From positions 32,130 through 96,129 of the IMG/VR virus record IMGVR_UViG_3300030012_001572: a stretch of DNA of 64,000 bases; one strand, 5' to 3'. Source of the DNA: a virus. The notes beneath the pieces are model-generated. The model made no database searches, was not told where the DNA came from, and saw only the letters and a list, made by a program, of their open reading frames with translations. Positions within the stretch are counted from its first letter, which is position 1. Each line of letters opens with the position of its first letter. Positions 1 to 64,000 of the stretch are shown one piece after another. Both the position numbers and the translations under genes were made by a program.

Positions 1-43
1 GAAATCAGAATAACGATAAAAGAACCGAAAGGAGAGTGGGTTA

Positions 44-358
44 ATGAATTGGTTAGATATTTTAAAGTTTAAGAGGGATTTCAAAGATTTGCGACAATTA
101 AGAGAAGAAGGTCTTAGAAGCGGAGCAAGACAAAGAACCGCTAATAAGGTTCTTGGAGATATTTCAAGAGAACCTAAAGGAGCAAGAACTGGAGATATTA
201 CTCAAATGCGAGAAGAAAAAGAAATGGACGATGAACTCGCTGAAATGACAAGAAGTGATTTAATGGAAGTAGTTATGGAAAGAATTGCTCAAATGTCCAA
301 AGAAGATTTAATTAATATGCTAGTTAGAACTAGAGGTGAATTGGGGGAAAAGGTATGA
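44..358 (+). CDS. Small head-region protein, putative internal/packaged protein (N-terminus MNWLDILK)
   Basis: ORF with GGAGAG RBS upstream; N-terminal W-x-x-I-L-K motif shared with 2652..2864; lies upstream of protease/MCP. Confidence 0.5.
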   Translation: MNWLDILKFKRDFKDLRQLREEGLRSGARQRTANKVLGDISREPKGARTGDITQMREEKEMDDELAEMTRSDLMEVVMERIAQMSKEDLINMLVRTRGELGEKV

Positions 359-579
359 CAGAAGACAATAGACAAAAAGAAATTAGGTTGAAAAAGGAAT
401 TGGCTCAATTAAGAGCCATGAATGCAAACGCTGATGCAAAACTAAAACCTTCAAAGGATTTTAGTGTGGGTATTCCCCAAGATACATCAGTTAAAAAGAA
501 ATTACATTCATCAGATGTTCCTGATGTAGTTTTACTACCACCTAGTAAAAGAGGAAAGAAAGAAAATATTCCATTTTAA
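355..579 (+). CDS. Hypothetical head-region protein
   Basis: ATGA-coupled to the previous ORF; no recognisable motif. Confidence 0.5.
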   Translation: MTEDNRQKEIRLKKELAQLRAMNANADAKLKPSKDFSVGIPQDTSVKKKLHSSDVPDVVLLPPSKRGKKENIPF

Positions 580-588
580 GGTGATTGA

Positions 589-2286
589 ATGTTGTTTGAG
601 TTATCTAAAAACAAAACTTTACTTAGCATACTAAGTAAAGCAGATTTAGATGAAAAAACAAGTAAATTAGTTAAAAGTAATGCTAATGCTACTGAAATCA
701 AAAAGTCTTTGATAGAAAATATTAACTCTAAAAATATTGTCGCTTATAGAAAATATATTTTAAAAGCGGAGGAAGAAGAAGAATCGCTTCGTGAGAAAGA
801 AGAAAAACAAACTACTGATATTCAAAGGAAAAAATTAATTAGTCTTCTTGCAGAAAAAGATAATGTTTCAGAAGAAGAAGTTGATGATTCCTTAATTCCT
901 GAAGATAAAAAAGCAGCAAGCAGGTTAATTAGAGAATTAACTAGAGAAATAAGAACACAGAAAGATATAGGTGTTGATGAAGAAGTTGAAGAAACTTCTG
1001 AACTTACTACTGATACTGAAGCACAAGCAAAGGTTTCTGCATCTGAAGATGATAAACAAAGAAAATTAGAAAAGAAAAAGAAAGTTGCTATTAGAAGTGT
1101 AAATAAAGCACAGGCTTACCAATCAGAAGTAAAGGAATTAGTAAGTAAATTAGATTTTTCAGTAGAAAATAATAAAGTAACTGTTAATCGTTTAGCGGAA
1201 TATCAAAAGTTTGGAAACAATATTACTGAATCAAATGAAGTTATTTCTTTAGTTATGCTCTACGAAGGTGATGAAAATTATTTAAGCAATAGATATGCAG
1301 AATTATTAGAAAATTTTGGTGATAAATTTCAAAATGTATTACTACCTTATTCAGAAAATGAAAGTGGACAAATGATTCCACAAACTAAAAAAGCAATATT
1401 TGTTAATAACTTAGATGAAAGATGGGCGGAATTAACAAAACCCACCTATAAAGGAGTTAAGTTATCTGATATTCTAAAAGAAATGCATCGTAAAAGACAT
1501 GGTAGGCAGCCTATTGTTGATAGGAAAGATAAACAAAGAAAAGAAGAATTACAAAGACTTCAAAGGTTTATTACAGGACAGTCTCCAAGAGATGCGACTA
1601 AGTTTAAAAAGTTAGAATCAAAGGTAAAATCTATTGGTAATAGATTAGTTTCCAATCGCTCTAGGAAATTAGCCATTCAGGATAAAATTAAAGAACTTCA
1701 AGGATTAGATGTAGAAAAGATTATTACTAGAAAGATAAGGCAAATAACATCAGGAATTAACAATTTAAAAGGAGTAAAACAAATTCAAGAGGCTATGGCA
1801 AGTGTTAAAGATATTAGGGAAAATCCTGATAAATATATACAAGAATTTACTGATGAATTAAATGAGCAAATCGAAACAGAAAGAGAAAAACTTAATGTTA
1901 TTCAATCTGAAATAGATAAGTTAGAAAAAATGACTCCTGTTTTAAAAAGAGTTCGCAGGGCTTTGGGTCAAATAGATACCTTAAGATTCCAAACAGGTAA
2001 TGAACCAGCAGGAGAAGTTAAAAGAATATTAGGCAGATTATTTGTTCATGTGGTTCGCTTAGAAAGAACAACTAGAAAATTAGAAAATATATCTAATAGT
2101 GTAGATGATAAAACAGATGATATATTACAAGGACTTGAGAGGGGAGAAACAATCAACATAGGAGATATTGTTGATTATGATTCAGTTAGCAGTTTACAGC
2201 GTCTTAGGGAATCTTTTGATTTAGAAAGAGAAAATATAGATTCAATTATGAATGAATACGATAACTTGGTAGGTGTGGAAGAATGA
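589..2286 (+). CDS. Coiled-coil head-region protein, putative internal head protein
   Basis: 565 aa, K/E-rich and helical; GGTGA RBS; ILSK|A and YILK|A motifs. Confidence 0.5.
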   Translation: MLFELSKNKTLLSILSKADLDEKTSKLVKSNANATEIKKSLIENINSKNIVAYRKYILKAEEEEESLREKEEKQTTDIQRKKLISLLAEKDNVSEEEVDDSLIPEDKKAASRLIRELTREIRTQKDIGVDEEVEETSELTTDTEAQAKVSASEDDKQRKLEKKKKVAIRSVNKAQAYQSEVKELVSKLDFSVENNKVTVNRLAEYQKFGNNITESNEVISLVMLYEGDENYLSNRYAELLENFGDKFQNVLLPYSENESGQMIPQTKKAIFVNNLDERWAELTKPTYKGVKLSDILKEMHRKRHGRQPIVDRKDKQRKEELQRLQRFITGQSPRDATKFKKLESKVKSIGNRLVSNRSRKLAIQDKIKELQGLDVEKIITRKIRQITSGINNLKGVKQIQEAMASVKDIRENPDKYIQEFTDELNEQIETEREKLNVIQSEIDKLEKMTPVLKRVRRALGQIDTLRFQTGNEPAGEVKRILGRLFVHVVRLERTTRKLENISNSVDDKTDDILQGLERGETINIGDIVDYDSVSSLQRLRESFDLERENIDSIMNEYDNLVGVEE

Positions 2287-2642
2287 CATGGGATTTTTAC
2301 GGAGATGGAGAAGAATTTATTCTTAAAGAAAAGAAAAAAGAATCTCCTAAAGATATTTTAGATTCTATGGATTCTAAGCAAAGAAAGAAGTTAAAAAAGA
2401 CTTTACAGGCTGCTGAACCGACTGAATTTTTTGGACAAGACTTTACTAAATTAGGTGAACTAATATCTGTTTTGAGACAATTAGACTTAATGAAATCAGA
2501 TAAGAAGTTAAATAAGAAAATGAAGTCAATGGATGAAAGGAATATTGATATAGTGGCTACTGCTACCAAACTTCGTAAAGAGTATGAACTTCTCTATCGT
2601 CAATTAAGGGATTTAATCTATCCTAAAGGTAAAAAGAAATAA
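2283..2642 (+). CDS. Hypothetical head-region protein
   Basis: Coupled ORF; FILK|E motif near the N-terminus. Confidence 0.5.
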   Translation: MTWDFYGDGEEFILKEKKKESPKDILDSMDSKQRKKLKKTLQAAEPTEFFGQDFTKLGELISVLRQLDLMKSDKKLNKKMKSMDERNIDIVATATKLRKEYELLYRQLRDLIYPKGKKK

Positions 2643-2651
2643 GGTGAGTAT

Positions 2652-2864
2652 ATGAGTTGGTGGAATATAATTAAAGCAAGAGGAATTGGTGGTGGCCCAC
2701 CTAAAGATAGAAAGAGAAAGCCTAGATATGGAACTACTACTCCAAAAGGTTCTTATTATGATAGACTCAATAAATTAGTTAATCGTATGCTTTCAGGTAA
2801 AATTTCTGAAGCAGAATACAAAAAAGAAAAAGAAAAACTTGAAAAGGAAAGGGATGAGAAGTGA
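2652..2864 (+). CDS. Small basic head-region protein (N-terminus MSWWNIIK|A)
   Basis: GGTGAG RBS; W-x-x-I-I-K|A motif; K/R-rich. Confidence 0.5.
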   Translation: MSWWNIIKARGIGGGPPKDRKRKPRYGTTTPKGSYYDRLNKLVNRMLSGKISEAEYKKEKEKLEKERDEK

Positions 2865-3100
2865 GTGAAGAAACATCTATTAATCAAGAATTACTCGCTA
2901 TTATTAAGGCATTAAGTGATAAAGTAGAAAGCCTTGAAAAAGCAGTTTACAATAAAGACAATCTATTAATGAAATCAGGATTTGTTGTAGCAAACAGCCC
3001 TACTCCTGCTATGGTTGGTGTTGTTGGTGGTAAATCTCCCGATAATGTAGAAAACATGGAATGGTCTGAAATTCATAAAATGGTAGCCAGTTTGGAGTGA
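2861..3100 (+). CDS. Scaffold-like small protein sharing the scaffold C-terminal motif MxWSxIHKMV
   Basis: C-terminal MEWSEIHKMV is near-identical to MDWSDIHKMV at the end of 6181..7416; N-terminal coiled coil. Confidence 0.6.
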   Translation: MSEETSINQELLAIIKALSDKVESLEKAVYNKDNLLMKSGFVVANSPTPAMVGVVGGKSPDNVENMEWSEIHKMVASLE

Positions 3101-3105
3101 TTTAA

Positions 3106-3621
3106 ATGCCTGAAAGAGTAACAAAAGAAGAAAGATTAGTAAGCATGGTTATTGAAAAAGCAAGAGAAGTAAAAGAATTACTTCATCTCTCTTTAAATGA
3201 TAATAATAGAAGTCCTATTGATGACAAGTCTGAAGTATTTAAATTAAAAAGACCGAAGGCTGAGAACTATACTGCTAAATTCCAAGCAAATAAAGGGCCA
3301 ATAAATGAACATGGTTTTGCAGGAGAAACTTACGATTTTAAAAAGGCTATTTCTTTAATGAAGGCTATTCTCAAAGAAGACATGGATAATCCTTTTTTGA
3401 ATCAAGAAAGAAAGAGACAAGCGATTGCTGACCTTGAAGCAACAGAAAAAGAATTAGACGACCTGCAACAGATGTTTAGGTCGGGCATGAATCAAGTAGA
3501 GTTTCAAGAAAAGTTTGGTGCTATGTTAAGAAGATTAACTGAAATGCAACAAATGTTAGGTGGACAACCTAATAAAGACCCTGCCGTTCCCCTTCTCCCT
3601 CAACAGAATAAATACCGCTAA
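3106..3621 (+). CDS. Hypothetical head-region protein
   Basis: GGAGTGA RBS; VIEK|A and AILK|E motifs. Confidence 0.5.
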   Translation: MPERVTKEERLVSMVIEKAREVKELLHLSLNDNNRSPIDDKSEVFKLKRPKAENYTAKFQANKGPINEHGFAGETYDFKKAISLMKAILKEDMDNPFLNQERKRQAIADLEATEKELDDLQQMFRSGMNQVEFQEKFGAMLRRLTEMQQMLGGQPNKDPAVPLLPQQNKYR

Positions 3622-3626
3622 TTGGG

Positions 3627-6146
3627 GTGGTATTATTGAAACTTGGTTCTATTGAAAAGGATAGGCAACCCTCTATTGAGTTGATGCGCCTTTTTGAAAA
3701 GACAAGAGTTGCCTATTTATCAGCCGTTCAAGACCCCGATGAGTATTCGGGTCGTTGGCGTAAAGCCGTTGAAATGATTGAAGAATCTTATGATGAATTA
3801 GATGCCGCAGGTAAAGAGTTAAAGAACTTCATTAGAGAAGAAGAAATAACCGCTAATGAGGTAAAAGACCCTCAATCATCCAAAGCACAGAATCTATATG
3901 AAAAAATTAAACTTGTTAGATATACTTCAAAAATTATTGCTGACCCCTTCGCTGAAATGTTCAAAGGTAATGTTCTTGAAGAATTATTAGATAATCCTGA
4001 AACCATGCTTAAATTTGTGCATTATGCTATGAGGGAAGACAATAAAGCCCTATCAGCAGACATTTTGGCGATTAAAGACATGCAACCCGACACAATTACG
4101 GAGGGTCTTATGGGTCTTGACCTACAAGTGGACGACATACCCCTCTATATTATTGAGCATTACGGGGATGGAAAAGACTCAAAGAAGGTTGAAAAGAAAG
4201 TAAAGGCTGCTATGGATATGTTAGAGTTAATTTTCTTTTCTCAACACGAAGAAAAAGAATGGGAAGAACTTCAAGATATTGACATGCAAAAGTCAGAAGA
4301 AAAATCAATAGAAGAAAAATCAGTTAGTGATTTTATTATACCTAATAAACCAATGTATCGAATATTTGAAATAAAAGATATTAATGAATTAAAAGGATTT
4401 AGTGGGAACTGGTATATCCAAGAAAAATATGATGGCATGCGTATTCAAATACATAAGTTAGATAATAAAATAAAGATTTATTCTTACAATAAAAAAGATA
4501 TAACCGAAAAGTGTGATGAAATAGTTAAAGAACTAAAGAAGAAAGAATATGGAGATTGTATCTTTGATGCTGAACTTATTCTATTTGATGGGGAAGAAGC
4601 ACTTCATAGAGCCGATACAATCGCTCATGTATTCAAAGGCAAATATAAAGATGCTAAATTAAAATGCCATGTCTTTGATATTATGCGACATGAAACACAG
4701 ACATTACTTGATGAAGAACTTGATAATAGAATGACAATTTTATTCAATAATTATGCTGCTAAATCTTCAGAATATCTTAATTTCCCTTCAAAGAAAGATA
4801 CAAGGCAAGCAGATAGTCTTGAAGACTTAGAAGAATATTCAAAAGAAATTATGAATATGCCTACTTCTGAAGGAGTAGTCATTAAAGACGCTACTTCAAC
4901 CTACTACTTGGGAACAAAAAAGAATCCTAAGTGGATTAAAATGAAAAAGTTTGTTGATTTAGATGTTATTGTATTAGATAAGAAAAAGACTAAGAGCAAT
5001 CTTTATTCTTATACTGTCGGTGTTGGGCCAGTAGATGATGAAGCAGGACAAGAAATAAACGGAAGAAAATATCTAAATGTAGGTAAAGCCCTAAATACAA
5101 AAATCGCAGTTGAAGTCGGAGATATTATTAGAGTAAAAGTTGATGAAGTTAAGAAGAAGGGCGATGGATTTAGTTTATTCTCCGCAAAGGTTATTGAAAT
5201 ACCAGAAGTAGAGCATCCTGATAAATTAGTTACTCTTGAATTATTATCAAAAGATACTAAAAAATCTTTGAATTATAATGTTGAAGCATTTAAAAAAGGA
5301 GTGAAAGTTACTGATTACATTCATGGGGAAACTACTGCTATAATCAAATTTGATACAGATGGTTTTGTTATTTATGGTTTTGAAGAAAATAATTTAATGT
5401 CAAAAAATGCATTAAGAGATATTGATATGTGGAAAGCCAAAGCCGAAGAAATAATGAAAACAAAACAAGGTAGACTTACTGTGGCTATTGTAAACTTTTT
5501 ACAAGAAAAAGGAGATAGAACTCCTAAAGAAGTCCATGATTATTTGAAAGCAAAACACGCTGATATATATGAAACTGTATTAGATTCTCAATTAAGAAAG
5601 TTAGGTAAGTGGGCGCAAGAAAGAGAGCATATTAAAATGATAGGTAACAAATTGCATGCTGACCCGACAATTAAATTGGCTGACGAAGATAAAATAGAAA
5701 AACAATATAAAACTCCTGATGAATATAGAAAAGGTAAATTTAAAATCTATAATAGAGAAGATAATAATATTCATTTAGCAATTAGTGTAAATGGCGAAAA
5801 TATGAATTGGACTATTGATTTAGAAGATGAAGAAGAACTGTTTGATTTATTTGGTGCGGCTGGTAAATATCCAGCAGAAGTATCAAAAAATGTAGAAAGA
5901 GGAAAAGTTATTGATTCTGGAGATATAGAACTAGGTGTTCAAAAAGACGGCTATCATGAATATTTCTTGAAAGGAAATAAGTTTGAAACTAAAATGCATA
6001 TTAGAGTTATTCCTATTGATAATAAGCCGATGTGGTTAGCATGGACTGGATATAAACAAGAACCTGCTGATACTGAGGGAGATAAAGGAAAGTGGAATAT
6101 ATATGAAGATAGGTATAATAAATTATCCATACCGACTGAAAATTAG
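3627..6146 (+). CDS. ATP-dependent DNA ligase-family protein in the head module, with extra N-terminal helical and C-terminal LigD-PE-like regions
   Basis: Motif I QEKYDGMR, III IFDAEL, IIIa HVFDIM, IV EGVVIK, V WIKMKK, followed by an OB-like segment (DLDVIVL...). Confidence 0.8.
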   Translation: MVLLKLGSIEKDRQPSIELMRLFEKTRVAYLSAVQDPDEYSGRWRKAVEMIEESYDELDAAGKELKNFIREEEITANEVKDPQSSKAQNLYEKIKLVRYTSKIIADPFAEMFKGNVLEELLDNPETMLKFVHYAMREDNKALSADILAIKDMQPDTITEGLMGLDLQVDDIPLYIIEHYGDGKDSKKVEKKVKAAMDMLELIFFSQHEEKEWEELQDIDMQKSEEKSIEEKSVSDFIIPNKPMYRIFEIKDINELKGFSGNWYIQEKYDGMRIQIHKLDNKIKIYSYNKKDITEKCDEIVKELKKKEYGDCIFDAELILFDGEEALHRADTIAHVFKGKYKDAKLKCHVFDIMRHETQTLLDEELDNRMTILFNNYAAKSSEYLNFPSKKDTRQADSLEDLEEYSKEIMNMPTSEGVVIKDATSTYYLGTKKNPKWIKMKKFVDLDVIVLDKKKTKSNLYSYTVGVGPVDDEAGQEINGRKYLNVGKALNTKIAVEVGDIIRVKVDEVKKKGDGFSLFSAKVIEIPEVEHPDKLVTLELLSKDTKKSLNYNVEAFKKGVKVTDYIHGETTAIIKFDTDGFVIYGFEENNLMSKNALRDIDMWKAKAEEIMKTKQGRLTVAIVNFLQEKGDRTPKEVHDYLKAKHADIYETVLDSQLRKLGKWAQEREHIKMIGNKLHADPTIKLADEDKIEKQYKTPDEYRKGKFKIYNREDNNIHLAISVNGENMNWTIDLEDEEELFDLFGAAGKYPAEVSKNVERGKVIDSGDIELGVQKDGYHEYFLKGNKFETKMHIRVIPIDNKPMWLAWTGYKQEPADTEGDKGKWNIYEDRYNKLSIPTEN

Positions 6147-6152
6147 TTGTTC

Positions 6153-6160
6153 TTTATATA
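6153..6160 (+). promoter_or_regulatory. Archaeal TATA box upstream of the protease/scaffold/capsid operon
   Basis: TTTATATA ~30 nt before ATG 6190; the same TTTATATAC occurs on the - strand at 63311-63319. Confidence 0.6.
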
Positions 6161-6180
6161 CCAGTAAGCAGTAAGAAGGG

Positions 6181-7416
6181 TTGAGAGGAATGGCATCAAC
6201 GGTAATGCAGAACAATACCCATGATTTCAGGATTCTAAAAAGCGATAATTTGATGATTGGAGGATATGCAAGCATTGAAATCGTTGATAAACAAAATGAT
6301 TTAATCACACTCAAGGCTCTTAATGAAGCAGTTAAAAAATATATGGAGAACCCTAAATTTAGAAATGTAATGACAAATCATTCAAATGTTCAAGTTGGGG
6401 AAGTAGTAGAATCATATAGAGATAAAACAGGAAGAATATGGAAAACTGAAGTTGATGATGTTGGATTCTTTGTTGTAATTAAATTAAGAGATGATATTGA
6501 AAAAGCCAAAGAAATAAATAGAGGCATTCGTAAAGGTTCGTTAAGGTCATTTAGTATTGGAGGACAAGCATTACAAAAAGTAAAGAAAAATCATCCAGAA
6601 TTAGGTGAATTTAACGAGATAAGCAAACTAGAACTACATGAGGTTACTATCTGTGAAAAAGGCATTAATCCTGAAGCAAGGTTTGATATTCTAAAACAAG
6701 ACAAAAATAAGGTGAAAACTATGAGTAAGATTGAGAAAGCATTGGCTGAATTGGACGCTCTTATGGAGGAAGTTAATACTCTCCGTAAAGAAGAAGATGA
6801 TGAAAAGATGATGGACGAGAAAATGATGAACGAAAAAATGATGGAAGACAAAGAATCCATGATGGAAGAAAAAATGGGCGAAGAAGACGATGAAAAGATG
6901 ATGGAAGATAAAGAATCCATGTATGCTGACAAAGAAGCAAAAGCCCTTCTTTCTACTCTTGATGGTGCAGGTGTCGAAATCGGTGAACCTGCGGATAGAA
7001 TTGTTATTGACAATGGAACTCCAAAGGCTTCTGATTTGCCAGTAGTTAAGGCATTTAACAACAATGAACTTGAAACACTTGATTTGAGTGTTGCTAACAT
7101 TGAAAAGGCATACGAGGCTTTCCGTCAAGAACAACTTGAAAAATTGGCTTATGATAATCTTCAAAAGTCTTTTGAAACTCGCTTTGCTAATGAAAGAGCA
7201 AACCGTGAGAACATTCTCGCAAAGTCGCAGTATGACGCACAAAGCGAAATTTCTTCTCTAAAGGAAGAATTTACTGCACTTCGCAAGTCTTTGACGGCTG
7301 AAAAGGAAACAATCCTAAAGGCTCAAGAAGACGCTACTGTTAAACTCCCATCAATGGAAGAATTGGCCGAAATGGATTGGTCAGATATTCATAAAATGGT
7401 CGGAGGATTTAATTAA
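6181..7416 (+). CDS. HK97-type prohead protease fused to scaffold (probable start ATG 6190)
   Basis: IGGYASIEIVDKQND, NH, RSFSIGG and EVTICEKGINPEA match the caudoviral prohead protease; acidic coiled-coil C-terminal half; directly before MCP. Confidence 0.9.
   Translation: MRGMASTVMQNNTHDFRILKSDNLMIGGYASIEIVDKQNDLITLKALNEAVKKYMENPKFRNVMTNHSNVQVGEVVESYRDKTGRIWKTEVDDVGFFVVIKLRDDIEKAKEINRGIRKGSLRSFSIGGQALQKVKKNHPELGEFNEISKLELHEVTICEKGINPEARFDILKQDKNKVKTMSKIEKALAELDALMEEVNTLRKEEDDEKMMDEKMMNEKMMEDKESMMEEKMGEEDDEKMMEDKESMYADKEAKALLSTLDGAGVEIGEPADRIVIDNGTPKASDLPVVKAFNNNELETLDLSVANIEKAYEAFRQEQLEKLAYDNLQKSFETRFANERANRENILAKSQYDAQSEISSLKEEFTALRKSLTAEKETILKAQEDATVKLPSMEELAEMDWSDIHKMVGGFN
6721..7416 (+). 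CDS. Internal in-frame scaffold protein (MSKIEKALAEL...)
   Basis: GGTGA RBS at 6711-6715 precedes an in-frame ATG at 6721, right after the protease domain. Confidence 0.65.
   Translation: MSKIEKALAELDALMEEVNTLRKEEDDEKMMDEKMMNEKMMEDKESMMEEKMGEEDDEKMMEDKESMYADKEAKALLSTLDGAGVEIGEPADRIVIDNGTPKASDLPVVKAFNNNELETLDLSVANIEKAYEAFRQEQLEKLAYDNLQKSFETRFANERANRENILAKSQYDAQSEISSLKEEFTALRKSLTAEKETILKAQEDATVKLPSMEELAEMDWSDIHKMVGGFN
6791..6921 (+). repeat. Imperfect tandem repeats encoding (D/E)EKMM / EDKESM in the scaffold
   Basis: gaagaygatgaaaagatgatgga twice and atggaagayaaagaatccatg twice. Confidence 0.75.
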
Positions 7417-7428
7417 AGGTGATTTAAG

Positions 7429-8790
7429 ATGACAGGATATATTAACACAATTGCAGATTTAGAAGCACAAACATACGGATTAACAGGCCATACTGGTATT
7501 AACAACCAATTGCTTAAGCAAGCAGGTTCTATTGCAGGACTTCATACAGGCCATGATGCACCATTAGGCGTATCATCAACTAATTCAGCAGCAGCAGCAA
7601 GTTCTCTTAGTGCCTTGTATAACAAGATTTACGGGCAAAAAGTCTGGTCTATGCTAAACAGGGAATGTAATGCACTTTCAGTCATTTCAAAGAGGCCATA
7701 CACTTCAAGCGGTTGGAGAGTTCTTTCCGAGCGACCTGCTGGTGGAAGCGGTAATTTCCTTGATTTAACTGGTGTAAATGAAGGAACATCTGATGCGACT
7801 ATTGGTTCAAATACAATGCGACCCGACTTATTGGGTGGTGTTCCTGAAAATGCGGCACTTTCAACTGCTGCTGATGGTTTAGCGTCTGTTGCTCCTAAAT
7901 ACGAACTATTGTTCACAAGTCCAAAGATTATTGCTCATCAATTTGAGTTCTCGGAATTGGCTATGGAAATGGCGCAAATTGACGATGGAATTGGCGATAT
8001 TAGAGCGCAAATGAGAGAAGACATGGGTAAACACCATTCAGAAACTCAAAACGCTATGCTCGTTATGCCTCTTGAAAACTACAATCTATCGGCTACAAAC
8101 CAAATCGGAACAATTGAGAGAAACTACACCTCTTTGCTAAAGGTTGTTTCTTCTAAGGAAGAATTAGATGCTATGGCTGCTGGAACTGTTTTAACTGCTT
8201 CAAATTCTGGTGTTGCAGAAATTGAAACTATTTACGGTAAGGCTCGTAGTGCTGCATCTTTCCTTGATGCACAGGTTGATTTCGGTGGAGTAGGCTATGC
8301 TACTGGAAATGCTCGCTCTTTGACTCTAACTGTTCTAAACAACACAATTAGAGACTTGAGGGTTGCAGGTGGTTCACCAAAGGTTATTCTAACTGGATAT
8401 GATACACTTCAAACCATTTCTGACTTATTGCAAGCACAAGAGCGATTCATGGACAGAAAAGAAATTGTTCCTACTGTTAATGGTGTTCGTGGTGTTAAGG
8501 GTCAAGAAGTCGGATTTAGAGTTTCTACTTACTACGACATTCCTATGATTCCTGTTGCGGCTATGCCTTCAACTGGTGCAAATACTTCTTGTATTAGTGA
8601 TATGCTTTTCCTTGATACAGACCATTTGTGGCTATCTGTTATGAAACCAACTCAATACTTTGAAGATGGTATTTCAAACGGAAACCCATTCGGTGTCGGC
8701 CATCTTGGAAACAAGGCTCTTTACCGCACTATTGCGGAAGTCGGTTGTTCTTACTTCAAGGGTCAGGGTAAAATCACCAATTTGCTGTGA
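7429..8790 (+). CDS. Major capsid protein (HK97 fold)
   Basis: 453 aa directly after protease/scaffold; strong GGTGA RBS; codon usage typical of high expression; resembles halovirus/magrovirus MCPs. Confidence 0.85.
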   Translation: MTGYINTIADLEAQTYGLTGHTGINNQLLKQAGSIAGLHTGHDAPLGVSSTNSAAAASSLSALYNKIYGQKVWSMLNRECNALSVISKRPYTSSGWRVLSERPAGGSGNFLDLTGVNEGTSDATIGSNTMRPDLLGGVPENAALSTAADGLASVAPKYELLFTSPKIIAHQFEFSELAMEMAQIDDGIGDIRAQMREDMGKHHSETQNAMLVMPLENYNLSATNQIGTIERNYTSLLKVVSSKEELDAMAAGTVLTASNSGVAEIETIYGKARSAASFLDAQVDFGGVGYATGNARSLTLTVLNNTIRDLRVAGGSPKVILTGYDTLQTISDLLQAQERFMDRKEIVPTVNGVRGVKGQEVGFRVSTYYDIPMIPVAAMPSTGANTSCISDMLFLDTDHLWLSVMKPTQYFEDGISNGNPFGVGHLGNKALYRTIAEVGCSYFKGQGKITNLL

Positions 8791-8800
8791 GGTGTTTTAA

Positions 8801-9166
8801 TTGGCACATACAGTAACATTATTGGCAGACCATAAAGGTTTTACCAAGCCAAAAGTAATGGGTGATGAATACTGCGTAGATGCAGTAATTGACATTACCA
8901 GTTATACCGCAAATGGTGAAGAAGTTTTAGCAACAAGTTTAGGATTAACTAGCGTAACTGCGGTTGTAATCACAGGTGTTTCTGTTGATACAATTGCGGC
9001 TGGTTATTCTGTTTCAGTAATTAGTGCAGAAGTTCTTTCAGGAGCAGCAAATGGTGGTCAATATATCCAAACAGGAAATAAAGACCGATTCCAAATTAAT
9101 GTTCCTGCGGCAAGTAATACCGACAACATAGGTGAATTAAGAGTTAGAGTTTGGGGCAACCTTTGA
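8801..9166 (+). CDS. Putative capsid decoration/minor head protein
   Basis: Beta-rich 121 aa protein directly after MCP; GAGGTG RBS. Confidence 0.5.
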   Translation: MAHTVTLLADHKGFTKPKVMGDEYCVDAVIDITSYTANGEEVLATSLGLTSVTAVVITGVSVDTIAAGYSVSVISAEVLSGAANGGQYIQTGNKDRFQINVPAASNTDNIGELRVRVWGNL

Positions 9167-9176
9167 AGGTGATAGT

Positions 9177-9503
9177 GTGGCTTTAGTGACATTATCTGAT
9201 TTAGGTGGCTTTAAGCCTCTAAATATTAGAGGAGTTCTTGTTCAAAGAGATGTTCAGTCAGAAATTCCTGTTATACAGGCTCTTTTGCGTTGTAGTGATA
9301 CAAAATTAATGTTTACTTTTGAGGAAAAAGACAGAAAAGATTTAGAGTCAATAGACCCTGAATTGTTTCCGACTATTTCAAGTGAATTAAGAAAAAAAAT
9401 CACTACTCACAAAGAATTAATTGAATTACTTTTGCCTAAGAAATCAGCAGCAAAGAAGAAAACTGCGCCAAAAGCAAAGAAATCTTCTTTGACTGAGGAA
9501 TGA
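9177..9503 (+). CDS. Hypothetical protein with K-rich tail
   Basis: GGTGA RBS; post-MCP position. Confidence 0.5.
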   Translation: MALVTLSDLGGFKPLNIRGVLVQRDVQSEIPVIQALLRCSDTKLMFTFEEKDRKDLESIDPELFPTISSELRKKITTHKELIELLLPKKSAAKKKTAPKAKKSSLTEE

Positions 9504-9509
9504 ACCGAT

Positions 9510-9537
9510 ACGATTAAGAGGGTGCGCCCTCAATCGT
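9510..9537 (+). promoter_or_regulatory. Intergenic stem-loop (attenuator or RNA processing/stability element)
   Basis: acgatt-aa-gaggg-tgcg-ccctc-aatcgt; no U-tract. Confidence 0.5.
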
Positions 9538-9553
9538 TGCTTGACGGAGTAAG

Positions 9554-9841
9554 ATGAATATGCCGAGTTGCAGAAGTAGTGGGTTATTAACTGATGATAC
9601 ACAAGTAATTAACGGTCAATGTAAATTGATTTCAATTCATGTTAATAACGATAGTGGCGCACCTTGTCAAATTAAGGTATTTGATGGAACAGATAATACT
9701 GGTAAAGAATTGGCCCGTATTAACTTAGATGGTGGACAAGTTCAAAATCTTGAATTTGACATGCATGGAGTTATTTGTTCTAATGGAATCTTTTATGAAG
9801 AAACAAGTGGCGATGCCAATACTTACATTCATTTCGCTTAA
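9554..9841 (+). CDS. Small beta-sandwich putative virion protein
   Basis: 95 aa with beta-strand pattern. Confidence 0.45.
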   Translation: MNMPSCRSSGLLTDDTQVINGQCKLISIHVNNDSGAPCQIKVFDGTDNTGKELARINLDGGQVQNLEFDMHGVICSNGIFYEETSGDANTYIHFA

Positions 9842-9850
9842 GGTGATAAT

Positions 9851-10243
9851 ATGGCGGCTTTAAATACAGATACAAGATTAGTTATGACTATACTTTTTGT
9901 TGGTGCATTAAGTGGAGCAAATGTATTTGCTTATGCAACATTTGGAACAGGCTTTCCTTATGGCCCAATAGCACATTCAGTCTTATTTGGATTGGGAACA
10001 ATAGGTGCAATCATGGTAATGAAAGCATTGTTTGATTTAGCACTTAATGATAAAATAGAGATGTGGCTATTGGATAGAAAAATTGCGGCTTATTGGGAAA
10101 GAAAAGCAAGAGATGAACAACAAAGACAAAAAATGCGTGAAAGCGCAAGACAGTTTGGTGGTTCAACACCTTTCTATCAGCCTCAATTACAACAGGAAGA
10201 AGAAAATACTGTTGGAAGCGAGTTTTTAGCCACCCTTCAATAA
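9851..10243 (+). CDS. Two-TM membrane protein with C-terminal coiled coil (GTPase operon)
   Basis: Hydrophobic segments LVMTILFVGALSGANVFAYA and IAHSVLFGLGTIGAIMVM, then a charged helix. Confidence 0.7.
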   Translation: MAALNTDTRLVMTILFVGALSGANVFAYATFGTGFPYGPIAHSVLFGLGTIGAIMVMKALFDLALNDKIEMWLLDRKIAAYWERKARDEQQRQKMRESARQFGGSTPFYQPQLQQEEENTVGSEFLATLQ

Positions 10244-10256
10244 AGGGGTTGGTTAA

Positions 10257-10475
10257 GTGGTCTTTGGAGATTTGATGGGTTTTTCCGACTCGGACTACGC
10301 ATATAATCAACAAAGAGCGCATTCAGCAGATGTTTTCTTTCTCAAGATGAGAGCATGGTTTTGGGGTAGTTTTGCTACCTTGCTATCTTTCTTCGTTGGT
10401 AATATAATGGGTGTTTTTGATATAAATATTATTGGATGGATGATTGAAGGAGTAAAAGGTTTATGGGGGCATTAA
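10257..10475 (+). CDS. Small membrane protein (GTPase operon)
   Basis: TM-like AWFWGSFATLLSFFVGNIMGVF plus amphipathic C-terminus; abuts the GTPase gene. Confidence 0.65.
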   Translation: MVFGDLMGFSDSDYAYNQQRAHSADVFFLKMRAWFWGSFATLLSFFVGNIMGVFDINIIGWMIEGVKGLWGH

Positions 10476-11144
10476 ATGTCATTAATGACAGGATTCGCCA
10501 TATTAGTTGGTGAAGCAGTTATAGGTTTTTGGAAGAAAGTTCATGCTATTAATTTCGGTGTTTATGGAGCAACAATGGTAGGAAAAACTACATTAAGTCA
10601 TCAATTAAGAACAAGGGGAGAAGTGCCGACAATAAATGAAAGAACCGTTGGATTACATAGAGCCTCAAGAAAAAATGTTAAAATAGATGGAGAATCATGG
10701 ACAGTTAAAAGTGCTGATATTGGAGGAGAAGCAATATACTGGAAAGAATGGGTTAAAGATATGCAAAAGCGTAAAGTTAAGTATATTATATTTATGATAG
10801 ACCACAGACACTTAGATAATTCTTCAAACTTAGACCATCAAGTAGCATGGAAATTTTTAGTTGATACAATATGTTCTAATATTTGGCCTACTGGAAGAAG
10901 AAAGAAAGAACCCGATTATCCAATGGCAGTAGGAATATGGGCTAATAAATATGATATATGGGGAGAAAAATATCCATTAAAAGAAGGCCAAACAATAGAT
11001 AAACATGAAATATTTGAACCATTTAAATATGGAATGAGGCAGTTAAATGATAAAGGAATACCTTGTTTCAAATATATAGTTTCAGCAAAGTCAGACCCCG
11101 AAATGGTATATAGAGGCGTAATGACAATGATAAAAGATTACTGA
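10476..11144 (+). CDS. Ras-superfamily small GTPase, Arf-like
   Basis: G1 GATMVGKT, G2 RTVG, G3 DIGGE, YIIFMID, G4 ANKYD, G5 SAK; ~25 aa hydrophobic/amphipathic N-terminal extension. Confidence 0.85.
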   Translation: MSLMTGFAILVGEAVIGFWKKVHAINFGVYGATMVGKTTLSHQLRTRGEVPTINERTVGLHRASRKNVKIDGESWTVKSADIGGEAIYWKEWVKDMQKRKVKYIIFMIDHRHLDNSSNLDHQVAWKFLVDTICSNIWPTGRRKKEPDYPMAVGIWANKYDIWGEKYPLKEGQTIDKHEIFEPFKYGMRQLNDKGIPCFKYIVSAKSDPEMVYRGVMTMIKDY

Positions 11145-11154
11145 GGAATGAAAG

Positions 11155-11823
11155 ATGTATCAAAACCAATTAATAGGACAGAACGCACCACAACAATTTA
11201 ATCCAACATTATCACCATTACAACAAGCAAGAGCAAGTGGACAAGTAGTAGAATATAAGTTTACAGAAGTTAGACCTAAAAAACAATTAAAAGAACTTAT
11301 TAAAGTATTAACTGCCGAACCTAAAAAACTATTATTCATTAAATATGGTAAGAAATTTAATTTAAAAGATAGGTGTGTTGTTTGTGGAATGCATCATGTT
11401 TGGGAGCAAGGAGATTATTTAAGACCTCCAATGCCTTTAGATAAAGTAGTTAAAGGTAGACCACTCATGGGAACATATTGTCCTAAACATTCTTCTATGT
11501 ATATGCAATTAGAGATGCTTCAACAACAAATACTGGCGGATAAGCATGGATTAGAGTTTAAGCGATTTGTTCCTAAAATGCCAAAGATGATGAAAAGTGG
11601 GCCAATTACTGAATTAAGCAAAAAAGATGTAATGGCTCTTACCGCAAGCGGTTGGTTTATTAAGCCACCCGCTTTAGACGATAACAGGACGGCAACACAA
11701 GAGGTCATTCAACTAATAACTGAAATTAACATAATGACTGAGAGAGTTAGCCATTTAATGCTTAAACATCAAATTGAGGCAATTAACTCAACACCAGAAG
11801 CAAAAGAAACTAAAGAGGAATAG
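11155..11823 (+). CDS. Zn-finger protein (GTPase operon)
   Basis: CVVCGMHH...YCPKH; helical C-terminus. Confidence 0.55.
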   Translation: MYQNQLIGQNAPQQFNPTLSPLQQARASGQVVEYKFTEVRPKKQLKELIKVLTAEPKKLLFIKYGKKFNLKDRCVVCGMHHVWEQGDYLRPPMPLDKVVKGRPLMGTYCPKHSSMYMQLEMLQQQILADKHGLEFKRFVPKMPKMMKSGPITELSKKDVMALTASGWFIKPPALDDNRTATQEVIQLITEINIMTERVSHLMLKHQIEAINSTPEAKETKEE

Positions 11824-11825
11824 AT

Positions 11826-12482
11826 ATGGTATTTGGAACAAGTAACAAAACTGTTTTGGGTGCAGTTCAACAACAAGGCGACCAAAATTTTAAATCAATG
11901 AACAACTTATTATCTTTGCAAGATAATCATGTTGAAGAATTTTTTCAATATCATGGTGAACATTTCTTAGCCGCACTTGAAAAACTCATGGAAGATGTTA
12001 TTGAGCGTGTTGTTTCTCAAATGCTTGCAAAACTTTCTTTTGATACTAGCGGTTCATCTATTACTGTAAATAGAGATGCCTTAAGAGAATACGAAAGAAT
12101 TACTCAAGAAAACATTGATTTAGATTTACAATTGTTATTACAATCAGCAATCAATACAGAAGTCGTAAATCAAAGAAAACTTGCGAAGCAACAATACCTT
12201 GAATCTCAAGGTTTTAGTGGCGGTGGAATACAACAAATTACTCAACCAACCGCAGGTATGGCAATTGCAGGATTAACAGGAACAACAGGACAATATCAGC
12301 AAATGCAAGGTGCTGTAAATAATGGTTCGGGTTATCCCGTTCCTCCAAGTGGAACAGACGGATATGGCCGTCCTTATTGGATTGATGCACAAGGTCAAAT
12401 GAGTTATGAACCACCACAAAGCGGATTACATTTAGGTGCAGGTATTCAAAAGGCTGCTGCTTGGGCTAAATGGTTAATGTGA
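11826..12482 (+). CDS. Coiled-coil protein with Q/G-rich linker, WW-like motif and amphipathic C-terminus (GTPase operon)
   Basis: PPSGTDGYGRPYWIDAQGQMSYEPP; ends IQKAAAWAKWLM. Confidence 0.55.
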   Translation: MVFGTSNKTVLGAVQQQGDQNFKSMNNLLSLQDNHVEEFFQYHGEHFLAALEKLMEDVIERVVSQMLAKLSFDTSGSSITVNRDALREYERITQENIDLDLQLLLQSAINTEVVNQRKLAKQQYLESQGFSGGGIQQITQPTAGMAIAGLTGTTGQYQQMQGAVNNGSGYPVPPSGTDGYGRPYWIDAQGQMSYEPPQSGLHLGAGIQKAAAWAKWLM

Positions 12483-12493
12483 GGTGAATAACA

Positions 12494-14767
12494 TTGGTTG
12501 ATTTCTTTTGGGGTAATTCACCCGTTTCTTTTCCTTCTGTATCTAGCAGAATTAAAAAAGAAATGTTAGAATTTATTCAGGAAGAAAACATTGAATTTAT
12601 TTCTTATTTACAAATAGCCAAAGATACTTTAGAAGAAAAAGGAGAAAGTTCTAAAGAATTAGTAGATGAGTTTATTAAAATTTTTGACGAAATTAAAGCA
12701 GATAAGTTAATGCCTTTGATGAGAGGTCACGACGATGGAGAAAAAGCCATTGAAAATTTTACAACGAGTAAAATCAAAGATAAAACTATTACTAATGAAG
12801 AAAATGTTAATTTTTTAAATGAATTAACTGTTGGTGATTTAAGCAATTCTGACAAAATCAATAGATTAAGAGGTTTCGGTGCTTTGAAATTTGGTCAAGC
12901 ATTTGAAAACTTACCTGAATTTGAGGCAGATGATTTTCTTAGCACATTCAAAGAAGACGATTATAAAATAGATATTGATTTAAAGTTTCAAGATGTTATT
13001 CCTGATGATATGGATGATTATAATAGCGAAATATCTCCAATCAGATTTAGTTATGGTAAAGAAAATATTACATTTACTTCTCCTTATACTGATTCACAAA
13101 TTATAGATGCTAAAAAAGAACATTTGGTAAATGAAACTAATCAAGAACCTGATTTTACTCCTAAAAAAACAAAAAGTTATCCTCCAAGAATAGTCAAAAC
13201 AATGGAAATAAACATACTTGACACAACTGTTGAAGCATTAGAAGATGGTGCAAGAGTAACCGTTGTTCCTGTTGAATTAATATATAATAAAAATAATAAA
13301 CTAACTGGTAAGTTTAAAGTTACTGGGGCTGAAAAAGTTCTAAAACACAATAAGTTTATTGATTTAGCGGTTGCTGGTCTTAAAGATAGAAACGATACCA
13401 TGATTGATAATAGAATTTATGATTTGGGTAGCGAAGGATTGGTAAGAATAGTCAAAGGTAATTTTGAAGGAGCAGGTCTTACTGTAAGAGCCGATAGAAA
13501 AACAGAAGATGATATTGCAGATAAATTCTATAAAATGTTTTTATCTATTCAAAAAAATGTAATAGAGCCTATGTTAAGTAATCCTCTAAATGCAATTACT
13601 TATCGTGGGGTAGTTAATTTTAAAACAGAAAGAAGTGTAAATAATTCACTAACTCGCAAAATAGAAAGATTAGCACAGACTGTTGGAAAAGGAAAGAAAA
13701 GCGATTGGAAAGCAGGTAAAGATGAAGACGGAAACCCAAGATTTATTCAAAGTGTTGAAGTTATGGTAGATGGTAAATTTAAGCGATTAAGTGTTAAACA
13801 GGCTCAAGAACTTGAAGGGGAAGCATGGACAAATAAAGATACTAAAGAAAAAATTAGTAATGCTGAATATATGGCTTTAGGACAACAACAAAGATTGGCA
13901 TATACTCCTAATTATTATGTTATTACTATTGATGGAGAAACAAGAACTCCTACTAATGAAGTATCAACCACGCATAGAACTATTAAAGCGTATAGATTAA
14001 AAAATGCTCCTGAAGATGCTTATGCTGAAAAACCCAAAGCAACTAAAGGATTTTTCCGTAGATTCAAAGAATCCAATAAAAGAGGCGATTTTGGAAACGC
14101 TTATAGCGGATTTAAGAGATTTCTTACAGAAGAAGAAGGAAATCAAAAAATGCAACAAATGGAAGAAAGACAGGAAGAAGAAAACAAAAAGAAAAACCCT
14201 TCTCAATTTACTCCGTTTAATCAGATATATAGAAAAGGAATTAATTTTACTTTTGACGGAAACTTCGTTACAAGAGAAGAATATGAAAAACTTTCTGATA
14301 AAGTTAAAGAAAAGAGTAGATTGGTTCTTTTAAACAAAAAAAGAATACAAAAGATGAACTTTATAGATAAAGATGATTATGAACCTATTTATGAAGAAAG
14401 AGACTTAAATCCTGAAAAGGAAGAAGATGCTAAGGAACTACAATTTAGAGAAGTTCTAAGACAAAGAGAAGCAAAAAGAAGAGTAAGAAAACCTGCTGAA
14501 ATTGATTCTCCTGCTAAATTTGGTAGAGTTACTGATAAATCATTAGCCGTAGTGACTGGCCCAGATTATGTATTAAATCCATTAGTTACTTATGCTAATA
14601 TTCAAGACGCTTTTAAACCTGCAATTTTGCATATTGAATTAGTAGTAACAGAAATAGGAGAGTTTTCTTTGAATCCTATGCAAAAAAGAAGAAATGATGA
14701 AATGACAAATGTTATTGAGGACATAAGAGAAAACTTATCCGTTTTAGAAGATAAATTGGGTGAGTAA
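12494..14767 (+). CDS. Large hypothetical protein
   Basis: 757 aa ORF with GAGGTGA RBS; no motif recognised. Confidence 0.55.
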   Translation: MVDFFWGNSPVSFPSVSSRIKKEMLEFIQEENIEFISYLQIAKDTLEEKGESSKELVDEFIKIFDEIKADKLMPLMRGHDDGEKAIENFTTSKIKDKTITNEENVNFLNELTVGDLSNSDKINRLRGFGALKFGQAFENLPEFEADDFLSTFKEDDYKIDIDLKFQDVIPDDMDDYNSEISPIRFSYGKENITFTSPYTDSQIIDAKKEHLVNETNQEPDFTPKKTKSYPPRIVKTMEINILDTTVEALEDGARVTVVPVELIYNKNNKLTGKFKVTGAEKVLKHNKFIDLAVAGLKDRNDTMIDNRIYDLGSEGLVRIVKGNFEGAGLTVRADRKTEDDIADKFYKMFLSIQKNVIEPMLSNPLNAITYRGVVNFKTERSVNNSLTRKIERLAQTVGKGKKSDWKAGKDEDGNPRFIQSVEVMVDGKFKRLSVKQAQELEGEAWTNKDTKEKISNAEYMALGQQQRLAYTPNYYVITIDGETRTPTNEVSTTHRTIKAYRLKNAPEDAYAEKPKATKGFFRRFKESNKRGDFGNAYSGFKRFLTEEEGNQKMQQMEERQEEENKKKNPSQFTPFNQIYRKGINFTFDGNFVTREEYEKLSDKVKEKSRLVLLNKKRIQKMNFIDKDDYEPIYEERDLNPEKEEDAKELQFREVLRQREAKRRVRKPAEIDSPAKFGRVTDKSLAVVTGPDYVLNPLVTYANIQDAFKPAILHIELVVTEIGEFSLNPMQKRRNDEMTNVIEDIRENLSVLEDKLGE

Positions 14768-16070
14768 AATGGGAACAACAATTTCTCCAAGTGACTTTAC
14801 GGAAATTAATCCGAACTATACTCAAGGTAGAGGTTTCTATACCAATGCCACAGAAGTAGCGAATTTACTACAAATACCTGCATTTAGTGGAACAACATAC
14901 CCTACTACTGCTCAAGTAGGGGCTATCATTAAAAGAGTAGAAGGTATTGTTGATGATAAGGTAAAGCGTTCTTTTAGACCTATTATAACAAAAGATGAAT
15001 ACCATAATTTTGAATTTACAAGAGGCCCAAGAAATCATTATTATGGTGGTTATGTAGGATTTATTCAATTAAAACAAATGAAAGTTCGTAAGATAGTTTC
15101 ACTTCAATTGTGGCAAGGAAGTCATTATGAAGAAATAGCATCGGCTCAAGCAAAAGTTCTTTTACAGGATAACTTTAGAGATTTAAATTCTATTATTTTA
15201 GAATTACCAGATAACGGAGTTTCTTTTGAACTTCTTTCTGAAAACGATATAACACAATTAGCAGATGATGAATTTTGTAATACCTTTGGTATTAAAACAA
15301 CATCGGCTGAAATAGTTTCTTTAATAAATGAATCATTTCCTTCAACATCACAATATACTGGTGCAACTGCAACAAAAAGCCTTACTTCTTCTAATCTCTC
15401 TATTTCTGACTTTTTCTATGCGTCAAAGGACAAGTCAAACGGCAAGCAAATTAACATATCATCCCTACTTTTGGGTGATGATGGTTCAGATTGTGTCCTC
15501 AAGGCAACAATAAAACAGTCATGCACAACGATTAACGCATCAACGGCTCTTACTGTCGCTGATTCGTCTAAATTAGCCGTAGGTATGACTGTTAGCGGAA
15601 CAGGGATTACAGGCACAATAACTATTGCTTCTATTACTGATGCAACTAATATCGTTTTAAGTGGACAAGCGAATGTTAGTGCAACTAATGATTTAATATT
15701 TACGACAACAGAATCTATACCTACTGTTTGTAATTTAACTGAGTTTACAGACAAAGAAGATTTAAAAAGACTCGGCTCATACTGGACTATAAATGAAGAA
15801 GGAAGAATATTCTTTTTAAGAGACTATCCTTTTCATACAAATAATTCTGTTATTGTTTCTTATATTGCAGGAGATAATAGAGTTCCTTCTGCTATACATG
15901 AAGCCACAACAAAAATTGTTGCTTCTGAAATAATAAGAATGGACGACCAAAGTGTGTTAATTGCTGAAACTGGTGGAAATATTACTGCAAAAGAAAAGTA
16001 TGATATTCTTCGTAAAGAAGGAATGGAAATTCTCAAAGGAAAGGGAGACATAGTTTATTTCTTGGATTGA
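14760..16070 (+). CDS. Putative head-tail adaptor with inserted beta domain
   Basis: N-terminal YTNATEVANLL and C-terminal VIVSYIAG..VPSAIHEAT pattern of gp6/gp15-like adaptors; position before tail genes. Confidence 0.6.
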   Translation: MSKMGTTISPSDFTEINPNYTQGRGFYTNATEVANLLQIPAFSGTTYPTTAQVGAIIKRVEGIVDDKVKRSFRPIITKDEYHNFEFTRGPRNHYYGGYVGFIQLKQMKVRKIVSLQLWQGSHYEEIASAQAKVLLQDNFRDLNSIILELPDNGVSFELLSENDITQLADDEFCNTFGIKTTSAEIVSLINESFPSTSQYTGATATKSLTSSNLSISDFFYASKDKSNGKQINISSLLLGDDGSDCVLKATIKQSCTTINASTALTVADSSKLAVGMTVSGTGITGTITIASITDATNIVLSGQANVSATNDLIFTTTESIPTVCNLTEFTDKEDLKRLGSYWTINEEGRIFFLRDYPFHTNNSVIVSYIAGDNRVPSAIHEATTKIVASEIIRMDDQSVLIAETGGNITAKEKYDILRKEGMEILKGKGDIVYFLD

Positions 16071-16291
16071 TAGTTATGGCAGTAAAAATTGACCTTTCTA
16101 AATTTAATGAACTATTGCGAATTGAAAAGGAAAGACAATTGGCTATGCAAGAATTATCAGATATTTTAGGCTATGATGTTTCTTTTAGTGATGAAGAAGT
16201 TTTAAAAAATGCATCAGAAGCATATTCAAAATATATTGAAAAAGAGTTAAGTGCGGAGGTATTGTTATTGATGAAGTCTCTTTACTCATAG
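16067..16291 (+). CDS. Hypothetical neck-region protein
   Basis: Short helical ORF; probable start ATG 16076. Confidence 0.45.
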   Translation: MIVMAVKIDLSKFNELLRIEKERQLAMQELSDILGYDVSFSDEEVLKNASEAYSKYIEKELSAEVLLLMKSLYS

Positions 16292-16779
16292 ATTTAATTA
16301 CAAGTAATTGGTCTTCTAATACTGCTGCTTTAGTTTCAGCAGGAGAAATAGATGCTTCTCACGCAGTAACTCCTGATGTTATTGATATTAGAAACTTAAA
16401 TGCTAATAAAGGTAAGCGTGTTGATTTAAGCAGAACTCCTGCAACAATAGTAGTATTTGAAGATTCACAGGCCATTGAATACCCAACAGTTACTTATGAT
16501 GTAAGAAACGAAACATATACATTTACTCTCCATATTAGAGTATTACACGATGAAAGAGGTGGAGAAGATTCCTCATACGGCATGGATAGGCTAAGGGCTA
16601 TATACTTGATACTGCGTAGGACTCTTGAAAGCAAAAGGCATGGCTATACTGCAAGCGATGGTTCTAATTTTAGGCAATTATTTTTAGGAGCAAGAAGCGA
16701 GAGTAATGACCGAGCAAAGAGGCTTTTTGGATATAAAGTAACATTAGAAGCGAAAAGATTTGCATTAAACATTCCCTAG
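16267..16779 (+). CDS. Putative tail terminator/completion protein, non-canonical ATT start
   Basis: Frame open from TGA at 16237 to TAG at 16779; GGAGGT RBS at 16255-16260; the ORF track shows only the last 65 aa; precedes the tail tube gene. Confidence 0.6.
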   Translation: MDEVSLLIDLITSNWSSNTAALVSAGEIDASHAVTPDVIDIRNLNANKGKRVDLSRTPATIVVFEDSQAIEYPTVTYDVRNETYTFTLHIRVLHDERGGEDSSYGMDRLRAIYLILRRTLESKRHGYTASDGSNFRQLFLGARSESNDRAKRLFGYKVTLEAKRFALNIP

Positions 16780-16808
16780 TAAGTAAGTAAGGAAAGGGGA
16801 GAGATAGC

Positions 16809-18416
16809 ATGGTAAATACAGAAATATTTTTAGGAAGCGGAGCAAGCACAACATTTATTCCAGAACAGGATATATTTATTCCTGTTGATGGAACAGGCGG
16901 AAGCGCAACATCATTAACAGTAACACCCGATACAGCATTTTCGGCTGTTTTTAAATTTGTTCCGAATATTTACATTGGAAGTAATATTGATATTTTTGAT
17001 GCTTCTAATACTCTTCTTTCAAGTCATACTGTTGCTTCAAATGCAACAGGAACTATTACTCTTGCAACTGCGGTTGGAACAGGAACTCCTGCTTATGCTT
17101 TATTGAGGGCTTATGGTTCTCCTTCGCCTCATCCTGAAGTAAGTGGCCGACAATGTTTATTGGCTGATAATTTCTTAGGATTGATGGAATCAGTTACATT
17201 CCCTAACCTAAGCCAAGAAATTAAACAAATGAATCTTGGTCTTGGTGGAACAAGAAACTTCTCTTTCCAGTATAAAGGAATTAGAACTGCTGATAACGGT
17301 TCTCTTGCTTTAGTCGCAAATACAGGTTCATGGCTTTATTACGCTTTTGGGGCTATGGATGCTATTACTTTTGGTAGGAAAACACACCAAACAATTACTT
17401 ATCCTGCTGATAATGGGCCTCCAACTGGAACTGCTGATGCAATTTATATTGAAGGAACAAATGCAAATCCGACTGATGGAGTGGCAATAGTTACTGAAAC
17501 TGGGCCACACTTTTATAGAACAGTAAAAGGCGGAACAACTCTTGTTCCTCCTGTTGATTTCACTATTTTCCCTGAAAGTAATGCAAATAATCAAACTGTG
17601 GACTTTGATACTGACGGAAGACCGAAAAACATTACTTACACAATTAAAGAACTCAATACTGACCAACTACCTTCATTCAGTCTTGAACAATCAATGGCTA
17701 AAGACCCTGCAAGTTTAACTACAAACGCAAATATCGGTGCAAGTCCAAGTCCTCTTGATGAATCAAATAACTTTGTTAGAATAGCAAGAGGTTGTAGAGT
17801 CAATTCATTAACAATTGAGGCATCTGAAGGTGAAGAACTAAAAATGAATATGGATTTAAATGCAAGATTGGTTGATAGTATTAGTGATTTATATGCATCT
17901 GCATCTTTACAAGCAAATTATGTTTCAAGAGCAGGTCAAACAGACAATGCTAATTTATTTAATTTTAATGCAGGAACGGCACATGCTTCTCCATTCTTTT
18001 TCTCTCAAGGAACATTTAGCGCATTTGGACAACAATTCTTGAAAGTTAATTCAGTAAGTATTGCTATTAACAATAACTTATTAGATAAAAGATATATGGG
18101 CGGTCATAGAGATATGAAAGAGGGTATTCCTGCACAACGCTCATATGAAATTACTTTTGAAGCAGTAGTAACTGATGATTTACTATTCAAAGAAATGCTA
18201 AATGAAACAGAAAATACTACGGCTAACCGTGTAGTTTTTAACTTCACAAAGCCTGACACAAATGAAAGCATTACTTTAGAATTTAAAGATTATTTCCTTG
18301 ATACGACTGAAATTACTATTCCTGATGATAAAGGGCCAGTTACTTTTAGTTCTACTATTAAGCCAAGAAACCTACATTCTTGCGTAGTAGTTAGCGATTA
18401 TGTTCTTTTGGGGTGA
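16809..18416 (+). CDS. Major tail tube protein
   Basis: LPSFSLEQ, GCRVNSLTIEASEGEELK, SIAINNNL..., RSYEITFE pattern; precedes chaperones and TMP. Confidence 0.75.
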   Translation: MVNTEIFLGSGASTTFIPEQDIFIPVDGTGGSATSLTVTPDTAFSAVFKFVPNIYIGSNIDIFDASNTLLSSHTVASNATGTITLATAVGTGTPAYALLRAYGSPSPHPEVSGRQCLLADNFLGLMESVTFPNLSQEIKQMNLGLGGTRNFSFQYKGIRTADNGSLALVANTGSWLYYAFGAMDAITFGRKTHQTITYPADNGPPTGTADAIYIEGTNANPTDGVAIVTETGPHFYRTVKGGTTLVPPVDFTIFPESNANNQTVDFDTDGRPKNITYTIKELNTDQLPSFSLEQSMAKDPASLTTNANIGASPSPLDESNNFVRIARGCRVNSLTIEASEGEELKMNMDLNARLVDSISDLYASASLQANYVSRAGQTDNANLFNFNAGTAHASPFFFSQGTFSAFGQQFLKVNSVSIAINNNLLDKRYMGGHRDMKEGIPAQRSYEITFEAVVTDDLLFKEMLNETENTTANRVVFNFTKPDTNESITLEFKDYFLDTTEITIPDDKGPVTFSSTIKPRNLHSCVVVSDYVLLG

Positions 18417-18421
18417 TTACG

Positions 18422-18553
18422 ATGAGTTATACAAAAAGTGAAAAGAAAGCATTAGTGCTGAAAAGAAGACTAGAGGCGGAAGCAAGTAAGAAAAAACCGA
18501 AAAAGTCAAAGGCTGTTGAAAATACAACCGAAAGCACAGAATCAGCAGAATAA
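18422..18553 (+). CDS. Small basic protein (43 aa, MSYTKSEKK...)
   Basis: GGTGA RBS at 18412-18416; below the ORF-track cutoff. Confidence 0.5.
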   Translation: MSYTKSEKKALVLKRRLEAEASKKKPKKSKAVENTTESTESAE

Positions 18554-18592
18554 TATTCCACCAACACCGTTTGTTTGTTTGTTGGTTAGAAG

Positions 18593-18973
18593 GTGGATAA
18601 AATGTTAAATGATAAAAAAGTTGTAACGGATAAAAGTGTATTATTTGCACTAACAGAACCTACGCTACATTATGTTAAAGTAGCACCCGAAAGTGATGAA
18701 TACCTTAAAGTATGGGTTAAAGAACCTACTTGGCTTGAGGTAGATAAGGCTGTAAATAGCCTTATGAATATAAATGCTAAAACACAAAGCATGGATATTG
18801 ATTTAAATGCCATGTTTAGATATATGGTTGAGAATTTCATAGTAAAGACTGAACCACATCTCGGTGTTGTTGATATTCTCAGATTAACCCCATATGTGGG
18901 TAATCAATTAAAAGAAATTTTACCAAATCCTCTTGAATCAATGTCGGGGGATGAAGAAAAAAACGAAGATTGA
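18593..18973 (+). CDS. Tail assembly chaperone (gpG-like; probable start ATG 18602)
   Basis: Between tube and TMP; ends in the slippery sequence A AAA AAC. Confidence 0.75.
   Translation: MDKMLNDKKVVTDKSVLFALTEPTLHYVKVAPESDEYLKVWVKEPTWLEVDKAVNSLMNINAKTQSMDIDLNAMFRYMVENFIVKTEPHLGVVDILRLTPYVGNQLKEILPNPLESMSGDEEKNED
18958..18964 (+). other. -1 programmed ribosomal frameshift slippery site
   Basis: A AAA AAC in X XXY YYZ phase; the -1 frame runs openly into 18970..19173. Confidence 0.75.
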
Positions 18974-19173
18974 AGCGTGTATTGAGGGGAGGTAAAGCCG
19001 AACCCAAAGACGCTTCATTAATCGTGGTATATACCTTAGCGAAAGCATTATCAATAAGCCCCCTTGAAATATATAAAATGCCAGCCGAATTAGTTATGGA
19101 TTTATTAGCCATTCATGGAGCAGTAAAAGAATTAGAATCAGAAGAAATAGATAAACAAATGAAAAAAAGGTGA
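18970..19173 (+). CDS. Tail assembly chaperone gpT-like extension
   Basis: -1 frame relative to gpG; LAKALSISPLEIYKMP resembles gpT; no clear RBS of its own. Confidence 0.7.
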   Translation: MKRVLRGGKAEPKDASLIVVYTLAKALSISPLEIYKMPAELVMDLLAIHGAVKELESEEIDKQMKKR

Positions 19174-19177
19174 TTAA

Positions 19178-22000
19178 ATGTCCGAAATAGCCACTCTAAA
19201 TACCTCTATACTTGGTTTAAGTGGAACTATGGAAAATTTCATCAAATCATTAGGTAAATTTGAAAAATTTGCTGATTCAACTAAAGGAAAAGTAAAAGAA
19301 TTAACTAAAGTTCATGATGCTTTAGGTTTAAAACTTGAAAATAACGAACTTGTTAGTAAAAGAACTGGGAATAGAGTAAACGAATTTGGTCAAGAAGTTA
19401 CTAAAGTCGGAGACAAAATGCTCGCTTTTAATAAAAGAAGTTCTATTCTCAATGAAACTATTAAATCACTAAATAAAAGTAATGAAAGATTTAATTTAGG
19501 AATGAAATCTTTCAAAGAGTATCAAAAAAGAGGCGGAAACTTAGCGGAATATTTAGCGGAATTTATTTCTAGTTCAAGAGAAGAAATCACTATTTTTGGT
19601 GTTGAAGCGGCTAAAGCCCGTAAAGTCATGTATGGGTTTTTACCGCCTGGAATGTTTAGAATGCTGAATAAAGTTTCTTCAACCCTTCAATTATTTGGTG
19701 GTCAATATAGAAAATTAGTAACTGATTCAAGTGCTGCTAAGGAAGAAATAGAACTTTTAACTGAGGCATTAAAGGTTGCTACTGACGAAACAGAAATTAA
19801 AGGATTACAAGAAAGATTGGCCGATTTAGAAACACCTGATAATTTATTTACTAATCTCTTTAAGGGATTTAAAAAAGTAAAGGGTCTTTTAGATAAACCA
19901 TTACCTCTTAATTTTGACCAAGATGGAATCAATGAAATGGACACATATGCTCAAAAAGCCAAAGCATTGTTCATGAAAAATTTTACTCTTACATTAACTC
20001 CTGATAAAAAATTAGAACTAGAAAGAACCAAAGACTTAATTAAAAGTTTAAAGAAACCAATACAGGTATCAATGGACGATTTGAACAAAGCAAGAGAGCA
20101 AAAGGGAAGTCTTTTGGGTATTGATAGAAGTGAAGTAAAAAAGGCTGAAAAGGAATTGATGGAAACTAATAAAAAATTAGCCGAAGTAGAAGCATTAAAA
20201 CAAAATGTTGCTATTTCAAGCCCTACTATTGCTATGAAATTTAATAAAGAAATAAATGAATTAAAACAGAAATCTATTGACTTAACTTCTAAAATGCTTG
20301 ATGAAGAATCAAAATATGAAATTGCTCTTCAAAAAGCAGTAGGTGATGCTAGTGATTTTGACCCTAATATTAAAAGAATAAAAGATTTAGAAAAAGCACT
20401 TGCTACTGAAAAAGAATTAGAAGATGAAGGCAGAAATGGAATAAGAAAAACTTATACAGATTTATACAGAAATTTAGGTGAAATGCAAGAGGCATTCAAA
20501 AAAGGAGTGGACAATTCTGAAGCAATTTTACAAATAGAAACTTCTATTGGTAAAACAGGTTCTTTAATTTCTGATGCAGAAAAAACTATGGAGGCTTTAG
20601 TATCAAGAGCAGAAATGTTCCCCGATAATCCTGAATACTTTGATAGTGTAGTTAAACAACAAGAAGTCATAAATGAATTAATGGAAAGACAGGAAAATTT
20701 ACAAGGGGCTTTAATTTCAAAGCAAGCCGAAGGAAAGGGATTAGATAAACTAAAAAAAGAAATAGTAGAAAATGATTTACTAATTGCCCAAAAAGAAGAG
20801 TTTATTATGTTAATGGAAGAAGAAGTAAGATATAATAAACAAAAAATAAGTGATGCAAAAGAACTCCTTGCGGCTGGAAATTTAAATAAAAAAGCAACAG
20901 AAGCAGCATTCAAAGAAATAGAAGAAAGAGAATTAAACATTTCAGGTGCATTCACTAATATACAAGATGCCGAAGAATCTATTGATACTGCAAAAGAAAA
21001 GAATGTTGAAGCAGAAGAACAAATTGAAATATTAAAAGATATGAGGGAAAACTCAATAGATAAACTATTAGAAAAACACCCATTCTTTAGCGGCATCAAT
21101 AAGTTAAGAAAAGGATTAAAAAAGGTATTACCCGCACTCGGACAAGCATTGAGAATGTTTATGATGGGCTTCTTATATGTAAGCATGGCAATATTGGCTG
21201 TATTAGCCCTTGTTAAATTATTTGGCCCAATCATAAAAGAAACCATAGCCAGTATAATAACTGTTATTTCTCCTATTATTGGATTTATTATCGGAGCAGC
21301 AAGTATGGTATTTGAAGGAATAAAAAGTATATTTAATGCATTCTTTGGTGATGGAACTTTTGAAGATGCTATTGACGGATTAATTAAAATTGGTTTGGGG
21401 CTTCTTGGAATGGCAATAGGATTAATAGGAGTTGTTTTAGGTGCTTTGGGAACTCTTATTCTTGCAGGAGTTGGAAGTTTATTTAAGAGAGCATTAGGTT
21501 TCCTCAAAGGAATGCTTAAAAATACCAAAGCATTCCTAAAAGGAATGGCTGTTATATTGGGTATAGCAGCAACAATTGTTGCTTTAATTATGGGTGCGCC
21601 AGTATTATTTGCATTAGCCATAGGTGTTGCAGTATTTAAAGGATTTAGTATTCTAATTAAACCTATTACTAAGGCTATTAAATATATTAAAAAGAAATTT
21701 AAAGATTTCTTAGACATTTTACCATTTGCCGAAGGAGGAACAGTCAGTAAAACTGGAATGCAATTAGTTGGAGAAAAAGGCCCAGAATTAGTTTCATTAC
21801 CGAAAGGCTCAAGAGTTCATACAAACAGTAGTTCAAGAAAAATGCTTGCAGGTGGCGGAACAAGCAATACTAATAATATAAATGTAACTATTAATGCTAA
21901 AGATACATCAAGAGCAGAAATGGATAGAATAGCAAAAGAAGTATCAAGAACAATTACAAATAGTATTCAACGACAGAATAATACTAGCAATTTGAGGTGA
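19178..22000 (+). CDS. Tape measure protein
   Basis: 940 aa; long coiled coil, hydrophobic helices, C-terminal FAEGG...LVGEKGPELV. Confidence 0.85.
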   Translation: MSEIATLNTSILGLSGTMENFIKSLGKFEKFADSTKGKVKELTKVHDALGLKLENNELVSKRTGNRVNEFGQEVTKVGDKMLAFNKRSSILNETIKSLNKSNERFNLGMKSFKEYQKRGGNLAEYLAEFISSSREEITIFGVEAAKARKVMYGFLPPGMFRMLNKVSSTLQLFGGQYRKLVTDSSAAKEEIELLTEALKVATDETEIKGLQERLADLETPDNLFTNLFKGFKKVKGLLDKPLPLNFDQDGINEMDTYAQKAKALFMKNFTLTLTPDKKLELERTKDLIKSLKKPIQVSMDDLNKAREQKGSLLGIDRSEVKKAEKELMETNKKLAEVEALKQNVAISSPTIAMKFNKEINELKQKSIDLTSKMLDEESKYEIALQKAVGDASDFDPNIKRIKDLEKALATEKELEDEGRNGIRKTYTDLYRNLGEMQEAFKKGVDNSEAILQIETSIGKTGSLISDAEKTMEALVSRAEMFPDNPEYFDSVVKQQEVINELMERQENLQGALISKQAEGKGLDKLKKEIVENDLLIAQKEEFIMLMEEEVRYNKQKISDAKELLAAGNLNKKATEAAFKEIEERELNISGAFTNIQDAEESIDTAKEKNVEAEEQIEILKDMRENSIDKLLEKHPFFSGINKLRKGLKKVLPALGQALRMFMMGFLYVSMAILAVLALVKLFGPIIKETIASIITVISPIIGFIIGAASMVFEGIKSIFNAFFGDGTFEDAIDGLIKIGLGLLGMAIGLIGVVLGALGTLILAGVGSLFKRALGFLKGMLKNTKAFLKGMAVILGIAATIVALIMGAPVLFALAIGVAVFKGFSILIKPITKAIKYIKKKFKDFLDILPFAEGGTVSKTGMQLVGEKGPELVSLPKGSRVHTNSSSRKMLAGGGTSNTNNINVTINAKDTSRAEMDRIAKEVSRTITNSIQRQNNTSNLR

Positions 22001-22623
22001 TAGAGGTGGACGCACAGGAACATAATGTATTTTTAAAATTACAGGCATTTGATGAATCAGATGGATTATATATTAATACCATTCCTCTTAAAGCGGAATC
22101 AGTTGATTTCTCAACAGATAAAACAATACCTGCGTTTCCTATTCCTTTATCGGGTGCGGTTACTGGTGAATCCACAACAATTGCTTTAGATTTAGGAATG
22201 TCTAATAAAAGTATTAATTTAAGAGGGGTTATTACTGACCAAACAATTACTAAAAAGCATGGAGATAATACAAAAGTATTAAATTTTACTGCCCATGAAA
22301 TAGCACAAATGATTGCATCAGGCGTTGATTCAACAGGTCTTGCAGAACACCAAGCATTTAATGAATTAGTTATATTAATGCCTTCAACGGTAGATAAAGA
22401 TTATAACCAAGTATCATTACGACAAATACCATTTACCTATAAAAGTAGAGGAAATGCTTTACTATTAGATAATGCAAGAGTTCCCTTGCCTTTGACATTT
22501 CCAGACTCTATTACAGACAATGGAGTAAAGGGATTTATTCGTTCTTTTGGTTTTACTTTTAGTGGTGAAACAAGGTTTATTGAATTTAATATGGATTTCC
22601 AAGTAGCAGTAATTCTTCCTTAA
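21997..22623 (+). CDS. Putative distal tail protein
   Basis: Follows TMP; KGFIRSFGFTFSG beta pattern. Confidence 0.55.
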   Translation: MIEVDAQEHNVFLKLQAFDESDGLYINTIPLKAESVDFSTDKTIPAFPIPLSGAVTGESTTIALDLGMSNKSINLRGVITDQTITKKHGDNTKVLNFTAHEIAQMIASGVDSTGLAEHQAFNELVILMPSTVDKDYNQVSLRQIPFTYKSRGNALLLDNARVPLPLTFPDSITDNGVKGFIRSFGFTFSGETRFIEFNMDFQVAVILP

Positions 22624-22632
22624 GGTGATATT

Positions 22633-23796
22633 ATGTATGATGTATTATTAGGAAAACAAAGAGGACTTGTTTTTCCTATAATGTGTAATGGCGGAGTAGT
22701 TATTGATTATCACGATAATGTTCCCTCTTTTAATAGTGCGGTTGATGATGTTAGCGAAAATATAACTGAAGCACATATTGGTTATGGTTTGTGGGCTAAT
22801 CAAGGGTCTTTTACTTTAGAAGCAATTATTACTCCATATGACATAAATGGATATGGAAAAATATCAAGTGCTACTCAGCCTACTATTGCTAACAGTAAAA
22901 AAATAATGCCTTCTAATGACCATCAATCAACAACTACTGATTATCAAAGTGAAAGATATTTACCAGTAGCAAATAGAAATGATTATGAAATGACTTTGTT
23001 TAGCAACTATGACTCAACTAATAATCCTACTTTTTGGTTTGGCTTAGTTAATACTACTTTACATAATGAAAATCAACCAGCAGAATATAAATTAAGAGCA
23101 GTAATGAAAATAAATAATGTAACTGAAACTTTTGATTCTCCTGTTTGCATTAGTCCTACATATTTAAGACGATTTAAATATAACAACGATAATTTACAAA
23201 CTTTTGATGAAGATGGAATGGGAGGGTATCGCTCTATTGGCTCTATTGCGAGCCATACGGCTACGGATTTTACGGCTGACGCTGATGGATTCACGACTAC
23301 AAATCTGTTCAATGGAGGCCGTTTAGAGGTCTTCTATCGTAGCGGATTTTCGTTTGAATCGCTCGGCTTTATCACGGCTAATTCATCAACCACCATCACC
23401 ATAAACGCCAGTTTTTCAGGAACTTTAGCAAGCGGAAGTGAGTTATTTATTCGCAGTTATGCAGAACCCGAATACATAAACGACCAATTTCATGTCGCTT
23501 GTGTATTTAATTCCACAACAAACTCAATTACTTTCTTTATTAACGGTAATCAAATTTTTACAAATAAACATACACAAACAACTGCTTTTTCTTTTTCTCC
23601 TAATGATTGCATGATAGGTCAAGCCTTATCCCATAAAGGATTTAATACTGCTGATATAAACAAACAATATATGGGAGAAATACATGAAATGAGTATGATG
23701 GATATTGCAAGAAAAAACTTTGTAGCAACATTTAATTTATTACCAAATTATGAAAATGTTTTGTTTTATTATAGATTTGAGGAGGTAGATTTATAA
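22633..23796 (+). CDS. LamG/concanavalin-like tail protein
   Basis: SFTLEAII, FHVACVFNS, FFING, YMGEIHE, YYRFEE. Confidence 0.7.
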   Translation: MYDVLLGKQRGLVFPIMCNGGVVIDYHDNVPSFNSAVDDVSENITEAHIGYGLWANQGSFTLEAIITPYDINGYGKISSATQPTIANSKKIMPSNDHQSTTTDYQSERYLPVANRNDYEMTLFSNYDSTNNPTFWFGLVNTTLHNENQPAEYKLRAVMKINNVTETFDSPVCISPTYLRRFKYNNDNLQTFDEDGMGGYRSIGSIASHTATDFTADADGFTTTNLFNGGRLEVFYRSGFSFESLGFITANSSTTITINASFSGTLASGSELFIRSYAEPEYINDQFHVACVFNSTTNSITFFINGNQIFTNKHTQTTAFSFSPNDCMIGQALSHKGFNTADINKQYMGEIHEMSMMDIARKNFVATFNLLPNYENVLFYYRFEEVDL

Positions 23797-26700
23797 TGGC
23801 AATAAGAGTTCTAAATAAAGGAGAACTAACTCCTTCTTCGGCATCTAATCAAAATACCTCAAATAATCCTATGGTTCATTGTGATAATTTAGTTTCTAGC
23901 ACAAACCCCTTAGCAGTTATTATTTATCCTGATGATACTACTTCCGAAACAATACAAAGAATTGTTTTAGCAGCAGATATGCTGACAGACTACTCTAATT
24001 TAGAAAAAACAGAAGGTAATACATTAAAGGTATATGATTCTTTTTCGCAAGAAGGAATTGATTTAAGTTCATTAACTGATATAACAACTCATCATTACTT
24101 TGTTATGGTTCATTCTGATAATCATTTATTGCATCATTTTGCTAAAATTACAGAAATACATACTACTGACGCTTTTGGTGATAGTATAAAATTTGAACCG
24201 AGTTTAGGTAATGAAATAAATCATGGAGTAAAATTCAAATTATTTAAAGGGCCAGCAGTTAGTAGTGATTTCATTTCAATCGGTTTAGGAATAAAGAAGG
24301 ATTTACAAAATTCACTACAAGTAGCCCGACCTTATTTTTGGTTTAATAGAGATGTGAATGAATTAGAAAGCAATACTAAACATTTTATTAGAGTTAGAGA
24401 AATAACAGTCGGGTCATCTTTGAATCTATCAACAAGCAGTTCTGATACAACATTCTTAGTTTCTCAAAACTATGCTAATGAAATCAAAGACTATGGTAAA
24501 TTTACTTTAAAAACAAAATTAGTAGATAATTTGAGAAATTTAGATATTGAAGGCTTTACTCCAATAACATTTACTGGAGATATGCATGCTGTAAATCATC
24601 CTGATGAAATAAGAAATATTACTGGCATTAGTTCTGGAACTATTAATGATTTATTATATAGAGGAATAGTCAGAAACAATGTTCCTGATGGAACTTATGT
24701 TACAGAAATTTTAAGTTCTAATTCAATTCGTATTTCTCAAAATGTTACTGCGGCAGTTTTAACAACCTCCTTTACTGTAAGTCATTCTAATGAAAGCCAT
24801 GCATTAGCATCAAATGATTTAACAGATTATGAAACTTCTTTCTTTAATGCAAGAAGAGACGCTGATGATTTAATTTTACCTTCTGCTTCTAATTATACAT
24901 CAAGAGGCCCGACAAGATATTTACACTATGATTTTTCAAAAGACAAAGCAAATTATAGTTATAATGTTATTGACTTAAAAATTAATGAATCTATTAAAGG
25001 GAAAACTTCTTTTTCTGAAACACAGATTGCAGACATGATGAAAATATATCCCAATAAACTAGAATTACACAGTCCTATGAGGGCAAGACAAAGATTAAGT
25101 AGAGATAAGTTGAATAAATTTGTTGATACTGGTTTAAGTGTAGGAGCAAACGGAATGCTTACAGGTAATGATGGTTTGGGCAATCAAATAGTTTCTGTTC
25201 ATATTGTAAATGTTAATAGTTATTTTACAGCAGGAGAAGAAATAAAAATAGAAGATAGATTATATATAATTTTATCTATAAATTCAGGAACAAATACTAT
25301 TACCCTATTACAAGCAGATACTACTATTGATGGTTCACCTAACACTTATTCTCGACTTGAAACAGAATCATCTTATACAGATATTGGAACACCTACAATT
25401 AATGTGGGAGATTCTGTTTTTAGAAGAGCATATAGTCCTTTTAATAAAACTCTTATTAATAGTTTTGATTTAATTAGCAATAGGCATGAAGACTTATATT
25501 TAATTACTACTTCCCAAAATGCTACATATAATTATTTTAAATGTAGTGCGATAGATGCAAGTAATAATCTACTTACATTTACTGTTAATTTAGATAAATA
25601 TTTAGAAGAAGGATTACATTTAAATAATGACTACTATTTATATTATGAAAAATTAAATGGAACAATAGAAGTATTAGACTATTATAGAACAGATGGACAA
25701 AGCATAATGAGAGTAGAGGGTAGAGACATTATGAGTAAAATATTGTCTCCTGTTGTAAATAATGATACTTTATTTAGTGAAGACATAATTTATTCTTCTT
25801 TTGGAACAATTAATCACTTAGAACAAATAGGGTTTGTTGAAGCAAGTTTCAATAGTCAAGTTATTAATATAAAAGATACTTCAAATGTTTCTGCTTCAAT
25901 CACCTTAATTGCAGGAGATAAATTATATGTTCGTAGTAAATCAAACTTCTTTAAGCCATTAGGCACAGTTTTAACAGGCAATACAGGAAATCAATTCAAT
26001 TTAGAAAGAGAAAGTAATGTTGAATGTGGCGGAGACACCTTTACAAATGGCGGTGTATTTGAATTATATAAAGCAGTAAAAAATGGTAGTCAGCCCGTTA
26101 AGAATTATATATTTAATAAAGCATTATCAAGTAATATACTGGTTGATTCAGTTACCTCTTTATCGGGAAGTTCAAACAAAGGATTATATTTTACTTCAGG
26201 AGTTTCTTTAAATAATTTAGGTAATGATGATACTCCTTTAGTTAATACTTCTTCATCAACTGATTCAAGAGCAATAGGTTATCATATAAGTAAAGTTAGC
26301 GGTGATATTGACGGTGCAGACTATCAATGTGTTTTAGGAGATGGAGCATCAACTGAATCACACGAAAATATATTAACAATAAATACTTTGATGGATTTTT
26401 CTGTTATATCTGTAAAAGAAAACGATGGCGGAAAAATAATAGAAATTGCTCCTTATATTCCAGCAACTCTAGGAAGACTAGAATCTAACTTAGCAAACAA
26501 CTATGATGCTACAAAAACTTCAATTGGATTTACTTTAGGAGATGCTTTGATAACAGATTTACAAAATTTTATTAATGTTTCTAGTTCTGATAGTTCATAT
26601 GTTGCACTTTCAGAATTATTTATCAGAAGAAATGATTCTGTATTCATTAATGATAGATTTGTTGGTTTTGCCTTAGAACAGCATTTATCAGAAAATCATT

Positions 26701-29700
26701 GTTTTATTGTATTAGATAGACAGGTATTTTATGAAACAGGTCAAACTGTTACAATTATTCATAATAGATTTGGTCTTAGTAAAGGAACATTAGGTGATGG
26801 CCCAAGTTCTGATAATAAAAATACTCATGAATTAGAATTGATAAATGTAGGACACTTACACGGAGGTAAAATTATTTCTAATGTGTTTGATTATGAATCA
26901 GTTAATGGATTAAGAACCTTTGATTTTGGTTTAAAATATAATGATGGTAGCGAAATAACTTCTTTTGAAAAGTTTGGTAATCCCAGTTATGCGATATATA
27001 GTCTTGAAAAAGGAGATAATACTAATTATGCTGCCAGTTATAAAGTTAATTTTCATAGAGATACTTATGCTAAAGTTAAAAGTAGATTGGTAGATTCATC
27101 TAATATTTATAACCATTTACCAATTGAAGGCAGGGGATTTTACACCCCTACTTATTCTAATTTTGATGATAAACAAATAGGAGTATCAAGCACCCTTCAA
27201 ACATACGGTTATCCTTCTACTTTCCCATTTATTATTGCTAGTGGAAATGTCTTTTCAACAGCCGCAAACGCACAATTAGTCGCAGGTAAATTCAATACAA
27301 ATACTTCTCAAAATATACAGATTAGGAAAAAATCGGTTGATAGAATGTTTTTATTTGTTAATTCAGATGAGAACCCTTACCATGAAAATAGATTAGACAG
27401 TTTGTGTAATCCTTTAAGAACCAGAAATATTTCTGATTATGGAATAGTTGGTTTATTGCCTCTCAAGAATACAAATACTCAAGATGACAATAATCAAGAT
27501 ATAAACACCCAAAGACACACTAATGTAGATGAAGAATATTCTTTTTCTAATATTGTTTCTTCTGATAAAAGCATAAATTCTTTAATGAATGTAGGTATTA
27601 TGAGATTAACAGAAGTCGTAGTTGATTGGTCTTTTAATCAAATAGACCCCGAAGATATTCAAGATGAAATGATTACTGATGCGGCAGTAAAAGAAATTTT
27701 TACACCAACAACATTAGAAGAAGATGGTGTTGCTATTTATACTCAAGCAGGAAGTTATAATGTAGGTGGCGACCCAAACAGCATACAATTTTATAATGCT
27801 CCTACTGGCGGAAGTATTGTCAATTTCGCTTCAACCCTTGTAGAAGCGGGAGATGCTATAATTGCTGATGGAACAGGATTTTTGATTGGTTTTTGTTTAA
27901 ACAATAACCCCAATACATTAATGTCGGATGCTTTGTTTGCTAATTCAAATAAAAGTGCATATTACATAGGTGAAGTTAAAAAAATTAAAAAGGCTAATAT
28001 TGCAGGAAGCGATTTAAAAGGAAGACAAAAAGACACTTTTATGGGCTTTGATGATACATTAAGTATGTTAAGAACAGGATATTTCAATAGTCCTGCCCAT
28101 ACTTCTACACAAAAACAATTAGTTCTTGATAATCAAAATTCCCCCAATGAGATTCATGCTCATAGTTCAGGTAGCACACCTTCTGAATCATCAAGTTGGT
28201 TTGCTTTACAATTTAATGATAGTAGCGGAAATAAAGTCGGTTTCTTTTTCTGGTTTAATGTAGAAAATTCTGACGGTAATCAAATAGATACTATTCCAGC
28301 CGTCTATGCTAGTGATTATTCGCCTCATTCTGATGGGATAACATATACTTCTGTTGAAATACAATTAGCAAACGGATATAGTGATACTGATTTCCATGCG
28401 GCTTTAGCAACGGCTTTTGATTCTGTTAATTTAAGAACAAATCATGTTTTTGGTGGGAATGAAGCAAATGATTCTAATGCTGCTACTTATGGTGGAGCAA
28501 CAGTTACTCAATTAAGAACAAAAAGAGCCGCACCAAATAATTTTTATGAAACTACTGCCTTACTTAATCATCACCCCGTTTCTACTGTTACTACGGTAAA
28601 TGTAGATATTACCGCAGATGACACAGGATGGGGTGGTAATCCAAGTGCATATTACAATAAATGGAGTGAAATTCTAGGAGGGCAAATAAATAATTATGTT
28701 TCAATACCAAGAAAAGGAGGAACTTATTTGCCAGTTTCTATTGCAACCCAATATACTTCTACTCCTACATTTTATTCAGATATATTAACTAATATTGCAG
28801 GTTCTCCTTTATCTACTTCTTTTGCTGATATTTCTACAACAGATGCCAATGAGTTAAAATATACTGATTTTATACCAGTAGCACTAAGAGGATTTGTAAT
28901 AGAAGACTCAAAAGGTAAAAAGAAAATAAATGCTGGCGAATCATTCCCTAAAATTAAATCACTATTTAGAAAAAATATTAGCAGTTCTCATACTATATTT
29001 GGTTTAACTTCAGAATATTCTACTTGGTTTAATAAATATAAATACTATATGGATTTAGGGGCAACAAAAGAAGAAAATACAGATTTACCAAATGAAGGAA
29101 ATGGTTTAAAAATAGGATTTAAACCTAGATTAGATGCTTCTTTAGCGACTCTAATTTCAGGAACTCAAAGAAGTAATTCAGGAAATAGAATATATAATTA
29201 TTCTTTTAATACTAATAACACTAAATTATCTTGGTTAAGAGATTTAGACTTAACTGGTTGTTATTTAGTTAGAGTAAGCGGAACTAATATTGATAATAAC
29301 TATTTTGTAGAAGGCTTTGGTTTCGCTTATGTTATTTCACATGAAATAGACCCAAGCGATTCTAATAAAGTAATCTTAACTACTTCAACAAATTTAGGCC
29401 CGAATACATATAGAATATTACAACCTAATCATACTTGTTTTTATGACTTTACTCCGACTCAAATAAATATAGGCCAACTTTCAAGTTCCTATACAAAAAA
29501 GCCTAAAATAAATGAATGCTATGAGGATTCTTTGAAAAGCCATGCACTTGATGATGTAAGCATGGATAATGATAGTATTAACGACCAAGAAGCAATAGGC
29601 TCAATATATGTTTTAATTGACTTAACAGGTGATGTTTCGTCTGGTGATAAAATAATAAATACTAGCATGAGAAGAGAATTTTTCGATAATTTACCCACTA

Positions 29701-30797
29701 CAATTTGTTTAAGTGACGGAGAAGAAACTTTCAAAACAGGAATGCAATCTAACAGTTTTAGTCTTACATTTGATAGTCTGAAAGAATTAAAAGGAATAGT
29801 TAGCCTTAGTGAAATAATTACTTTAAATGTAGGAAAAAACTTTAACAAAGATAGTAAACGATGTTTGATAGGGAATACTGTAAATATTGTTCAAGAATCT
29901 GAAGAACTGGCTAAAAGTTTATTAGAAAAAGAAAATATAAGTTTCACTTCTATAAATGAACCTAGTTATCCTTTATTTACTGCTCCTAACTTTCAAGGAA
30001 ATGATTTGTTATCCGCTACTAGATTTTTATTAGGTAAAAAAGATAGAGATATTGAAGTTATTGATGGTAATTTTGTAATTGATGATGAAGAAGCAACTAA
30101 TAAATATGCAAATGTATTATTATCAGAAAACAGTAAATATCAAATATATGAATTTGAAAAACAAAAAACGACCTTTTCTTTCTATAATGAAGTCATTGTT
30201 TATGGTAGTTCGCATAAATCAATTAAAAAAGATTTACGAAGCGTTAAAAAGATAGGAAGAAAAACATTGGAAGTGTTTGATAATAAATTGATTACTCAAG
30301 AAGATGTAGATAAAGAAGCAAGAGAACTATTGAAACTGCACTCTCAATTAAATGAGTCGTATAAAGTCACGGTATCAACAACGGGATTAGAACAAATAAA
30401 AAGCGGAGACATAATACAATTTGAACTTAAAAGAGAAAATGTAGATAGAGATGAATATATTATATTATCCGTAGAACATAGACTCTCTAATCTTATGGAA
30501 TTAGAATTAGGAAAATATGCTAAATCATTGGATGATAGATTAGTAGAAATTTTACAGGAAACTAAAGATACTAAATCTCACTTAAGAAGTAAACAATTCG
30601 CTGAAAAAACAGAAACCATTGAAACCTTAGATACTATTAAAATTAAGGAAATAAGAACATTAATAAGAAAAAGAAGCACTACTGGAAATCCTCTCACGCT
30701 TGGCTTTGGAACAAATCTAAATACAAGTAGCGTTGAACTAGGATTTGAGGGTGGACAAACTATCACGATTACAAATTTAAGGGAGGAAAACATATGA
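23796..30797 (+). CDS. Very large tail tip/hub protein with adhesin-like inserts (2333 aa)
   Basis: VEGRD hub motif; C-terminal FYNEVIVYG...IKSGDII...ILSVEH pattern of tail hub proteins; N/S/T-rich. Confidence 0.7.
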   Translation: MAIRVLNKGELTPSSASNQNTSNNPMVHCDNLVSSTNPLAVIIYPDDTTSETIQRIVLAADMLTDYSNLEKTEGNTLKVYDSFSQEGIDLSSLTDITTHHYFVMVHSDNHLLHHFAKITEIHTTDAFGDSIKFEPSLGNEINHGVKFKLFKGPAVSSDFISIGLGIKKDLQNSLQVARPYFWFNRDVNELESNTKHFIRVREITVGSSLNLSTSSSDTTFLVSQNYANEIKDYGKFTLKTKLVDNLRNLDIEGFTPITFTGDMHAVNHPDEIRNITGISSGTINDLLYRGIVRNNVPDGTYVTEILSSNSIRISQNVTAAVLTTSFTVSHSNESHALASNDLTDYETSFFNARRDADDLILPSASNYTSRGPTRYLHYDFSKDKANYSYNVIDLKINESIKGKTSFSETQIADMMKIYPNKLELHSPMRARQRLSRDKLNKFVDTGLSVGANGMLTGNDGLGNQIVSVHIVNVNSYFTAGEEIKIEDRLYIILSINSGTNTITLLQADTTIDGSPNTYSRLETESSYTDIGTPTINVGDSVFRRAYSPFNKTLINSFDLISNRHEDLYLITTSQNATYNYFKCSAIDASNNLLTFTVNLDKYLEEGLHLNNDYYLYYEKLNGTIEVLDYYRTDGQSIMRVEGRDIMSKILSPVVNNDTLFSEDIIYSSFGTINHLEQIGFVEASFNSQVINIKDTSNVSASITLIAGDKLYVRSKSNFFKPLGTVLTGNTGNQFNLERESNVECGGDTFTNGGVFELYKAVKNGSQPVKNYIFNKALSSNILVDSVTSLSGSSNKGLYFTSGVSLNNLGNDDTPLVNTSSSTDSRAIGYHISKVSGDIDGADYQCVLGDGASTESHENILTINTLMDFSVISVKENDGGKIIEIAPYIPATLGRLESNLANNYDATKTSIGFTLGDALITDLQNFINVSSSDSSYVALSELFIRRNDSVFINDRFVGFALEQHLSENHCFIVLDRQVFYETGQTVTIIHNRFGLSKGTLGDGPSSDNKNTHELELINVGHLHGGKIISNVFDYESVNGLRTFDFGLKYNDGSEITSFEKFGNPSYAIYSLEKGDNTNYAASYKVNFHRDTYAKVKSRLVDSSNIYNHLPIEGRGFYTPTYSNFDDKQIGVSSTLQTYGYPSTFPFIIASGNVFSTAANAQLVAGKFNTNTSQNIQIRKKSVDRMFLFVNSDENPYHENRLDSLCNPLRTRNISDYGIVGLLPLKNTNTQDDNNQDINTQRHTNVDEEYSFSNIVSSDKSINSLMNVGIMRLTEVVVDWSFNQIDPEDIQDEMITDAAVKEIFTPTTLEEDGVAIYTQAGSYNVGGDPNSIQFYNAPTGGSIVNFASTLVEAGDAIIADGTGFLIGFCLNNNPNTLMSDALFANSNKSAYYIGEVKKIKKANIAGSDLKGRQKDTFMGFDDTLSMLRTGYFNSPAHTSTQKQLVLDNQNSPNEIHAHSSGSTPSESSSWFALQFNDSSGNKVGFFFWFNVENSDGNQIDTIPAVYASDYSPHSDGITYTSVEIQLANGYSDTDFHAALATAFDSVNLRTNHVFGGNEANDSNAATYGGATVTQLRTKRAAPNNFYETTALLNHHPVSTVTTVNVDITADDTGWGGNPSAYYNKWSEILGGQINNYVSIPRKGGTYLPVSIATQYTSTPTFYSDILTNIAGSPLSTSFADISTTDANELKYTDFIPVALRGFVIEDSKGKKKINAGESFPKIKSLFRKNISSSHTIFGLTSEYSTWFNKYKYYMDLGATKEENTDLPNEGNGLKIGFKPRLDASLATLISGTQRSNSGNRIYNYSFNTNNTKLSWLRDLDLTGCYLVRVSGTNIDNNYFVEGFGFAYVISHEIDPSDSNKVILTTSTNLGPNTYRILQPNHTCFYDFTPTQINIGQLSSSYTKKPKINECYEDSLKSHALDDVSMDNDSINDQEAIGSIYVLIDLTGDVSSGDKIINTSMRREFFDNLPTTICLSDGEETFKTGMQSNSFSLTFDSLKELKGIVSLSEIITLNVGKNFNKDSKRCLIGNTVNIVQESEELAKSLLEKENISFTSINEPSYPLFTAPNFQGNDLLSATRFLLGKKDRDIEVIDGNFVIDDEEATNKYANVLLSENSKYQIYEFEKQKTTFSFYNEVIVYGSSHKSIKKDLRSVKKIGRKTLEVFDNKLITQEDVDKEARELLKLHSQLNESYKVTVSTTGLEQIKSGDIIQFELKRENVDRDEYIILSVEHRLSNLMELELGKYAKSLDDRLVEILQETKDTKSHLRSKQFAEKTETIETLDTIKIKEIRTLIRKRSTTGNPLTLGFGTNLNTSSVELGFEGGQTITITNLREENI

Positions 30798-31132
30798 TAA
30801 CTAACGAATTAAAAAGTTATTTGGCAGGACAATTAAAAGCAAGAATAGATACAGCACAGATAGGATTTGGAGGAAATAGCACAAGTCCTTCACAAAATAC
30901 ATTAGATGTTCCTAGTGGTTTTTCTACAACAATAGTTAAATCAGATTCAGATGAAAATGTTATTGAAGTAAAAGTCTCTATTGCTGGTTCTCTACTTACT
31001 GGTTCAGTTACTAGAGAAATGGGATTGTTTGATTCTTCAAATAATTTACTTAGTAGAATTAATTTTGAAGGAGTCGGCCCTTTTGCAAGTAATGAAACAT
31101 TAGAGATATTTTTATTAATTGAGGTAGATTAA
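30794..31132 (+). CDS. Tail tip/fibre attachment protein
   Basis: MITNE...QIGFGG...REMGLFD...LLSR pattern of tail-collar/fibre N-terminal domains. Confidence 0.55.
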   Translation: MITNELKSYLAGQLKARIDTAQIGFGGNSTSPSQNTLDVPSGFSTTIVKSDSDENVIEVKVSIAGSLLTGSVTREMGLFDSSNNLLSRINFEGVGPFASNETLEIFLLIEVD

Positions 31133-31133
31133 G

Positions 31134-33275
31134 ATGACTGTAACAAACCCTAAATTTTTTGGACAAAGCACGACTGGAACTCCTAATCAAATAGAAGATT
31201 CCGTAGATTTCCCGCATACTGGTTTATTAAAAGCATTAAGCACCGCTTCTTCAGGAAGATATGCTTTATCAGGATTTAATATTACACCCGCAGGAACAAC
31301 TGGAATTACTGTTGCTGCTGGAGAAATTCTATATAACGGTAAAGTTACAACAGTTAATGGTGCTTCTCTTACTTTAAGTGCTAGTCACACAAATGGCTAT
31401 CATTTACTTGTAGCACCAAGACCTACTAATGAAGACGGAAACGGAGCAACTCCATTAACTTCAACCGTTGTTTTAAGAAATCCTACTGCTGCAAATAAAG
31501 TGGCAGAATATACTTTAGGAGATACAATTATTGCAGTTATTACTCATACTGGTTCAGACCCTCATATTCAGTATTTAACTTATGATAAAACTTCTCAAGC
31601 ATTCAGTATTGCACATGATAATTCAATAGATGGAACAGGAACAACATATACCGAAATGGGAACTATTGAGGCTACTGCTACTGGGATAGTGATTCAACAA
31701 GATTCTGCAACTAACTTAGGAAACATACAAATTAAAAATAATGACCAAGATAGAGATATTATTTTCACTATGGACGATGGAGGCGTTGAAAAATCAATTA
31801 CATTAAATGCTGATATTGCTACTGCTCAATTTGCTGACTTTAGTATTACTACAAATGGTTCAGTCACGGCTGGCGGAGTTACTTTAAGCGGTGGTGGAAC
31901 AGTAAGTAATCATGGAAATAATAGAGTTATTACTTCAGGTGCAGCAAATACAGACTTAAATGCGGAAGCAAATTTAACTTTTGATGGAGCAACTTTAGCC
32001 GTTACAGGGGATATTACTGGAACAACTGTTACTACTACTGGTTTAATTACAACAAGCGCAAATAATATTTCTGCTCCTGCTGGTTCTGTTACTGGGGTTT
32101 CTATTGGTGCTGGAACAAACGGATTATCTAATTTAGGTAAATACACTCAATCACAACAATTAGCGGCTGATGCTGCTGGTGGGTATGGAATTACTACTCA
32201 TGGTCATGTTGAAATATTACAAGCAATAACACCCGCTAATCTAATTGATTGTTCTAAAGAACACTATTATGTTGGATTAGATACACAAGCACAAGCGACT
32301 CATTCAAGTCAAGGAAACCCAATTTCACCCGCAGGAATAAGTGCTACAACACAATTTGGATTATTAACAAAAGCAAATGAAGCAAATAGGAATGGTTCGG
32401 CTGTTCAAGGAGCAGGTGCTTATCAATATAGTGTAGATGAAGTATTTGGCGGCCATACTTTCTTTGTAGGGATTCAAAGACCTGAATCTCATATAGGAGG
32501 AACAGTTAGTATTACTAACATTACTGCTTTTTATCTTTATGTTGTTGTAGGAAATGAATCTGCTGGTGACCCTTCATTATACGCAGAAAGAAGAAGAATG
32601 AATGGAGGTCTTTGGAAATCTGTTCATTCTCTTACTGGTTTTAATCATGTAGGAAATACCCGTTGTGTTAATATGAGTAATATACTTCTTGGTGGTCTTG
32701 CACAAACATCAACTTTTTATGATATTTCTACATCATTTAGCGGTGATTTAGATGCTATTTTAGTTAAACCAAGAGAAACAATTACTTTATCTTCTCTTGA
32801 AATAACAGGAGAAGGAGGCGGAACACACGGACATGATGTATTTCAAGAACAGGGTTTAGCACATTCATCAGGCCAAAATAACGGACAATGGTTTTTAAAA
32901 GGAGTTTCAGGAGGTTCAGGGTTTGCTCATGTAGTAAATATAACTGATGCTTTTTTGCATATTCCTGTTGCTATGACTGGAACAACTTTTATTTGCACAG
33001 GAACAAATCAAATACTATTACCTAATTCTCCGCCAATAGGAACACAATATTCTTTCTTAGTAAAAGCGGGAACAACTTCTTTAGATAGACCCGACATAAC
33101 TACTGGCATTCCACCTGCTAATTTTGATTTATGCCCATCAGCAGTTCAAAGTGGAGGACAAGATGAATTTCATGAATTATCTTCGTCTGCTTCTTCTGCT
33201 CCATTGAGTATTGCTGCTGGTAATGGTAAAACAGTAATTTATACATCATCTCAAAATTGGGAAGTTATTGGGTGA
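31134..33275 (+). CDS. Tail fibre/receptor-binding protein
   Basis: G/T/A-rich; LNAEANLTFDG repeat-like segment; ends NWEVIG. Confidence 0.65.
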   Translation: MTVTNPKFFGQSTTGTPNQIEDSVDFPHTGLLKALSTASSGRYALSGFNITPAGTTGITVAAGEILYNGKVTTVNGASLTLSASHTNGYHLLVAPRPTNEDGNGATPLTSTVVLRNPTAANKVAEYTLGDTIIAVITHTGSDPHIQYLTYDKTSQAFSIAHDNSIDGTGTTYTEMGTIEATATGIVIQQDSATNLGNIQIKNNDQDRDIIFTMDDGGVEKSITLNADIATAQFADFSITTNGSVTAGGVTLSGGGTVSNHGNNRVITSGAANTDLNAEANLTFDGATLAVTGDITGTTVTTTGLITTSANNISAPAGSVTGVSIGAGTNGLSNLGKYTQSQQLAADAAGGYGITTHGHVEILQAITPANLIDCSKEHYYVGLDTQAQATHSSQGNPISPAGISATTQFGLLTKANEANRNGSAVQGAGAYQYSVDEVFGGHTFFVGIQRPESHIGGTVSITNITAFYLYVVVGNESAGDPSLYAERRRMNGGLWKSVHSLTGFNHVGNTRCVNMSNILLGGLAQTSTFYDISTSFSGDLDAILVKPRETITLSSLEITGEGGGTHGHDVFQEQGLAHSSGQNNGQWFLKGVSGGSGFAHVVNITDAFLHIPVAMTGTTFICTGTNQILLPNSPPIGTQYSFLVKAGTTSLDRPDITTGIPPANFDLCPSAVQSGGQDEFHELSSSASSAPLSIAAGNGKTVIYTSSQNWEVIG

Positions 33276-33279
33276 TTAA

Positions 33280-34032
33280 ATGGATAATCCTTTGTTTCTC
33301 GTTACTAAGGGCTTAAAGGCTAAAAAGAAGCGTTTAGGCGGTGGTGGCGGTGGTGTGTTTCCAACAGGAAGTTCGCCCCATGAATTAGGAATTGTAAGTT
33401 TTACAGAACAAACTTCCTCACCGCCATTTAATACGCATACTATGGCAAGTGTTTTTATTAGAGAATCAAGCACAATTGACCCTTCAAATGGTAATATTAT
33501 TGGCTTTGCTACTATAAAGGATAGTGGTGGAACAAATATAAATAGCATAAGTAATCCAGAAATAAATGTTGCTGATTATATCGCTACAATACTACAAGGA
33601 GAATCAGCCCCAAATACAGACGCAAATAGTTTCCCTCACTTAGCAGGAACTCAAATGGAAAGAGGAGAAATACAAATTTCAACTAATAATTTTACTGAAG
33701 ATATATTTATAATATTTATGTTTTCAGGATATAATCAATCTGGTGCATTTAATCAAGGTAGTGGAAATGTTAATTTAGCAGTAAATACTAGCAATCTAAC
33801 TATAACACCACAAAATCCAAATCCATTCAATATAGGTGGAAGCAACCCAATAACAGGTAGGGCTGATATTACATTTCATACTTCATTACTTTCAAGCCAA
33901 CATGAAATTATATTAGAGTTTAAAGCAGATGCAATAGGAAAAGCGGGAACAGGAACAACGGCAACAACATCACCAATTGCAGGAGCAACAAAGGTTGGTT
34001 CTTGTTATCTTAAAATAGTCTTTACTGCCTGA
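33280..34032 (+). CDS. Putative tail fibre-associated protein
   Basis: Last gene of the + arm; poly-G linker; beta-rich. Confidence 0.5.
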   Translation: MDNPLFLVTKGLKAKKKRLGGGGGGVFPTGSSPHELGIVSFTEQTSSPPFNTHTMASVFIRESSTIDPSNGNIIGFATIKDSGGTNINSISNPEINVADYIATILQGESAPNTDANSFPHLAGTQMERGEIQISTNNFTEDIFIIFMFSGYNQSGAFNQGSGNVNLAVNTSNLTITPQNPNPFNIGGSNPITGRADITFHTSLLSSQHEIILEFKADAIGKAGTGTTATTSPIAGATKVGSCYLKIVFTA

Positions 34033-34062
34033 TTTAAGCGAACAAAATTTCCACTAAGGGTT

Positions 34063-34111
34063 AAAAAACCAAAAAAAAAGTTGAGGGGCTATTGCCCCCC
34101 AACGGTTTTTT
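34063..34111. terminator. Bidirectional terminator at the convergence of the two arms
   Basis: A-tract, stem gttgaggggc/gccccccaac, then T-tract. Confidence 0.75.
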
Positions 34112-34241
34112 CTGACCATATGCCTTTACAAGCCCTACATTCCCACAATTTTATTTGTTCAGTAGAGCCTACATAAAAACCTAAAAGTCTTTTTGCTACT
34201 GTATATTCATTACAGTAGATACATTTTTGCTTTAATCCCAT
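34089..34241 (-). CDS. Small Zn-ribbon protein (50 aa)
   Basis: MGLKQKCIYC...WECRACKGIW; below the ORF-track cutoff. Confidence 0.6.
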   Translation of the reverse strand: MGLKQKCIYCNEYTVAKRLLGFYVGSTEQIKLWECRACKGIWSEKTVGGQ

Positions 34242-34245
34242 GTCA

Positions 34246-34395
34246 TCACTTAATGTTCTTATCTTCGCCCATTAAACGCTTCATGTATTCTTCAACGCTT
34301 TCATCAGTAACCGAAGTTCCACCGAAAGCAGCGAAAAACAGAAGCATTAGAACGACGATGAAAACAAACAAGCCGAACCATTCCCAACCAGTCAT
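34246..34395 (-). CDS. Small membrane protein (49 aa)
   Basis: MTGWEWFGLFVFIVVLMLLFFAAF...; TAATG-coupled to the upstream gene. Confidence 0.6.
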   Translation of the reverse strand: MTGWEWFGLFVFIVVLMLLFFAAFGGTSVTDESVEEYMKRLMGEDKNIK

Positions 34396-34988
34396 TACCA
34401 TTTCACCTCCAAATCTAAATGTTCTCCTTTTTCAACCGAAAAGGCTTTTACAATTCCATTATTTTGTCCATACTGCCAAAGGTCATAGACTAATTGTGTA
34501 TCTTTCATACAATATTCAACTACTTCATCATATTGTCCCATTTTCCACAATTTAGGTGCATCTGCACTATCCATTAACTTAGCATCATTCATAGTGCATT
34601 TAACAAGATTTTTTAATTGAAACCTTTCACCATGTTCTTTAAGCAACAACTTAGAAGTATCTATATATTTTTCTTCACTAAGATATTTATTAATACAGAA
34701 TATATCCATAGAATCCCTAAGAATAGGTAAATCAAATGCAACAATGTTATGTCCTAATAATAGACCTCCTTTTTGCAAATGCTCATCTAAGTCATATTTG
34801 AGTTCTCTAAGAGATTTAACTATGTGTCCTGATTTAGCAAAAGAATTTACTGGTTCATCAACATAAACTGTTCCAGTATTACCATCCCAAGTAGCAACAG
34901 TAGATACTTGAAACATATGAGTATTACCGAAACCACCAATATCATACGACATATTTTTGGTTTCTAAGTCAATTGCTAAAATTGACAT
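34395..34988 (-). CDS. DEDD/RNase H-like 3'-5' exonuclease
   Basis: AIDLET, GHNIVAFDLP, YCMKD. Confidence 0.8.
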   Translation of the reverse strand: MSILAIDLETKNMSYDIGGFGNTHMFQVSTVATWDGNTGTVYVDEPVNSFAKSGHIVKSLRELKYDLDEHLQKGGLLLGHNIVAFDLPILRDSMDIFCINKYLSEEKYIDTSKLLLKEHGERFQLKNLVKCTMNDAKLMDSADAPKLWKMGQYDEVVEYCMKDTQLVYDLWQYGQNNGIVKAFSVEKGEHLDLEVKW

Positions 34989-34990
34989 AT

Positions 34991-35221
34991 TTACTCACCT
35001 GAATTAGACCAAAGTTTGCTAATTTTTTCTTCCTCTTTATCTACTTTAGGTTCTTCATCTACATCTGTTCTTCGCTTTAAGAAGCAAACAATCTGCTTAT
35101 TTGCTACAATTAATTGAGAACAACATTCCCAACCATCGTCACCATAAGTATTTAATGTGTCAATAATTACTTTTGGCCCTTTTGCTACTTCAAATACTAG
35201 ATATGTGTTTTCCCATTTCAT
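34991..35221 (-). CDS. DUF4177-like small protein
   Basis: MKWE...LNTYGDDGWE...FLKR. Confidence 0.55.
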   Translation of the reverse strand: MKWENTYLVFEVAKGPKVIIDTLNTYGDDGWECCSQLIVANKQIVCFLKRRTDVDEEPKVDKEEEKISKLWSNSGE

Positions 35222-36753
35222 TCGTCATCACCTTTTTTCAGTCTAATATATTTAGAACGACTAATATACATTTCTTCAAATCTATGTTCTACATTCCCAA
35301 AATGTCTGTAAATTTGTGCTTGAGATTTCTTGGCTTTCTCTTTAATTGCTTTAAAATACAATGTTTTATTGACATAACCTTCTTCATCTTTCTCCATGTT
35401 GTTATAAACATTAATAAAGACTGACTCTAGCGAATTTTCAGCAATACTATGTCGCTTAACCCGTAGGCTTCGCTCTAACCAATCAACCAATGTCATATAA
35501 CATTGTCGGACAATCGTAGCCGCTTGACGGACATTATGCCCCGAAACATTGAATCTTTGGCTTTTATCTTTGATTGATGGAGCAGAAGCAACGCTACAAA
35601 GAACAGACATTTTAATGAGAATTTTAAGCAAACGGGTAGTAAAATTTGCTGCAATTTCAGCAACTTCGCCTCTTGTGTTCCAAAGATAGTTATTCATATT
35701 TTGATACTCTAACTTCAAAACATCATTGAAATCAGGAGAATAAGTCATAACATTGAGAACATTACCTCCAACTTCATTATATCTTTCTTCAACTAATTCG
35801 TAAATTTTGAAAATAGCATTAGCAAATCTTTCAACTGGTTGATTAACTTCTTCTAATGTTCCTGCTTTTTCGATTTGCTCTAATCTCATTTTATGCTGAA
35901 TAAATTTAGGAACTTCCCAAACATATAAAAGCATTCTTTGAAGAACACCTTTTTCAGCCATTACTTCGTTTAGATTACTTGGAGGATAAGTCATAGCAAT
36001 TACTGAACGCTCACAAAAACATTCCATAATTTTATTATCATAAGAAGTCAAAGCCTTAGATATTATCCATGATTCACCTGCCAATGTATTCATTAAAGTA
36101 TTAAGATAAACAATTGCTTTATCTTGATGTTGGCTTTGCTTAAAAATACCAGAATATTCAAATTCATCCCAATGGGCTAATCCGCTTCCTTCAAGTAATC
36201 CAGCGTTTCTTTTTGGTTTCATTTCCCCTGTCCACTTTTCTTCAAAGGTTTCTTCATTAACTTCCATTACTTTTTCTTCTCCCCAATTACCAATCAATAC
36301 TGAATCTGTATAATCTGTTATACCGAAAGTATCAAACTTTCTTTCCATAATATCATCAACATGAGGATTATCTGAATTTGTTTTTAGTGAAGGATGATTT
36401 CCTTTACCATTAATCAATTCAAATGTTCTGTTAGCAACTGGCCCAACAAAATTCCATAATGTTGATTTTCCTGTTCCGCTTGTTTGAACCCAACAAAAAT
36501 GCACTCTTGAATCTTCAATGTTTCTTCCGTTTGGTATTTGTATAAAATCTTTACAGACCTGTCCTAAAATATTAAAGAAAGAAATTGCTGCTGGTATTTC
36601 ATTATAATGAGATACTTCAACTGCTGAGGTTTGAAACTCTCTAACAATTGCAGGAAGGGCTTCGCTAAATGCAATAGCATTTTCTTCTAAAGCCTCCAAA
36701 TACTCATCTTCAACTTCTTCTCCATATAGTTCTTCGTTATATTCATTACTCAT
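35218..36753 (-). CDS. AAA+ ATPase, putative replicative helicase (divergent MCM-like)
   Basis: Walker A SGTGKST, GLL..SGLAHWDEF, GVLQR finger, TTRLL sensor, C-terminal wHTH. Confidence 0.65.
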   Translation of the reverse strand: MSNEYNEELYGEEVEDEYLEALEENAIAFSEALPAIVREFQTSAVEVSHYNEIPAAISFFNILGQVCKDFIQIPNGRNIEDSRVHFCWVQTSGTGKSTLWNFVGPVANRTFELINGKGNHPSLKTNSDNPHVDDIMERKFDTFGITDYTDSVLIGNWGEEKVMEVNEETFEEKWTGEMKPKRNAGLLEGSGLAHWDEFEYSGIFKQSQHQDKAIVYLNTLMNTLAGESWIISKALTSYDNKIMECFCERSVIAMTYPPSNLNEVMAEKGVLQRMLLYVWEVPKFIQHKMRLEQIEKAGTLEEVNQPVERFANAIFKIYELVEERYNEVGGNVLNVMTYSPDFNDVLKLEYQNMNNYLWNTRGEVAEIAANFTTRLLKILIKMSVLCSVASAPSIKDKSQRFNVSGHNVRQAATIVRQCYMTLVDWLERSLRVKRHSIAENSLESVFINVYNNMEKDEEGYVNKTLYFKAIKEKAKKSQAQIYRHFGNVEHRFEEMYISRSKYIRLKKGDDE

Positions 36754-37439
36754 ATTTTCACCTTCTCTTCTGAATTTAATGTAGAGATTATTCTTTTGGC
36801 TAAGGTTTCTCCAATACCTTCAATCGCTTGTAGTTCAAACGCTGAACACTCGCCAATTTCCATAATAGAGCCATATTGTTTTATTAATTGTTTTGCTTTT
36901 TTAATTGATACGCCTTTAATACTGCTTAACAAATCTATTCTTAAATCATCTGTTGTAATTCTTTTAAATATCTGTGGTGCTATTGTTTCTCTTGTTAATG
37001 GTTTCATTTTACTTACTGCTGTTATTATTAGTGCCGCTTCTTCTTCCGTCTGAACCCAAAAAGGTTTAACATCGGTATCTAAAACGATTCTCCCTAATGC
37101 TCCTAAAAATTTATTACTTAGCATAATACTTCTAGTTCCTATTGGCATTTTACTGGGAGAGTGTTCAATTACATTCATAATTGCTTCTTGCATATCGCCA
37201 TAAATAATGACGACATTAGTTTGATAATGTCTATCCATATTATCTATTTGTGTCCATAATCTTTTAGACATTACTGAACCTAAAAAATCGGTTGCTGATT
37301 TTGCTTCAAAACAAACATCATCAAAAATATAGTCGCCTATTTCAAGCCACTTTACTTCATGTTCTATCTTAAGGGCTTTTGCTTTTTGAACAACAAGTTT
37401 AGAAAGTTTTGAATTTTCTCTTGAATCAATTACTAGCAT
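36750..37439 (-). CDS. ERCC4/XPF (Hef-like) endonuclease with HhH motifs
   Basis: VIDSRE, GDY, FEAKS..DF, tandem HhH (IKGVS, IEGIG). Confidence 0.85.
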   Translation of the reverse strand: MLVIDSRENSKLSKLVVQKAKALKIEHEVKWLEIGDYIFDDVCFEAKSATDFLGSVMSKRLWTQIDNMDRHYQTNVVIIYGDMQEAIMNVIEHSPSKMPIGTRSIMLSNKFLGALGRIVLDTDVKPFWVQTEEEAALIITAVSKMKPLTRETIAPQIFKRITTDDLRIDLLSSIKGVSIKKAKQLIKQYGSIMEIGECSAFELQAIEGIGETLAKRIISTLNSEEKVKI

Positions 37440-38481
37440 TTGAATACCTCCAACATTTACCTACACAAAAACCCTCACTAATGAGCCTATCACAATGAGG
37501 CGTATTATAGTTATTATAGACTGTAAAACGAGAATGCTTTTGAGTTTCATTCTTATCCCAATCAAGCCATACTGAATCAGAATCAGCAAAGACTCTTTCT
37601 AATTCTTCAACCACTAACTGATGAACTTTTTGTTTATCAGCATGGTTAGTCAAATCACTATAACCCGACAATAAATCACGATACCAAGATACAAGGTATG
37701 CTCTTGCTAAATGCGTGGGATTCTCTACCATAACCGCATTATGCAAACAGGGCAACATAGGCAATTTACCTACGCTTGAAGGCACAGAAACAGACCCCTC
37801 CATAGCCTCAATAGGGGGTGCTTTGGGAAACAAGACCTCATTTTTACCGCCCTTTTGGAAGGGTAAATGGCGAGGCTTAATAGACATTCTAAGTATTTCT
37901 TCAATATCTAAAGATAAATCATCAATAGTTAAAGGTATGCAATAACGAGCATTTCCTTCTCCATCAGAAGATGACATATTAACTGTATTTGGAACTCTTC
38001 TTAATCTTGTAGTCTGTCCTACCCTTTCATCAAGAGTATTGTCTTTTCCTACTTTCATAATTAGATATTCTTTTATCTCTTTAAAAAATGTTTGAACATC
38101 TCTCATTTCTTTTGTTCTTTTTCCAAACAAAAATAAATGAAAACCACGACCTGAGAAAAATAAAGTATGTTTGTAATCATTAGTAATAACCAATTCCATC
38201 ACCTGTTTTACATCACGCCATGCTTTATCTAATTCGTCTTCATGGGCATCAAAATCTAAAAATATTCTATCAATAATTACGCTTGCTTCAACAGGCATAT
38301 TTTCTGTAAAATACTCAAAATCATACACGGTTGTATATACATTTGTTCTGTTGTTGTGTGCTTTAATAAAATCAATGTAATCATTCCTTGTTGTCATCTT
38401 TTTTCTTCGCATTTGTGGAGCGTTTCTTATTTGACTCCCCGCCCATACCATTCTCGGATATTTCATTGACATTACCTCCAA
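37426..38481 (-). CDS. Archaeo-eukaryotic primase with fused PriL-like Cys domain
   Basis: FLDFD, SGRGFH, RLRRVP; C-terminal LPC...PHC...FCVGKC. Confidence 0.85.
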   Translation of the reverse strand: MEVMSMKYPRMVWAGSQIRNAPQMRRKKMTTRNDYIDFIKAHNNRTNVYTTVYDFEYFTENMPVEASVIIDRIFLDFDAHEDELDKAWRDVKQVMELVITNDYKHTLFFSGRGFHLFLFGKRTKEMRDVQTFFKEIKEYLIMKVGKDNTLDERVGQTTRLRRVPNTVNMSSSDGEGNARYCIPLTIDDLSLDIEEILRMSIKPRHLPFQKGGKNEVLFPKAPPIEAMEGSVSVPSSVGKLPMLPCLHNAVMVENPTHLARAYLVSWYRDLLSGYSDLTNHADKQKVHQLVVEELERVFADSDSVWLDWDKNETQKHSRFTVYNNYNTPHCDRLISEGFCVGKCWRYSNASN

Positions 38482-38752
38482 AATTTACTGTTGCCGTATT
38501 TAGCATACTTCTAATAATTCCTGCTACATCACCCTGTAATGTAGTCATAATTGCTTCTCTCATAACATCTTCAAAAACAAGACCTACCCATCCTTCATTA
38601 ACTCTAATACCTCTAATAATATCATATCTTTCTGGTAAAGATAACTCAAGATATATTTCTTGAGAAAGAGAACCTATTGTTTCTTTTAGATTAGATATTT
38701 CATTAAATGTCCAGTTTCTTGATAATACTTTTTGCTTAATTAAATCATTCAT
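38381..38752 (-). CDS. Hypothetical protein
   Basis: Probable start MNDLIK after a GTGA RBS-like site. Confidence 0.45.
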   Translation of the reverse strand: MNDLIKQKVLSRNWTFNEISNLKETIGSLSQEIYLELSLPERYDIIRGIRVNEGWVGLVFEDVMREAIMTTLQGDVAGIIRSMLNTATVNFGGNVNEISENGMGGESNKKRSTNAKKKDDNKE

Positions 38753-38756
38753 TTTA

Positions 38757-39662
38757 TCACAACCATGTGTCTTCATTTGCAGCATCACAAATACCAAAGT
38801 AAGAACAATGAGAACAAGTCTTATAATAAAACTTAGTTTCAAAATGTTTTTGTTCATAAGAATGTATTAACTTAGCAATATTGTTCATAACCGAAGTTCG
38901 TGTTCTTTTCTTAACTGGTTCAACAGTAATATGATTAGCAACGGGATAATACCAACCCCAATGACTTACTTCTAAATCAGAAGTTAATCCATGTTTGGCT
39001 AAGATTTCTTCAGGAGCATTTTCAAGCATTAATTGATAAAATGCCATTTCTTGTCTCATTGAAGTTTTCTTCCAATCTTTCCATCCACCTGTTTTATATT
39101 CAAAAGGAATAAGTTTACCGTTTTCAATGAATACTCGGTCAATAATACCTTGAAGTCTAACAACATAATCTCTTTGTAATGGAAACTTCGGATTCGTATT
39201 TCTAGGGATAGTTAATTCACAATCAAACATTCTTTCGTTAATTATAGGTAAAAACTCATGTATTCTCCCTTCACTTTTTGCTTCAATAAATCGTTGTGCT
39301 TCAAAAGCAGCAACAGTTAAAGAAACATCAAAGTATTCATCAACGGGCATTAAACTTGTTGCATACTCCATAATTTCTGAATTATTCATGGAATCGGCTT
39401 TCTTAATATCAAATTCATCAAAAAAGGCTTCTCTATGATTATGTAATATAGTTCCTTTACGCATGGCTTCTGTTTGGTCTTGAGGTAATTTCTCAATATA
39501 ACTAAACTCATACTTTTTAGGACACCAATTAAAAGAACCTAATGAAGACTTGCTTATCTTTAAGATAGGCTTAGAAGGGTCTTCAAATGCTTCTGCATCC
39601 CATTGATATGTAAATTCTCTCATTGACTTTAATCTTGCTTCGTATTGTTCATCTTTACTCAT
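38757..39662 (-). CDS. Cas4-like PD-(D/E)xK nuclease
   Basis: WCPKK, GTILH, GIIDRV, EYKTG, C-terminal CSHC-x5-C. Confidence 0.8.
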   Translation of the reverse strand: MSKDEQYEARLKSMREFTYQWDAEAFEDPSKPILKISKSSLGSFNWCPKKYEFSYIEKLPQDQTEAMRKGTILHNHREAFFDEFDIKKADSMNNSEIMEYATSLMPVDEYFDVSLTVAAFEAQRFIEAKSEGRIHEFLPIINERMFDCELTIPRNTNPKFPLQRDYVVRLQGIIDRVFIENGKLIPFEYKTGGWKDWKKTSMRQEMAFYQLMLENAPEEILAKHGLTSDLEVSHWGWYYPVANHITVEPVKKRTRTSVMNNIAKLIHSYEQKHFETKFYYKTCSHCSYFGICDAANEDTWL

Positions 39663-39665
39663 ATT

Positions 39666-40559
39666 TTACCACCACTCATCAAGGCTCGTTTGTGTATATC
39701 CTGTGCGTATGGACGATATATCCCAACCCATCGCCTTGTAAATAGGTTCGGCTTTCTTTACTACTTGTTCAGCATAGTGCTTCCAATCGGGAGTATAACC
39801 TTCAAAATCCTTTTTAGTTATGCCCGATATGTATTCAACATCTTTTCTTTCTTGCGTTAAAGGATGAATAAATGAATTACAAAAGCCCATTACTTTGATA
39901 AATAAATAAGAGTCATCAAAATTAGTGTCATTTTTTTGCCAAGCGTATAAAACTCCAGCAATACCTGAACCAATTGAAGGTTTTTTTCCTTCAAGTGTAG
40001 TGAATTTGCTTGTTTCTGTTGCACATTTTTTACAGACAGAATGTTTTAGTTCTAAACATTCCTTCAAATGATATTTTGCTTTACATTCTGGGCATTTTAC
40101 TGTGAATCTGGAAGGTCTTAAACGACTTCTCTTAATGATTGAATCAATATCAATTTTACCATTAAGAACATTTTGATATGTTTCAAAAAGATATTTATTG
40201 ATTTCTGCTTGTGATTTTTCACCAACCCACATTTTAAGAACATTAGTTTGAACTTCCTTTGCTAATTTAGTTTCACTTACTCTTTTAGCAGTAAATCCTG
40301 TCATTGTGAACTTTGGCTCATTAAGCCATTCTCCATCTTCCCAAGATACTAAACCAGCATTTCTGTTCTTTGTTGTTCCTACACCTAATGCTGAAAAATA
40401 CTTTTCAAATTCTAATACTACTGGGTGTTCTTTTAATCCCATAACATTAGGAAAGTGTTCTCTTACTGATGCTTCAATTTCTTTAATCGCTGTTTGAGCA
40501 GTTTCTACGGAATCAATTTGCACATAGATAGAATCGGTATGTCCATAAACTACTTTCAT
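39666..40559 (-). CDS. polB: Family B DNA polymerase, C-terminal subunit (split PolB)
   Basis: Begins at motif C YGHTDS; LEFEK, KNRNAG; thumb with CxxC...CxxC insert. Confidence 0.85.
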   Translation of the reverse strand: MKVVYGHTDSIYVQIDSVETAQTAIKEIEASVREHFPNVMGLKEHPVVLEFEKYFSALGVGTTKNRNAGLVSWEDGEWLNEPKFTMTGFTAKRVSETKLAKEVQTNVLKMWVGEKSQAEINKYLFETYQNVLNGKIDIDSIIKRSRLRPSRFTVKCPECKAKYHLKECLELKHSVCKKCATETSKFTTLEGKKPSIGSGIAGVLYAWQKNDTNFDDSYLFIKVMGFCNSFIHPLTQERKDVEYISGITKKDFEGYTPDWKHYAEQVVKKAEPIYKAMGWDISSIRTGYTQTSLDEWW

Positions 40560-40563
40560 AATA

Positions 40564-40764
40564 TCACTTTAACCAACTAAACATTATTCCTACTGGCTGA
40601 TTAGCCATTTTTGCTACTTCTTCTTGTAGTTCACGGACACAGATTCTAAGATTACTATTAGTGCTATTTTGCTCAATTTGATAATCTAAGTCTTTTTCTA
40701 AACCGTTAATTCTTTGCTTGAGGGCTTTTATTTCCCTTTTTAATTCTTTAATTTCTTCTTTCAT
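40564..40764 (-). CDS. Small coiled-coil protein
   Basis: Heptad pattern; between the PolB halves. Confidence 0.5.
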   Translation of the reverse strand: MKEEIKELKREIKALKQRINGLEKDLDYQIEQNSTNSNLRICVRELQEEVAKMANQPVGIMFSWLK

Positions 40765-40892
40765 ATTACCACCGTAATTATTGTTATAATGGTTGCTATG
40801 TTTACGATATTTACCATCATTAATATCTTATTTGACCTTGCTATCATAGCCAGCAATTCTTCTAATAACTCATTTGTTCTGTCCATCATCAT
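40761..40892 (-). CDS. Small membrane-anchored peptide (43 aa)
   Basis: MMMDRTNELLEELLAMIARSNKILMMVNIVNIATIITIITVVI; GGTGGA RBS; ATGA coupling. Confidence 0.5.
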   Translation of the reverse strand: MMMDRTNELLEELLAMIARSNKILMMVNIVNIATIITIITVVI

Positions 40893-41121
40893 TGTAATCC
40901 ACCGAATCATTTAGAATTTTCACATTACCAGCAACCTGAACATTATTATTTCCAATTGCTATTTGCGAATTAGAATTAACTCCTTGTTCAATGTCTAAGA
41001 TAATAGCATTACGCTTTAGATTATTCATCATCTGAAATATCTCTTTTACTTCTTGTAATGTTATTTCCCATGTTTCTTCGGTATCATACGATACTTTAAC
41101 TGTTACTATTTTTGTTCTCAT
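40870..41121 (-). CDS. Hypothetical protein
   Basis: ORF with GAGG RBS. Confidence 0.45.
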   Translation of the reverse strand: MRTKIVTVKVSYDTEETWEITLQEVKEIFQMMNNLKRNAIILDIEQGVNSNSQIAIGNNNVQVAGNVKILNDSVDYNDDGQNK

Positions 41122-41122
41122 T

Positions 41123-41338
41123 TTAAATCCTCACATATGTTCTTCTTCCTCTATTCATATCTTTAGATATGATATTATCTTTACGATTCAAATACCATCC
41201 TATTGCGCTATTATCTACTACAAAAGTAGTTCCTCTTTCGGAAACTAACTGTTCTCTAACAGTAGTGGCAAGAAATTCATGACCTACTGGATATTCAGAA
41301 ACAATTGAATCAATCCATCTTTTAACATGACTATTCAT
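41123..41338 (-). CDS. Putative winged-helix protein
   Basis: Helix-turn-helix and wing pattern ending RRTYVRI. Confidence 0.45.
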   Translation of the reverse strand: MNSHVKRWIDSIVSEYPVGHEFLATTVREQLVSERGTTFVVDNSAIGWYLNRKDNIISKDMNRGRRTYVRI

Positions 41339-41466
41339 CCAAATCTCTCCTTATGTCCACATTTAGGGCATTCATATACTGCTTTTTCTTTTGCGGAACT
41401 ATATCCATACCCTTTAGGTTTATAATATTTACAAACTAATTCTTCTTTACATACTATACATTTCAT
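41335..41466 (-). CDS. Small Zn-ribbon protein (43 aa)
   Basis: MKCIVC...YECPKCGH; ATGA-coupled to PolB-N. Confidence 0.55.
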   Translation of the reverse strand: MKCIVCKEELVCKYYKPKGYGYSSAKEKAVYECPKCGHKERFG

Positions 41467-43106
41467 ATTTTCATCTCCTTTGCCTTAAACGCTGCTAATC
41501 TAATTGCTTCTCTTGCACTTGCAGTAATTGATGCGGCTAAATTAACATTAGCCCAACCAAATCCTTGAAAGGCTACAATGCCGTAAAAAGAAGCCATTAA
41601 TCGCTTTACTGCCATTTGATTGTTATACCACTTCGCATAATCTCCCGTTCCTCTTGCATCTCTCATAAGTTGTTTATATTCATTTCGCAGTTCCTTGAGT
41701 TCCAATACTGCTCTCGGCAATAAACCCAATTCATCGGTTTTAAAGTAAATCATTTGTTTTCTAGTAGTTTCGCTAAAATCTCTCGGTGTTAAGATATTAA
41801 CTGCAAATTCTGTTGGTTCTTGGCTAATTGTTTCCCAAGATATATTTCTTGCAATCATCATTGAAGGATAAAGACCAGCAAAATCAAAGGCGGCTACATT
41901 CAAATGTAATCCATTTGTTTCTTCACTTAATGGGTCATAAATCATCGCACCTTCATATTCTTCTCTTTTATCTACTTTACTTCCTGTTGGTGCTATCCAC
42001 CAAGCATTACGCATAAAGTAAATAGAACCCATATGGCTTGCATAAAAACAAGCATCAAATGGTGCTTTTAGCAACCTTTGTAAAGAAAGAATTGCTTCAC
42101 TACAAAAGTTTGTTTCGTCAATTTCAACAATTAACTCAACATCTTTTAGAGCATACTCAAGATAAGTTTCTGTATCTTCTAACCAAGCACGACGATAAAA
42201 TTCATTTGTGTCTGGAAACTTTTCTGATACTAATTTCTTTTTACCGAGAACTATTTCACCTATGTAATCTAAAGACATTGACGGTAATGTTCCTCTTTGA
42301 GAATCATTCCATTGTCTTTCAAATGCTAAGTCTAAAGAGAGGGTAATTCGTCCACCGATAGGTTGTTCAATAGGACTAAAACCATTCTCCGCATATGCAA
42401 AAGAAAATCCATCCTTTGTCTTTTTAATTCCTTTAATATGACCAATAGGAGACATAATACAGGGATTTAAACCTACTGCACATGCTCTTTCTAATAACTT
42501 AGGAATATCAGCAAAATTACCAAACCATGCAATTAACATATCAGGGTCTTTAACAATCATTGTAGTCATAAAGTCTTCAATCATATCCTTTTCACTATCA
42601 AATACTTTTTCTTTATCATGGAAATAGGTTGCCGTGTGATTCTCAGGAAACCAAGACCATTGATGATATTCTTTGTCATAGTTATCATAAACAACAATTG
42701 TAGTTAATTGGTCATGATATTCTCCACCTTGTTGCCATTCCATATCCCAATACCATTTACGCATGTTATATTCAGGCATTTCATGTAATTCATCTACACA
42801 ATATCTAAAGTGTAAAGGAACATCTGCTTCATAGGTTTTACCAAATATCTTCTTTGCCTCTTTAATATCATTTGCTGAATCTACTAAAACTTTCTTTAGT
42901 GGTTCTTTATCAAGATTAACCCAGTCACCACGAATATAATCAAAATCTCTAGTAATATATTTAGAAGCATTATACGCTGGCGGTTCATGCGCTTCTTCAT
43001 CCACATAGAAATAGGGTTGAAAATCAACCAATTCAAACTTTTTTTCACCATTTTCCCTCCATGATTTATAGATAGTTCTACCATCATTCATCTTGTTAAT
43101 TATCAT
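41463..43106 (-). CDS. polB: Family B DNA polymerase, N-terminal subunit (exonuclease plus motifs A and B)
   Basis: WDMEW ExoI, YALKD ExoIII, DFAGLYPS, KRLMASFYG; ends after ITASAR. Confidence 0.9.
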   Translation of the reverse strand: MIINKMNDGRTIYKSWRENGEKKFELVDFQPYFYVDEEAHEPPAYNASKYITRDFDYIRGDWVNLDKEPLKKVLVDSANDIKEAKKIFGKTYEADVPLHFRYCVDELHEMPEYNMRKWYWDMEWQQGGEYHDQLTTIVVYDNYDKEYHQWSWFPENHTATYFHDKEKVFDSEKDMIEDFMTTMIVKDPDMLIAWFGNFADIPKLLERACAVGLNPCIMSPIGHIKGIKKTKDGFSFAYAENGFSPIEQPIGGRITLSLDLAFERQWNDSQRGTLPSMSLDYIGEIVLGKKKLVSEKFPDTNEFYRRAWLEDTETYLEYALKDVELIVEIDETNFCSEAILSLQRLLKAPFDACFYASHMGSIYFMRNAWWIAPTGSKVDKREEYEGAMIYDPLSEETNGLHLNVAAFDFAGLYPSMMIARNISWETISQEPTEFAVNILTPRDFSETTRKQMIYFKTDELGLLPRAVLELKELRNEYKQLMRDARGTGDYAKWYNNQMAVKRLMASFYGIVAFQGFGWANVNLAASITASAREAIRLAAFKAKEMKI

Positions 43107-43112
43107 TATTAT

Positions 43113-43892
43113 TCACCCATTTACTGTTGGGGCTTTTAGTAGCATTCTATCATTTGCAACTAATAAAAGCGGAAATTCATCTTTCATATAAACATTAATC
43201 ATTTGGTCTTTTTCAAAGAAAGCATAAACTGGACTGCTAAATTCAACAGTCGCAGGTTCTCCCATAGGAAATACAGGAGTAATAGTTTCTTCGTATTTAT
43301 TTGTGACATTTTCTCTTGAAGATACTGTCAAGAGATTTTCATTGTAATCAAATTTATAGACACCATTTTTAACCAATTCACAATTTTTAATTGCTGATTG
43401 TAATTGCGGTTGAGTTAGAGTAAATGCTCCCTCAAATGAGGATTTACCAAAACCAAACAATGTTTGCGGTTGTATTTCATATCTAACATGATTTAACATA
43501 TTTTTAATTCTAACCAAAGCCGCATCACTTGGATGATTAACGACTATTGGGATAGAGGCTTTTTTATTTGCGCCATTGAGTGCAATAAAATCACCTACAT
43601 TAAAAGTTACAATGTCTCCAAAAGTTTTCAAATAAGGTAATAAAGTAGTGGTATCAACCACACAAGTTCCTTCAACTATTCTTGTATTGATTTCTTCATC
43701 TAACTGAATATCAAGTTTCACAAAGAAAGTATTGTTTCCATTCCAAATACTGAGAGTATTATCCTTAATAATAAGCATAACATAAGAACCAAGCGAAGTA
43801 TTACCAAAACCACTATTTGTGCTTCCTTTACCTTTAACTTGAATACTTGTTAATGCTTTACTTAGTTTATCACACTCTACTGTAAATATCAA
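43113..43892 (-). CDS. Putative DNA sliding clamp
   Basis: 259 aa two-domain pattern; C-terminal FPLLLV...LKAP; lies between PolB and RFC genes. Confidence 0.6.
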   Translation of the reverse strand: MIFTVECDKLSKALTSIQVKGKGSTNSGFGNTSLGSYVMLIIKDNTLSIWNGNNTFFVKLDIQLDEEINTRIVEGTCVVDTTTLLPYLKTFGDIVTFNVGDFIALNGANKKASIPIVVNHPSDAALVRIKNMLNHVRYEIQPQTLFGFGKSSFEGAFTLTQPQLQSAIKNCELVKNGVYKFDYNENLLTVSSRENVTNKYEETITPVFPMGEPATVEFSSPVYAFFEKDQMINVYMKDEFPLLLVANDRMLLKAPTVNG

Positions 43893-44692
43893 ATTGAACC
43901 CTCACGCAATTCAGGAATACCATTCCAAACTATATTAGGTGCTTTACCTTCTCTAATAGTCCATGTTTTACCTACTAAATTACCATTAGTTCTTGAACCG
44001 ACTAATTGTGCAACATAGTGTAATTCACCTTTAATATTCTTCTTTTGACAATGTATCTCTTGTTCTAATTTTCCACCCCAATCTCGCCATGCAGGTTGGA
44101 CTCCAACAGGAACATTATCTACATATTTTTCTGTTTCATGCGTAATAAAAATTACATCACATTTAAGTCTATAAATAGAAACCATTAGAGCCTCAAAGGT
44201 TTTATTTCTTGGCCCGTATTGATACGGCATCATTTTAGTTACTTTAGTAGGGTCAGGGTTTATTTTGTAAATACAACTATTAAACCATGTATCTACACCA
44301 TCAATAACAAATATAGGGTTTTCTCCTTCTTGTATTTTACCATGCACATATTTTACAAAATCTCTTGAGTTTTGCTCAGACTTGTAAATATCTAATTTAG
44401 CATCAGAATCTTGCACTATCGGGTCAAATACTTCAATTCTTTCTGTTGCGTTATGGCAGGTAATCCATGTAGATTCAACGCCACTATCCCAATCAAGCAC
44501 ATATATTTTTCTATCAGGAAAATCTAACGCAAGACCTGTTTTACCTGTTTTTGGTTCTCCCCAAATACCTAAAACTAATCTTGGTTGTCTATCCTTTCTT
44601 TTGTTTTCCATTTGCTTTTTATGCATTTCCAAGAATGTTTCACTTGGAAGTGCATTACCACTTGAACTTGTTAATCCCATTATTTTCACCAT
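43889..44692 (-). CDS. RecA-fold ATPase (Sak4/AAA_24-like recombinase)
   Basis: GEPKTGKT, LDWDSG, VIDG, IFITHE. Confidence 0.7.
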   Translation of the reverse strand: MVKIMGLTSSSGNALPSETFLEMHKKQMENKRKDRQPRLVLGIWGEPKTGKTGLALDFPDRKIYVLDWDSGVESTWITCHNATERIEVFDPIVQDSDAKLDIYKSEQNSRDFVKYVHGKIQEGENPIFVIDGVDTWFNSCIYKINPDPTKVTKMMPYQYGPRNKTFEALMVSIYRLKCDVIFITHETEKYVDNVPVGVQPAWRDWGGKLEQEIHCQKKNIKGELHYVAQLVGSRTNGNLVGKTWTIREGKAPNIVWNGIPELREGSI

Positions 44693-44943
44693 TCCTCTAT
44701 TAAATCTTCTTCATCTATTGCTAAGTATTGTCCTCTAATATCAGCCCAAGCCTGTATTAAGGTTTTAAGTGCTAATACATTCTCACATACATACCTTGCT
44801 TCTTTTGAACCGATATGTAGTTTAGTCCAATAAGTTCCTTCTTCATTGTCATTCTCTTTCCAAGTTATAAAATCAACATTGTATAAATCAACTAAATAAC
44901 TATTCTTCTTTAATAAATATCTATTTCCTTTTAAATCATCCAT
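44686..44943 (-). CDS. Hypothetical protein
   Basis: Start MDDLKG after GGGGTGA RBS. Confidence 0.5.
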   Translation of the reverse strand: MDDLKGNRYLLKKNSYLVDLYNVDFITWKENDNEEGTYWTKLHIGSKEARYVCENVLALKTLIQAWADIRGQYLAIDEEDLIEEW

Positions 44944-45029
44944 ATATTCACCCCCATTTAAGGGATATAGGCTTCGCACCTATATGACCGTCATTAACGC
45001 CAACGACTACACAAAGATTGATTACTCAA

Positions 45030-46247
45030 TCAAAACCAATCAAAGTCTTCTTCAACTGGTTGTGCTACTTCAACTGCTGAACCATGCTTAATTACACAGT
45101 AAATACCTGTTGTATTGATAGTTACTGGTTCAACTCCTTCATCAGTAGTTCTTTGGCTAGTTCTTCCGACTACAATAACTGATGAGCCTATTCCAAAGTC
45201 AAGACCCAAATGCTCAGGAATCCAACAAGTAGTAATACCGTCGTTATCATAATCCATTTCTGCATTTAAATCAGTTAAGTTAATGATTCTATTACCATTT
45301 GAGGTAGGAATCATATTCATATTACAAACTGTTCCGTCTGTAATGACAAATCTTTCTTTAGAAGGCAAAGAAGCCCTTTCAAGATGTGCTTTGTTCATTT
45401 CAACCAAAGGAACTAAATGACTGCTGAAATTGTTTTTTAGACAATCTTCAAAGTCAAAGTTAGACATATCACGATATAAGTCGTTTTCAACATCCATATC
45501 AGTATTCATAGTTAAACTATCCACAGTCAATGTTTTTGCTCCATAAATGTCAGTTCCGTTAGAACCCAATACACAAAGGAAATGACACCATTCAAATGTG
45601 TTTGGTGCAAAATCAACTCCGCCTTGATTCTTATATGAGAAATAATAAGGCTTCATTTCGCCTGTTCCCAAAGAACCATAGAAAACACCGCTTCTTCTCA
45701 TTTGTTCGGGAGGAAGGGGTTTTCCGTAATTATTGTTTTTGCCACCATTCATATAAACTGGTGTGTTATCCAAAGGAATAAAGAAACGACCATCTTCTGT
45801 TTCTTCTGTTCCCGAAGGAAGCGTGGTTAAAGTTTTTTCATTGTATTCACCATTATGGTATCTTGATACAATCCACTTTCCTAAAGCATTTTGTGTAGCA
45901 ACTGCAACAATACCGCTTTCAAGGGCATTTGTTTCATTACGCAAAAACTCTTCTTTTGCTTTCATTCTGTTATATGCCATCATATCTCTTGGTGCATCCA
46001 AAGAAACAAAGAAACCAAAAGCAGACTTGTAAAAGGAATCATCGCTGTTTCCTTCTGTATTATTGTCATTACTTTGCGCCCTTCGTGTGTTAGCAACATA
46101 ATTTCGCCATAGACCCTTAGCAATAGGGTTTGTTGTTTCAATGTTGTTTTCACGGCAAATTTCTTCAAACTTTGCCATTCCTTCTTCAGCACTCAAGCCA
46201 ATAACTTCAGCACCTTTCAATATTTCGTTTTTCATGTTTTCATCCAT
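45030..46247 (-). CDS. Putative ssDNA-binding (RPA/OB-fold) protein
   Basis: C-terminal OB-like segment (ITDGTV...VIVVGRT); acidic-aromatic tail EEDFDWF. Confidence 0.55.
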   Translation of the reverse strand: MDENMKNEILKGAEVIGLSAEEGMAKFEEICRENNIETTNPIAKGLWRNYVANTRRAQSNDNNTEGNSDDSFYKSAFGFFVSLDAPRDMMAYNRMKAKEEFLRNETNALESGIVAVATQNALGKWIVSRYHNGEYNEKTLTTLPSGTEETEDGRFFIPLDNTPVYMNGGKNNNYGKPLPPEQMRRSGVFYGSLGTGEMKPYYFSYKNQGGVDFAPNTFEWCHFLCVLGSNGTDIYGAKTLTVDSLTMNTDMDVENDLYRDMSNFDFEDCLKNNFSSHLVPLVEMNKAHLERASLPSKERFVITDGTVCNMNMIPTSNGNRIINLTDLNAEMDYDNDGITTCWIPEHLGLDFGIGSSVIVVGRTSQRTTDEGVEPVTINTTGIYCVIKHGSAVEVAQPVEEDFDWF

Positions 46248-46283
46248 ATTTTCACCTACTTATCTTTTTTGTTTTGTTTTTTC

Positions 46284-47249
46284 CTACAATAACTGCCCTA
46301 TTAACCATGAGGCTAATAATTTGGGGGTCATTGTATTGGAACGCCATTCGCTTTCTCCTAATGTTCTTAACATCTTGAATTTAAAATTATTATCTAATCC
46401 TTCTGAATTAATTACGGCATCATGTAATCCGACACAGATTTCTCTAATAGACTTACCATCATGCAAAAGGTTATGAATACTGTTCAAAGAATTAGAATTT
46501 TTATTTGTAATTGATATTAATAATTTATTATAGTCAGTTAAACCAATCGCTACTTGCTTAGAGAGCGTTGAATTACTGGCTTTAGCCGCTTGTAATTCAG
46601 TAATCGCCCTACGCATATCACCATTCATAGAGTATATAAACGACCCTAATTCATCTTGGGAGAAATGAGTTATTTCTTCACGCTTGAGAATAGAATTGAT
46701 TACTTCTAACATGGCTTCATTAGAAAGTGGTTTGAAATGATAGTTTGCACATCTGCTTTGAAGTGCAAAGATAATTTTATTTCTATCATTACAAGTAATA
46801 ATAAATCTTACATTACTTGCATATCTCTCCATGATTCTTTTAAGAGCGTTTTGTGCATCATTAGTCATACCATCCATTTCATCTAATAATACGATTCTAA
46901 ATGGTGCATCACCTATTGTTCCGCTTTGTGCTATATTCTTAATAGTAGTTCGCACATTCTCTAATCGTCTATCATCAGAAGCATTTACTTCTACAAAGTT
47001 ATCTTTAAAAGAATCACCAAGTATTTCTTTTCCAATAACTAATCCTGCTCCTGTCTTTCCATTTCCAGGATTTCCGAATAATAACAGATTAGGCATGTTT
47101 TTTTCTTCTATCCATGCTTTTGCATCCATTACAAAGTGTGGCTGTCCTATAATTTCATTTAGTTTATTTGGTCTGTATTTTTCTGTCCATAACATTTTTA
47201 TTCCTCCATAAGTTTGAATTTGTTTCCTTGCTCCATCCTGCTTTTTCAA
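46284..47249 (-). CDS. rfcS: Replication factor C small subunit (probable start MLWTEKYRP)
   Basis: WTEKYRP, GNPGNGKT, NASDDR, LDEMD, SRC, GDMR. Confidence 0.9.
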   Translation of the reverse strand: MKKQDGARKQIQTYGGIKMLWTEKYRPNKLNEIIGQPHFVMDAKAWIEEKNMPNLLLFGNPGNGKTGAGLVIGKEILGDSFKDNFVEVNASDDRRLENVRTTIKNIAQSGTIGDAPFRIVLLDEMDGMTNDAQNALKRIMERYASNVRFIITCNDRNKIIFALQSRCANYHFKPLSNEAMLEVINSILKREEITHFSQDELGSFIYSMNGDMRRAITELQAAKASNSTLSKQVAIGLTDYNKLLISITNKNSNSLNSIHNLLHDGKSIREICVGLHDAVINSEGLDNNFKFKMLRTLGESEWRSNTMTPKLLASWLIGQLL

Positions 47250-47424
47250 AATGCTTAAATCTCATTATTTGAGCAACTTGATTGCTTGTAAAAGAAGATA
47301 CTCTTTTACTAGAGCCTTTTTTCTCATTGTTTTGTTTTTTAAGTTCTTCCATTATTTCTCTAACGGATAGTTCTTTGCCCTCTAATATCTTTTGTATTTT
47401 GGGCACAAGGGATTTACTTACCAT
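47164..47424 (-). CDS. Winged-helix protein
   Basis: LSVREI..., TSNQVAQIM, NLW. Confidence 0.5.
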   Translation of the reverse strand: MVSKSLVPKIQKILEGKELSVREIMEELKKQNNEKKGSSKRVSSFTSNQVAQIMRFKHFEKAGWSKETNSNLWRNKNVMDRKIQTK

Positions 47425-48263
47425 ATAAAATCCTCCAATGAAGTTTGTTCAACAATTACTGGCGTTGTTTTCTTTCTTCGTTTCTTTTCACCAATTTTAA
47501 GAATACGACACTCACTATTGTTTAGTTTCTTTTTTGCCCATTCTTTGAATGAAGGGTCTTTTAATAATTGATTGAGAACATCAGGATTTTTAACTCCTAA
47601 TCTTCTTGATAAGGAAGGTATCTTAGAATACTTTCTTCTAATAGGCATTTCTAATCTACCTGCTCTATTACCACTATGAGCGTATGCTAACATCTCATAG
47701 AAATATCTTTGACTCCATCTTCTCTTTACTACCCCATCAACAAAAATTAATCTGTTCGGGTGCATATTTTCTGAAAGCCATGATATTATCTGAGTATCTG
47801 ATGGTTTATTAAAAAGCAAAAGATTTCGAATCAATTCCCTATCCGTTGATTTAAGATACTCATAAACCAATGAATAAGTATCTCTTTCCCAAGAAAGAGG
47901 ACTTACTGAATTTGGTGCTACTGATTTAATTTGTTCATCTAAATATTTTTTAGAACCTGCTCTTTTTACTTTACACATAGCAAATATATCTTTTGGAACA
48001 CTTTTTTGATTAATAGAAGTAAGAACTACTTGTCCTTTATATTTTCTAATAATATCAAGTATTGCACTTTTATCAGGTTTATAGTGAACATCTTCAATAA
48101 TAATTCCGTTCTCCACAGGAAATGAACCTACATCAAAATCAATATCATTTGCGTATAGAATAATTGGGTCTATTACAAATGTTTTTGCTTTTGTTGATTT
48201 TCCTGTTCCTGTTTTTCCTGTTATTAATATTGTTCTATTGTTATTCATTGTGGTTAATCCCAT
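47418..48263 (-). CDS. Divergent RFC large subunit
   Basis: GKTGTGKS, IIIEDV; C-terminal PIP-like QTSLEDF. Confidence 0.65.
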   Translation of the reverse strand: MGLTTMNNNRTILITGKTGTGKSTKAKTFVIDPIILYANDIDFDVGSFPVENGIIIEDVHYKPDKSAILDIIRKYKGQVVLTSINQKSVPKDIFAMCKVKRAGSKKYLDEQIKSVAPNSVSPLSWERDTYSLVYEYLKSTDRELIRNLLLFNKPSDTQIISWLSENMHPNRLIFVDGVVKRRWSQRYFYEMLAYAHSGNRAGRLEMPIRRKYSKIPSLSRRLGVKNPDVLNQLLKDPSFKEWAKKKLNNSECRILKIGEKKRRKKTTPVIVEQTSLEDFIW

Positions 48264-48658
48264 TAAATTACCCCTTTTAATTTAAGTATTCTATCAAGCC
48301 CTTCGGCAGTTCTATGTTTATTTTCACCAAGTATCTCAACTACCTCTCTAAACATTCCCCATTCGTTTTTTGCATCAGGTAAATCGGGAACTAATTCAGT
48401 TAATTTAAACAGATTTTTTACCCCTCCTATTTTAAGAATAGGTTTGGGTCTTGTTTTAGATTCTGAAACTTTCAAAGAAGAAGAAATCTGGTGTTGTTGT
48501 AAGGAGCGTTGAATCCCTTCAAGGAAAGGTAGTTCTGCTCTTATAATTAATTTTAGTTTTACTCTATAACCTATTTGAGAGTCTTTGGCTCTTTCAATAT
48601 GAAAATCAACTTTAGATGCACCAAGCAAAATACCTGACAATATTTGCTTATTATACAT
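48263..48658 (-). CDS. LAGLIDADG-fold protein, probably degenerate
   Basis: LSGILLGAS, GYRVKL, H.TAEGL..I pattern; the acidic catalytic residue is not evident. Confidence 0.6.
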   Translation of the reverse strand: MYNKQILSGILLGASKVDFHIERAKDSQIGYRVKLKLIIRAELPFLEGIQRSLQQHQISSSLKVSESKTRPKPILKIGGVKNLFKLTELVPDLPDAKNEWGMFREVVEILGENKHRTAEGLDRILKLKGVI

Positions 48659-49007
48659 ATGAATTACTCCTATAAGTTCCTAAATAATCTGCTTTATATC
48701 TTAAATATTTTAAACCATCTAAAACTACCATTTTTATTTCTTCTTCAAATGCACTAAAATCTCCAGCAAAAACAAAAGAAAGACTTGAACCTTGATAAAC
48801 ATTCCATGCTACTGCCTGTTCCTCATTTATTGTATCAAAAAATATAGCAATTTTTCCGTGTTCTATTTCGTCAAGACCCAATACTAAACCTTTTATTATC
48901 AAATCAACTTCATGTTGTTTTAAATCTCCATAGATTACAAATGTGAAACTTGTGGCTAAGCCATAGTTTTCTATCCAATGTTGGATTTGTTCATCATTAA
49001 ACATCAA
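48651..49007 (-). CDS. Hypothetical protein
   Basis: Coupled ORF. Confidence 0.45.
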   Translation of the reverse strand: MMFNDEQIQHWIENYGLATSFTFVIYGDLKQHEVDLIIKGLVLGLDEIEHGKIAIFFDTINEEQAVAWNVYQGSSLSFVFAGDFSAFEEEIKMVVLDGLKYLRYKADYLGTYRSNSYV

Positions 49008-49010
49008 TCC

Positions 49011-49454
49011 TCAATCCTGCATGTATTCTTCATTTTCCTTCCAATAACCATTAGGAGCGTTATTTGTCTCAAGCCAAAAAAAGTGTGCCGCAGTTATCCG
49101 CTTGTCGCCCCGATTTATAGCATTTTCTTCTGCATTGGCTATGAGATTAGCAATTGCAGTTTCAACCCATTCACTAATAAAATACTTTGCGCTATTTGAA
49201 ATAGTTAAATCTGTATTTTCTTTTATTAATTTAGTGACATTAATTTTGGTTGTTCGAGGAATTGGTTTTGGTGCAGGTTTCTCAGGAACTATTAATTGCC
49301 CATCAACAATGTAAGGACAGTATTTTCTCTCAATTAGTTTAGGTCTGCCCTGTTCATGTAAAATATTTTTTAAATGTGCATATCCATCACTATCAATTTT
49401 AATACATCTATATGTGGTCGTATCAATAATTGTCATTTGTCCTTGTTCAATCAT
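49011..49454 (-). CDS. Histone-fold protein with N-terminal extra domain
   Basis: VTKLIKENTDLTISNSAKYFISEWVETAIANLIANAEENAINRGDKRITAAH matches the archaeal histone fold. Confidence 0.7.
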   Translation of the reverse strand: MIEQGQMTIIDTTTYRCIKIDSDGYAHLKNILHEQGRPKLIERKYCPYIVDGQLIVPEKPAPKPIPRTTKINVTKLIKENTDLTISNSAKYFISEWVETAIANLIANAEENAINRGDKRITAAHFFWLETNNAPNGYWKENEEYMQD

Positions 49455-49827
49455 CCTTTTCCCTCGCTTGTTTTAAAATTGCTTCAATCAAAGAAACATC
49501 AGCACCGTTTTGTAAATGTTTTAGAGCCATCAAAACAATAGCCGTAATTCTTTGTGCTTCCGAAGAATCTGCCGACCATTGAGTTTCTTTATATTGAAGG
49601 TTTTGAAGAATCTTTTTACGAGTTTTTCCTTGTTCAAGGGGTTCTCCTAACACTTGCGCCCTTCTTTGATAAAGACCCTCTAAAGCAAGTTTATCTGTTT
49701 TCATTCTCGCATGTGCGCTACCAATAAAAGAACTTGTTTGTTTTAAACTTAATTCACTAATTTTGAATGCTCTCCCACTTGCGTTTGTTATGTATTTTGC
49801 ATTCCAATTTGCACCTTTATTTTTCAT
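49447..49827 (-). CDS. Hypothetical protein
   Basis: Coupled ORF. Confidence 0.45.
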   Translation of the reverse strand: MKNKGANWNAKYITNASGRAFKISELSLKQTSSFIGSAHARMKTDKLALEGLYQRRAQVLGEPLEQGKTRKKILQNLQYKETQWSADSSEAQRITAIVLMALKHLQNGADVSLIEAILKQAREKDD

Positions 49828-51353
49828 TCTAATCTCTCCACATCTTCTAATGTATTAATATCTGAAACAAACTTATCATCTCTAATTCTAACACATCTTG
49901 GGAATCTTAATCCTAAATTTCCTTCTGCATCACGACTGACTAAATCAGCCTTAACTTCTAAAACAACAACTGGTGAAACAAAGAATTGACCATCCTTAAA
50001 TGATTCAACATTTCTCCTTAGTGTATTAGTTAAATTGATTAAATCAGAATCACTAAATCCAGTTCCGCACCAACCAACAGAATGAAAACCATTATTAGCC
50101 TTCACCCCTAACTCGTAAGTGCCGAATACACTTGAGCGTTTTCCTTCTCCATATTTTGCTGAAAGGATAACAACATCAAGATTTATTTGCGGAGGTTTAT
50201 ATTTAGCCCAATAAACGGAGCGTTTGCCTGATTGATAAGGTTGGCTTGCATCTTTTACGATGATTCCTTCAAATCCTTCATTGATTGCTTCGTGATAAAA
50301 GGCCATAATATCACCTTCTGTAATTCTGTGTGCTTGGTTAGGGAGGTTTTTCATACGGTCAAGTCTTTGAGTATAAGTTAAATCCATTACTGTTTCGTCA
50401 TTGAGCATTAGACAATCAAAAATAACCCACTTAACTTTGACTCTCTCCATAGCCTCTTGAACATTTTTTGAGTGAACTCTTGTTCCCATTTGTTTATGAG
50501 GGGCAGGTGCGCCATTTTCCAAGATAGGATATATTTCACCATCTAAAATGGCGTTTTTTATGTCGTAGGTCTGAACAAGTTCAACAATATCAGGGAATTG
50601 ATTAGTTACAATTTTACCCTTGCGATTAAAAATCATCGTTTTTTCTCCATCAATATGTATTTGGTATCTGTTTCCGTCGTATTTGTAGTCCACTACAAAA
50701 TCAGTCGGCCACTTATTCATCGGAACTTCCTTAGCAAGCATAGGCTTGATGAATTTTCCGTAAGTTAGATTACAAGGAGGTTCTGTGCGTGTATCATAAC
50801 AAGCACAAACAGTTTCAATTGAATTAAAATTCAAATGTTTTTTGACGATTGCTAGTTTCTTTCCATAGTGTTTAGCAATAATCTTAGCAACTGTTCCTTG
50901 ATTAATACCGTTTCTTGGTGTTCTTAGCAAATATCTAACAAACCATCTTCGTTCATTTGCTGACATATTCTCAATAAGAGTTTCAACAACTCTAAATGAA
51001 TCAGAATCAATTTTTCCACAATCTGATTCTAATGCTCTCTTTACTGATAATATACCTGTTTCTATTTCTGTTTCTGCTGAAACATCAATATGATATACTG
51101 CTTCGCCTAAATCATTATGTGCCGCAAATAAACCAGAAACTTCATCATCAAAAATATCAAATATTTTTGCTACCCATTTCATAGCCTTTGCTAATCCTAA
51201 ATTGTTTGCCTGTAAAGTATCTTTATCTAAAATAGATAATACTAATCCTTTATTCTCAAAATTATCAAGACTTCTTGAAATCATCCCTATTTGTTGGGTT
51301 GGAATCATTTGGTCTGTCGCTTCTAACATTCTTGCCATTACTGCCCATGTCAT
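49824..51353 (-). CDS. lig: ATP-dependent DNA ligase
   Basis: KPMLA, YKYDGNR, LDGEI, FDCL, EGIIVK, WAKYK, LRFPRCVRIRDDK. Confidence 0.95.
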   Translation of the reverse strand: MTWAVMARMLEATDQMIPTQQIGMISRSLDNFENKGLVLSILDKDTLQANNLGLAKAMKWVAKIFDIFDDEVSGLFAAHNDLGEAVYHIDVSAETEIETGILSVKRALESDCGKIDSDSFRVVETLIENMSANERRWFVRYLLRTPRNGINQGTVAKIIAKHYGKKLAIVKKHLNFNSIETVCACYDTRTEPPCNLTYGKFIKPMLAKEVPMNKWPTDFVVDYKYDGNRYQIHIDGEKTMIFNRKGKIVTNQFPDIVELVQTYDIKNAILDGEIYPILENGAPAPHKQMGTRVHSKNVQEAMERVKVKWVIFDCLMLNDETVMDLTYTQRLDRMKNLPNQAHRITEGDIMAFYHEAINEGFEGIIVKDASQPYQSGKRSVYWAKYKPPQINLDVVILSAKYGEGKRSSVFGTYELGVKANNGFHSVGWCGTGFSDSDLINLTNTLRRNVESFKDGQFFVSPVVVLEVKADLVSRDAEGNLGLRFPRCVRIRDDKFVSDINTLEDVERLE

Positions 51354-51495
51354 TTATAATCATCTCCATATTTTTATTACAAGTTATTACCAGTTCTTTT
51401 AACAGGCGACTGATTTTCCCGTCATGCTTTTCAGCATAAGTCCACATAGCATTTGCTAAATAAATCCATTCATTCTTCTTCATTTGATTCACCAT
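51265..51495 (-). CDS. Hypothetical protein
   Basis: ORF in operon context. Confidence 0.4.
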   Translation of the reverse strand: MVNQMKKNEWIYLANAMWTYAEKHDGKISRLLKELVITCNKNMEMIINDMGSNGKNVRSDRPNDSNPTNRDDFKKS

Positions 51496-51835
51496 TTGGC
51501 GGTGTATTCAAGTTTTGAAGTAATCGTAAGAAATTAGACATTAATTGTTGAACAACAATAACTTCGTCTTGTTGTCCTCTTTCCATAAATCTATGCATCA
51601 TATGAATTAATGATGCTTGAGTCATAGCGGGGGCTATTTTAGCCAAAGAATTATTATTATATATCTCCCAATAACAAACAAAAGATGCTCTCGCTAGATA
51701 ATTACCGTTTGAAATATCATTATATCCCGCATTAAAATGTTCTAATGCAAGACCTTTCAAACGCTTCTTATTTTGTTTAGCCCACTCTTCAAACTTTTTA
51801 TTGTTTGTTGTAATCAAATATAACTTATTACTCAT
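51470..51835 (-). CDS. Hypothetical protein
   Basis: ORF in operon context. Confidence 0.45.
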   Translation of the reverse strand: MSNKLYLITTNNKKFEEWAKQNKKRLKGLALEHFNAGYNDISNGNYLARASFVCYWEIYNNNSLAKIAPAMTQASLIHMMHRFMERGQQDEVIVVQQLMSNFLRLLQNLNTPPNGESNEEE

Positions 51836-52212
51836 AGTAATACACCACCTGCTTTAATTGGACTATTAGGCTGACCTCTCATTAAAGCACGAATAGCCTC
51901 CCAAGCATGATAAGGTTCAATGTATTTCCCATTATGTTCTTTGCCTCCTATATCAAGATTAAATTGGATTACCTTTTTCAAATCTTCATGTAATTCATTT
52001 GAATCTTCTGAATCTAAAAAGGCTTGTATTTTAGTTTTCTTTTCTTCCCATTCTTCTTTTGCTCTTTTATGTTTATTAATAATAGCCTTTAAATTGGCTT
52101 CTTCTAATTTTCTATCTAATTCAGCCTCTATTTGCGCCCATTGATGAAACACTTCATTATGTTCTTCTTGAAGCCAATTTACTAATTCATCATATCTATT
52201 CATTCTTTTCAC
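51832..52212 (-). CDS. Hypothetical protein
   Basis: ORF in operon context. Confidence 0.45.
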   Translation of the reverse strand: MKRMNRYDELVNWLQEEHNEVFHQWAQIEAELDRKLEEANLKAIINKHKRAKEEWEEKKTKIQAFLDSEDSNELHEDLKKVIQFNLDIGGKEHNGKYIEPYHAWEAIRALMRGQPNSPIKAGGVLL

Positions 52213-52459
52213 CGTCCATAAATTCTCTCATCGCTTGATAAAATTTACCAAAACAAAGGTCAATATGTTCTTTTTGAACTCTACAACCTCTACCTCCCTT
52301 TGGAGGAACTTTCATTTCATCTTCAACATATTGTGCAAATAAATCAATGATTTTACCCGCACAAGTTCCAAATCTAGGAACTGCATTATTTCCATATTGT
52401 CTTTCTTCATTTGCTGCTCTAAGACTTACTTTAGCCTGAACATCACTCACTCTTTTCAT
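52196..52459 (-). CDS. Possible divergent histone-fold protein
   Basis: Short helix, long helix, then RVQKEHIDL (similar to the histone L2-alpha3 region). Confidence 0.4.
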   Translation of the reverse strand: MKRVSDVQAKVSLRAANEERQYGNNAVPRFGTCAGKIIDLFAQYVEDEMKVPPKGGRGCRVQKEHIDLCFGKFYQAMREFMDGEKNE

Positions 52460-52664
52460 TTAACTCTCTCCTTAATATTTGTTTTAATAATTCTGCTTCT
52501 TCCATATTCAAACGAATACCTTTATTTGTAGGTTTATTATTCCTATACCAACGAATATCCAAGACTTCAATATTCCAGTATTTGCCTCTTTTAATTTTAC
52601 ATTCCATGTTAGCATCACGGACAATAGTTCCTTTTACTTCTAATTCATCTGTCAGTTCATCCAC
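52443..52664 (-). CDS. PC4/YdbC-like ssDNA-binding protein
   Basis: VLDIRWY...KPTNKGIRLN. Confidence 0.75.
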   Translation of the reverse strand: MDELTDELEVKGTIVRDANMECKIKRGKYWNIEVLDIRWYRNNKPTNKGIRLNMEEAELLKQILRRELNEKSE

Positions 52665-53047
52665 CCCTGTTTGAATTTATCTAAGTCCTGTCTTGATGTA
52701 AAGTATCTCGGTGTATCTAATTCTGATAAACAATTTACAACCCAACATACACCACCTAAAGAAGAAATTTGGACAACTTCATATTGATTTCCATTTACTT
52801 CTAATACTTCACTTGTATTTATTTCAGGCACTAATCCATACTTTTTAGTTATTTCATTAGCAACATCATGTATATTATCAACAACATACTTTATTATATG
52901 CGCTCTTTGAATAGGAATCTTTGGTGCAACATCAAATTTAATTGAACCAGTCATATTACAGACTTTACATTTATGTCCTAAACAAATAGGGCATTGTATT
53001 TGTGCTTTATGCGGGGCAGGTAAAGTAACTGTAATTGCTTTTTTCAT
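52652..53047 (-). CDS. Zn-finger protein (DnaJ-type CxxCxG...CxxCxxTG)
   Basis: CPICLGHKCKVCNMTG. Confidence 0.5.
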   Translation of the reverse strand: MKKAITVTLPAPHKAQIQCPICLGHKCKVCNMTGSIKFDVAPKIPIQRAHIIKYVVDNIHDVANEITKKYGLVPEINTSEVLEVNGNQYEVVQISSLGGVCWVVNCLSELDTPRYFTSRQDLDKFKQGWMN

Positions 53048-53151
53048 TTATTCATCATCCTCACACATTTTTCACAAACACCATATCGTCTTAGGTAATA
53101 TGAATCAGTAGGCTTTATTCTTCTTTTACATCTATTACAATCCTCTATCAT
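53044..53151 (-). CDS. Tiny Zn-finger protein (35 aa)
   Basis: MIEDCNRC...VCEKC; ATGA coupling. Confidence 0.4.
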   Translation of the reverse strand: MIEDCNRCKRRIKPTDSYYLRRYGVCEKCVRMMNK

Positions 53152-53263
53152 TTTACTTTCCTCCGTTCAATCCTCATTACATTACCATCTCTTACAAGAA
53201 TAGTCATTGAACCGTCTTTGTAAACAATAGTCATTCTTACAATGTCTTTATCATCAAGCATAT

Positions 53264-54775
53264 TTATTCCTCCACTAATACTGCTACTTCCGTTGAATAG
53301 AATAACTGTGCAATTGACATAGCCGCTAAGAAACTATTTGCAGTTACTTTAACAGGGTCATAAACTCCTGCTTCATCTAAATCACCATAAGTATTACTTA
53401 ATGCATTATATCCCATGTTGGGATTATCTTTTCTCAGGGCTTTAATCTTTTTGCATAGAATATCGTCTTTAAAACCCCCATTGTTTTTAAGAACAACAAA
53501 TGGTCGCATTAGAGTATCTTTAAACCAATTAGGTATATTTTCTTGTTGTGCAATATCAAATAATGTCATACCACCACCAAGAACAATACCTGATTCTAAT
53601 GCTGCTTTAGTGGCATTCAAAGCATCATCAAGTCTCTCTTTAGTTTCCCTCATTTCCATAGAAGAAGAAGCACCAACCTTAATTGTTGCAACTCCGCCTT
53701 TTAATCTTGAAATACGAGATTTGATTCTTGCTAAATCATAACCTTTCATAGTTTTAGCAACATCTTTAAGACTTTTGATTCTATCATCTGCATTTCCTTC
53801 TGCTCCAATAAAAGTAGTGGTTTCCTTTGTAATAACCACTTTAGAACAACTACCGAAATCACTTGATGTAATTTGCTGTGCATTATCTTTACTTTCATGA
53901 TTATATACTTTACCACCGACCAAAGATTGAATATCACCTAATTCATCAATTTGAGCATCACCGAAGTTTGGAGCAAGTATAACTGCACATTCAACAGTTT
54001 TGTTAATCAAATTCATTACAAGATTATTTAATGCATTAGACTCCATACCTTTACAAAGAATCAATAGTGGTCGTCCTTGTGTTGAAGCATACTCAAGCAT
54101 AGGTAATATGTCTTTAAATGCTCTAAAAGGGATATTAGACATGAATATAAGAGGATTATCAAATTCAACTTTTCCTCCTTCTGTATTGCACATTAAGTGG
54201 CTAATATAACCTTCGGGAATCTCCATACCCTCTCTATGGATTAATTCAGTATTATAGTTATTAGATTCTTCAACGGTTACAATTCCATCTCTACCTACTA
54301 TATTTAATGCTTCTTGAATTAGTTTCCCTAATTCTTTATCATTATTTGCAGCAACAGTAGCCACATTAAGAATATCCCCATCACTAATTTCAATTGTTCT
54401 TTTCTCCAAAGAGTTTAGAACTGCTTGTTTTAGACCATTAAGTGTTTGATTCATAGTATGAGTGGATTCATTATCAAATCCCATTAATGAATGACAAATA
54501 GCCTGTGCAAGAATACAAGCAGTAGTAGTTCCATCTCCTGATTTATCTTGTGCTTGACTTGCTAAGTTTTGAACCATTTGAACTCCCATTTGAACATAAG
54601 GGTCTTCATGGGAAATATACTTTGTAATAGTTACTCCGTCATTAATAATTACTGGGGGATTATTTTGCAAAATAACTGTTTTTGCTTGTGGCCCAAGTGT
54701 AGGTTTTACTGTATTTGCTACTAAATCAATTCCTTCTAGCAGTTTATGTTTTACTTCTTTACCATTCAAAATCAA
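53264..54775 (-). CDS. groEL: Group I chaperonin GroEL
   Basis: TLGP, NDGVTI, GDGTTT, APNFGD, GGVATIKVGA, DALNAT, DPVKV. Confidence 0.95.
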   Translation of the reverse strand: MILNGKEVKHKLLEGIDLVANTVKPTLGPQAKTVILQNNPPVIINDGVTITKYISHEDPYVQMGVQMVQNLASQAQDKSGDGTTTACILAQAICHSLMGFDNESTHTMNQTLNGLKQAVLNSLEKRTIEISDGDILNVATVAANNDKELGKLIQEALNIVGRDGIVTVEESNNYNTELIHREGMEIPEGYISHLMCNTEGGKVEFDNPLIFMSNIPFRAFKDILPMLEYASTQGRPLLILCKGMESNALNNLVMNLINKTVECAVILAPNFGDAQIDELGDIQSLVGGKVYNHESKDNAQQITSSDFGSCSKVVITKETTTFIGAEGNADDRIKSLKDVAKTMKGYDLARIKSRISRLKGGVATIKVGASSSMEMRETKERLDDALNATKAALESGIVLGGGMTLFDIAQQENIPNWFKDTLMRPFVVLKNNGGFKDDILCKKIKALRKDNPNMGYNALSNTYGDLDEAGVYDPVKVTANSFLAAMSIAQLFYSTEVAVLVEE

Positions 54776-54990
54776 TCAATCACCGCCATTATGAAACTAC
54801 TGTGAAGAATAGTAAAACCATTTACTTCTTGATACTTTTGGTTTGTATCAAAAATAACTTTCTTTCCTTCTATATCAGGAAAATTAGGACAAGAAACACA
54901 AGTGCCTTCTCCATCGTTTTTAATTTGAATACCAGAACTATTTGTTGTATCTTCAATTAAAATAATTGCATATTCACCAACTGCTTTCAT
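54772..54990 (-). CDS. groES: GroES-like co-chaperonin
   Basis: MKAVGEYAII...SSGIQI...G..VS...KVIF...IMAV; coupled to groEL. Confidence 0.7.
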   Translation of the reverse strand: MKAVGEYAIILIEDTTNSSGIQIKNDGEGTCVSCPNFPDIEGKKVIFDTNQKYQEVNGFTILHSSFIMAVID

Positions 54991-55265
54991 TCTTCTTCAC
55001 CGACTTCATCATTTGTTGCTACACGAACCCAACCTTTATTCATATTTACATCTACATAAGTGTAAATATGGGTTTTATGAAACTCATCAAGGGCTTTATC
55101 CTTTTCAGTCTTTTTAGACCAAGTAATTCCCTTGTTTTCTCTTGGTTCATTTTTATCGTTAGGATGGCGCAATTGATGTGCCTTTGTTCTTTCTAACAAA
55201 GTCATTCTTGGTTGTATTTCTTGAACAAAATCTGTTTCTCCATATTTCTTTTTATTTCTTCTCAT
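54987..55265 (-). CDS. Hypothetical protein
   Basis: Coupled ORF. Confidence 0.45.
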   Translation of the reverse strand: MRRNKKKYGETDFVQEIQPRMTLLERTKAHQLRHPNDKNEPRENKGITWSKKTEKDKALDEFHKTHIYTYVDVNMNKGWVRVATNDEVGEEE

Positions 55266-55927
55266 TCTTCTTCATCTCCTTTCTTTACCCATGTTTGTGT
55301 TCTTTCTAATTCACCATTACGATAAATGTCTAATTCATTTGGTCTTGAATTTGTCCAAAAACCATAATGACCTGCTCCATTGTCAGTAAGTGGCTTACTA
55401 CCAAGAACATATGCACTTTCCATTTGTGTTTCCCAAATAGAAACTGTTCTAATATCCGTTCCGCTAAAATAAGCACTACCGAATGGATGAGTATGAATCC
55501 AACATCTAATCGGCAAAGACATACCAATAGGCGGTCTTAATCCAAATTCAACATATCCTGCTGAACCAGTAGAAACAAAACATTTATTCTTTCCATCAAT
55601 AACAACTTGAACTTCTAAATTAGGAAGTATTTCTGTTGAAGCCGCCCAAATAGCGGTATGGAAATCTTCATTGTGTTGTGCAATATCCAATACTTCTTCA
55701 AAAGGAACACCGCAATTTTCAGCATTATTTTCAGAAATTATTTTATAATGGGCTAGAATAGATTGTTCTGCCTCTTTTCTTTTAATTTCTAATTCTTCCG
55801 CCCATCTTTGGATTTCTTCATCAGAAGGTTCATAATCATTACAACAAGGATTTTTTCCTCCATAATAAATTAAATTACCACATCTTACGCATTCATCAGC
55901 ACTTGCATTTTTACCCATTTTATTCAC
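55262..55927 (-). CDS. JAB/MPN+ (JAMM) metalloprotease
   Basis: LEVQ ... WIHTHPFGSAYFSGTD fits E...HxH-x7-S-x2-D; N-terminal Cys cluster. Confidence 0.85.
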   Translation of the reverse strand: MNKMGKNASADECVRCGNLIYYGGKNPCCNDYEPSDEEIQRWAEELEIKRKEAEQSILAHYKIISENNAENCGVPFEEVLDIAQHNEDFHTAIWAASTEILPNLEVQVVIDGKNKCFVSTGSAGYVEFGLRPPIGMSLPIRCWIHTHPFGSAYFSGTDIRTVSIWETQMESAYVLGSKPLTDNGAGHYGFWTNSRPNELDIYRNGELERTQTWVKKGDEEE

Positions 55928-57044
55928 CCCTCATTCTCTTGAGTTTGTTCTCCAACTTAGCCACTTTCTTTTGTTGTTTTCGCAGTTTCCTTCGCTTCCA
56001 GTAGCCCATATTTCTGATTGCGTCCTCTTTTCTCTTACGCTCGTTAATGGCGTTAGCGGCCTCCATAAGCAGGTCAATATGAGAGGGTTCTGTGCTATCA
56101 ATAATCAATTCTAAACGCTTTGCGAGTAGATAATAAGGCATTTCAAAGTATTCTCTTGCTTCATCAATTGACATGGTATGCCAGTTAATGAGAAGATAAA
56201 GGTCTTGTTCTCTTGTAAATTCAATTGGCATAATTTTGTTCAGCAAAGGAATATCAGGATTTTCTGTTATCTCAATAATCGTTTCCTCGCCTTGTGGATA
56301 AATCAAAGTGTGTTCTTTTGGTTCTGTTACTTCTTGTTTAGAATTTAGAACCTTAACATTCTTTTTACGAGGCTTTACTTCAACAGGAGTTTCAGCAGCC
56401 TTTAATGCAAGGATTTCATTAATCTTATCACATGCTTCTCCTTTTGTGTAATTACCCTTCATACCTTTAGCAAGAGTATTTACTTCTTTTTGAGTAGCAT
56501 CAGGTGAAAGAGTTAATGAAGCCAAATAACGCAATTGTTTGCGTGTAGCATCTTCTTCTCTCCAATCCTCGGATTCATTTTCCTCAATTGTTTGTTGGAT
56601 TATTTTTTCCTCAACTTTATCCTTTCTTGTCTTCAAAGGATTAAAAGTAGTAGGTTCAGGATTTAGCATTCTTTCAGCCAATGCTTGAATTTTTCCTGAT
56701 GGTTTTCTCTTTGCTAAACAATTCTTCAATTGAACATCACTAAGTTTGTAATCAAACTCTTCTTCAAATGCTTGCTTTATTCTGTCAATAGTCATACTAT
56801 TCCAAAGACAAGAGAAAACGAAATCAACTTTCTTTTGATTCCAATAAATCGGCTTACGAGCCGTTTTTCTTGTTCTTGGGTTTCCAGTAAGAGACTTGTA
56901 TTTTTGAGCGATTGTTCCCACAGTTCGCTTAACACCAAATTTTGCTGACATTAATTCAGCAATCTTACTGTATTCTACTTTATCCTCTCGTTTTACCAAA
57001 AGGTATGCTTCTTGTTCTTTTGTCCATTTTGCCATTATTTTCAT
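55920..57044 (-). CDS. Multi-domain Myb/HTH-like DNA-binding protein
   Basis: WTKEQEAYL, YWNQKK and FTREQDLYL repeats; ATRKQLRYL motif. Confidence 0.55.
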   Translation of the reverse strand: MKIMAKWTKEQEAYLLVKREDKVEYSKIAELMSAKFGVKRTVGTIAQKYKSLTGNPRTRKTARKPIYWNQKKVDFVFSCLWNSMTIDRIKQAFEEEFDYKLSDVQLKNCLAKRKPSGKIQALAERMLNPEPTTFNPLKTRKDKVEEKIIQQTIEENESEDWREEDATRKQLRYLASLTLSPDATQKEVNTLAKGMKGNYTKGEACDKINEILALKAAETPVEVKPRKKNVKVLNSKQEVTEPKEHTLIYPQGEETIIEITENPDIPLLNKIMPIEFTREQDLYLLINWHTMSIDEAREYFEMPYYLLAKRLELIIDSTEPSHIDLLMEAANAINERKRKEDAIRNMGYWKRRKLRKQQKKVAKLENKLKRMRGE

Positions 57045-57048
57045 CTCC

Positions 57049-57606
57049 TTATGCGTTTATTACCATATATTCTTTTACTTGTTCATTATTAAAATATCTT
57101 TGAATCCATTGTGCGCCAATTCCTGCTATTGCTATTTGCATGAATTGAACACCATTATTTGTTCCATCCCATGAATCTCCTTGACAACTAAATGAGCCTT
57201 CTTCACCTGCCAAAAGCATATCATACATTTTAGGGTCTGCGTTATGACTCACAAGTGCCGCATTTCTACCTTGCGCTCGTAAGTCAAGCCATTTAAGACT
57301 TGTGTTGTATAAGGTTCGCCTTACTGACAAGTTATCAACACAACAGATTACCAAATCATAGCCTTCCATTTGTTTTTCAGTTAAAATTGGATATTTAGAA
57401 CCAACCATAACCGATTTATATTTATTTGCTATTGCTTGAACCTTTAGTTCTCCAACATCATTAATATCAAAGTTTTGATATGTAATGTTTTTCTTTTCAA
57501 CAGAATCGGGGTCAGCCACCGTAATGTTGTATAGTTCTACTTTATCTAAGAACTGAATCAAAAATGACCCAATTCCGCCTGTTCCTATAATTAATACTTT
57601 TCTCAT
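57049..57606 (-). CDS. E1-like ThiF-family activating enzyme
   Basis: IIGTGGIGS, DPDSVEKKNITYQ, VGELKV, CCVDNLSVR, WLD, SFSC (putative catalytic Cys). Confidence 0.9.
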   Translation of the reverse strand: MRKVLIIGTGGIGSFLIQFLDKVELYNITVADPDSVEKKNITYQNFDINDVGELKVQAIANKYKSVMVGSKYPILTEKQMEGYDLVICCVDNLSVRRTLYNTSLKWLDLRAQGRNAALVSHNADPKMYDMLLAGEEGSFSCQGDSWDGTNNGVQFMQIAIAGIGAQWIQRYFNNEQVKEYMVINA

Positions 57607-57608
57607 AT

Positions 57609-57869
57609 TTATTTCTCCTTTTTCTTATTTCTATTCTTTCTTTTTCTTTGTGTTTGGTTAGTTCTAAGCATTCCTGCTTTTGTTTTTTCTAACATGATTT
57701 TACGATTTGCCTGTTGTATAGGGTCATCTGATTCTTTCGGGATAATTCTAGGCTTTCTAACATCACCTGCTTTTCTCCTTGCAACACAATCAGGACACAT
57801 ACAAGTATCTGTTCCAATTATTTGTGTTCCTTTCTTTTCCATTTCCTTAATAAATTCATCAAAATTCAT
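57609..57869 (-). CDS. Small basic Cys-containing protein
   Basis: CMCPDC; K/R-rich tail. Confidence 0.45.
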   Translation of the reverse strand: MNFDEFIKEMEKKGTQIIGTDTCMCPDCVARRKAGDVRKPRIIPKESDDPIQQANRKIMLEKTKAGMLRTNQTQRKRKNRNKKKEK

Positions 57870-57878
57870 ATTATCACC

Positions 57879-58211
57879 TTAAAACGATTTACCATGCATA
57901 AACTCACGACTTTTGTTATATTCTAACTTAGCGAGAATCGCACCCGCTATATCTAAATCTTTACCAAATGCGTAATCCATTATACGAATTACCGCATCTG
58001 CTAATTCTTCTTCAAGATTAGTAAATTCCATAATCTTATTTGATGAGGGATTACCCTCTCTTAATGCTTCTAATGCTTCACTAATCTCGGCATGAATTAA
58101 AGCCATTCTTTCTCCATCATTTACTTCTTCTTTCCAGAATCCATGATTAACTGCATTCTTATATACTTGTTTTGCTATTTTATTCCATTCTTTTTCAAAC
58201 ATTTTTACCAC
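57879..58211 (-). CDS. MazG-like NTP pyrophosphatase
   Basis: LIHAEISEALEA, EEELADAVIRIMD, KLEYN..R. Confidence 0.85.
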   Translation of the reverse strand: MVKMFEKEWNKIAKQVYKNAVNHGFWKEEVNDGERMALIHAEISEALEALREGNPSSNKIMEFTNLEEELADAVIRIMDYAFGKDLDIAGAILAKLEYNKSREFMHGKSF

Positions 58212-59056
58212 AACCTTTTTCCTTTGATTTCATGTGCTACTCTATAACCAATAAGTTCTAACAACTTCTTGGTTTCTAAATAAATCGTCTTTTCACTAAC
58301 TCCTGTTTGTTTAGATATGGTTTGTCTTTGTATTGTAGGATGAACCATTTTATTTACGGTTATCCAACATATTGCTTCATAATAACTAGGAGACTTTGTA
58401 TAATCTCCTTTCTGTTGAATTACTGCTTCAAAATACTCAAGAGTTTCTTCTGCTTGTCTCCTAAATACTAAATCTTCAGGAGCAATTTTTGCTACTGTTT
58501 TAATCAATCTGTATCTAGGATTGTAGGGGAGTTTCTTTGTTCCTGCAAATTGCTTAATCTTTCTAATTAGTTTCTTAGCACTTTTCATTGAATCAGGAAA
58601 TTCTTCACTAACTTCTTTAATTGAATGTTGTGTTCCGTTTTCTAATAAAGCATAATAAACAACTGCCGTTGCTCTTGCTTCATAAGTAGTTCTTCCAAAC
58701 AAACCTTTATTCAAGAAAAGAAGATATAATTCTTCTACTCTTGCTTTTAATTGCATTTGTGGTGCTACTTGACTTAATACCATATTACAATGATAAAATC
58801 CGTCAATTACTTTCTTTGGGAAGACACTATGTTTTCCCCAACGATTAAACTTATATGCTCCCTTTCCAGTTATTACTGAACCTAACCGACCATTATCCGA
58901 TGAAGCAATATTAACACCGTTATCTACAATACGAACTGTTTCTTCAAACATTTCTGTTATGATAACCAACCCGCAAGATTTACAACAAACCTCGCCTAAT
59001 TGTTCATCAAATTCTGTTTCTGTATTTCCGCATTCTTCACATATGTTATTCTGCAT
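58205..59056 (-). CDS. tfb: Transcription initiation factor B (TFIIB/TFB) homolog
   Basis: Zn ribbon CEECG...GEVCCKSCGLVI, then cyclin-repeat GRT..A.A...VYYA; start taken at MQNN. Confidence 0.8.
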   Translation of the reverse strand: MQNNICEECGNTETEFDEQLGEVCCKSCGLVIITEMFEETVRIVDNGVNIASSDNGRLGSVITGKGAYKFNRWGKHSVFPKKVIDGFYHCNMVLSQVAPQMQLKARVEELYLLFLNKGLFGRTTYEARATAVVYYALLENGTQHSIKEVSEEFPDSMKSAKKLIRKIKQFAGTKKLPYNPRYRLIKTVAKIAPEDLVFRRQAEETLEYFEAVIQQKGDYTKSPSYYEAICWITVNKMVHPTIQRQTISKQTGVSEKTIYLETKKLLELIGYRVAHEIKGKRLW

Positions 59057-60206
59057 GCAAATCAATCCTATATTCATTGGTATTACCGATAAGGTATCTT
59101 TTAATTGTATTAACGATTGTAATTGTAAATCTATCATTTAATAGTGCTAATGCTCTAGCAGCAAATTGGTCGCCTAATGAAGAACCTTTTGCCATATTAT
59201 CTATACAAATTGGCCCTTGCCATTTAGGTTCAGAATGAACTGTTTCATATATAGTTTCTTCATTTTCATCAAGACCTACTGCTTTCTTTTCTTTGACTGG
59301 TTGCCAAACATAAGTCGAAACCATTTGTATTTCAGACTTATATTTATTATTGGTTAATTTCCAATCATAATCTTTGCCTCTAACATAGAGATTCATTAAA
59401 ACATCACCTTCCCACTCAGCCGAAAGCCTGTCAGGATATTGTTCCAATAGTTCATTAACTAATTCAATTGCCCTTCTTTCAACCAAATCATCAGTTCTGT
59501 TCTGTCTTAGAAATGCTTTCATTACTTCCACTTCAGAATCAGTAGGTGTTTTGCCGACTGTTTTTTCATATAATTCGTTAGGGGAAGTATCAACCCAACT
59601 TCCACGATTTTTATTGTTCTTATAATAATTACAGAATACATCTAACTGTTTAACAGTCATTGTTCCCCAAACACCATCACTAACCTCAATTGCTATTTCA
59701 TTATCACCAATTTGCTGACAATTCAATCTAACTTCTATTGGTTCATCACCATCAGTTAATAGTTCAAACCAATGATAAGGCGCACGATTTTCAATACAAT
59801 ACTTGACATTTTCTGGTAATGATAATGTAGAATATAATGCGGTTAAAAGTTTTGAAGGTTCATTTTCAAAGCAAGACTTAAAGGTTAATCTTGCTAAAGC
59901 CGAAGCAATATTTGATAAATTAAAAGATTTACCATTTACTTCATATCTAATACCTTCTCTTGATAAGAGAACAGGACAACCATTAATCATAACTAAATGA
60001 TTAAATTGCTTTTTAAATCCTCCCCATACCTTATTCTTAGGAGAAAGAATCTTTCTCCAATATTTCTCTAAACCCGCTTGAAGTGGGTCAAGTGCTGACC
60101 TATCATAACTAACATCAGTATCATAAAAAGTAAATGTTTCACAGGTAATTTCTGTAAAATAAAACTCATTAGAGTCGTCAGGTTTTGCTATTCTTATTCT
60201 TGCCAT
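59046..60206 (-). CDS. Hypothetical protein with GPICID motif (E2-like candidate)
   Basis: C-terminal WQGPICIDNM...GDQFAARALALLND. Confidence 0.4.
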   Translation of the reverse strand: MARIRIAKPDDSNEFYFTEITCETFTFYDTDVSYDRSALDPLQAGLEKYWRKILSPKNKVWGGFKKQFNHLVMINGCPVLLSREGIRYEVNGKSFNLSNIASALARLTFKSCFENEPSKLLTALYSTLSLPENVKYCIENRAPYHWFELLTDGDEPIEVRLNCQQIGDNEIAIEVSDGVWGTMTVKQLDVFCNYYKNNKNRGSWVDTSPNELYEKTVGKTPTDSEVEVMKAFLRQNRTDDLVERRAIELVNELLEQYPDRLSAEWEGDVLMNLYVRGKDYDWKLTNNKYKSEIQMVSTYVWQPVKEKKAVGLDENEETIYETVHSEPKWQGPICIDNMAKGSSLGDQFAARALALLNDRFTITIVNTIKRYLIGNTNEYRIDLHAE

Positions 60207-60210
60207 ATTA

Positions 60211-60372
60211 TCACATCATATACATATTAGATTTATCTTTATCGCAAGATTCGTGAATCTCACGCTTTATCTCATCAGGGATGAGAAGTTGTTTTCCGCA
60301 CACCCTACAACGGGTAGCGATATTAGAGTTTTTTCTTTTATTTAAGACATAATTCGGGTCTTTTTCTTTCAT
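60211..60372 (-). CDS. Small Zn-finger protein (53 aa)
   Basis: RCRVCGKQL...HESC; below the ORF-track cutoff. Confidence 0.5.
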   Translation of the reverse strand: MKEKDPNYVLNKRKNSNIATRCRVCGKQLLIPDEIKREIHESCDKDKSNMYMM

Positions 60373-60712
60373 TGGCATTCCTCAATCTATTAATATTTTT
60401 ATTCATAATTTGACAGACTTTACATTCATGTGTCTTTGGACAATGTTTTGCATGATATTGCAATAATTTTTTTTGTTTATTAACTTCCTTTCTAAAATAT
60501 CTATGGAAACCCATTTCAATTGCTTCAGGAATATCCCATAATGTTTCTAAATATGTTTGTGTTAATCTAAATATTTTATCTTTGTCATACATTAATGACT
60601 CGCAGACATTTATTGCTAATCTTACTTTATTTATAGACTCATCGGTGAGCCTACTACACATTTTTATTATTACTGATTCACACTCTCCATAATTTTTGAA
60701 GAGTTTCTTCAT
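60338..60712 (-). CDS. Hypothetical protein with C-terminal HCxxxxxCxxC
   Basis: HCPKTHECKVC. Confidence 0.45.
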   Translation of the reverse strand: MKKLFKNYGECESVIIKMCSRLTDESINKVRLAINVCESLMYDKDKIFRLTQTYLETLWDIPEAIEMGFHRYFRKEVNKQKKLLQYHAKHCPKTHECKVCQIMNKNINRLRNANERKRPELCLK

Positions 60713-60724
60713 CTTTTCACTTCC

Positions 60725-62599
60725 CTATATTTCGCATTGTCCTCCCGCACAGGCTATTTCGCCCGATAGGTCGGTATTGTCTTGAGTTTCAACTACTTTA
60801 GTTAAATCAACTTCTGATAGCGATTTACTCAATTCATGATACTTTTCAGCATCACAGTCCTCAAATGGTGCTTGAGTGTATGTTCCTCCATCATAAGGTA
60901 AAACAGACAAACCATTGTAATAATGTCTATTTAACCACATCCATTCAGCGACTCTTTCCCATTCATTATCTTTAATTGAAATGGTGGCAGAAACATTATG
61001 TGTATTTAATCCATCACCATGTCCTGCACGAACCCAACGAATACTAAAGTTCTTTACACGCTCTAATAAATCAAATACTGATTCATGTCGTATAATAGCA
61101 TCTTTAGGTGCTTTTTGAGGAACAGAAATAACTGCTTGTTCTGTCGGATTAAAGAACTCATCTTCTACTAATTCAGGGTGTTCCCTTGAAAGGTAGCCAT
61201 AAATCGCTTCATTCTTTCCTACTCTTAATCTACGAATATAATAATCATTATGCCAAGCATGAATACCACTACTTGTTCCTAAAACAAGAGAAGTAGTTCC
61301 AGCAGGTTTTACGCATGTTGTTCTTTGAGCAGGATTAATACCAATTAACTTAGAAACCTTTTCATTTTCTTTCTTTACTTCATATGCGGCCATTTCTAAA
61401 TCTAAATGCTCAACAATATTTGAAGCAATACCTGTCATGGAAACTCCTAACAAAGCATCTTTCTCAGTCGCTTTGCGCCAAACTTCACGAAGATAATGAA
61501 AATCAGTATAACCCGCTTGTAATGTTCCTAAAAACGCTGCGGCTGAAACTCTTGCTTCTAAATCGGCTTGGTCTTTTACATCAGAAGCATTAACTTCTGT
61601 TAAATTACAAAATTGATATGGTCGTAGCGCAATCTCACAACAAGGATTAGTTCCCCAGTCTTTATCGTTATTAAAATAAATTCCGGGTTCTCCGCTTCCA
61701 GACGCTTTAATTCTATTCCACAAATCCATAAAGAAATCTTTTGTTACTCTATGTCTAAGCAATACTGCTGAATTGTTTGCTCTACCCCTTTGCGGATTTG
61801 TTTCCCACCAATTACCTGATTTACAAGCAATCATTTCATGGTCATCTGCTGAAAATAAACTAATCATAGCGGCTCTCCTAATTCCACCACTAAGAACTGC
61901 ATCAGCAATATGGCACATAATATCATGTGATTGAATAGGACTTAATTTAGTTCCATTAGGAATGTTTTGTAGTAAGTTCTCAATTAAAACTAAACACTTT
62001 CTTAATGGCTGACTTCCAGGTGCTTTTCCTCCAGAAGTTTTTAATAAACTTCCTTTAGGTCTAATATCTGAATAATCAAATACTGGACTTGATGTTCTAA
62101 TACCAGTATAACACTCCATAAGAATCTTTACTGCATCAGCCCATCCTTCTATTGAATCATTAACTAAATATCTTCTTTGACGATTAAGATTAGGTTTATG
62201 AATCTCTCTCATCAAATCAACATGGTGTCTTTGAACAGAATAACCAACGCCCGTTCCACCGAGTAATAAAAACATAGCCTCACTAAAGGCTATATGTGAA
62301 TCTATTGGCATATATGCACAATTGTAAACTCTATTTGGTGAAATTTCAATAGGTTTTCCACCAAACTGCATTGAACGCATAGAGGGCAATACTTTCTTTG
62401 GAACAACAAAATGCTCATAAACATCTCTAATATCTTGTTCTAATTGAGGATATGTTTTAATATGCATATCCATGTTTCTTTGACATATTTCACTCCATGT
62501 TTCTCTTCTTTCTAATTCGGGCTTAAACTTTGCATATTTCATATGCACCGTAATATCGGATAATATCTTTTTATCTGGGGCTTGTTCCATAATTAACAC
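60725..62599 (-). CDS. nrdJ: Class II (B12-dependent) ribonucleotide reductase
   Basis: LPSMR, YNC, GTGVG, TNPCCEI, CNLTE, CVKPAGT, C-terminal CAGGQCEI. Confidence 0.92.
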   Translation of the reverse strand: MLIMEQAPDKKILSDITVHMKYAKFKPELERRETWSEICQRNMDMHIKTYPQLEQDIRDVYEHFVVPKKVLPSMRSMQFGGKPIEISPNRVYNCAYMPIDSHIAFSEAMFLLLGGTGVGYSVQRHHVDLMREIHKPNLNRQRRYLVNDSIEGWADAVKILMECYTGIRTSSPVFDYSDIRPKGSLLKTSGGKAPGSQPLRKCLVLIENLLQNIPNGTKLSPIQSHDIMCHIADAVLSGGIRRAAMISLFSADDHEMIACKSGNWWETNPQRGRANNSAVLLRHRVTKDFFMDLWNRIKASGSGEPGIYFNNDKDWGTNPCCEIALRPYQFCNLTEVNASDVKDQADLEARVSAAAFLGTLQAGYTDFHYLREVWRKATEKDALLGVSMTGIASNIVEHLDLEMAAYEVKKENEKVSKLIGINPAQRTTCVKPAGTTSLVLGTSSGIHAWHNDYYIRRLRVGKNEAIYGYLSREHPELVEDEFFNPTEQAVISVPQKAPKDAIIRHESVFDLLERVKNFSIRWVRAGHGDGLNTHNVSATISIKDNEWERVAEWMWLNRHYYNGLSVLPYDGGTYTQAPFEDCDAEKYHELSKSLSEVDLTKVVETQDNTDLSGEIACAGGQCEI

Positions 62600-62982
62600 C
62601 TATGTTTAGTTCTTTTGGGAAGTTTGTCTAAAGTAGTAAAAGAGCAAATAAACTTTCTATTACCATCAGTAATCACCCACTCTTTTTCCATTAGAAACTT
62701 CCAGTTTATGAAGTCCTTTACGGCTTCATTTCCACAAGAAGATAGTAATTCATCTACCGATGAATAGACCTCCCCTGCGTAGTCTATGCGACTCTCACCG
62801 AGCGCATAAATATAACCCCGCTTGCCTGTTGCGAGGATAAAATTGTCGGGGTAAAAATCGGGCTTTACCACCGCAAGGTCATTTAGAATTACAGCATTAT
62901 TGCTATATTTCCAACCCTTCAAATCTAACATGATTTGTAGGGCATTTTCGTGAATAAAATTAAGTAAATCGGGTTGCATCAC
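62593..62982 (-). CDS. Hypothetical protein
   Basis: ORF; start uncertain. Confidence 0.45.
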   Translation of the reverse strand: MMQPDLLNFIHENALQIMLDLKGWKYSNNAVILNDLAVVKPDFYPDNFILATGKRGYIYALGESRIDYAGEVYSSVDELLSSCGNEAVKDFINWKFLMEKEWVITDGNRKFICSFTTLDKLPKRTKHRC

Positions 62983-62984
62983 CC

Positions 62985-63028
62985 AAAAAAGGGGAAGCCA
63001 TTAGTCGGTAAAAACTAATGACTCCCCC
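62985..63028 (-). terminator. Stem-loop plus T6 terminator downstream of the Ubl gene
   Basis: On the - strand: ggggagtcattagt-ttttaccg-actaatggcttcccc-tttttt. Confidence 0.7.
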
Positions 63029-63066
63029 TAATCGGGCTTGAAAGAACTTTAAGAATCAATTAATCC

Positions 63067-63273
63067 TCAAAGATTTCCTCCAACGATTGCAGGGGTTAAA
63101 TCTACCGATTGAACCGTTTCCCAGTTAATGTTAGCAATTTCTTCTCTTGCAACCATTTCCCCATCAATAAAAGCCCAATGGGTAGGGTGGTTGTCAATTT
63201 GCTCAATAATGCCTGAAGCGTCAAGCATTAAGTCTGTGTGTCCTGTTTCATTTAAAATTCGTAGTTTAATCAT
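63067..63273 (-). CDS. Ubiquitin-like (beta-grasp, ThiS/MoaD/SAMP-like) protein with GG-NL C-terminus
   Basis: 68 aa; WAFIDGEMV...VDLTPAIVGG followed by NL; GGAG RBS. Confidence 0.7.
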   Translation of the reverse strand: MIKLRILNETGHTDLMLDASGIIEQIDNHPTHWAFIDGEMVAREEIANINWETVQSVDLTPAIVGGNL

Positions 63274-63311
63274 ATTATCAATCTCCGTTCATTCTTGCTA
63301 GTTCTCTCAAG

Positions 63312-63319
63312 TATATAAA
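63312..63319 (-). promoter_or_regulatory. Archaeal TATA box upstream of the Ubl gene
   Basis: TTTATATA on the - strand ~40 nt before the ATG. Confidence 0.6.
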
Positions 63320-63324
63320 CAACC

Positions 63325-63438
63325 CTATTCTAAAGGGTAGTCTCCTTCTGCCAAGTGTGCAATAATTGACACACCAATTGTTCCTGCTACGGCAAATCCA
63401 GCCGTATATGCTATACCTTTCAATAATTTTCCAATCAT
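63325..63438 (-). CDS. Small membrane peptide (37 aa)
   Basis: MIGKLLKGIAYTAGFAVAGTIGVSIIAHLAEGDYPLE; ATGA coupling. Confidence 0.45.
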   Translation of the reverse strand: MIGKLLKGIAYTAGFAVAGTIGVSIIAHLAEGDYPLE

Positions 63439-63620
63439 TCATTCATCTCCTTTACTTCTTCAATTCGCTCAGTAAGCAACAAAAGAGCCGAAGCCCATAG
63501 ACCGACAAAGATACCTAAATCTGTATCATAGCCAGCGTATATTGCAATACTTCCTAAAATAGATGCTATACTAGCACCCAATCCTATTTTTTTCCAATTC
63601 ATCTTATTCATCTTATTCAT
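63435..63620 (-). CDS. Small two-TM membrane protein
   Basis: Two hydrophobic stretches; GIFVGLWA. Confidence 0.55.
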   Translation of the reverse strand: MNKMNKMNWKKIGLGASIASILGSIAIYAGYDTDLGIFVGLWASALLLLTERIEEVKEMNE

Positions 63621-63810
63621 CTCCTTTTAATTCACTTATTTTTTCACTTGCTTCTTTTTTGGTTTTTACAACCCCTTCATATCCTAAGTCTTTTAGATAT
63701 TGAAGTTGTTTTTCTGTGGGCATATTTCTTTTCATAATGTCCACTAAAGTTCTCCTTTGTCTTGGAGAGAGAGTTTTCTTTTTTACCATTCTTTCTTTAA
63801 TATCAACCAA
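63613..63810 (-). CDS. C-terminal part of a protein with PTEKQLQYL motif (probably extends beyond the window)
   Basis: Motif shared with 55920..57044. Confidence 0.45.
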   Translation of the reverse strand: MVDIKERMVKKKTLSPRQRRTLVDIMKRNMPTEKQLQYLKDLGYEGVVKTKKEASEKISELKGDE

Positions 63811-64000
63811 GAAATCTGTCTCCCATTCATTTGAGGCAAAACTGGCATCAAATACAGGAATACCGTAATTAGCACAACCGTATTCAAATTCTTTACTTTG
63901 CTCTAAAAGAACTCTATTTGCTTTTGCTCTCTTTTCTTCAAGAGCAATACGCTCTCTTTCTAATCTTTCTTGTCGCCTTCGTTCATTAATTAGCCTTTGT

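Follow-up and report, generated by a model that had tools for sequence, protein, structure and literature searches.

We found that a 96-kb magrovirus genome carries a compact cassette of five small genes, which encode two membrane proteins, an Arf-like small GTPase, a Cys/His protein and a Gln-rich protein, and that this GTPase-membrane cassette has stayed intact in five deep magrovirus lineages amid changing neighbours. A search of the literature found the five-gene cassette described in no paper. With somewhat less than even confidence, we read it as a virus-made, membrane-associated GTP switch that would act late in infection, most likely for virion release. The exit route of archaeal tailed viruses is an open question, their egress machinery having been called "completely uncharacterized" (PMC10791045), and the cassette offers a concrete candidate.

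Layout and conservation of the cassette

The window is the whole stretch of 64,000 nucleotides that was analysed, taken from the viral record IMGVR_UViG_3300030012_001572, the 96-kb magrovirus. The hosts of magroviruses are the marine group II archaea; the two rank among the most abundant viruses and cells of the surface ocean, and neither has been cultured. The five cassette ORFs are co-directional on the + strand, with intergenic gaps of 13, 0, 10 and 2 nt in the order A to E:

9851..10243, + strand: gene A, 130 aa, two predicted membrane segments (residues 10–28 and 39–61) and a charged helical tail
10257..10475, + strand: gene B, 72 aa, one hydrophobic segment (about residues 33–60), stop codon abutting the GTPase start codon
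10476..11144, + strand: gene C, 222 aa, Arf-like small GTPase
11155..11823, + strand: gene D, 222 aa, Cys/His protein, always directly after the GTPase gene
11826..12482, + strand: gene E, 218 aa, helical N-terminal domain (ITQENIDL motif) and Gln/Gly-rich tail

All five ORFs were confirmed at these positions, as expected from the sequence-only reading, which had described five tightly packed genes. That reading had also called them an operon. The packing is as described, but a delimited operon was not found: the upstream gene ends 9 nt before the cassette and the next gene starts 11 nt after it, so that the five genes belong to an unbroken run of closely spaced late genes. In the window genome, genes for a protease and the capsid protein, then three small head-proximal genes, precede the cassette, and the tail tube follows it. 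Because the cassette is here co-directional and contiguous with the capsid and tail genes, we infer that it is expressed late.

Median dN/dS, computed against 57–79 relatives, ranged from 0.07 to 0.15 across the five genes (A 0.08, B 0.12, C 0.07, D 0.15, E 0.15), indicating strong purifying selection. The synteny of the cassette was complete in 80 related viral contigs, and together with the low dN/dS values this rules out chance ORFs. The same architecture of five slots (membrane protein, membrane protein, GTPase, Cys/His protein, Gln-rich protein) was found in magrovirus lineages W (that of the window), V, Z, Y and X. Synteny across magroviruses had been named beforehand as a test of the cassette, and it was kept both in the 80 contigs and in the five lineages.

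The neighbours of the cassette vary. They are head genes in lineage W, a viral group II chaperonin upstream in V, a DNA methylase upstream in Z, and elsewhere a giant ORF or tagged small genes; in genome G001 the cassette lies about 20 kb from the capsid gene. The earlier placement of the five genes inside the virion gene cluster thus holds for the window lineage but not for the four others, where the methylase, the chaperonin, the giant ORF or the tagged small genes are found instead. Because the cassette is intact in five deep lineages while its neighbours change, we concluded that it is an autonomous unit that is not tied to the virion block. An extra holin-like gene of 80 aa with two membrane segments follows gene E in lineages X, Y and Z.

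The best conserved cassette gene was that of the GTPase, with 88% mean identity vs 73.5% for the capsid protein, and one copy was present in 5/5 complete genomes picked by polymerase. Being single-copy and more conserved than the capsid protein, the GTPase is a practical magrovirus marker gene in metagenomes.

The GTPase and its resemblance to Arf

Motif conservation in the GTPase was scored in an 18-sequence family alignment, which gave the following features:

10482..10541, + strand: N-terminal hydrophobic/amphipathic helix, residues 3–22, a helix in the predicted model
10566..10589, + strand: G1/P-loop GATMVGKT, residues 31–38; G31, G36 and K37 at least 90% conserved
10644..10646, + strand: G2, switch I threonine T57; Thr aligns in most alignment rows, by eye
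10716..10730, + strand: G3 DIGGE, residues 81–85; D81 and G84 invariant, last position E, Q or H in the family
10896..10907, + strand: polybasic loop RRKK, residues 141–144, between helix 3 and strand 5; a basic loop in all full-length members
10944..10955, + strand: G4 NKYD, residues 157–160, guanine specificity; K158 at least 90% conserved, NKxD kept family-wide
11082..11090, + strand: G5 SAK, residues 203–205, from the family alignment

Together with the IIFMID motif (residues 104–109), G1 to G5 were all found and conserved in the 18 sequences, in agreement with the complete small GTPase first described. The N-terminal extension noted in the same description was likewise recovered: residues 1–19 are hydrophobic (Kyte-Doolittle mean 1.63), residues 3–22 are predicted to form a helix, and there is no Gly2. 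This helix is more uniformly hydrophobic in lineage W and amphipathic (muH 0.4–0.5) in V, Z and X, and in long alignments the predicted helix superposes on that of full-length Arf1 and Arl3. The polybasic loop RRKK may contact the membrane.

We compared the predicted structure of the GTPase (AF2 model, pLDDT 88.9) with known folds. The top 34 chains in the fold ranking were all Arf or Arl (Z 18.4–16.9, rmsd 2.3–2.6 over about 160 residues), with Arf6 as the best match (Z 18.4, rmsd 2.4 over 160 residues). A fold search independent of Foldseek returned Arf6 (Z 18.0), SR-beta (17.4) and Sar1 (17.3). Sequence profiles agreed with this result. The family profile found the Asgard Arf 8OUN as its best match in the PDB, and a profile built from the distant lineages only gave 5/5 matches in the Arf family, including Arl8. 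The language-model neighbours of the GTPase in the Atlas carry PF00025.

The window GTPase itself had no PF00025 match at E <= 1 (cut-off 22.3 bits), and a six-frame search of the genome gave none. One relative, P0121, scored 16.8 bits, below the cut-off; the outliers P0168 (57 bits) and P0173 (27 bits) passed it, and both fall outside the viral GTPase clade in the tree. A homologue search with P0168 returned P0168 alone. Because PF00025 rose above the cut-off in 13/14 control genomes in six-frame mode, we did not take Pfam Arf matches alone as proof of family. The WDxGGQ signature is not preserved: the GTPase reads S-A-D-I-G-G-E, which keeps the GG but lacks the Trp and the Gln, and the catalytic position is Glu rather than Gln or His.

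The sequence-only reading had called the GTPase Arf-type. As a statement of resemblance this stands, given the fold, the PDB profiles, the language-model neighbours, the placement of the helix and the bacterial Arf-like kin described below; as an assignment to the filed Arf family it does not, given the score below the Pfam cut-off and the missing Trp and Gln of WDVGGQ. On its predicted structure, the product of gene C is a complete small GTPase that belongs structurally with Arf, Sar and SR-beta and whose N-terminal helix is hydrophobic or amphipathic. Because the Pfam Arf cut-off is not reached, it is a new Arf-like family and not a filed member.

The viral GTPases form one clade (support 100/98), within which the tree follows the lineages. 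Among 1.84 billion representatives, no cellular protein matched the GTPase at E 1e-10; tblastn against 50,697 phage records gave no match, and a scan of genome contigs gave a mis-binned viral contig as its sole match. The nearest cellular kin were bacterial Arf-like GTPases of Chloroflexota/Anaerolineae (hhalign 97.8%, E 1e-12, 177 columns, with viral sequences only on the viral side). These bacterial proteins are PF00025-positive, and examples such as P0181 and P0267 are named "ADP-ribosylation factor-like protein". They share with the viral family DxGGE, W..W in switch II, IIFxIDH and NKxDxW, but are separate from the viral clade (100/98) at about 25% identity. The known range of Arf-like GTPases is thereby extended to viruses of a non-Asgard archaeon, and the closest cellular kin of these viral GTPases are bacterial proteins.

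Membrane proteins A and B and the partners D and E

Hydropathy placed two segments in gene A (10–28, 39–61) and one in gene B (about 33–60), bearing out the two-segment protein and the small membrane protein proposed before. Hydrophobic segments occurred in only 7/79 window genes by hydropathy, and three of those seven are adjacent, in the cassette. A membrane protein of 143–272 aa fills slot A in all five lineages, and in each of these lineages nearly all loci had a gap of −1 to +9 nt between B and the GTPase. In profile comparison, A and B of lineage W had no detectable sequence homology to the A and B of other lineages; the equivalence of these slots across lineages therefore rests on position and topology.

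Genes D and E contain the following features:

11374..11490, + strand: core of D, C74 ... G-T-Y-C109-P-x-H112, a probable metal site, from conserved residues
12423..12479, + strand: C-terminal Trp-rich amphipathic stretch of E, residues 200–218, from the alignment of lineages

Gene D is homologous across lineages (hhalign W-Y 90%, W-V 87.5%, V-Y 100%). In 20 sequences from the five lineages, C74, G78, G101, T107, C109 and P110 were invariant and H112 was at least 90% conserved. The suggestion of a Zn-finger protein is borne out as far as the conserved C74...C109-P-x-H112 core, but the second Cys of the CxxC is not conserved in other lineages. The model of D had pLDDT 61, with the core (41–130) at about 80. 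Foldseek gave no match at E <= 0.001, and its weak rows were zinc-binding (RNF216, ribosomal zinc ribbons, rabphilin, FYVE). A wide fold search (VIA-wide) reached a maximum Z of 4.8, over the C-terminal helix only; family searches gave no match, and nothing exceeded 0.84 in the Atlas. The sole PDB profile match, to AP-1 sigma (E 0.095), was dismissed as chance. A complex prediction of the GTPase with the D core (36–135), GTP and Mg scored 0.00 in a run without controls, a value that speaks neither for nor against an interaction.

Gene E also aligned across lineages (hhalign W-V 72%, V-Z 84%, Z-Y 99.9%). The amphipathic C-terminus reported for the fifth protein is present here but confined to this lineage, since the Trp-rich stretch occurs in the lineage W rows and is absent from lineages V and Z. 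Searches of families and the PDB gave no match for E: its sole PDB profile match, nucleoporin-like (E 0.76), was set aside as low-complexity sequence, and Phasin_2 and DUF7217 fell below threshold. Matches to 3HCDH, DUF5862, SARA and NfeD among the cassette proteins were likewise sub-threshold noise.

Candidate roles and comparison with known systems

We favour egress as the role of the cassette, with a membrane-bound assembly site as second choice, and the membrane-remodelling or lysis-timing role suggested by the sequence-only reading is plausible. In the mechanism that we envisage, GTP loading would insert the N-terminal helix into the host cytoplasmic membrane, as in Arf, Sar1 and archaeal ArvA. 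Proteins A and B could serve as anchor, receptor or exchange factor at the membrane, and D, which sits in a position analogous to that of the Zn-ribbon protein ArvC, and E could act as regulator and effector. The host membrane would then be deformed or breached and the virions released. Magrovirus release by this complete chain, in which an Arf/Sar-like GTPase inserts its helix at sites set by A and B, recruits the Cys/His regulator and the Gln-rich effector, and so deforms or ruptures the membrane, is possible but on balance doubtful.

Several observations run against a switch or egress role. The cassette has no recognisable envelope-degrading enzyme, the catalytic residue of its GTPase is Glu, ArvB and ArvC went undetected, and so did homology for A and B. 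Nor is a GTPase-driven lysis system known from any prokaryotic virus. In addition, head genes flank the lineage W cassette on one side and neck/tail genes on the other, a location shared with assembly factors and ejection proteins.

The latter position bears on two other readings. The cassette might form a membrane-bound platform on which proheads or tails are initiated or matured, with GTP hydrolysis as a checkpoint, much as the inner membrane is where prohead assembly begins in T4. The gene order of lineage W, from protease through capsid protein and head-proximal genes to tail tube, would suit such a platform, as would the chaperonin that precedes the cassette in lineage V and the single-copy core status of the GTPase. 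Nevertheless, the cassette shows no tie to head or tail genes (the G001 capsid gene is distant, and a methylase lies upstream in Z) and none of its proteins matches a known morphogenetic family, and we consider this platform unlikely. Entry, ejection or exclusion is a less probable role still. Here A and B, perhaps with others, would be packaged or made to form or block an envelope channel under regulation by the GTPase. The clustering of membrane proteins in the cassette and their place beside head-completion genes, where the ejection-protein genes of P22 also lie, are consistent with this. However, 0/5 cassette proteins carry the N-terminal W-x-x-I-L-K tag of about twenty candidate capsid-cargo genes in the genome, and we rejected the capsid-cargo reading for them; to our knowledge, a packaged small GTPase is without precedent; and exclusion genes are usually early or lysogenic rather than part of a late array.

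Two further explanations appear very improbable. An anchored Arf-like GTPase could act as SR-beta does in targeting, aiding the insertion of viral membrane proteins or docking ribosomes. SR-beta chains stood near the top of the fold matches (Z 17.4, 16.0, 15.1), the lineage W N-terminus is hydrophobic enough for an anchor, and the catalytic residue of some family members is His, which SR-beta and Sar1 share. Against this, the Pfam SRPRB score was 14.3 bits vs a cut-off of 25, the second fold ranking put 34 Arf/Arl chains on top, the helix in other lineages is amphipathic and not anchor-like, and no SR-alpha-like partner was seen. Just as little credence can be given to the view that the proteins play no particular part at the membrane, being either plain structural components of the virion or, for gene C, a generic ribosome-type GTPase (Era/EngA-like, MMR_HSR1). 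Pointing that way, MMR_HSR1 matched weakly at 16.4 bits, and E faintly matched a PHROG annotated as "virion structural protein" (E 0.086); all such matches, however, were below threshold. Era/EngA-type GTPases were rejected for gene C, as their fold scores were 4–5 Z units lower than those of Arf, and no KH or other RNA-binding domain was found. Nor would one expect head or tail proteins of the HK97 type to have membrane segments.

If the egress reading is true, the cassette would give archaeal tailed viruses their first known egress system. Among prokaryotic viruses generally, it would likewise be the first lysis system timed by a GTPase. It would also place an Arf-type membrane switch at work outside eukaryotes and Asgard archaea; Arf-like membrane GTPases hold a central place in eukaryotic trafficking, and they are a subject of debate in eukaryogenesis. 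With five small genes the candidate is portable, and suited to synthesis and to tests in Haloferax or in vitro.

Compared with the Arf family (Arf1, Arf6, Arl1, Arl3, Arl8; Sar1; Asgard ArfR such as GerdArfR1, PDB 8OUN/8OUM), the viral GTPase has the same G-domain fold, a helix before strand 1, DxGG in G3 and non-glycine P-loop positions (compare GLDAAGKT). It differs in having no Trp before the G3 Asp, no Gly2, Glu (Gln or His in relatives) at the catalytic position, a polybasic insert of about 15 residues before strand 5 and, in lineage W, a nearly anchor-like helix. Moreover, its gene belongs to a prokaryotic virus and sits in a fixed cassette alongside genes for membrane proteins. SR-beta likewise combines an N-terminal hydrophobic segment with an Arf-like G domain after it; in the viral family, by contrast, the anchor is borderline in lineage W and replaced by an amphipathic helix in other lineages. 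The only other virus-encoded small GTPases in the fold search were Ras/Rab/Ran proteins of giant eukaryotic viruses (such as mimivirus Rab, PDB 5XC5). Giant-virus small GTPases are recent captures from eukaryotic hosts; unlike the magrovirus protein, they are Rab, Ras or Ran proteins rather than Arf-like ones, come from viruses of a different realm and lack a membrane-protein cassette.

In Haloferax, vesicles form through the action of the small GTPase ArvA together with ArvB and ArvC; the operon for these three, also called OapA/B/C, occurs in Haloferax volcanii and in other Euryarchaeota (PMC10927574). Like the cassette, the Arv operon joins a small GTPase with an N-terminal amphipathic helix to a downstream Cys-rich metal-binding protein and another small protein; ArvA acts on the membrane, as the viral GTPase probably would. 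Compared by Pfam pattern, ArvA (HVO_3014) and the viral GTPase are alike, in that plain scans gave MMR_HSR1 and Arf was the closest profile in both. Neither ArvB (PF09846, OapB) nor the Zn-ribbon ArvC (PF09845, OapC) had a match at E <= 1 in the whole virus genome or the five proteins. Gene D is an unrelated Cys/His protein in the ArvC-analogous position, and the viral cassette has two upstream membrane proteins that the Arv operon does not.

Domain searches found no envelope-degrading enzyme domain in the five cassette proteins or the two downstream genes, and the cassette has no sequence relation to holin families. It does resemble holin-endolysin cassettes in placing small membrane proteins within a late gene array, and it differs in that a GTPase and two soluble partners take the place of the wall- or S-layer-degrading enzyme.

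The five-gene cassette of the window virus

The window covers 64 kb at the right-hand end of a virus record of 96,129 bp; among its genes are those for DNA ligase, prohead protease, an HK97-type capsid protein, tail tube protein, family B polymerase and ribonucleotide reductase. Its GTPase has a close homologue in gp088 of Poseidoniales virus YSH_150918; the window virus is thus a magrovirus, one of the tailed viruses that infect marine group II archaea. The cassette lies within the late gene array of this genome and comprises the following genes.

Genes of the cassette (window coordinates)
9851-10243, + strand: gene A, membrane protein, 130 aa
10257-10475, + strand: gene B, membrane protein, 72 aa
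10476-11144, + strand: gene C, GTPase, 222 aa
11155-11823, + strand: gene D, Cys/His protein, 222 aa
11826-12482, + strand: gene E, Gln-rich protein, 218 aa

The sequence-only reading had described five tightly packed genes, and all five ORFs were indeed present on the + strand, separated by 13, 0, 10 and 2 nt. Its term ‘operon’ did not survive as the name of a delimited unit: only 9 nt separate A from the gene upstream, and 11 nt lie between E and the gene that follows. Median dN/dS values for A to E, estimated against 57–79 related contigs, were 0.08, 0.12, 0.07, 0.15 and 0.15; all five are thus real genes under constraint. Two membrane segments were predicted in gene A and one in gene B. 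Only seven of the 79 window genes have a hydrophobic segment; three of these lie side by side in the cassette. A fourth, a 940-aa ORF following the tail tube gene (window:19178-22000), has four strongly hydrophobic segments (residues 661–818) and probably encodes the tape measure protein.

Gene D had been called a Zn-finger protein. Its conserved Cys/His core (C74, G78, G101, T107, C109 and P110 invariant, H112 nearly so) is a probable metal site, but other lineages do not keep the CxxC seen in lineage W, the window’s own lineage. Structure prediction for D was of middling quality (pLDDT 61 overall, about 80 in the core), and fold, profile and language-model neighbour searches matched the protein to no known fold or family. 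In protein E, a tail rich in Gln, Gly and Met follows a conserved helical domain that contains the motif ITQENIDL; Pfam and PDB profile searches found no known relatives. The amphipathic C-terminus ascribed to E exists in lineage W as a Trp-rich end, but is specific to that lineage, as is the WW-like stretch GRPYWIDAQGQMSYEPP. The WW-domain-like stretch at window:12300-12380 (residues about 165–190), which reads GYGRPYWIDAQGQMSYEPP, occurs in lineage W only, and gene D of this lineage has Pro-rich stretches (PPMPLD, KPPALDD) that might contact it. At its N-terminus, E carries a conserved start motif: M-G-(aromatic/aliphatic)-F-G-x-S-N in most lineages (loci L082–L164), with MVFGTSN in the window copy.

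Classification of the GTPase

We asked whether gene C encodes an Arf-type GTPase, as the sequence-only reading had claimed. Single-sequence Pfam searches gave sub-threshold scores throughout (Roc 17.1, MMR_HSR1 16.4, SRPRB 14.3, Ras 13.7 bits), the Pfam Arf cut-off was reached neither in a protein scan nor in a six-frame genome search, and the Trp and Gln of WDVGGQ are absent. Searched in six frames, 13 of 14 control prokaryote genomes, E. coli among them, gave Arf profile (PF00025) scores above the cut-off; Pfam Arf matches alone therefore prove little. Searched exhaustively with HMMER, 1.84 billion representatives yielded only 62 proteins at E ≤ 0.001, and the full-length matches were all near relatives or proteins of the same length, 28–41% identical. 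In an 18-sequence alignment, the G1 motif GxxxxGKT, the switch I Thr, NKxD, SA(K) and a basic loop ahead of strand 5 were kept, and G3 read DxGG with E, Q or H as the next residue.

Structural comparison favored the Arf group. The AlphaFold model, a confident one (pLDDT 88.9, pTM 0.85), begins with a helix at residues 3–22, and Foldseek matched it to hundreds of small GTPases, with top TM-scores for Arf6 (0.81) and ARL1 (0.76). An independent all-against-representatives fold search ranked Arf6 highest (Z 18.0), then SR-beta (17.4), Sar1 (17.3), an Asgard RagA-like protein (17.0), a mimivirus Rab (16.6) and G-alpha (16.4). When the best 1000 Foldseek chains were re-ranked, the first 34 were all Arf/Arl (Z 18.4–16.9; rmsd 2.3–2.6 Å over about 160 residues), with other proteins only below them, and long structural alignments to full-length Arf1 and Arl3 covered the N-terminal helix. 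The family profile matched the Asgard Arf GTPase GerdArfR1 (8OUN) best in the PDB, but KRas followed closely, so this search alone did not discriminate. With a profile built only from distant lineages, five PDB chains matched at E ≤ 0.001 and all belonged to the Arf family; besides 8OUN, these were four chains of Arl8 type, with the labels Arl8A, Arl10B and Arl10C. Every language-model neighbour outside the family’s own clusters carried PF00025.

Thus fold ranking, profiles and neighbours upheld the Arf-type assignment as a resemblance, which failed on the Pfam cut-off and on the WDVGGQ residues. The claimed N-terminal hydrophobic/amphipathic extension held in different forms: in lineage W it is hydrophobic (residues 1–19, Kyte-Doolittle mean 1.63, borderline for a membrane anchor), and in the distant lineages V, Z and X it is less hydrophobic and clearly amphipathic (muH 0.4–0.5). 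The G domain is complete and Arf-like, and a hydrophobic or amphipathic helix stands at the N-terminus of the protein; in our reading, the protein represents a new, virus-specific family within the Arf-like group.

A borderline relative, P0181, proved to be a member of a large Chloroflexota family named ‘ADP-ribosylation factor-like protein’ at NCBI. An alignment of magrovirus GTPases only matched this family with 97.8% probability (E 1e-12, 177 columns), and both share the unusual motifs DxGGE, W..W, IIFxIDH and NKxDxW; these bacterial proteins are the nearest cellular relatives by sequence. In a maximum-likelihood tree, the GTPases of all five viral lineages formed one clade (100/98) that excluded the bacterial family as well as two orphan proteins positive for Pfam Arf.

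The cassette in distant magrovirus lineages

Synteny across magroviruses, which the earlier reading had named as a check, was confirmed. In 80 close contigs the order was fixed as capsid, three small genes, A, B, GTPase, D and E, and the GTPase was the best conserved gene (mean identity 88%, compared with 73.5% in the capsid protein). Queries with distant GTPases retrieved 84 further viral loci, which formed four additional lineages (V, Z, Y and X), with GTPase identities of 25–37% and the same five slots in all: a 143–272-aa membrane protein, a 72–99-aa small protein, the GTPase, a 256–357-aa Cys/His protein (D) and a 190–272-aa Gln-rich protein (E). Lineages X, Y and Z have an additional 80-aa gene 3' of E with two membrane segments. 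Junctions were tight in every lineage; between B and the GTPase, almost every locus had a gap of −1 to +9 nt.

Profile comparison between lineages, in which cross-position controls gave 2.4% or less, returned homology values of 99.8% or more for the GTPase. Values for D were 90% (W-Y), 87.5% (W-V) and 99–100% among the other lineages; those for E were 72% (W-V), 84% (V-Z) and 99.9% (Z-Y). For A and B, homology was clear among lineages V, Z, Y and X, but this comparison detected none to their lineage W counterparts. The GTPase is found in fixed association with two membrane and two soluble proteins. Three relative genomes from lineages Y and Z (G001, G002, G004) matched the window in capsid protein (42–45% identical) and polymerase (30–36%), and are other magroviruses; G003, from lineage V, matched by polymerase only (34%), no capsid protein match being found.

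The cassette had been placed inside the virion gene cluster. This is so in lineage W, where it adjoins head genes, but its neighbours differ elsewhere. A D12-class adenine DNA methyltransferase (Dam-type) lies immediately upstream of A in lineage Z (L085:6014-7135), and lineage V encodes a group II chaperonin of full length (thermosome, Cpn60_TCP1, E 1e-133 to 1e-140) one or two genes ahead of the cassette (L161:5250-6785, L164:4820-6481). Giant ORFs of 2,200–2,360 aa directly precede it in lineage X and part of Y (L124:164-7096, L114:491-7102 and about 30 other loci); the one scanned, in L124, had no Pfam match, and a 2,333-aa ORF further downstream in the window (window:23796-30797) showed no BLAST similarity to them. 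In lineage Y small tagged genes also flank the cassette, and in G001 the capsid gene is about 20 kb away. A single GTPase copy was present in each of five complete genomes that had been selected by polymerase and not by GTPase. Given the changing neighbours and this single copy, the cassette is an autonomous, vertically inherited core module, not fixed in the virion block.

Two side observations concern related loci. A 12.2-kb contig deposited as ‘MAG: Maricaulis sp. isolate IN14’ (NZMJ01000024.1) is a magrovirus fragment with a 90% identical GTPase, a binning contaminant in an alphaproteobacterial MAG. Many cassette-flanking ORFs of a lineage Y locus (L093:2077-13115, IMGVR_UViG_3300030376_005300) share the peptide (E)PM(N/E)xAWxLLK at their start, end or interspersed; it resembles the W-x-x-I-L-K tag of the window’s own genome, and the tag system therefore occurs in a second, distant magrovirus lineage, around the GTPase cassette. 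Two small window ORFs (window:44-358, 2652-2864) open with the tag motif, as MNWLDILK and MSWWNIIK.

Possible roles and cellular precedent

We found no paper pairing magroviruses with a GTPase, and wider searches were likewise empty. The magrovirus papers examined do not mention GTPase or GTP; in one of them Ras and Arf gave no match either, and the lone match was to ‘Sar1’. Some JGI records name the protein ‘GTPase SAR1 family protein’, a generic COG name, and BFVD gave no similar prokaryotic-virus protein among the best matches listed.

By analogy with Arf and Sar1, the GTPase would insert into a membrane in a GTP-dependent manner, with A and B serving as its receptor or exchange factor, and with D and E in the parts of regulator and effector. 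A 2024 review describes egress by archaeal tailed viruses as completely uncharacterised (PMC10791045), and we therefore tentatively favor a late role in membrane remodelling or membrane breaching, a reading that is possible rather than probable. A membrane-bound assembly site comes next in preference and seems to us rather unlikely. A role in entry or exclusion, or in targeting in the manner of SR-beta, the second-ranked structure in the independent fold search, is less likely than these. Absence of the W-x-x-I-L-K tag from all five cassette proteins argues against their packaging by the candidate capsid-cargo route.

The nearest functional precedent in archaea is ArvA of Haloferax, a small GTPase that has an amphipathic helix at its N-terminus and Arf as its closest Pfam profile (PMC10927574). 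Profile searches detected no homologue of its partners ArvB and ArvC in the viral cassette or genome. ArvA drives extracellular vesicle formation jointly with ArvB and with ArvC, a Zn-ribbon protein (PMC10927574), and the layout of this operon is paralleled by that of the viral cassette.

Follow-up and report, generated by a model that had tools for sequence, protein, structure and literature searches.

An ocean magrovirus likely encodes a four-part ubiquitin-like conjugation pathway related to that of its Poseidoniales hosts

Our analysis indicates that a virus of archaea likely carries a four-part ubiquitin-like (Ubl) conjugation pathway, the chemistry of which is inferred, and that a related pathway is found in the chromosome of its Poseidoniales host. 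The source is an ocean magrovirus whose hosts are uncultured Marine Group II/Poseidoniales archaea; its record comprises 96,129 bp with a CheckV completeness rating of 100%, and the window analyzed here is a stretch of 64,000 nucleotides of that record. The gene set likely consists of a small Ubl tag, an activating enzyme (E1), a trimming protease (JAB) and a carrier enzyme, for which an E2 role is only probable. Because the viral genes are all related to a gene module of the host, the virus most likely performs protein tagging on its own account. Conjugation to proteins is the best reading and a likely one, in the absence of biochemical data and with unknown targets. Protein conjugation by prokaryotic Ubl-E1-E2-JAB pathways was shown only recently, and so far in host anti-phage defenses. 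The present set is on the side of the virus, and magroviruses rank with the most abundant viruses of archaea in the surface waters of the ocean.

The four genes of the set are as follows.

63067..63273, minus strand: Ubl precursor of 68 residues, a 66-residue beta-grasp ending in IVGG plus the 2-residue tail NL; it ends VDLTPAIVGGNL (ORF, AF2, Foldseek, VIA).
59046..60206, minus strand: p386, a protein of 386 residues with an E2/UBC-like C-terminal domain, residues 238-386 (nt 59046-59495), the E2 role being probable only (AF2, VIA, hhalign).
57049..57606, minus strand: minimal E1-like adenylating enzyme of the ThiF family, 185 residues (Pfam ThiF, conserved motifs).
55262..55927, minus strand: JAB/JAMM metalloprotease of 221 residues, a variable N-terminal stretch (about 90 residues) followed by the catalytic core (conserved motif, co-fold).

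The Ubl, E1 and JAB reading frames are all on the minus strand of the window, as first described. A preliminary description made from sequence alone had reported a 68-residue Ubl, an E1/ThiF enzyme and an intact JAMM protease on one strand within 8 kb, and an E1 that lacks the Zn-binding CxxC pairs and keeps a late SC cysteine; both statements held. Its third, that the window contains no thiamine, molybdopterin or tRNA-thiolation genes, held and extends to the whole virus, as none of these partners (ATP_bind_3, MoaE, rhodanese, PP-loop thiolase) was found in the 96,129 bp. Only the E1 is annotated among the four viral proteins, and the literature we searched mentions only a magrovirus ThiF gene, in passing, as an auxiliary metabolic gene. 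Among related viral loci of sufficient reach, 86/86 contain the JAB, 69/69 the E2-like gene and 58/58 the Ubl; the E1 occurs on at least 422 contigs of viruses. We judge the co-occurrence of the gene set and the conservation of the Gly-Gly to be far beyond chance; within magroviruses, the synteny of the whole block confounds co-occurrence.

The Ubl fold, the conservation pattern of the Gly-Gly and tail, the catalytic motifs and the modeled JAB-Ubl interface are shown by computation. Whether the small protein is a beta-grasp had been set beforehand as a test, which it passed with AF2, Foldseek and VIA. The AF2 model (pLDDT 89.5) has the order b-b-a-b-b-a-b and a disordered tail and meets the criterion for this fold. 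The top 50 Foldseek matches are all ubiquitin, ISG15 or NEDD8 (E about 5e-3, prob 0.84-0.99), and VIA found a ubiquitin variant, Fubi, a Bil Ubl, MoaD and ThiS at Z 4.2-5.4. The best matches by either program are beta-grasps of the ubiquitin or sulfur-carrier (ThiS/MoaD) type only. Identity to ubiquitin is about 12% in structural alignments, and a sequence relationship is undetectable. The protein also passed the test of Gly-Gly conservation: VGG is kept in 66/66 viral homologues, and the tail is hypervariable or absent, with no residue after GG in 14 of them and 23 different tails of 1-2 residues in the remainder. A profile search found 124 distant relatives, with domain ends of GG in 106/117 and AG in 7. 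A conserved, exposed or exposable C-terminal Gly-Gly, as expected of a Ubl, is present by both counts. Some of the relatives are precursor forms that need cleavage, with two or three Ubl units in tandem or with a Ubl-GG naturally fused to an E1 (P0012, P0042) or to a domain X (P0010, P0050, P0026, P0043). The gene has two putative expression signals, both from sequence reading and with inferred functions, and a GGAG about 12 nt ahead of its ATG.

63312..63319, minus strand: TTTATATA box, a putative archaeal TATA element about 39 nt 5' of the Ubl ATG.
62985..63028, minus strand: terminator-like element 3' of the Ubl stop codon, a 14-bp stem GGGGGAGTCATTAG / CTAATGGCTTCCCC with two G-U pairs, followed by T6.

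The JAB contains an exact JAMM motif, HTHPFGSAYFSGTD (HxH-x7-S-x2-D), and a conserved upstream Glu105. Residues E105, H145, H147, S155 and D158 are invariant in 24 viral and host sequences, which meets the criterion of a JAMM catalytic motif; the protein remains below the Pfam Prok-JAB gathering score (19.1 bits, cutoff 25), with the motif region alone matched. The proposed role of the JAB in Ubl maturation is supported by a co-fold prediction, in which JAB plus Ubl scored 0.83 and the best of 3 controls 0.00, with a contact agreement between runs of at least 92% and a partner pLDDT of at least 90. Ubl residues 60-68 are predicted to contact E105, H145, H147, S155 and D158, with the tail in the active site. 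In calibration, the co-fold mark was reached by 58/80 solved complexes and 2/110 mismatched pairs, counts that are only rough because our own alignments and zinc were used. Possibly, the model partly echoes solved JAMM-ubiquitin complexes. A JAB is known to trim the GG-xx tail of the sulfur carrier QbsE (QbsE/QbsD), and hence tail processing alone cannot separate tagging from sulfur transfer.

The E1 matches Pfam ThiF (1.3e-16, 60.9 bits; cutoff 28.1) and has the GxGxxG loop and catalytic Asp that define a ThiF-family Rossmann domain. Invariant in virus and host are GxGGIG, D32, D34, N40, Q44, K55, D91, R96, WxDLR, SCQ and GAQW. The Ubl-fused E1 domains of P0012 and P0042 belong to the same subfamily (33-35% identity over 180 residues; E 1e-24 and 1e-27). 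Neither CxxC zinc pair is intact in the viral E1; only SFSC is left, aligned with CFAC of UBA5, and the sole invariant Cys (in SCQ) corresponds in the alignment to one of the zinc-knuckle positions of UBA5 and to no known catalytic Cys. In MoeB/ThiF, an N-terminal helix carries an arginine finger. The viral E1 begins at beta-1 and lacks this helix, and the Arg of the NLxRQ motif is replaced by Tyr in the virus (N-I-T-Y-Q) and His in the hosts (N-L-G-H-Q); we take both positions to correspond to the respective MoeB residues. Because of the missing arginine-finger helix and the replaced Arg, activity of the E1 is not assured.

The gene for p386 had been listed as a possible E2, an idea that gained support from the fold, an invariant Cys, a Ubl fusion and the position in the host operon. 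The AF2 model (pLDDT 84.8) retrieved UBC/RWD/UEV folds for residues 238-386 in about 45 of the top 50 VIA rows, at a Z of only 3.9-6.1 (3k1l_A, Z 6.1, rmsd 3.1, 85 aligned; 1zdn_A, Z 5.6, rmsd 3.8, 108 aligned), and Foldseek returned UbcH5 with prob 0.4-0.66 but a weak E of 0.1-0.3. Cys334, described as invariant, sits between strand 328-333 and helix 344-356 in W-x-G-P-I-C-I-D-N, and the motif GPICIDN is present in 73/75 homologues. We infer that Cys334 is the equivalent of the E2 catalytic Cys from topology and the resemblance to G-x-I-C-[IL]-D, without a residue-level superposition. The C-terminal domain matches the Ubl-fused domain X and the host protein c21 in hhalign (prob 82%, E 1e-5) with the cysteines aligned, and the homology of the three rests on this one match at 82% probability. 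There is no conserved HPN motif and no Pfam match in p386, and six E2 families (UQ_con and Prok-E2_A to E) have no match anywhere in the virus. With middling Z values (4-6.1), weak Foldseek E values and one hhalign match, the E2 assignment is probable at most.

Genomic linkage of the four families in viruses, hosts and natural fusions is shown by computation, and for Ubl, E1 and JAB the linkage in host loci is independent of viral synteny. The expectation that E1 and JAB travel with the Ubl held in viruses and, independently, in the host operon and natural fusions. The host chromosomal operon consists of E1, JAB and a small protein, in some genomes with an E2-like gene, and the poly-Ubl gene is separate; 118/201 host genomes, at least 59% of those sampled, were matched. 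Five Poseidoniales or metagenome contigs carry Ubl-Ubl-E1, and in the four of sufficient reach a JAB comes next. Of the proteins of the window, the Ubl, E1 and JAB alone match these contigs. The order E1-JAB-small protein recurs in 6/6 further host loci, and c21 lies directly downstream on the same strand in 10 host genomes. Viral and host proteins share only 23-44% identity. The operon is embedded in conserved chromosomal synteny amid housekeeping genes. No sulfur-pathway genes (rhodanese, MoaE, PP-loop thiolase) were found beside the operon or the poly-Ubl gene, and no viral structural genes are nearby. In all of 5 hosts, a canonical ThiF is encoded separately (1e-75 to 1e-81).

Could the Ubl be a sulfur carrier instead? 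The JAB would then trim it and the E1 adenylate it to yield a C-terminal thiocarboxylate, and the sulfur would be donated, for example, to tRNA thiolation or a cofactor via host enzymes, without protein conjugation. In favor of this reading, MoaD, ThiS, TtuB and CysO match the Ubl fold at the same Z as ubiquitin, ThiF/MoeB are the best family matches of the E1, and sulfur operons with JAB, E1 and ThiS/MoaD have been described (PMC1779556). Against it stand the lack of sulfur-pathway genes in the complete virus and in the surroundings of the host genes, the separate ThiF retained by the hosts, and the E2-like partner with an invariant Cys, linked through fusion and operon. Moreover, tandem poly-Ubl precursors are associated in the literature consulted with E1/E2/JAB operons, not sulfur operons (PMC1779556). 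We consider a sulfur carrier unlikely; a product limited to the thiocarboxylate, which the preliminary description had named as a refutation, cannot be excluded by computation.

The viral parts could also act mainly on the host pathway and disarm a host response rather than form an independent cascade; for example, the viral JAB could remove the host Ubl from its conjugates, or the Ubl and E1 of the virus could take over the E2-like enzyme of the host or compete with that of the host cascade. The host has homologues of all four families, the related bacterial Bil, Bub and CBASS systems serve antiviral defense, and the viral-host identity permits either cross-reaction or orthogonality. However, the host operon, in its housekeeping synteny and with its wide occurrence in the sampled genomes, is unlike a patchy defense island, and the virus keeps all four parts with strictly conserved catalytic residues and a strictly conserved Ubl (median identity 76%), more than would be required of a simple decoy or of a deconjugase acting alone. 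We consider interference as the main role unlikely. The earlier suggestion that the virus counters a Ubl-based host defense remains speculation, even though a homologous system exists in the host, in chromosomal surroundings that resemble those of housekeeping genes. We find it very unlikely that the Ubl is a beta-grasp assembly factor cut by the JAB, with an unrelated role of the E1-like protein and no conjugation. Such processing has been proposed for the phage TAPI Ubl and TAPK JAB, lambda-like tail assembly proteins whose pairing is a known viral precedent (PMC1779556), but the genes lie in a replication/expression block and not in the structural module, natural Ubl-E1 fusions exist, and cellular chromosomes hold the same module without viral structural genes nearby.

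Returning to protein tagging, we hypothesize a sequence of four steps. The Ubl precursor with two extra residues after the GG would be made from its own transcription unit. The JAMM protease would trim the tail and probably also reverse conjugates. The minimal E1 would adenylate the exposed Gly66 and possibly then form a thioester on the invariant Cys141. Cys334 in the E2-like domain would then receive the Ubl and hand it on to lysines on proteins of the virus or the host. That the Ubl becomes covalently bound to target lysines is inferred, without biochemistry or proteomics, and there is no biochemical evidence of any kind for the individual chemical steps, the thioester route, lysine as the acceptor or the targets. 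TFB, GroEL and a 374-residue protein had been suggested as targets, which rests on gene adjacency only and is unsupported; the label "GroES" for 54772-54990 has no Cpn10 match, and "Myb-like" for 55920-57044 is without Pfam support.

A bolder reading is that an abundant virus of the ocean and the archaea it infects both operate forms of a Ubl cascade not described before, composed of Ubl precursors (poly-Ubl or tailed), a minimal E1 without zinc, an E2-like enzyme of a new family and a JAMM protease. The cascade of the virus, whether orthogonal or hijacking, would tag proteins of the host or of the virus in the course of infection. We put this joint claim forward tentatively, with the balance tipping slightly against it; if true, this would be the first time that a virus of prokaryotes is found to encode a complete pathway of Ubl conjugation. 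In the hosts, the homologous module is conserved in chromosomes, with polyubiquitin-style precursor genes. If active, the viral system would be a compact one (66-residue tag, 185-residue E1) for the minimal requirements of E1/E2 chemistry, would add a new E2-like family annotated in no database, and would open a concrete route to studying how the virus, itself uncultured, reprograms a host that is likewise uncultured.

The closest parallel, the ISG15-like BilABCD system of bacteria (PMC10557695), has the same four parts, a precursor Ubl, a JAB that exposes the C-terminal Gly, an E1 and an E2. The viral set meets this composition, with the caveats on the E2 (middling Z, no Pfam), and in structure the viral Ubl has one of its best matches in the Bil Ubl 8tyz_B (Z 5.2, rmsd 3.5, 61 aligned). 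However, the Bil E1 combines an inactive and an active adenylation domain with an inserted Cys domain (PMC10557695), an architecture that the single-domain viral E1 does not meet, and Bil is a compact bacterial defense operon, whereas the genes here extend across 8 kb in a virus of archaea. Beyond ThiF, the two share no sequence-family match, and the E2-like domain matches none of the Pfam E2 families. Bub and the tandem-Ubl E1/E2/JAB operons (Iyer et al. 2006; PMC11601596, PMC1779556) share tandem or fused Ubl precursors cleaved by a pathway peptidase, a diverged E1 without the canonical catalytic Cys, and mobile or conflict-related contexts. Bub uses oxyester intermediates, a peptidase-E1 fusion and a serine protease (PMC11601596); unlike Bub, the virus has a separate JAMM protease and an invariant Cys in both the E1 and the E2-like domain. 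CBASS Cap2/Cap3, a fused E2-E1 beside a CD-NTase, was considered and rejected: PADLOC E1-E2 models cover only the first 60-110 residues of the viral E1 (best 1.2e-10), and PADLOC gave no match for the JAB or p386.

The SAMP/UbaA/HvJAMM1 system (PMC2948915, PMC4443979) resembles the viral set in its archaeal setting, its beta-grasp modifier with GG at the end, its ThiF-type E1 and its JAMM protease. It differs in that no E2 is known and that its E1, UbaA, is a canonical MoeB-type enzyme with an additional function in sulfur transfer. The viral E1 is not of the UbaA type (35.9 bits against the 450-bit cutoff of model NF047750) and magrovirus hosts possess a separate canonical ThiF. Because the E2-like component puts the set closer to the Bil type than to the E2-less SAMP/UbaA, the label "sampylation-like" given earlier is imprecise, while its protein-tagging part is supported. 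In QbsE/QbsD/QbsC and CysO/Mec+, a JAMM enzyme removes the residues after the GG of a beta-grasp before adenylation by the E1; these operons hold rhodanese or other sulfur-transfer and biosynthetic enzymes, none of which was found here, and are not known to include an E2-like partner. Finally, the host and metagenome relatives, with head-to-tail Ubl repeats, each with GG and an extra C-terminal residue, or with Ubl-GG fusions, resemble eukaryotic polyubiquitin and ubiquitin-fusion genes; the eukaryotic precursors are processed by UCH or USP, whereas here the processing enzyme would be a JAMM protease.

Taken together, the data incline us, with moderate confidence, toward the reading that this magrovirus encodes a ubiquitin-like (Ubl) conjugation cascade; conjugation itself is inferred by computation. 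Our literature search found no paper that pairs magroviruses or Poseidoniales with such a Ubl system. Bacterial E1/E2/JAB/Ubl operons, tandem Ubls, and a Ubl-ThiF fusion have been described (PMC1779556), the Bil and Bub systems are biochemically characterized, and one paper briefly mentions the prevalence of a MoeB/ThiF gene among the genomes of archaeal viruses (PMC8276007). The features concerned are as follows.

63067-63273, minus strand: Ubl, 68 amino acids
59046-60206, minus strand: p386, E2-like protein
57049-57606, minus strand: E1
55262-55927, minus strand: JAB
39 nt upstream of the Ubl gene: TTTATATA box, read from the sequence
downstream of the Ubl gene: hairpin and T6, read from the sequence

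Neither the Ubl nor p386 has a match in Pfam, PHROGs, PADLOC, or NCBIfam, and the Ubl has none among GenBank phage records or, by profile, among PDB sequences. The Ubl model, built from a 17-sequence viral alignment (pLDDT 89.5), shows its elements in beta-grasp order, with the tail disordered. All of the top 50 Foldseek matches are ubiquitin, ISG15, or NEDD8 (probability 0.84 to 0.99, with a modest E-value of ~5e-3), and a second, independent aligner ranks highly a ubiquitin variant, Fubi, the Ubl of a bacterial E1-E2-Ubl complex, MoaD, ISG15, ThiS, TtuB, and BubA (Z 4.2 to 5.4). Because both methods return beta-grasps, we regard the fold class as settled; a protein tag and a sulfur carrier are not told apart by their fold. 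The C terminus is more telling than any other feature of the protein. The ending ...VDL(T)PAIVGG is invariant among 66 viral homologues, 14 of which have no residue after the GG, while the others end in 23 different tails of one or two residues. Judged from sequence alone, such a variable or absent extension behind an invariant GG probably marks a tail destined for removal. Hence, the preliminary description, which had located the Ubl, E1, and JAB open reading frames and whose reading required a beta-grasp fold for 63067-63273 and conservation of its GG, held on each of these points: the three positions were exact, the model and fold matches agree, and the GG is kept in 66/66 viral homologues. 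The upstream TTTATATA box and the downstream hairpin and T6 suggest, again only by inference from the sequence, that the Ubl gene resembles a transcription unit of its own. The viral Ubl is also poor in lysine (0 or 1 residue; P about 0.04 for one protein). Avoidance of self-conjugation is a suggestive explanation, to which we give no weight because the host Ubl units do contain lysines.

The E1 belongs clearly to the ThiF family (1.3e-16), though it is short. Invariant in virus and host are GxGGIG, D32, D34, N40, Q44, K55, D91, R96, WxDLR, SCQ, and GAQW. Both zinc knuckles are missing, the SFSC motif aligns with CFAC of UBA5, Tyr (virus) or His (hosts) takes the place of the Arg in NLxRQ, and the viral protein begins at beta-1 without the N-terminal helix. 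We therefore describe it as a stripped-down E1, the activity of which has not been shown experimentally. A distant E1-family gene, annotated as "thiamine biosynthesis protein," occurs in crAss-like Bacteroides phages (40 records, 29 to 34% identity). One of these phages, PQ006092.1, has its E1-family gene at 4800-5654 and a nearby open reading frame with a JAMM-type motif, HSHNNMPTFFSGTD; an E1-JAB pair is therefore conceivable in crAss-like replication modules too.

The JAB falls under the Pfam cutoff, yet its JAMM signature is full, with a conserved Glu ~40 residues upstream of HTHPFGSAYFSGTD. Co-folded with the Ubl, it scored 0.83 (best control, 0.00), thereby passing a mark that was also met by 58/80 solved complexes and by 2/110 mismatched pairs. 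The runs share at least 92% of their contacts, the partner pLDDT is at least 90, and Ubl residues 60 to 68 are predicted to lie against E105, H145, H147, S155, and D158 of the JAB. The calibration counts are only a rough guide, since custom alignments and a zinc ion were used, and the pass may mirror known structures, as JAMM-ubiquitin complexes have already been solved.

The preliminary description had also named 59046-60206 as a possible E2. This claim gained support from four lines, namely, fold, a conserved cysteine, homology to host and metagenomic domains, and operon position, and from no family match: a search of the whole virus with six Pfam E2 families found nothing. In the p386 model (pLDDT 84.8) the C-terminal domain spans residues 238 to 386, and ~45 of its 50 best structural matches have the UBC fold. 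They include the E2-like domain of FANCL (Z 6.1, rmsd 3.1, 85 aligned residues), E2S (Z 5.6, rmsd 3.8, 108 aligned residues), UBE2F, Ube2K, Ubc9, UFC1, and RWD and UEV domains. The single Z values are only middling, and the weight rests on the uniformity of the list. Foldseek returned UbcH5-type E2s with weak E-values (probability 0.4 to 0.66), a protein atlas search with the domain gave no usable match, and for the N-terminal two thirds of p386 none of the fold matches could be interpreted. Cys334, within W-x-G-P-I-C-I-D-N, is kept in 73/75 homologues. Its position, after the last strand and before the next helix, may, as inferred from topology, be that of the E2 catalytic cysteine. Three colinear motifs are common to this domain, to c21 (a host open reading frame), and to domain X, an unannotated domain of some metagenomic Ubl relatives; a profile-profile comparison joins them with 82% probability (E 1e-5, 121 columns) and aligns their cysteines. 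The 281 sequence relatives of the E2-like domain are all unnamed and without a Pfam domain.

Among 1.84 billion representative proteins, a profile search recovered 124 Ubl relatives, whose complete domain ends (n = 117) are GG in 106 cases and AG in 7. Many consist of two or three head-to-tail units, each ending in ...PGLVGG followed by a short linker. In the relatives P0012 and P0042, Ubl(-Ubl)-GG is joined to a ThiF-positive E1 that is 33 to 35% identical to the window E1 over its full length (E 1e-24 and 1e-27), and in P0010, P0050, P0026, and P0043, Ubl-GG is joined to domain X. Since domain X is homologous to the E2-like domain, the Ubl family is naturally fused to both this E1 subfamily and the E2-like family. 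Viral contigs scanned with the proteins P0012, P0002, P0010, and P0043 and with a broad alignment gave no match; hence, the Ubl-X fusions and most metagenomic tandem forms may be of either viral or cellular origin.

Candidatus Poseidoniales MAG contigs (46 to 54% GC) carry the Ubl-E1 fusions; on them, a JAB gene overlaps and follows the fusion gene wherever the contig extends far enough. Host and viral JAB are related (profile E 1e-18 to 1e-20), the host JAMM is intact, and the only window open reading frames that match these contigs are Ubl, E1, and JAB. Among sampled genomes of the order, 118/201 matched, and in most of these the E1 stands alone and the poly-Ubl gene is separate. In 6/6 fetched host E1 loci, E1, JAB, and a small helical protein follow one another with overlapping genes, and in ten host genomes the coordinates place c21 directly downstream on the same strand. 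At six poly-Ubl loci the gene comprises two or three units, with short and variable final tails. Both kinds of locus, E1 and poly-Ubl, are in conserved chromosomal synteny with housekeeping genes (GDP-mannose dehydratase, glycosyltransferases, a phosphate transporter, a wyosine radical-SAM enzyme, an RFC-like ATPase, and a succinate dehydrogenase flavoprotein). The small protein encoded third in the host operon (7739-7978 in locus L071, 11634-11879 in L054, and equivalents) is conserved, acidic, and helical, is 79 to 99 amino acids long, and has neither a family match nor a counterpart in the window. Its equation with the viral 92-amino-acid open reading frame downstream of JAB was rejected, as neither has a counterpart on the other side. 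Some Poseidoniales MAGs carry the divergent E1 and JAB in two or three copies on different contigs (C33, C8, and C70 of genome G001; C6 and C7 of G065), for which paralogous modules and binned mobile or viral DNA are both possible explanations.

These data bear on two alternatives. The Ubl could be a sulfur carrier instead of a tag. We consider this unlikely: partner enzymes are lacking in the complete virus and near the host loci, where neither the operon nor the poly-Ubl gene has sulfur-cofactor genes around it; the hosts have a separate canonical ThiF (found elsewhere on the chromosome in each of five hosts, 1e-75 to 1e-81); an E2-like partner is present; and relatives of the Ubl are encoded as poly-Ubl precursors. 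Alternatively, the viral set could interfere with the homologous pathway of the host, which we likewise hold to be improbable, although computation cannot split this possibility off from the conjugation cascade that we favor.

The E1 is present on at least 422 viral contigs. Among 88 viral loci examined, those reaching far enough contain JAB in 86/86, the E2-like gene in 69/69, and Ubl in 58/58 cases. The predicted co-occurrence of Ubl, E1, and JAB in magroviruses thus held at every such locus, but it is confounded: the whole block is syntenic, so viral co-occurrence by itself says little about a functional link, and independent evidence comes from the host operon and the natural fusions. For the same reason, the targets suggested in the preliminary description, TFB, GroEL, and the 374-amino-acid protein it called Myb-like (55920-57044), are unsupported, as only proximity inside a syntenic block speaks for them.

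The virus record is linear, 96,129 bp, and 100% complete by CheckV, and the window is its final 64 kb (~33% GC). Its gene content, with a GroEL-type chaperonin (Cpn60_TCP1 match, 3e-45), a class II ribonucleotide reductase, and a TFB-like protein, fits the group B magroviruses of PMC5434244, a paper that does not mention ubiquitin, ThiF, or JAB. Group B members reportedly carry tRNA-Leu and tRNA-Arg genes (PMC5434244). No tRNA gene was found within the 64-kb window; such genes may sit in the 32 kb that precede it. Within the block, conservation is highest for a MazG-like nucleotide pyrophosphatase gene (57879-58211, minus strand; PHROG 4e-27; median 90% identity), which in a few related loci is placed elsewhere in the genome. 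Of the first 50 loci, 43 conserve a 72-amino-acid open reading frame directly upstream of GroEL (54772-54990, minus strand); it has no Cpn10 or other Pfam match, and the label GroES lacks support. Finally, genes of the viral block (54987-55927 and neighbors) end in ...EEE and those of the host operon (loci L051 to L054) in ...EVSA, with 4-nt overlaps with the next gene. These ends probably represent a GGAGG-like ribosome-binding site within the end of the upstream gene, i.e., translational coupling.
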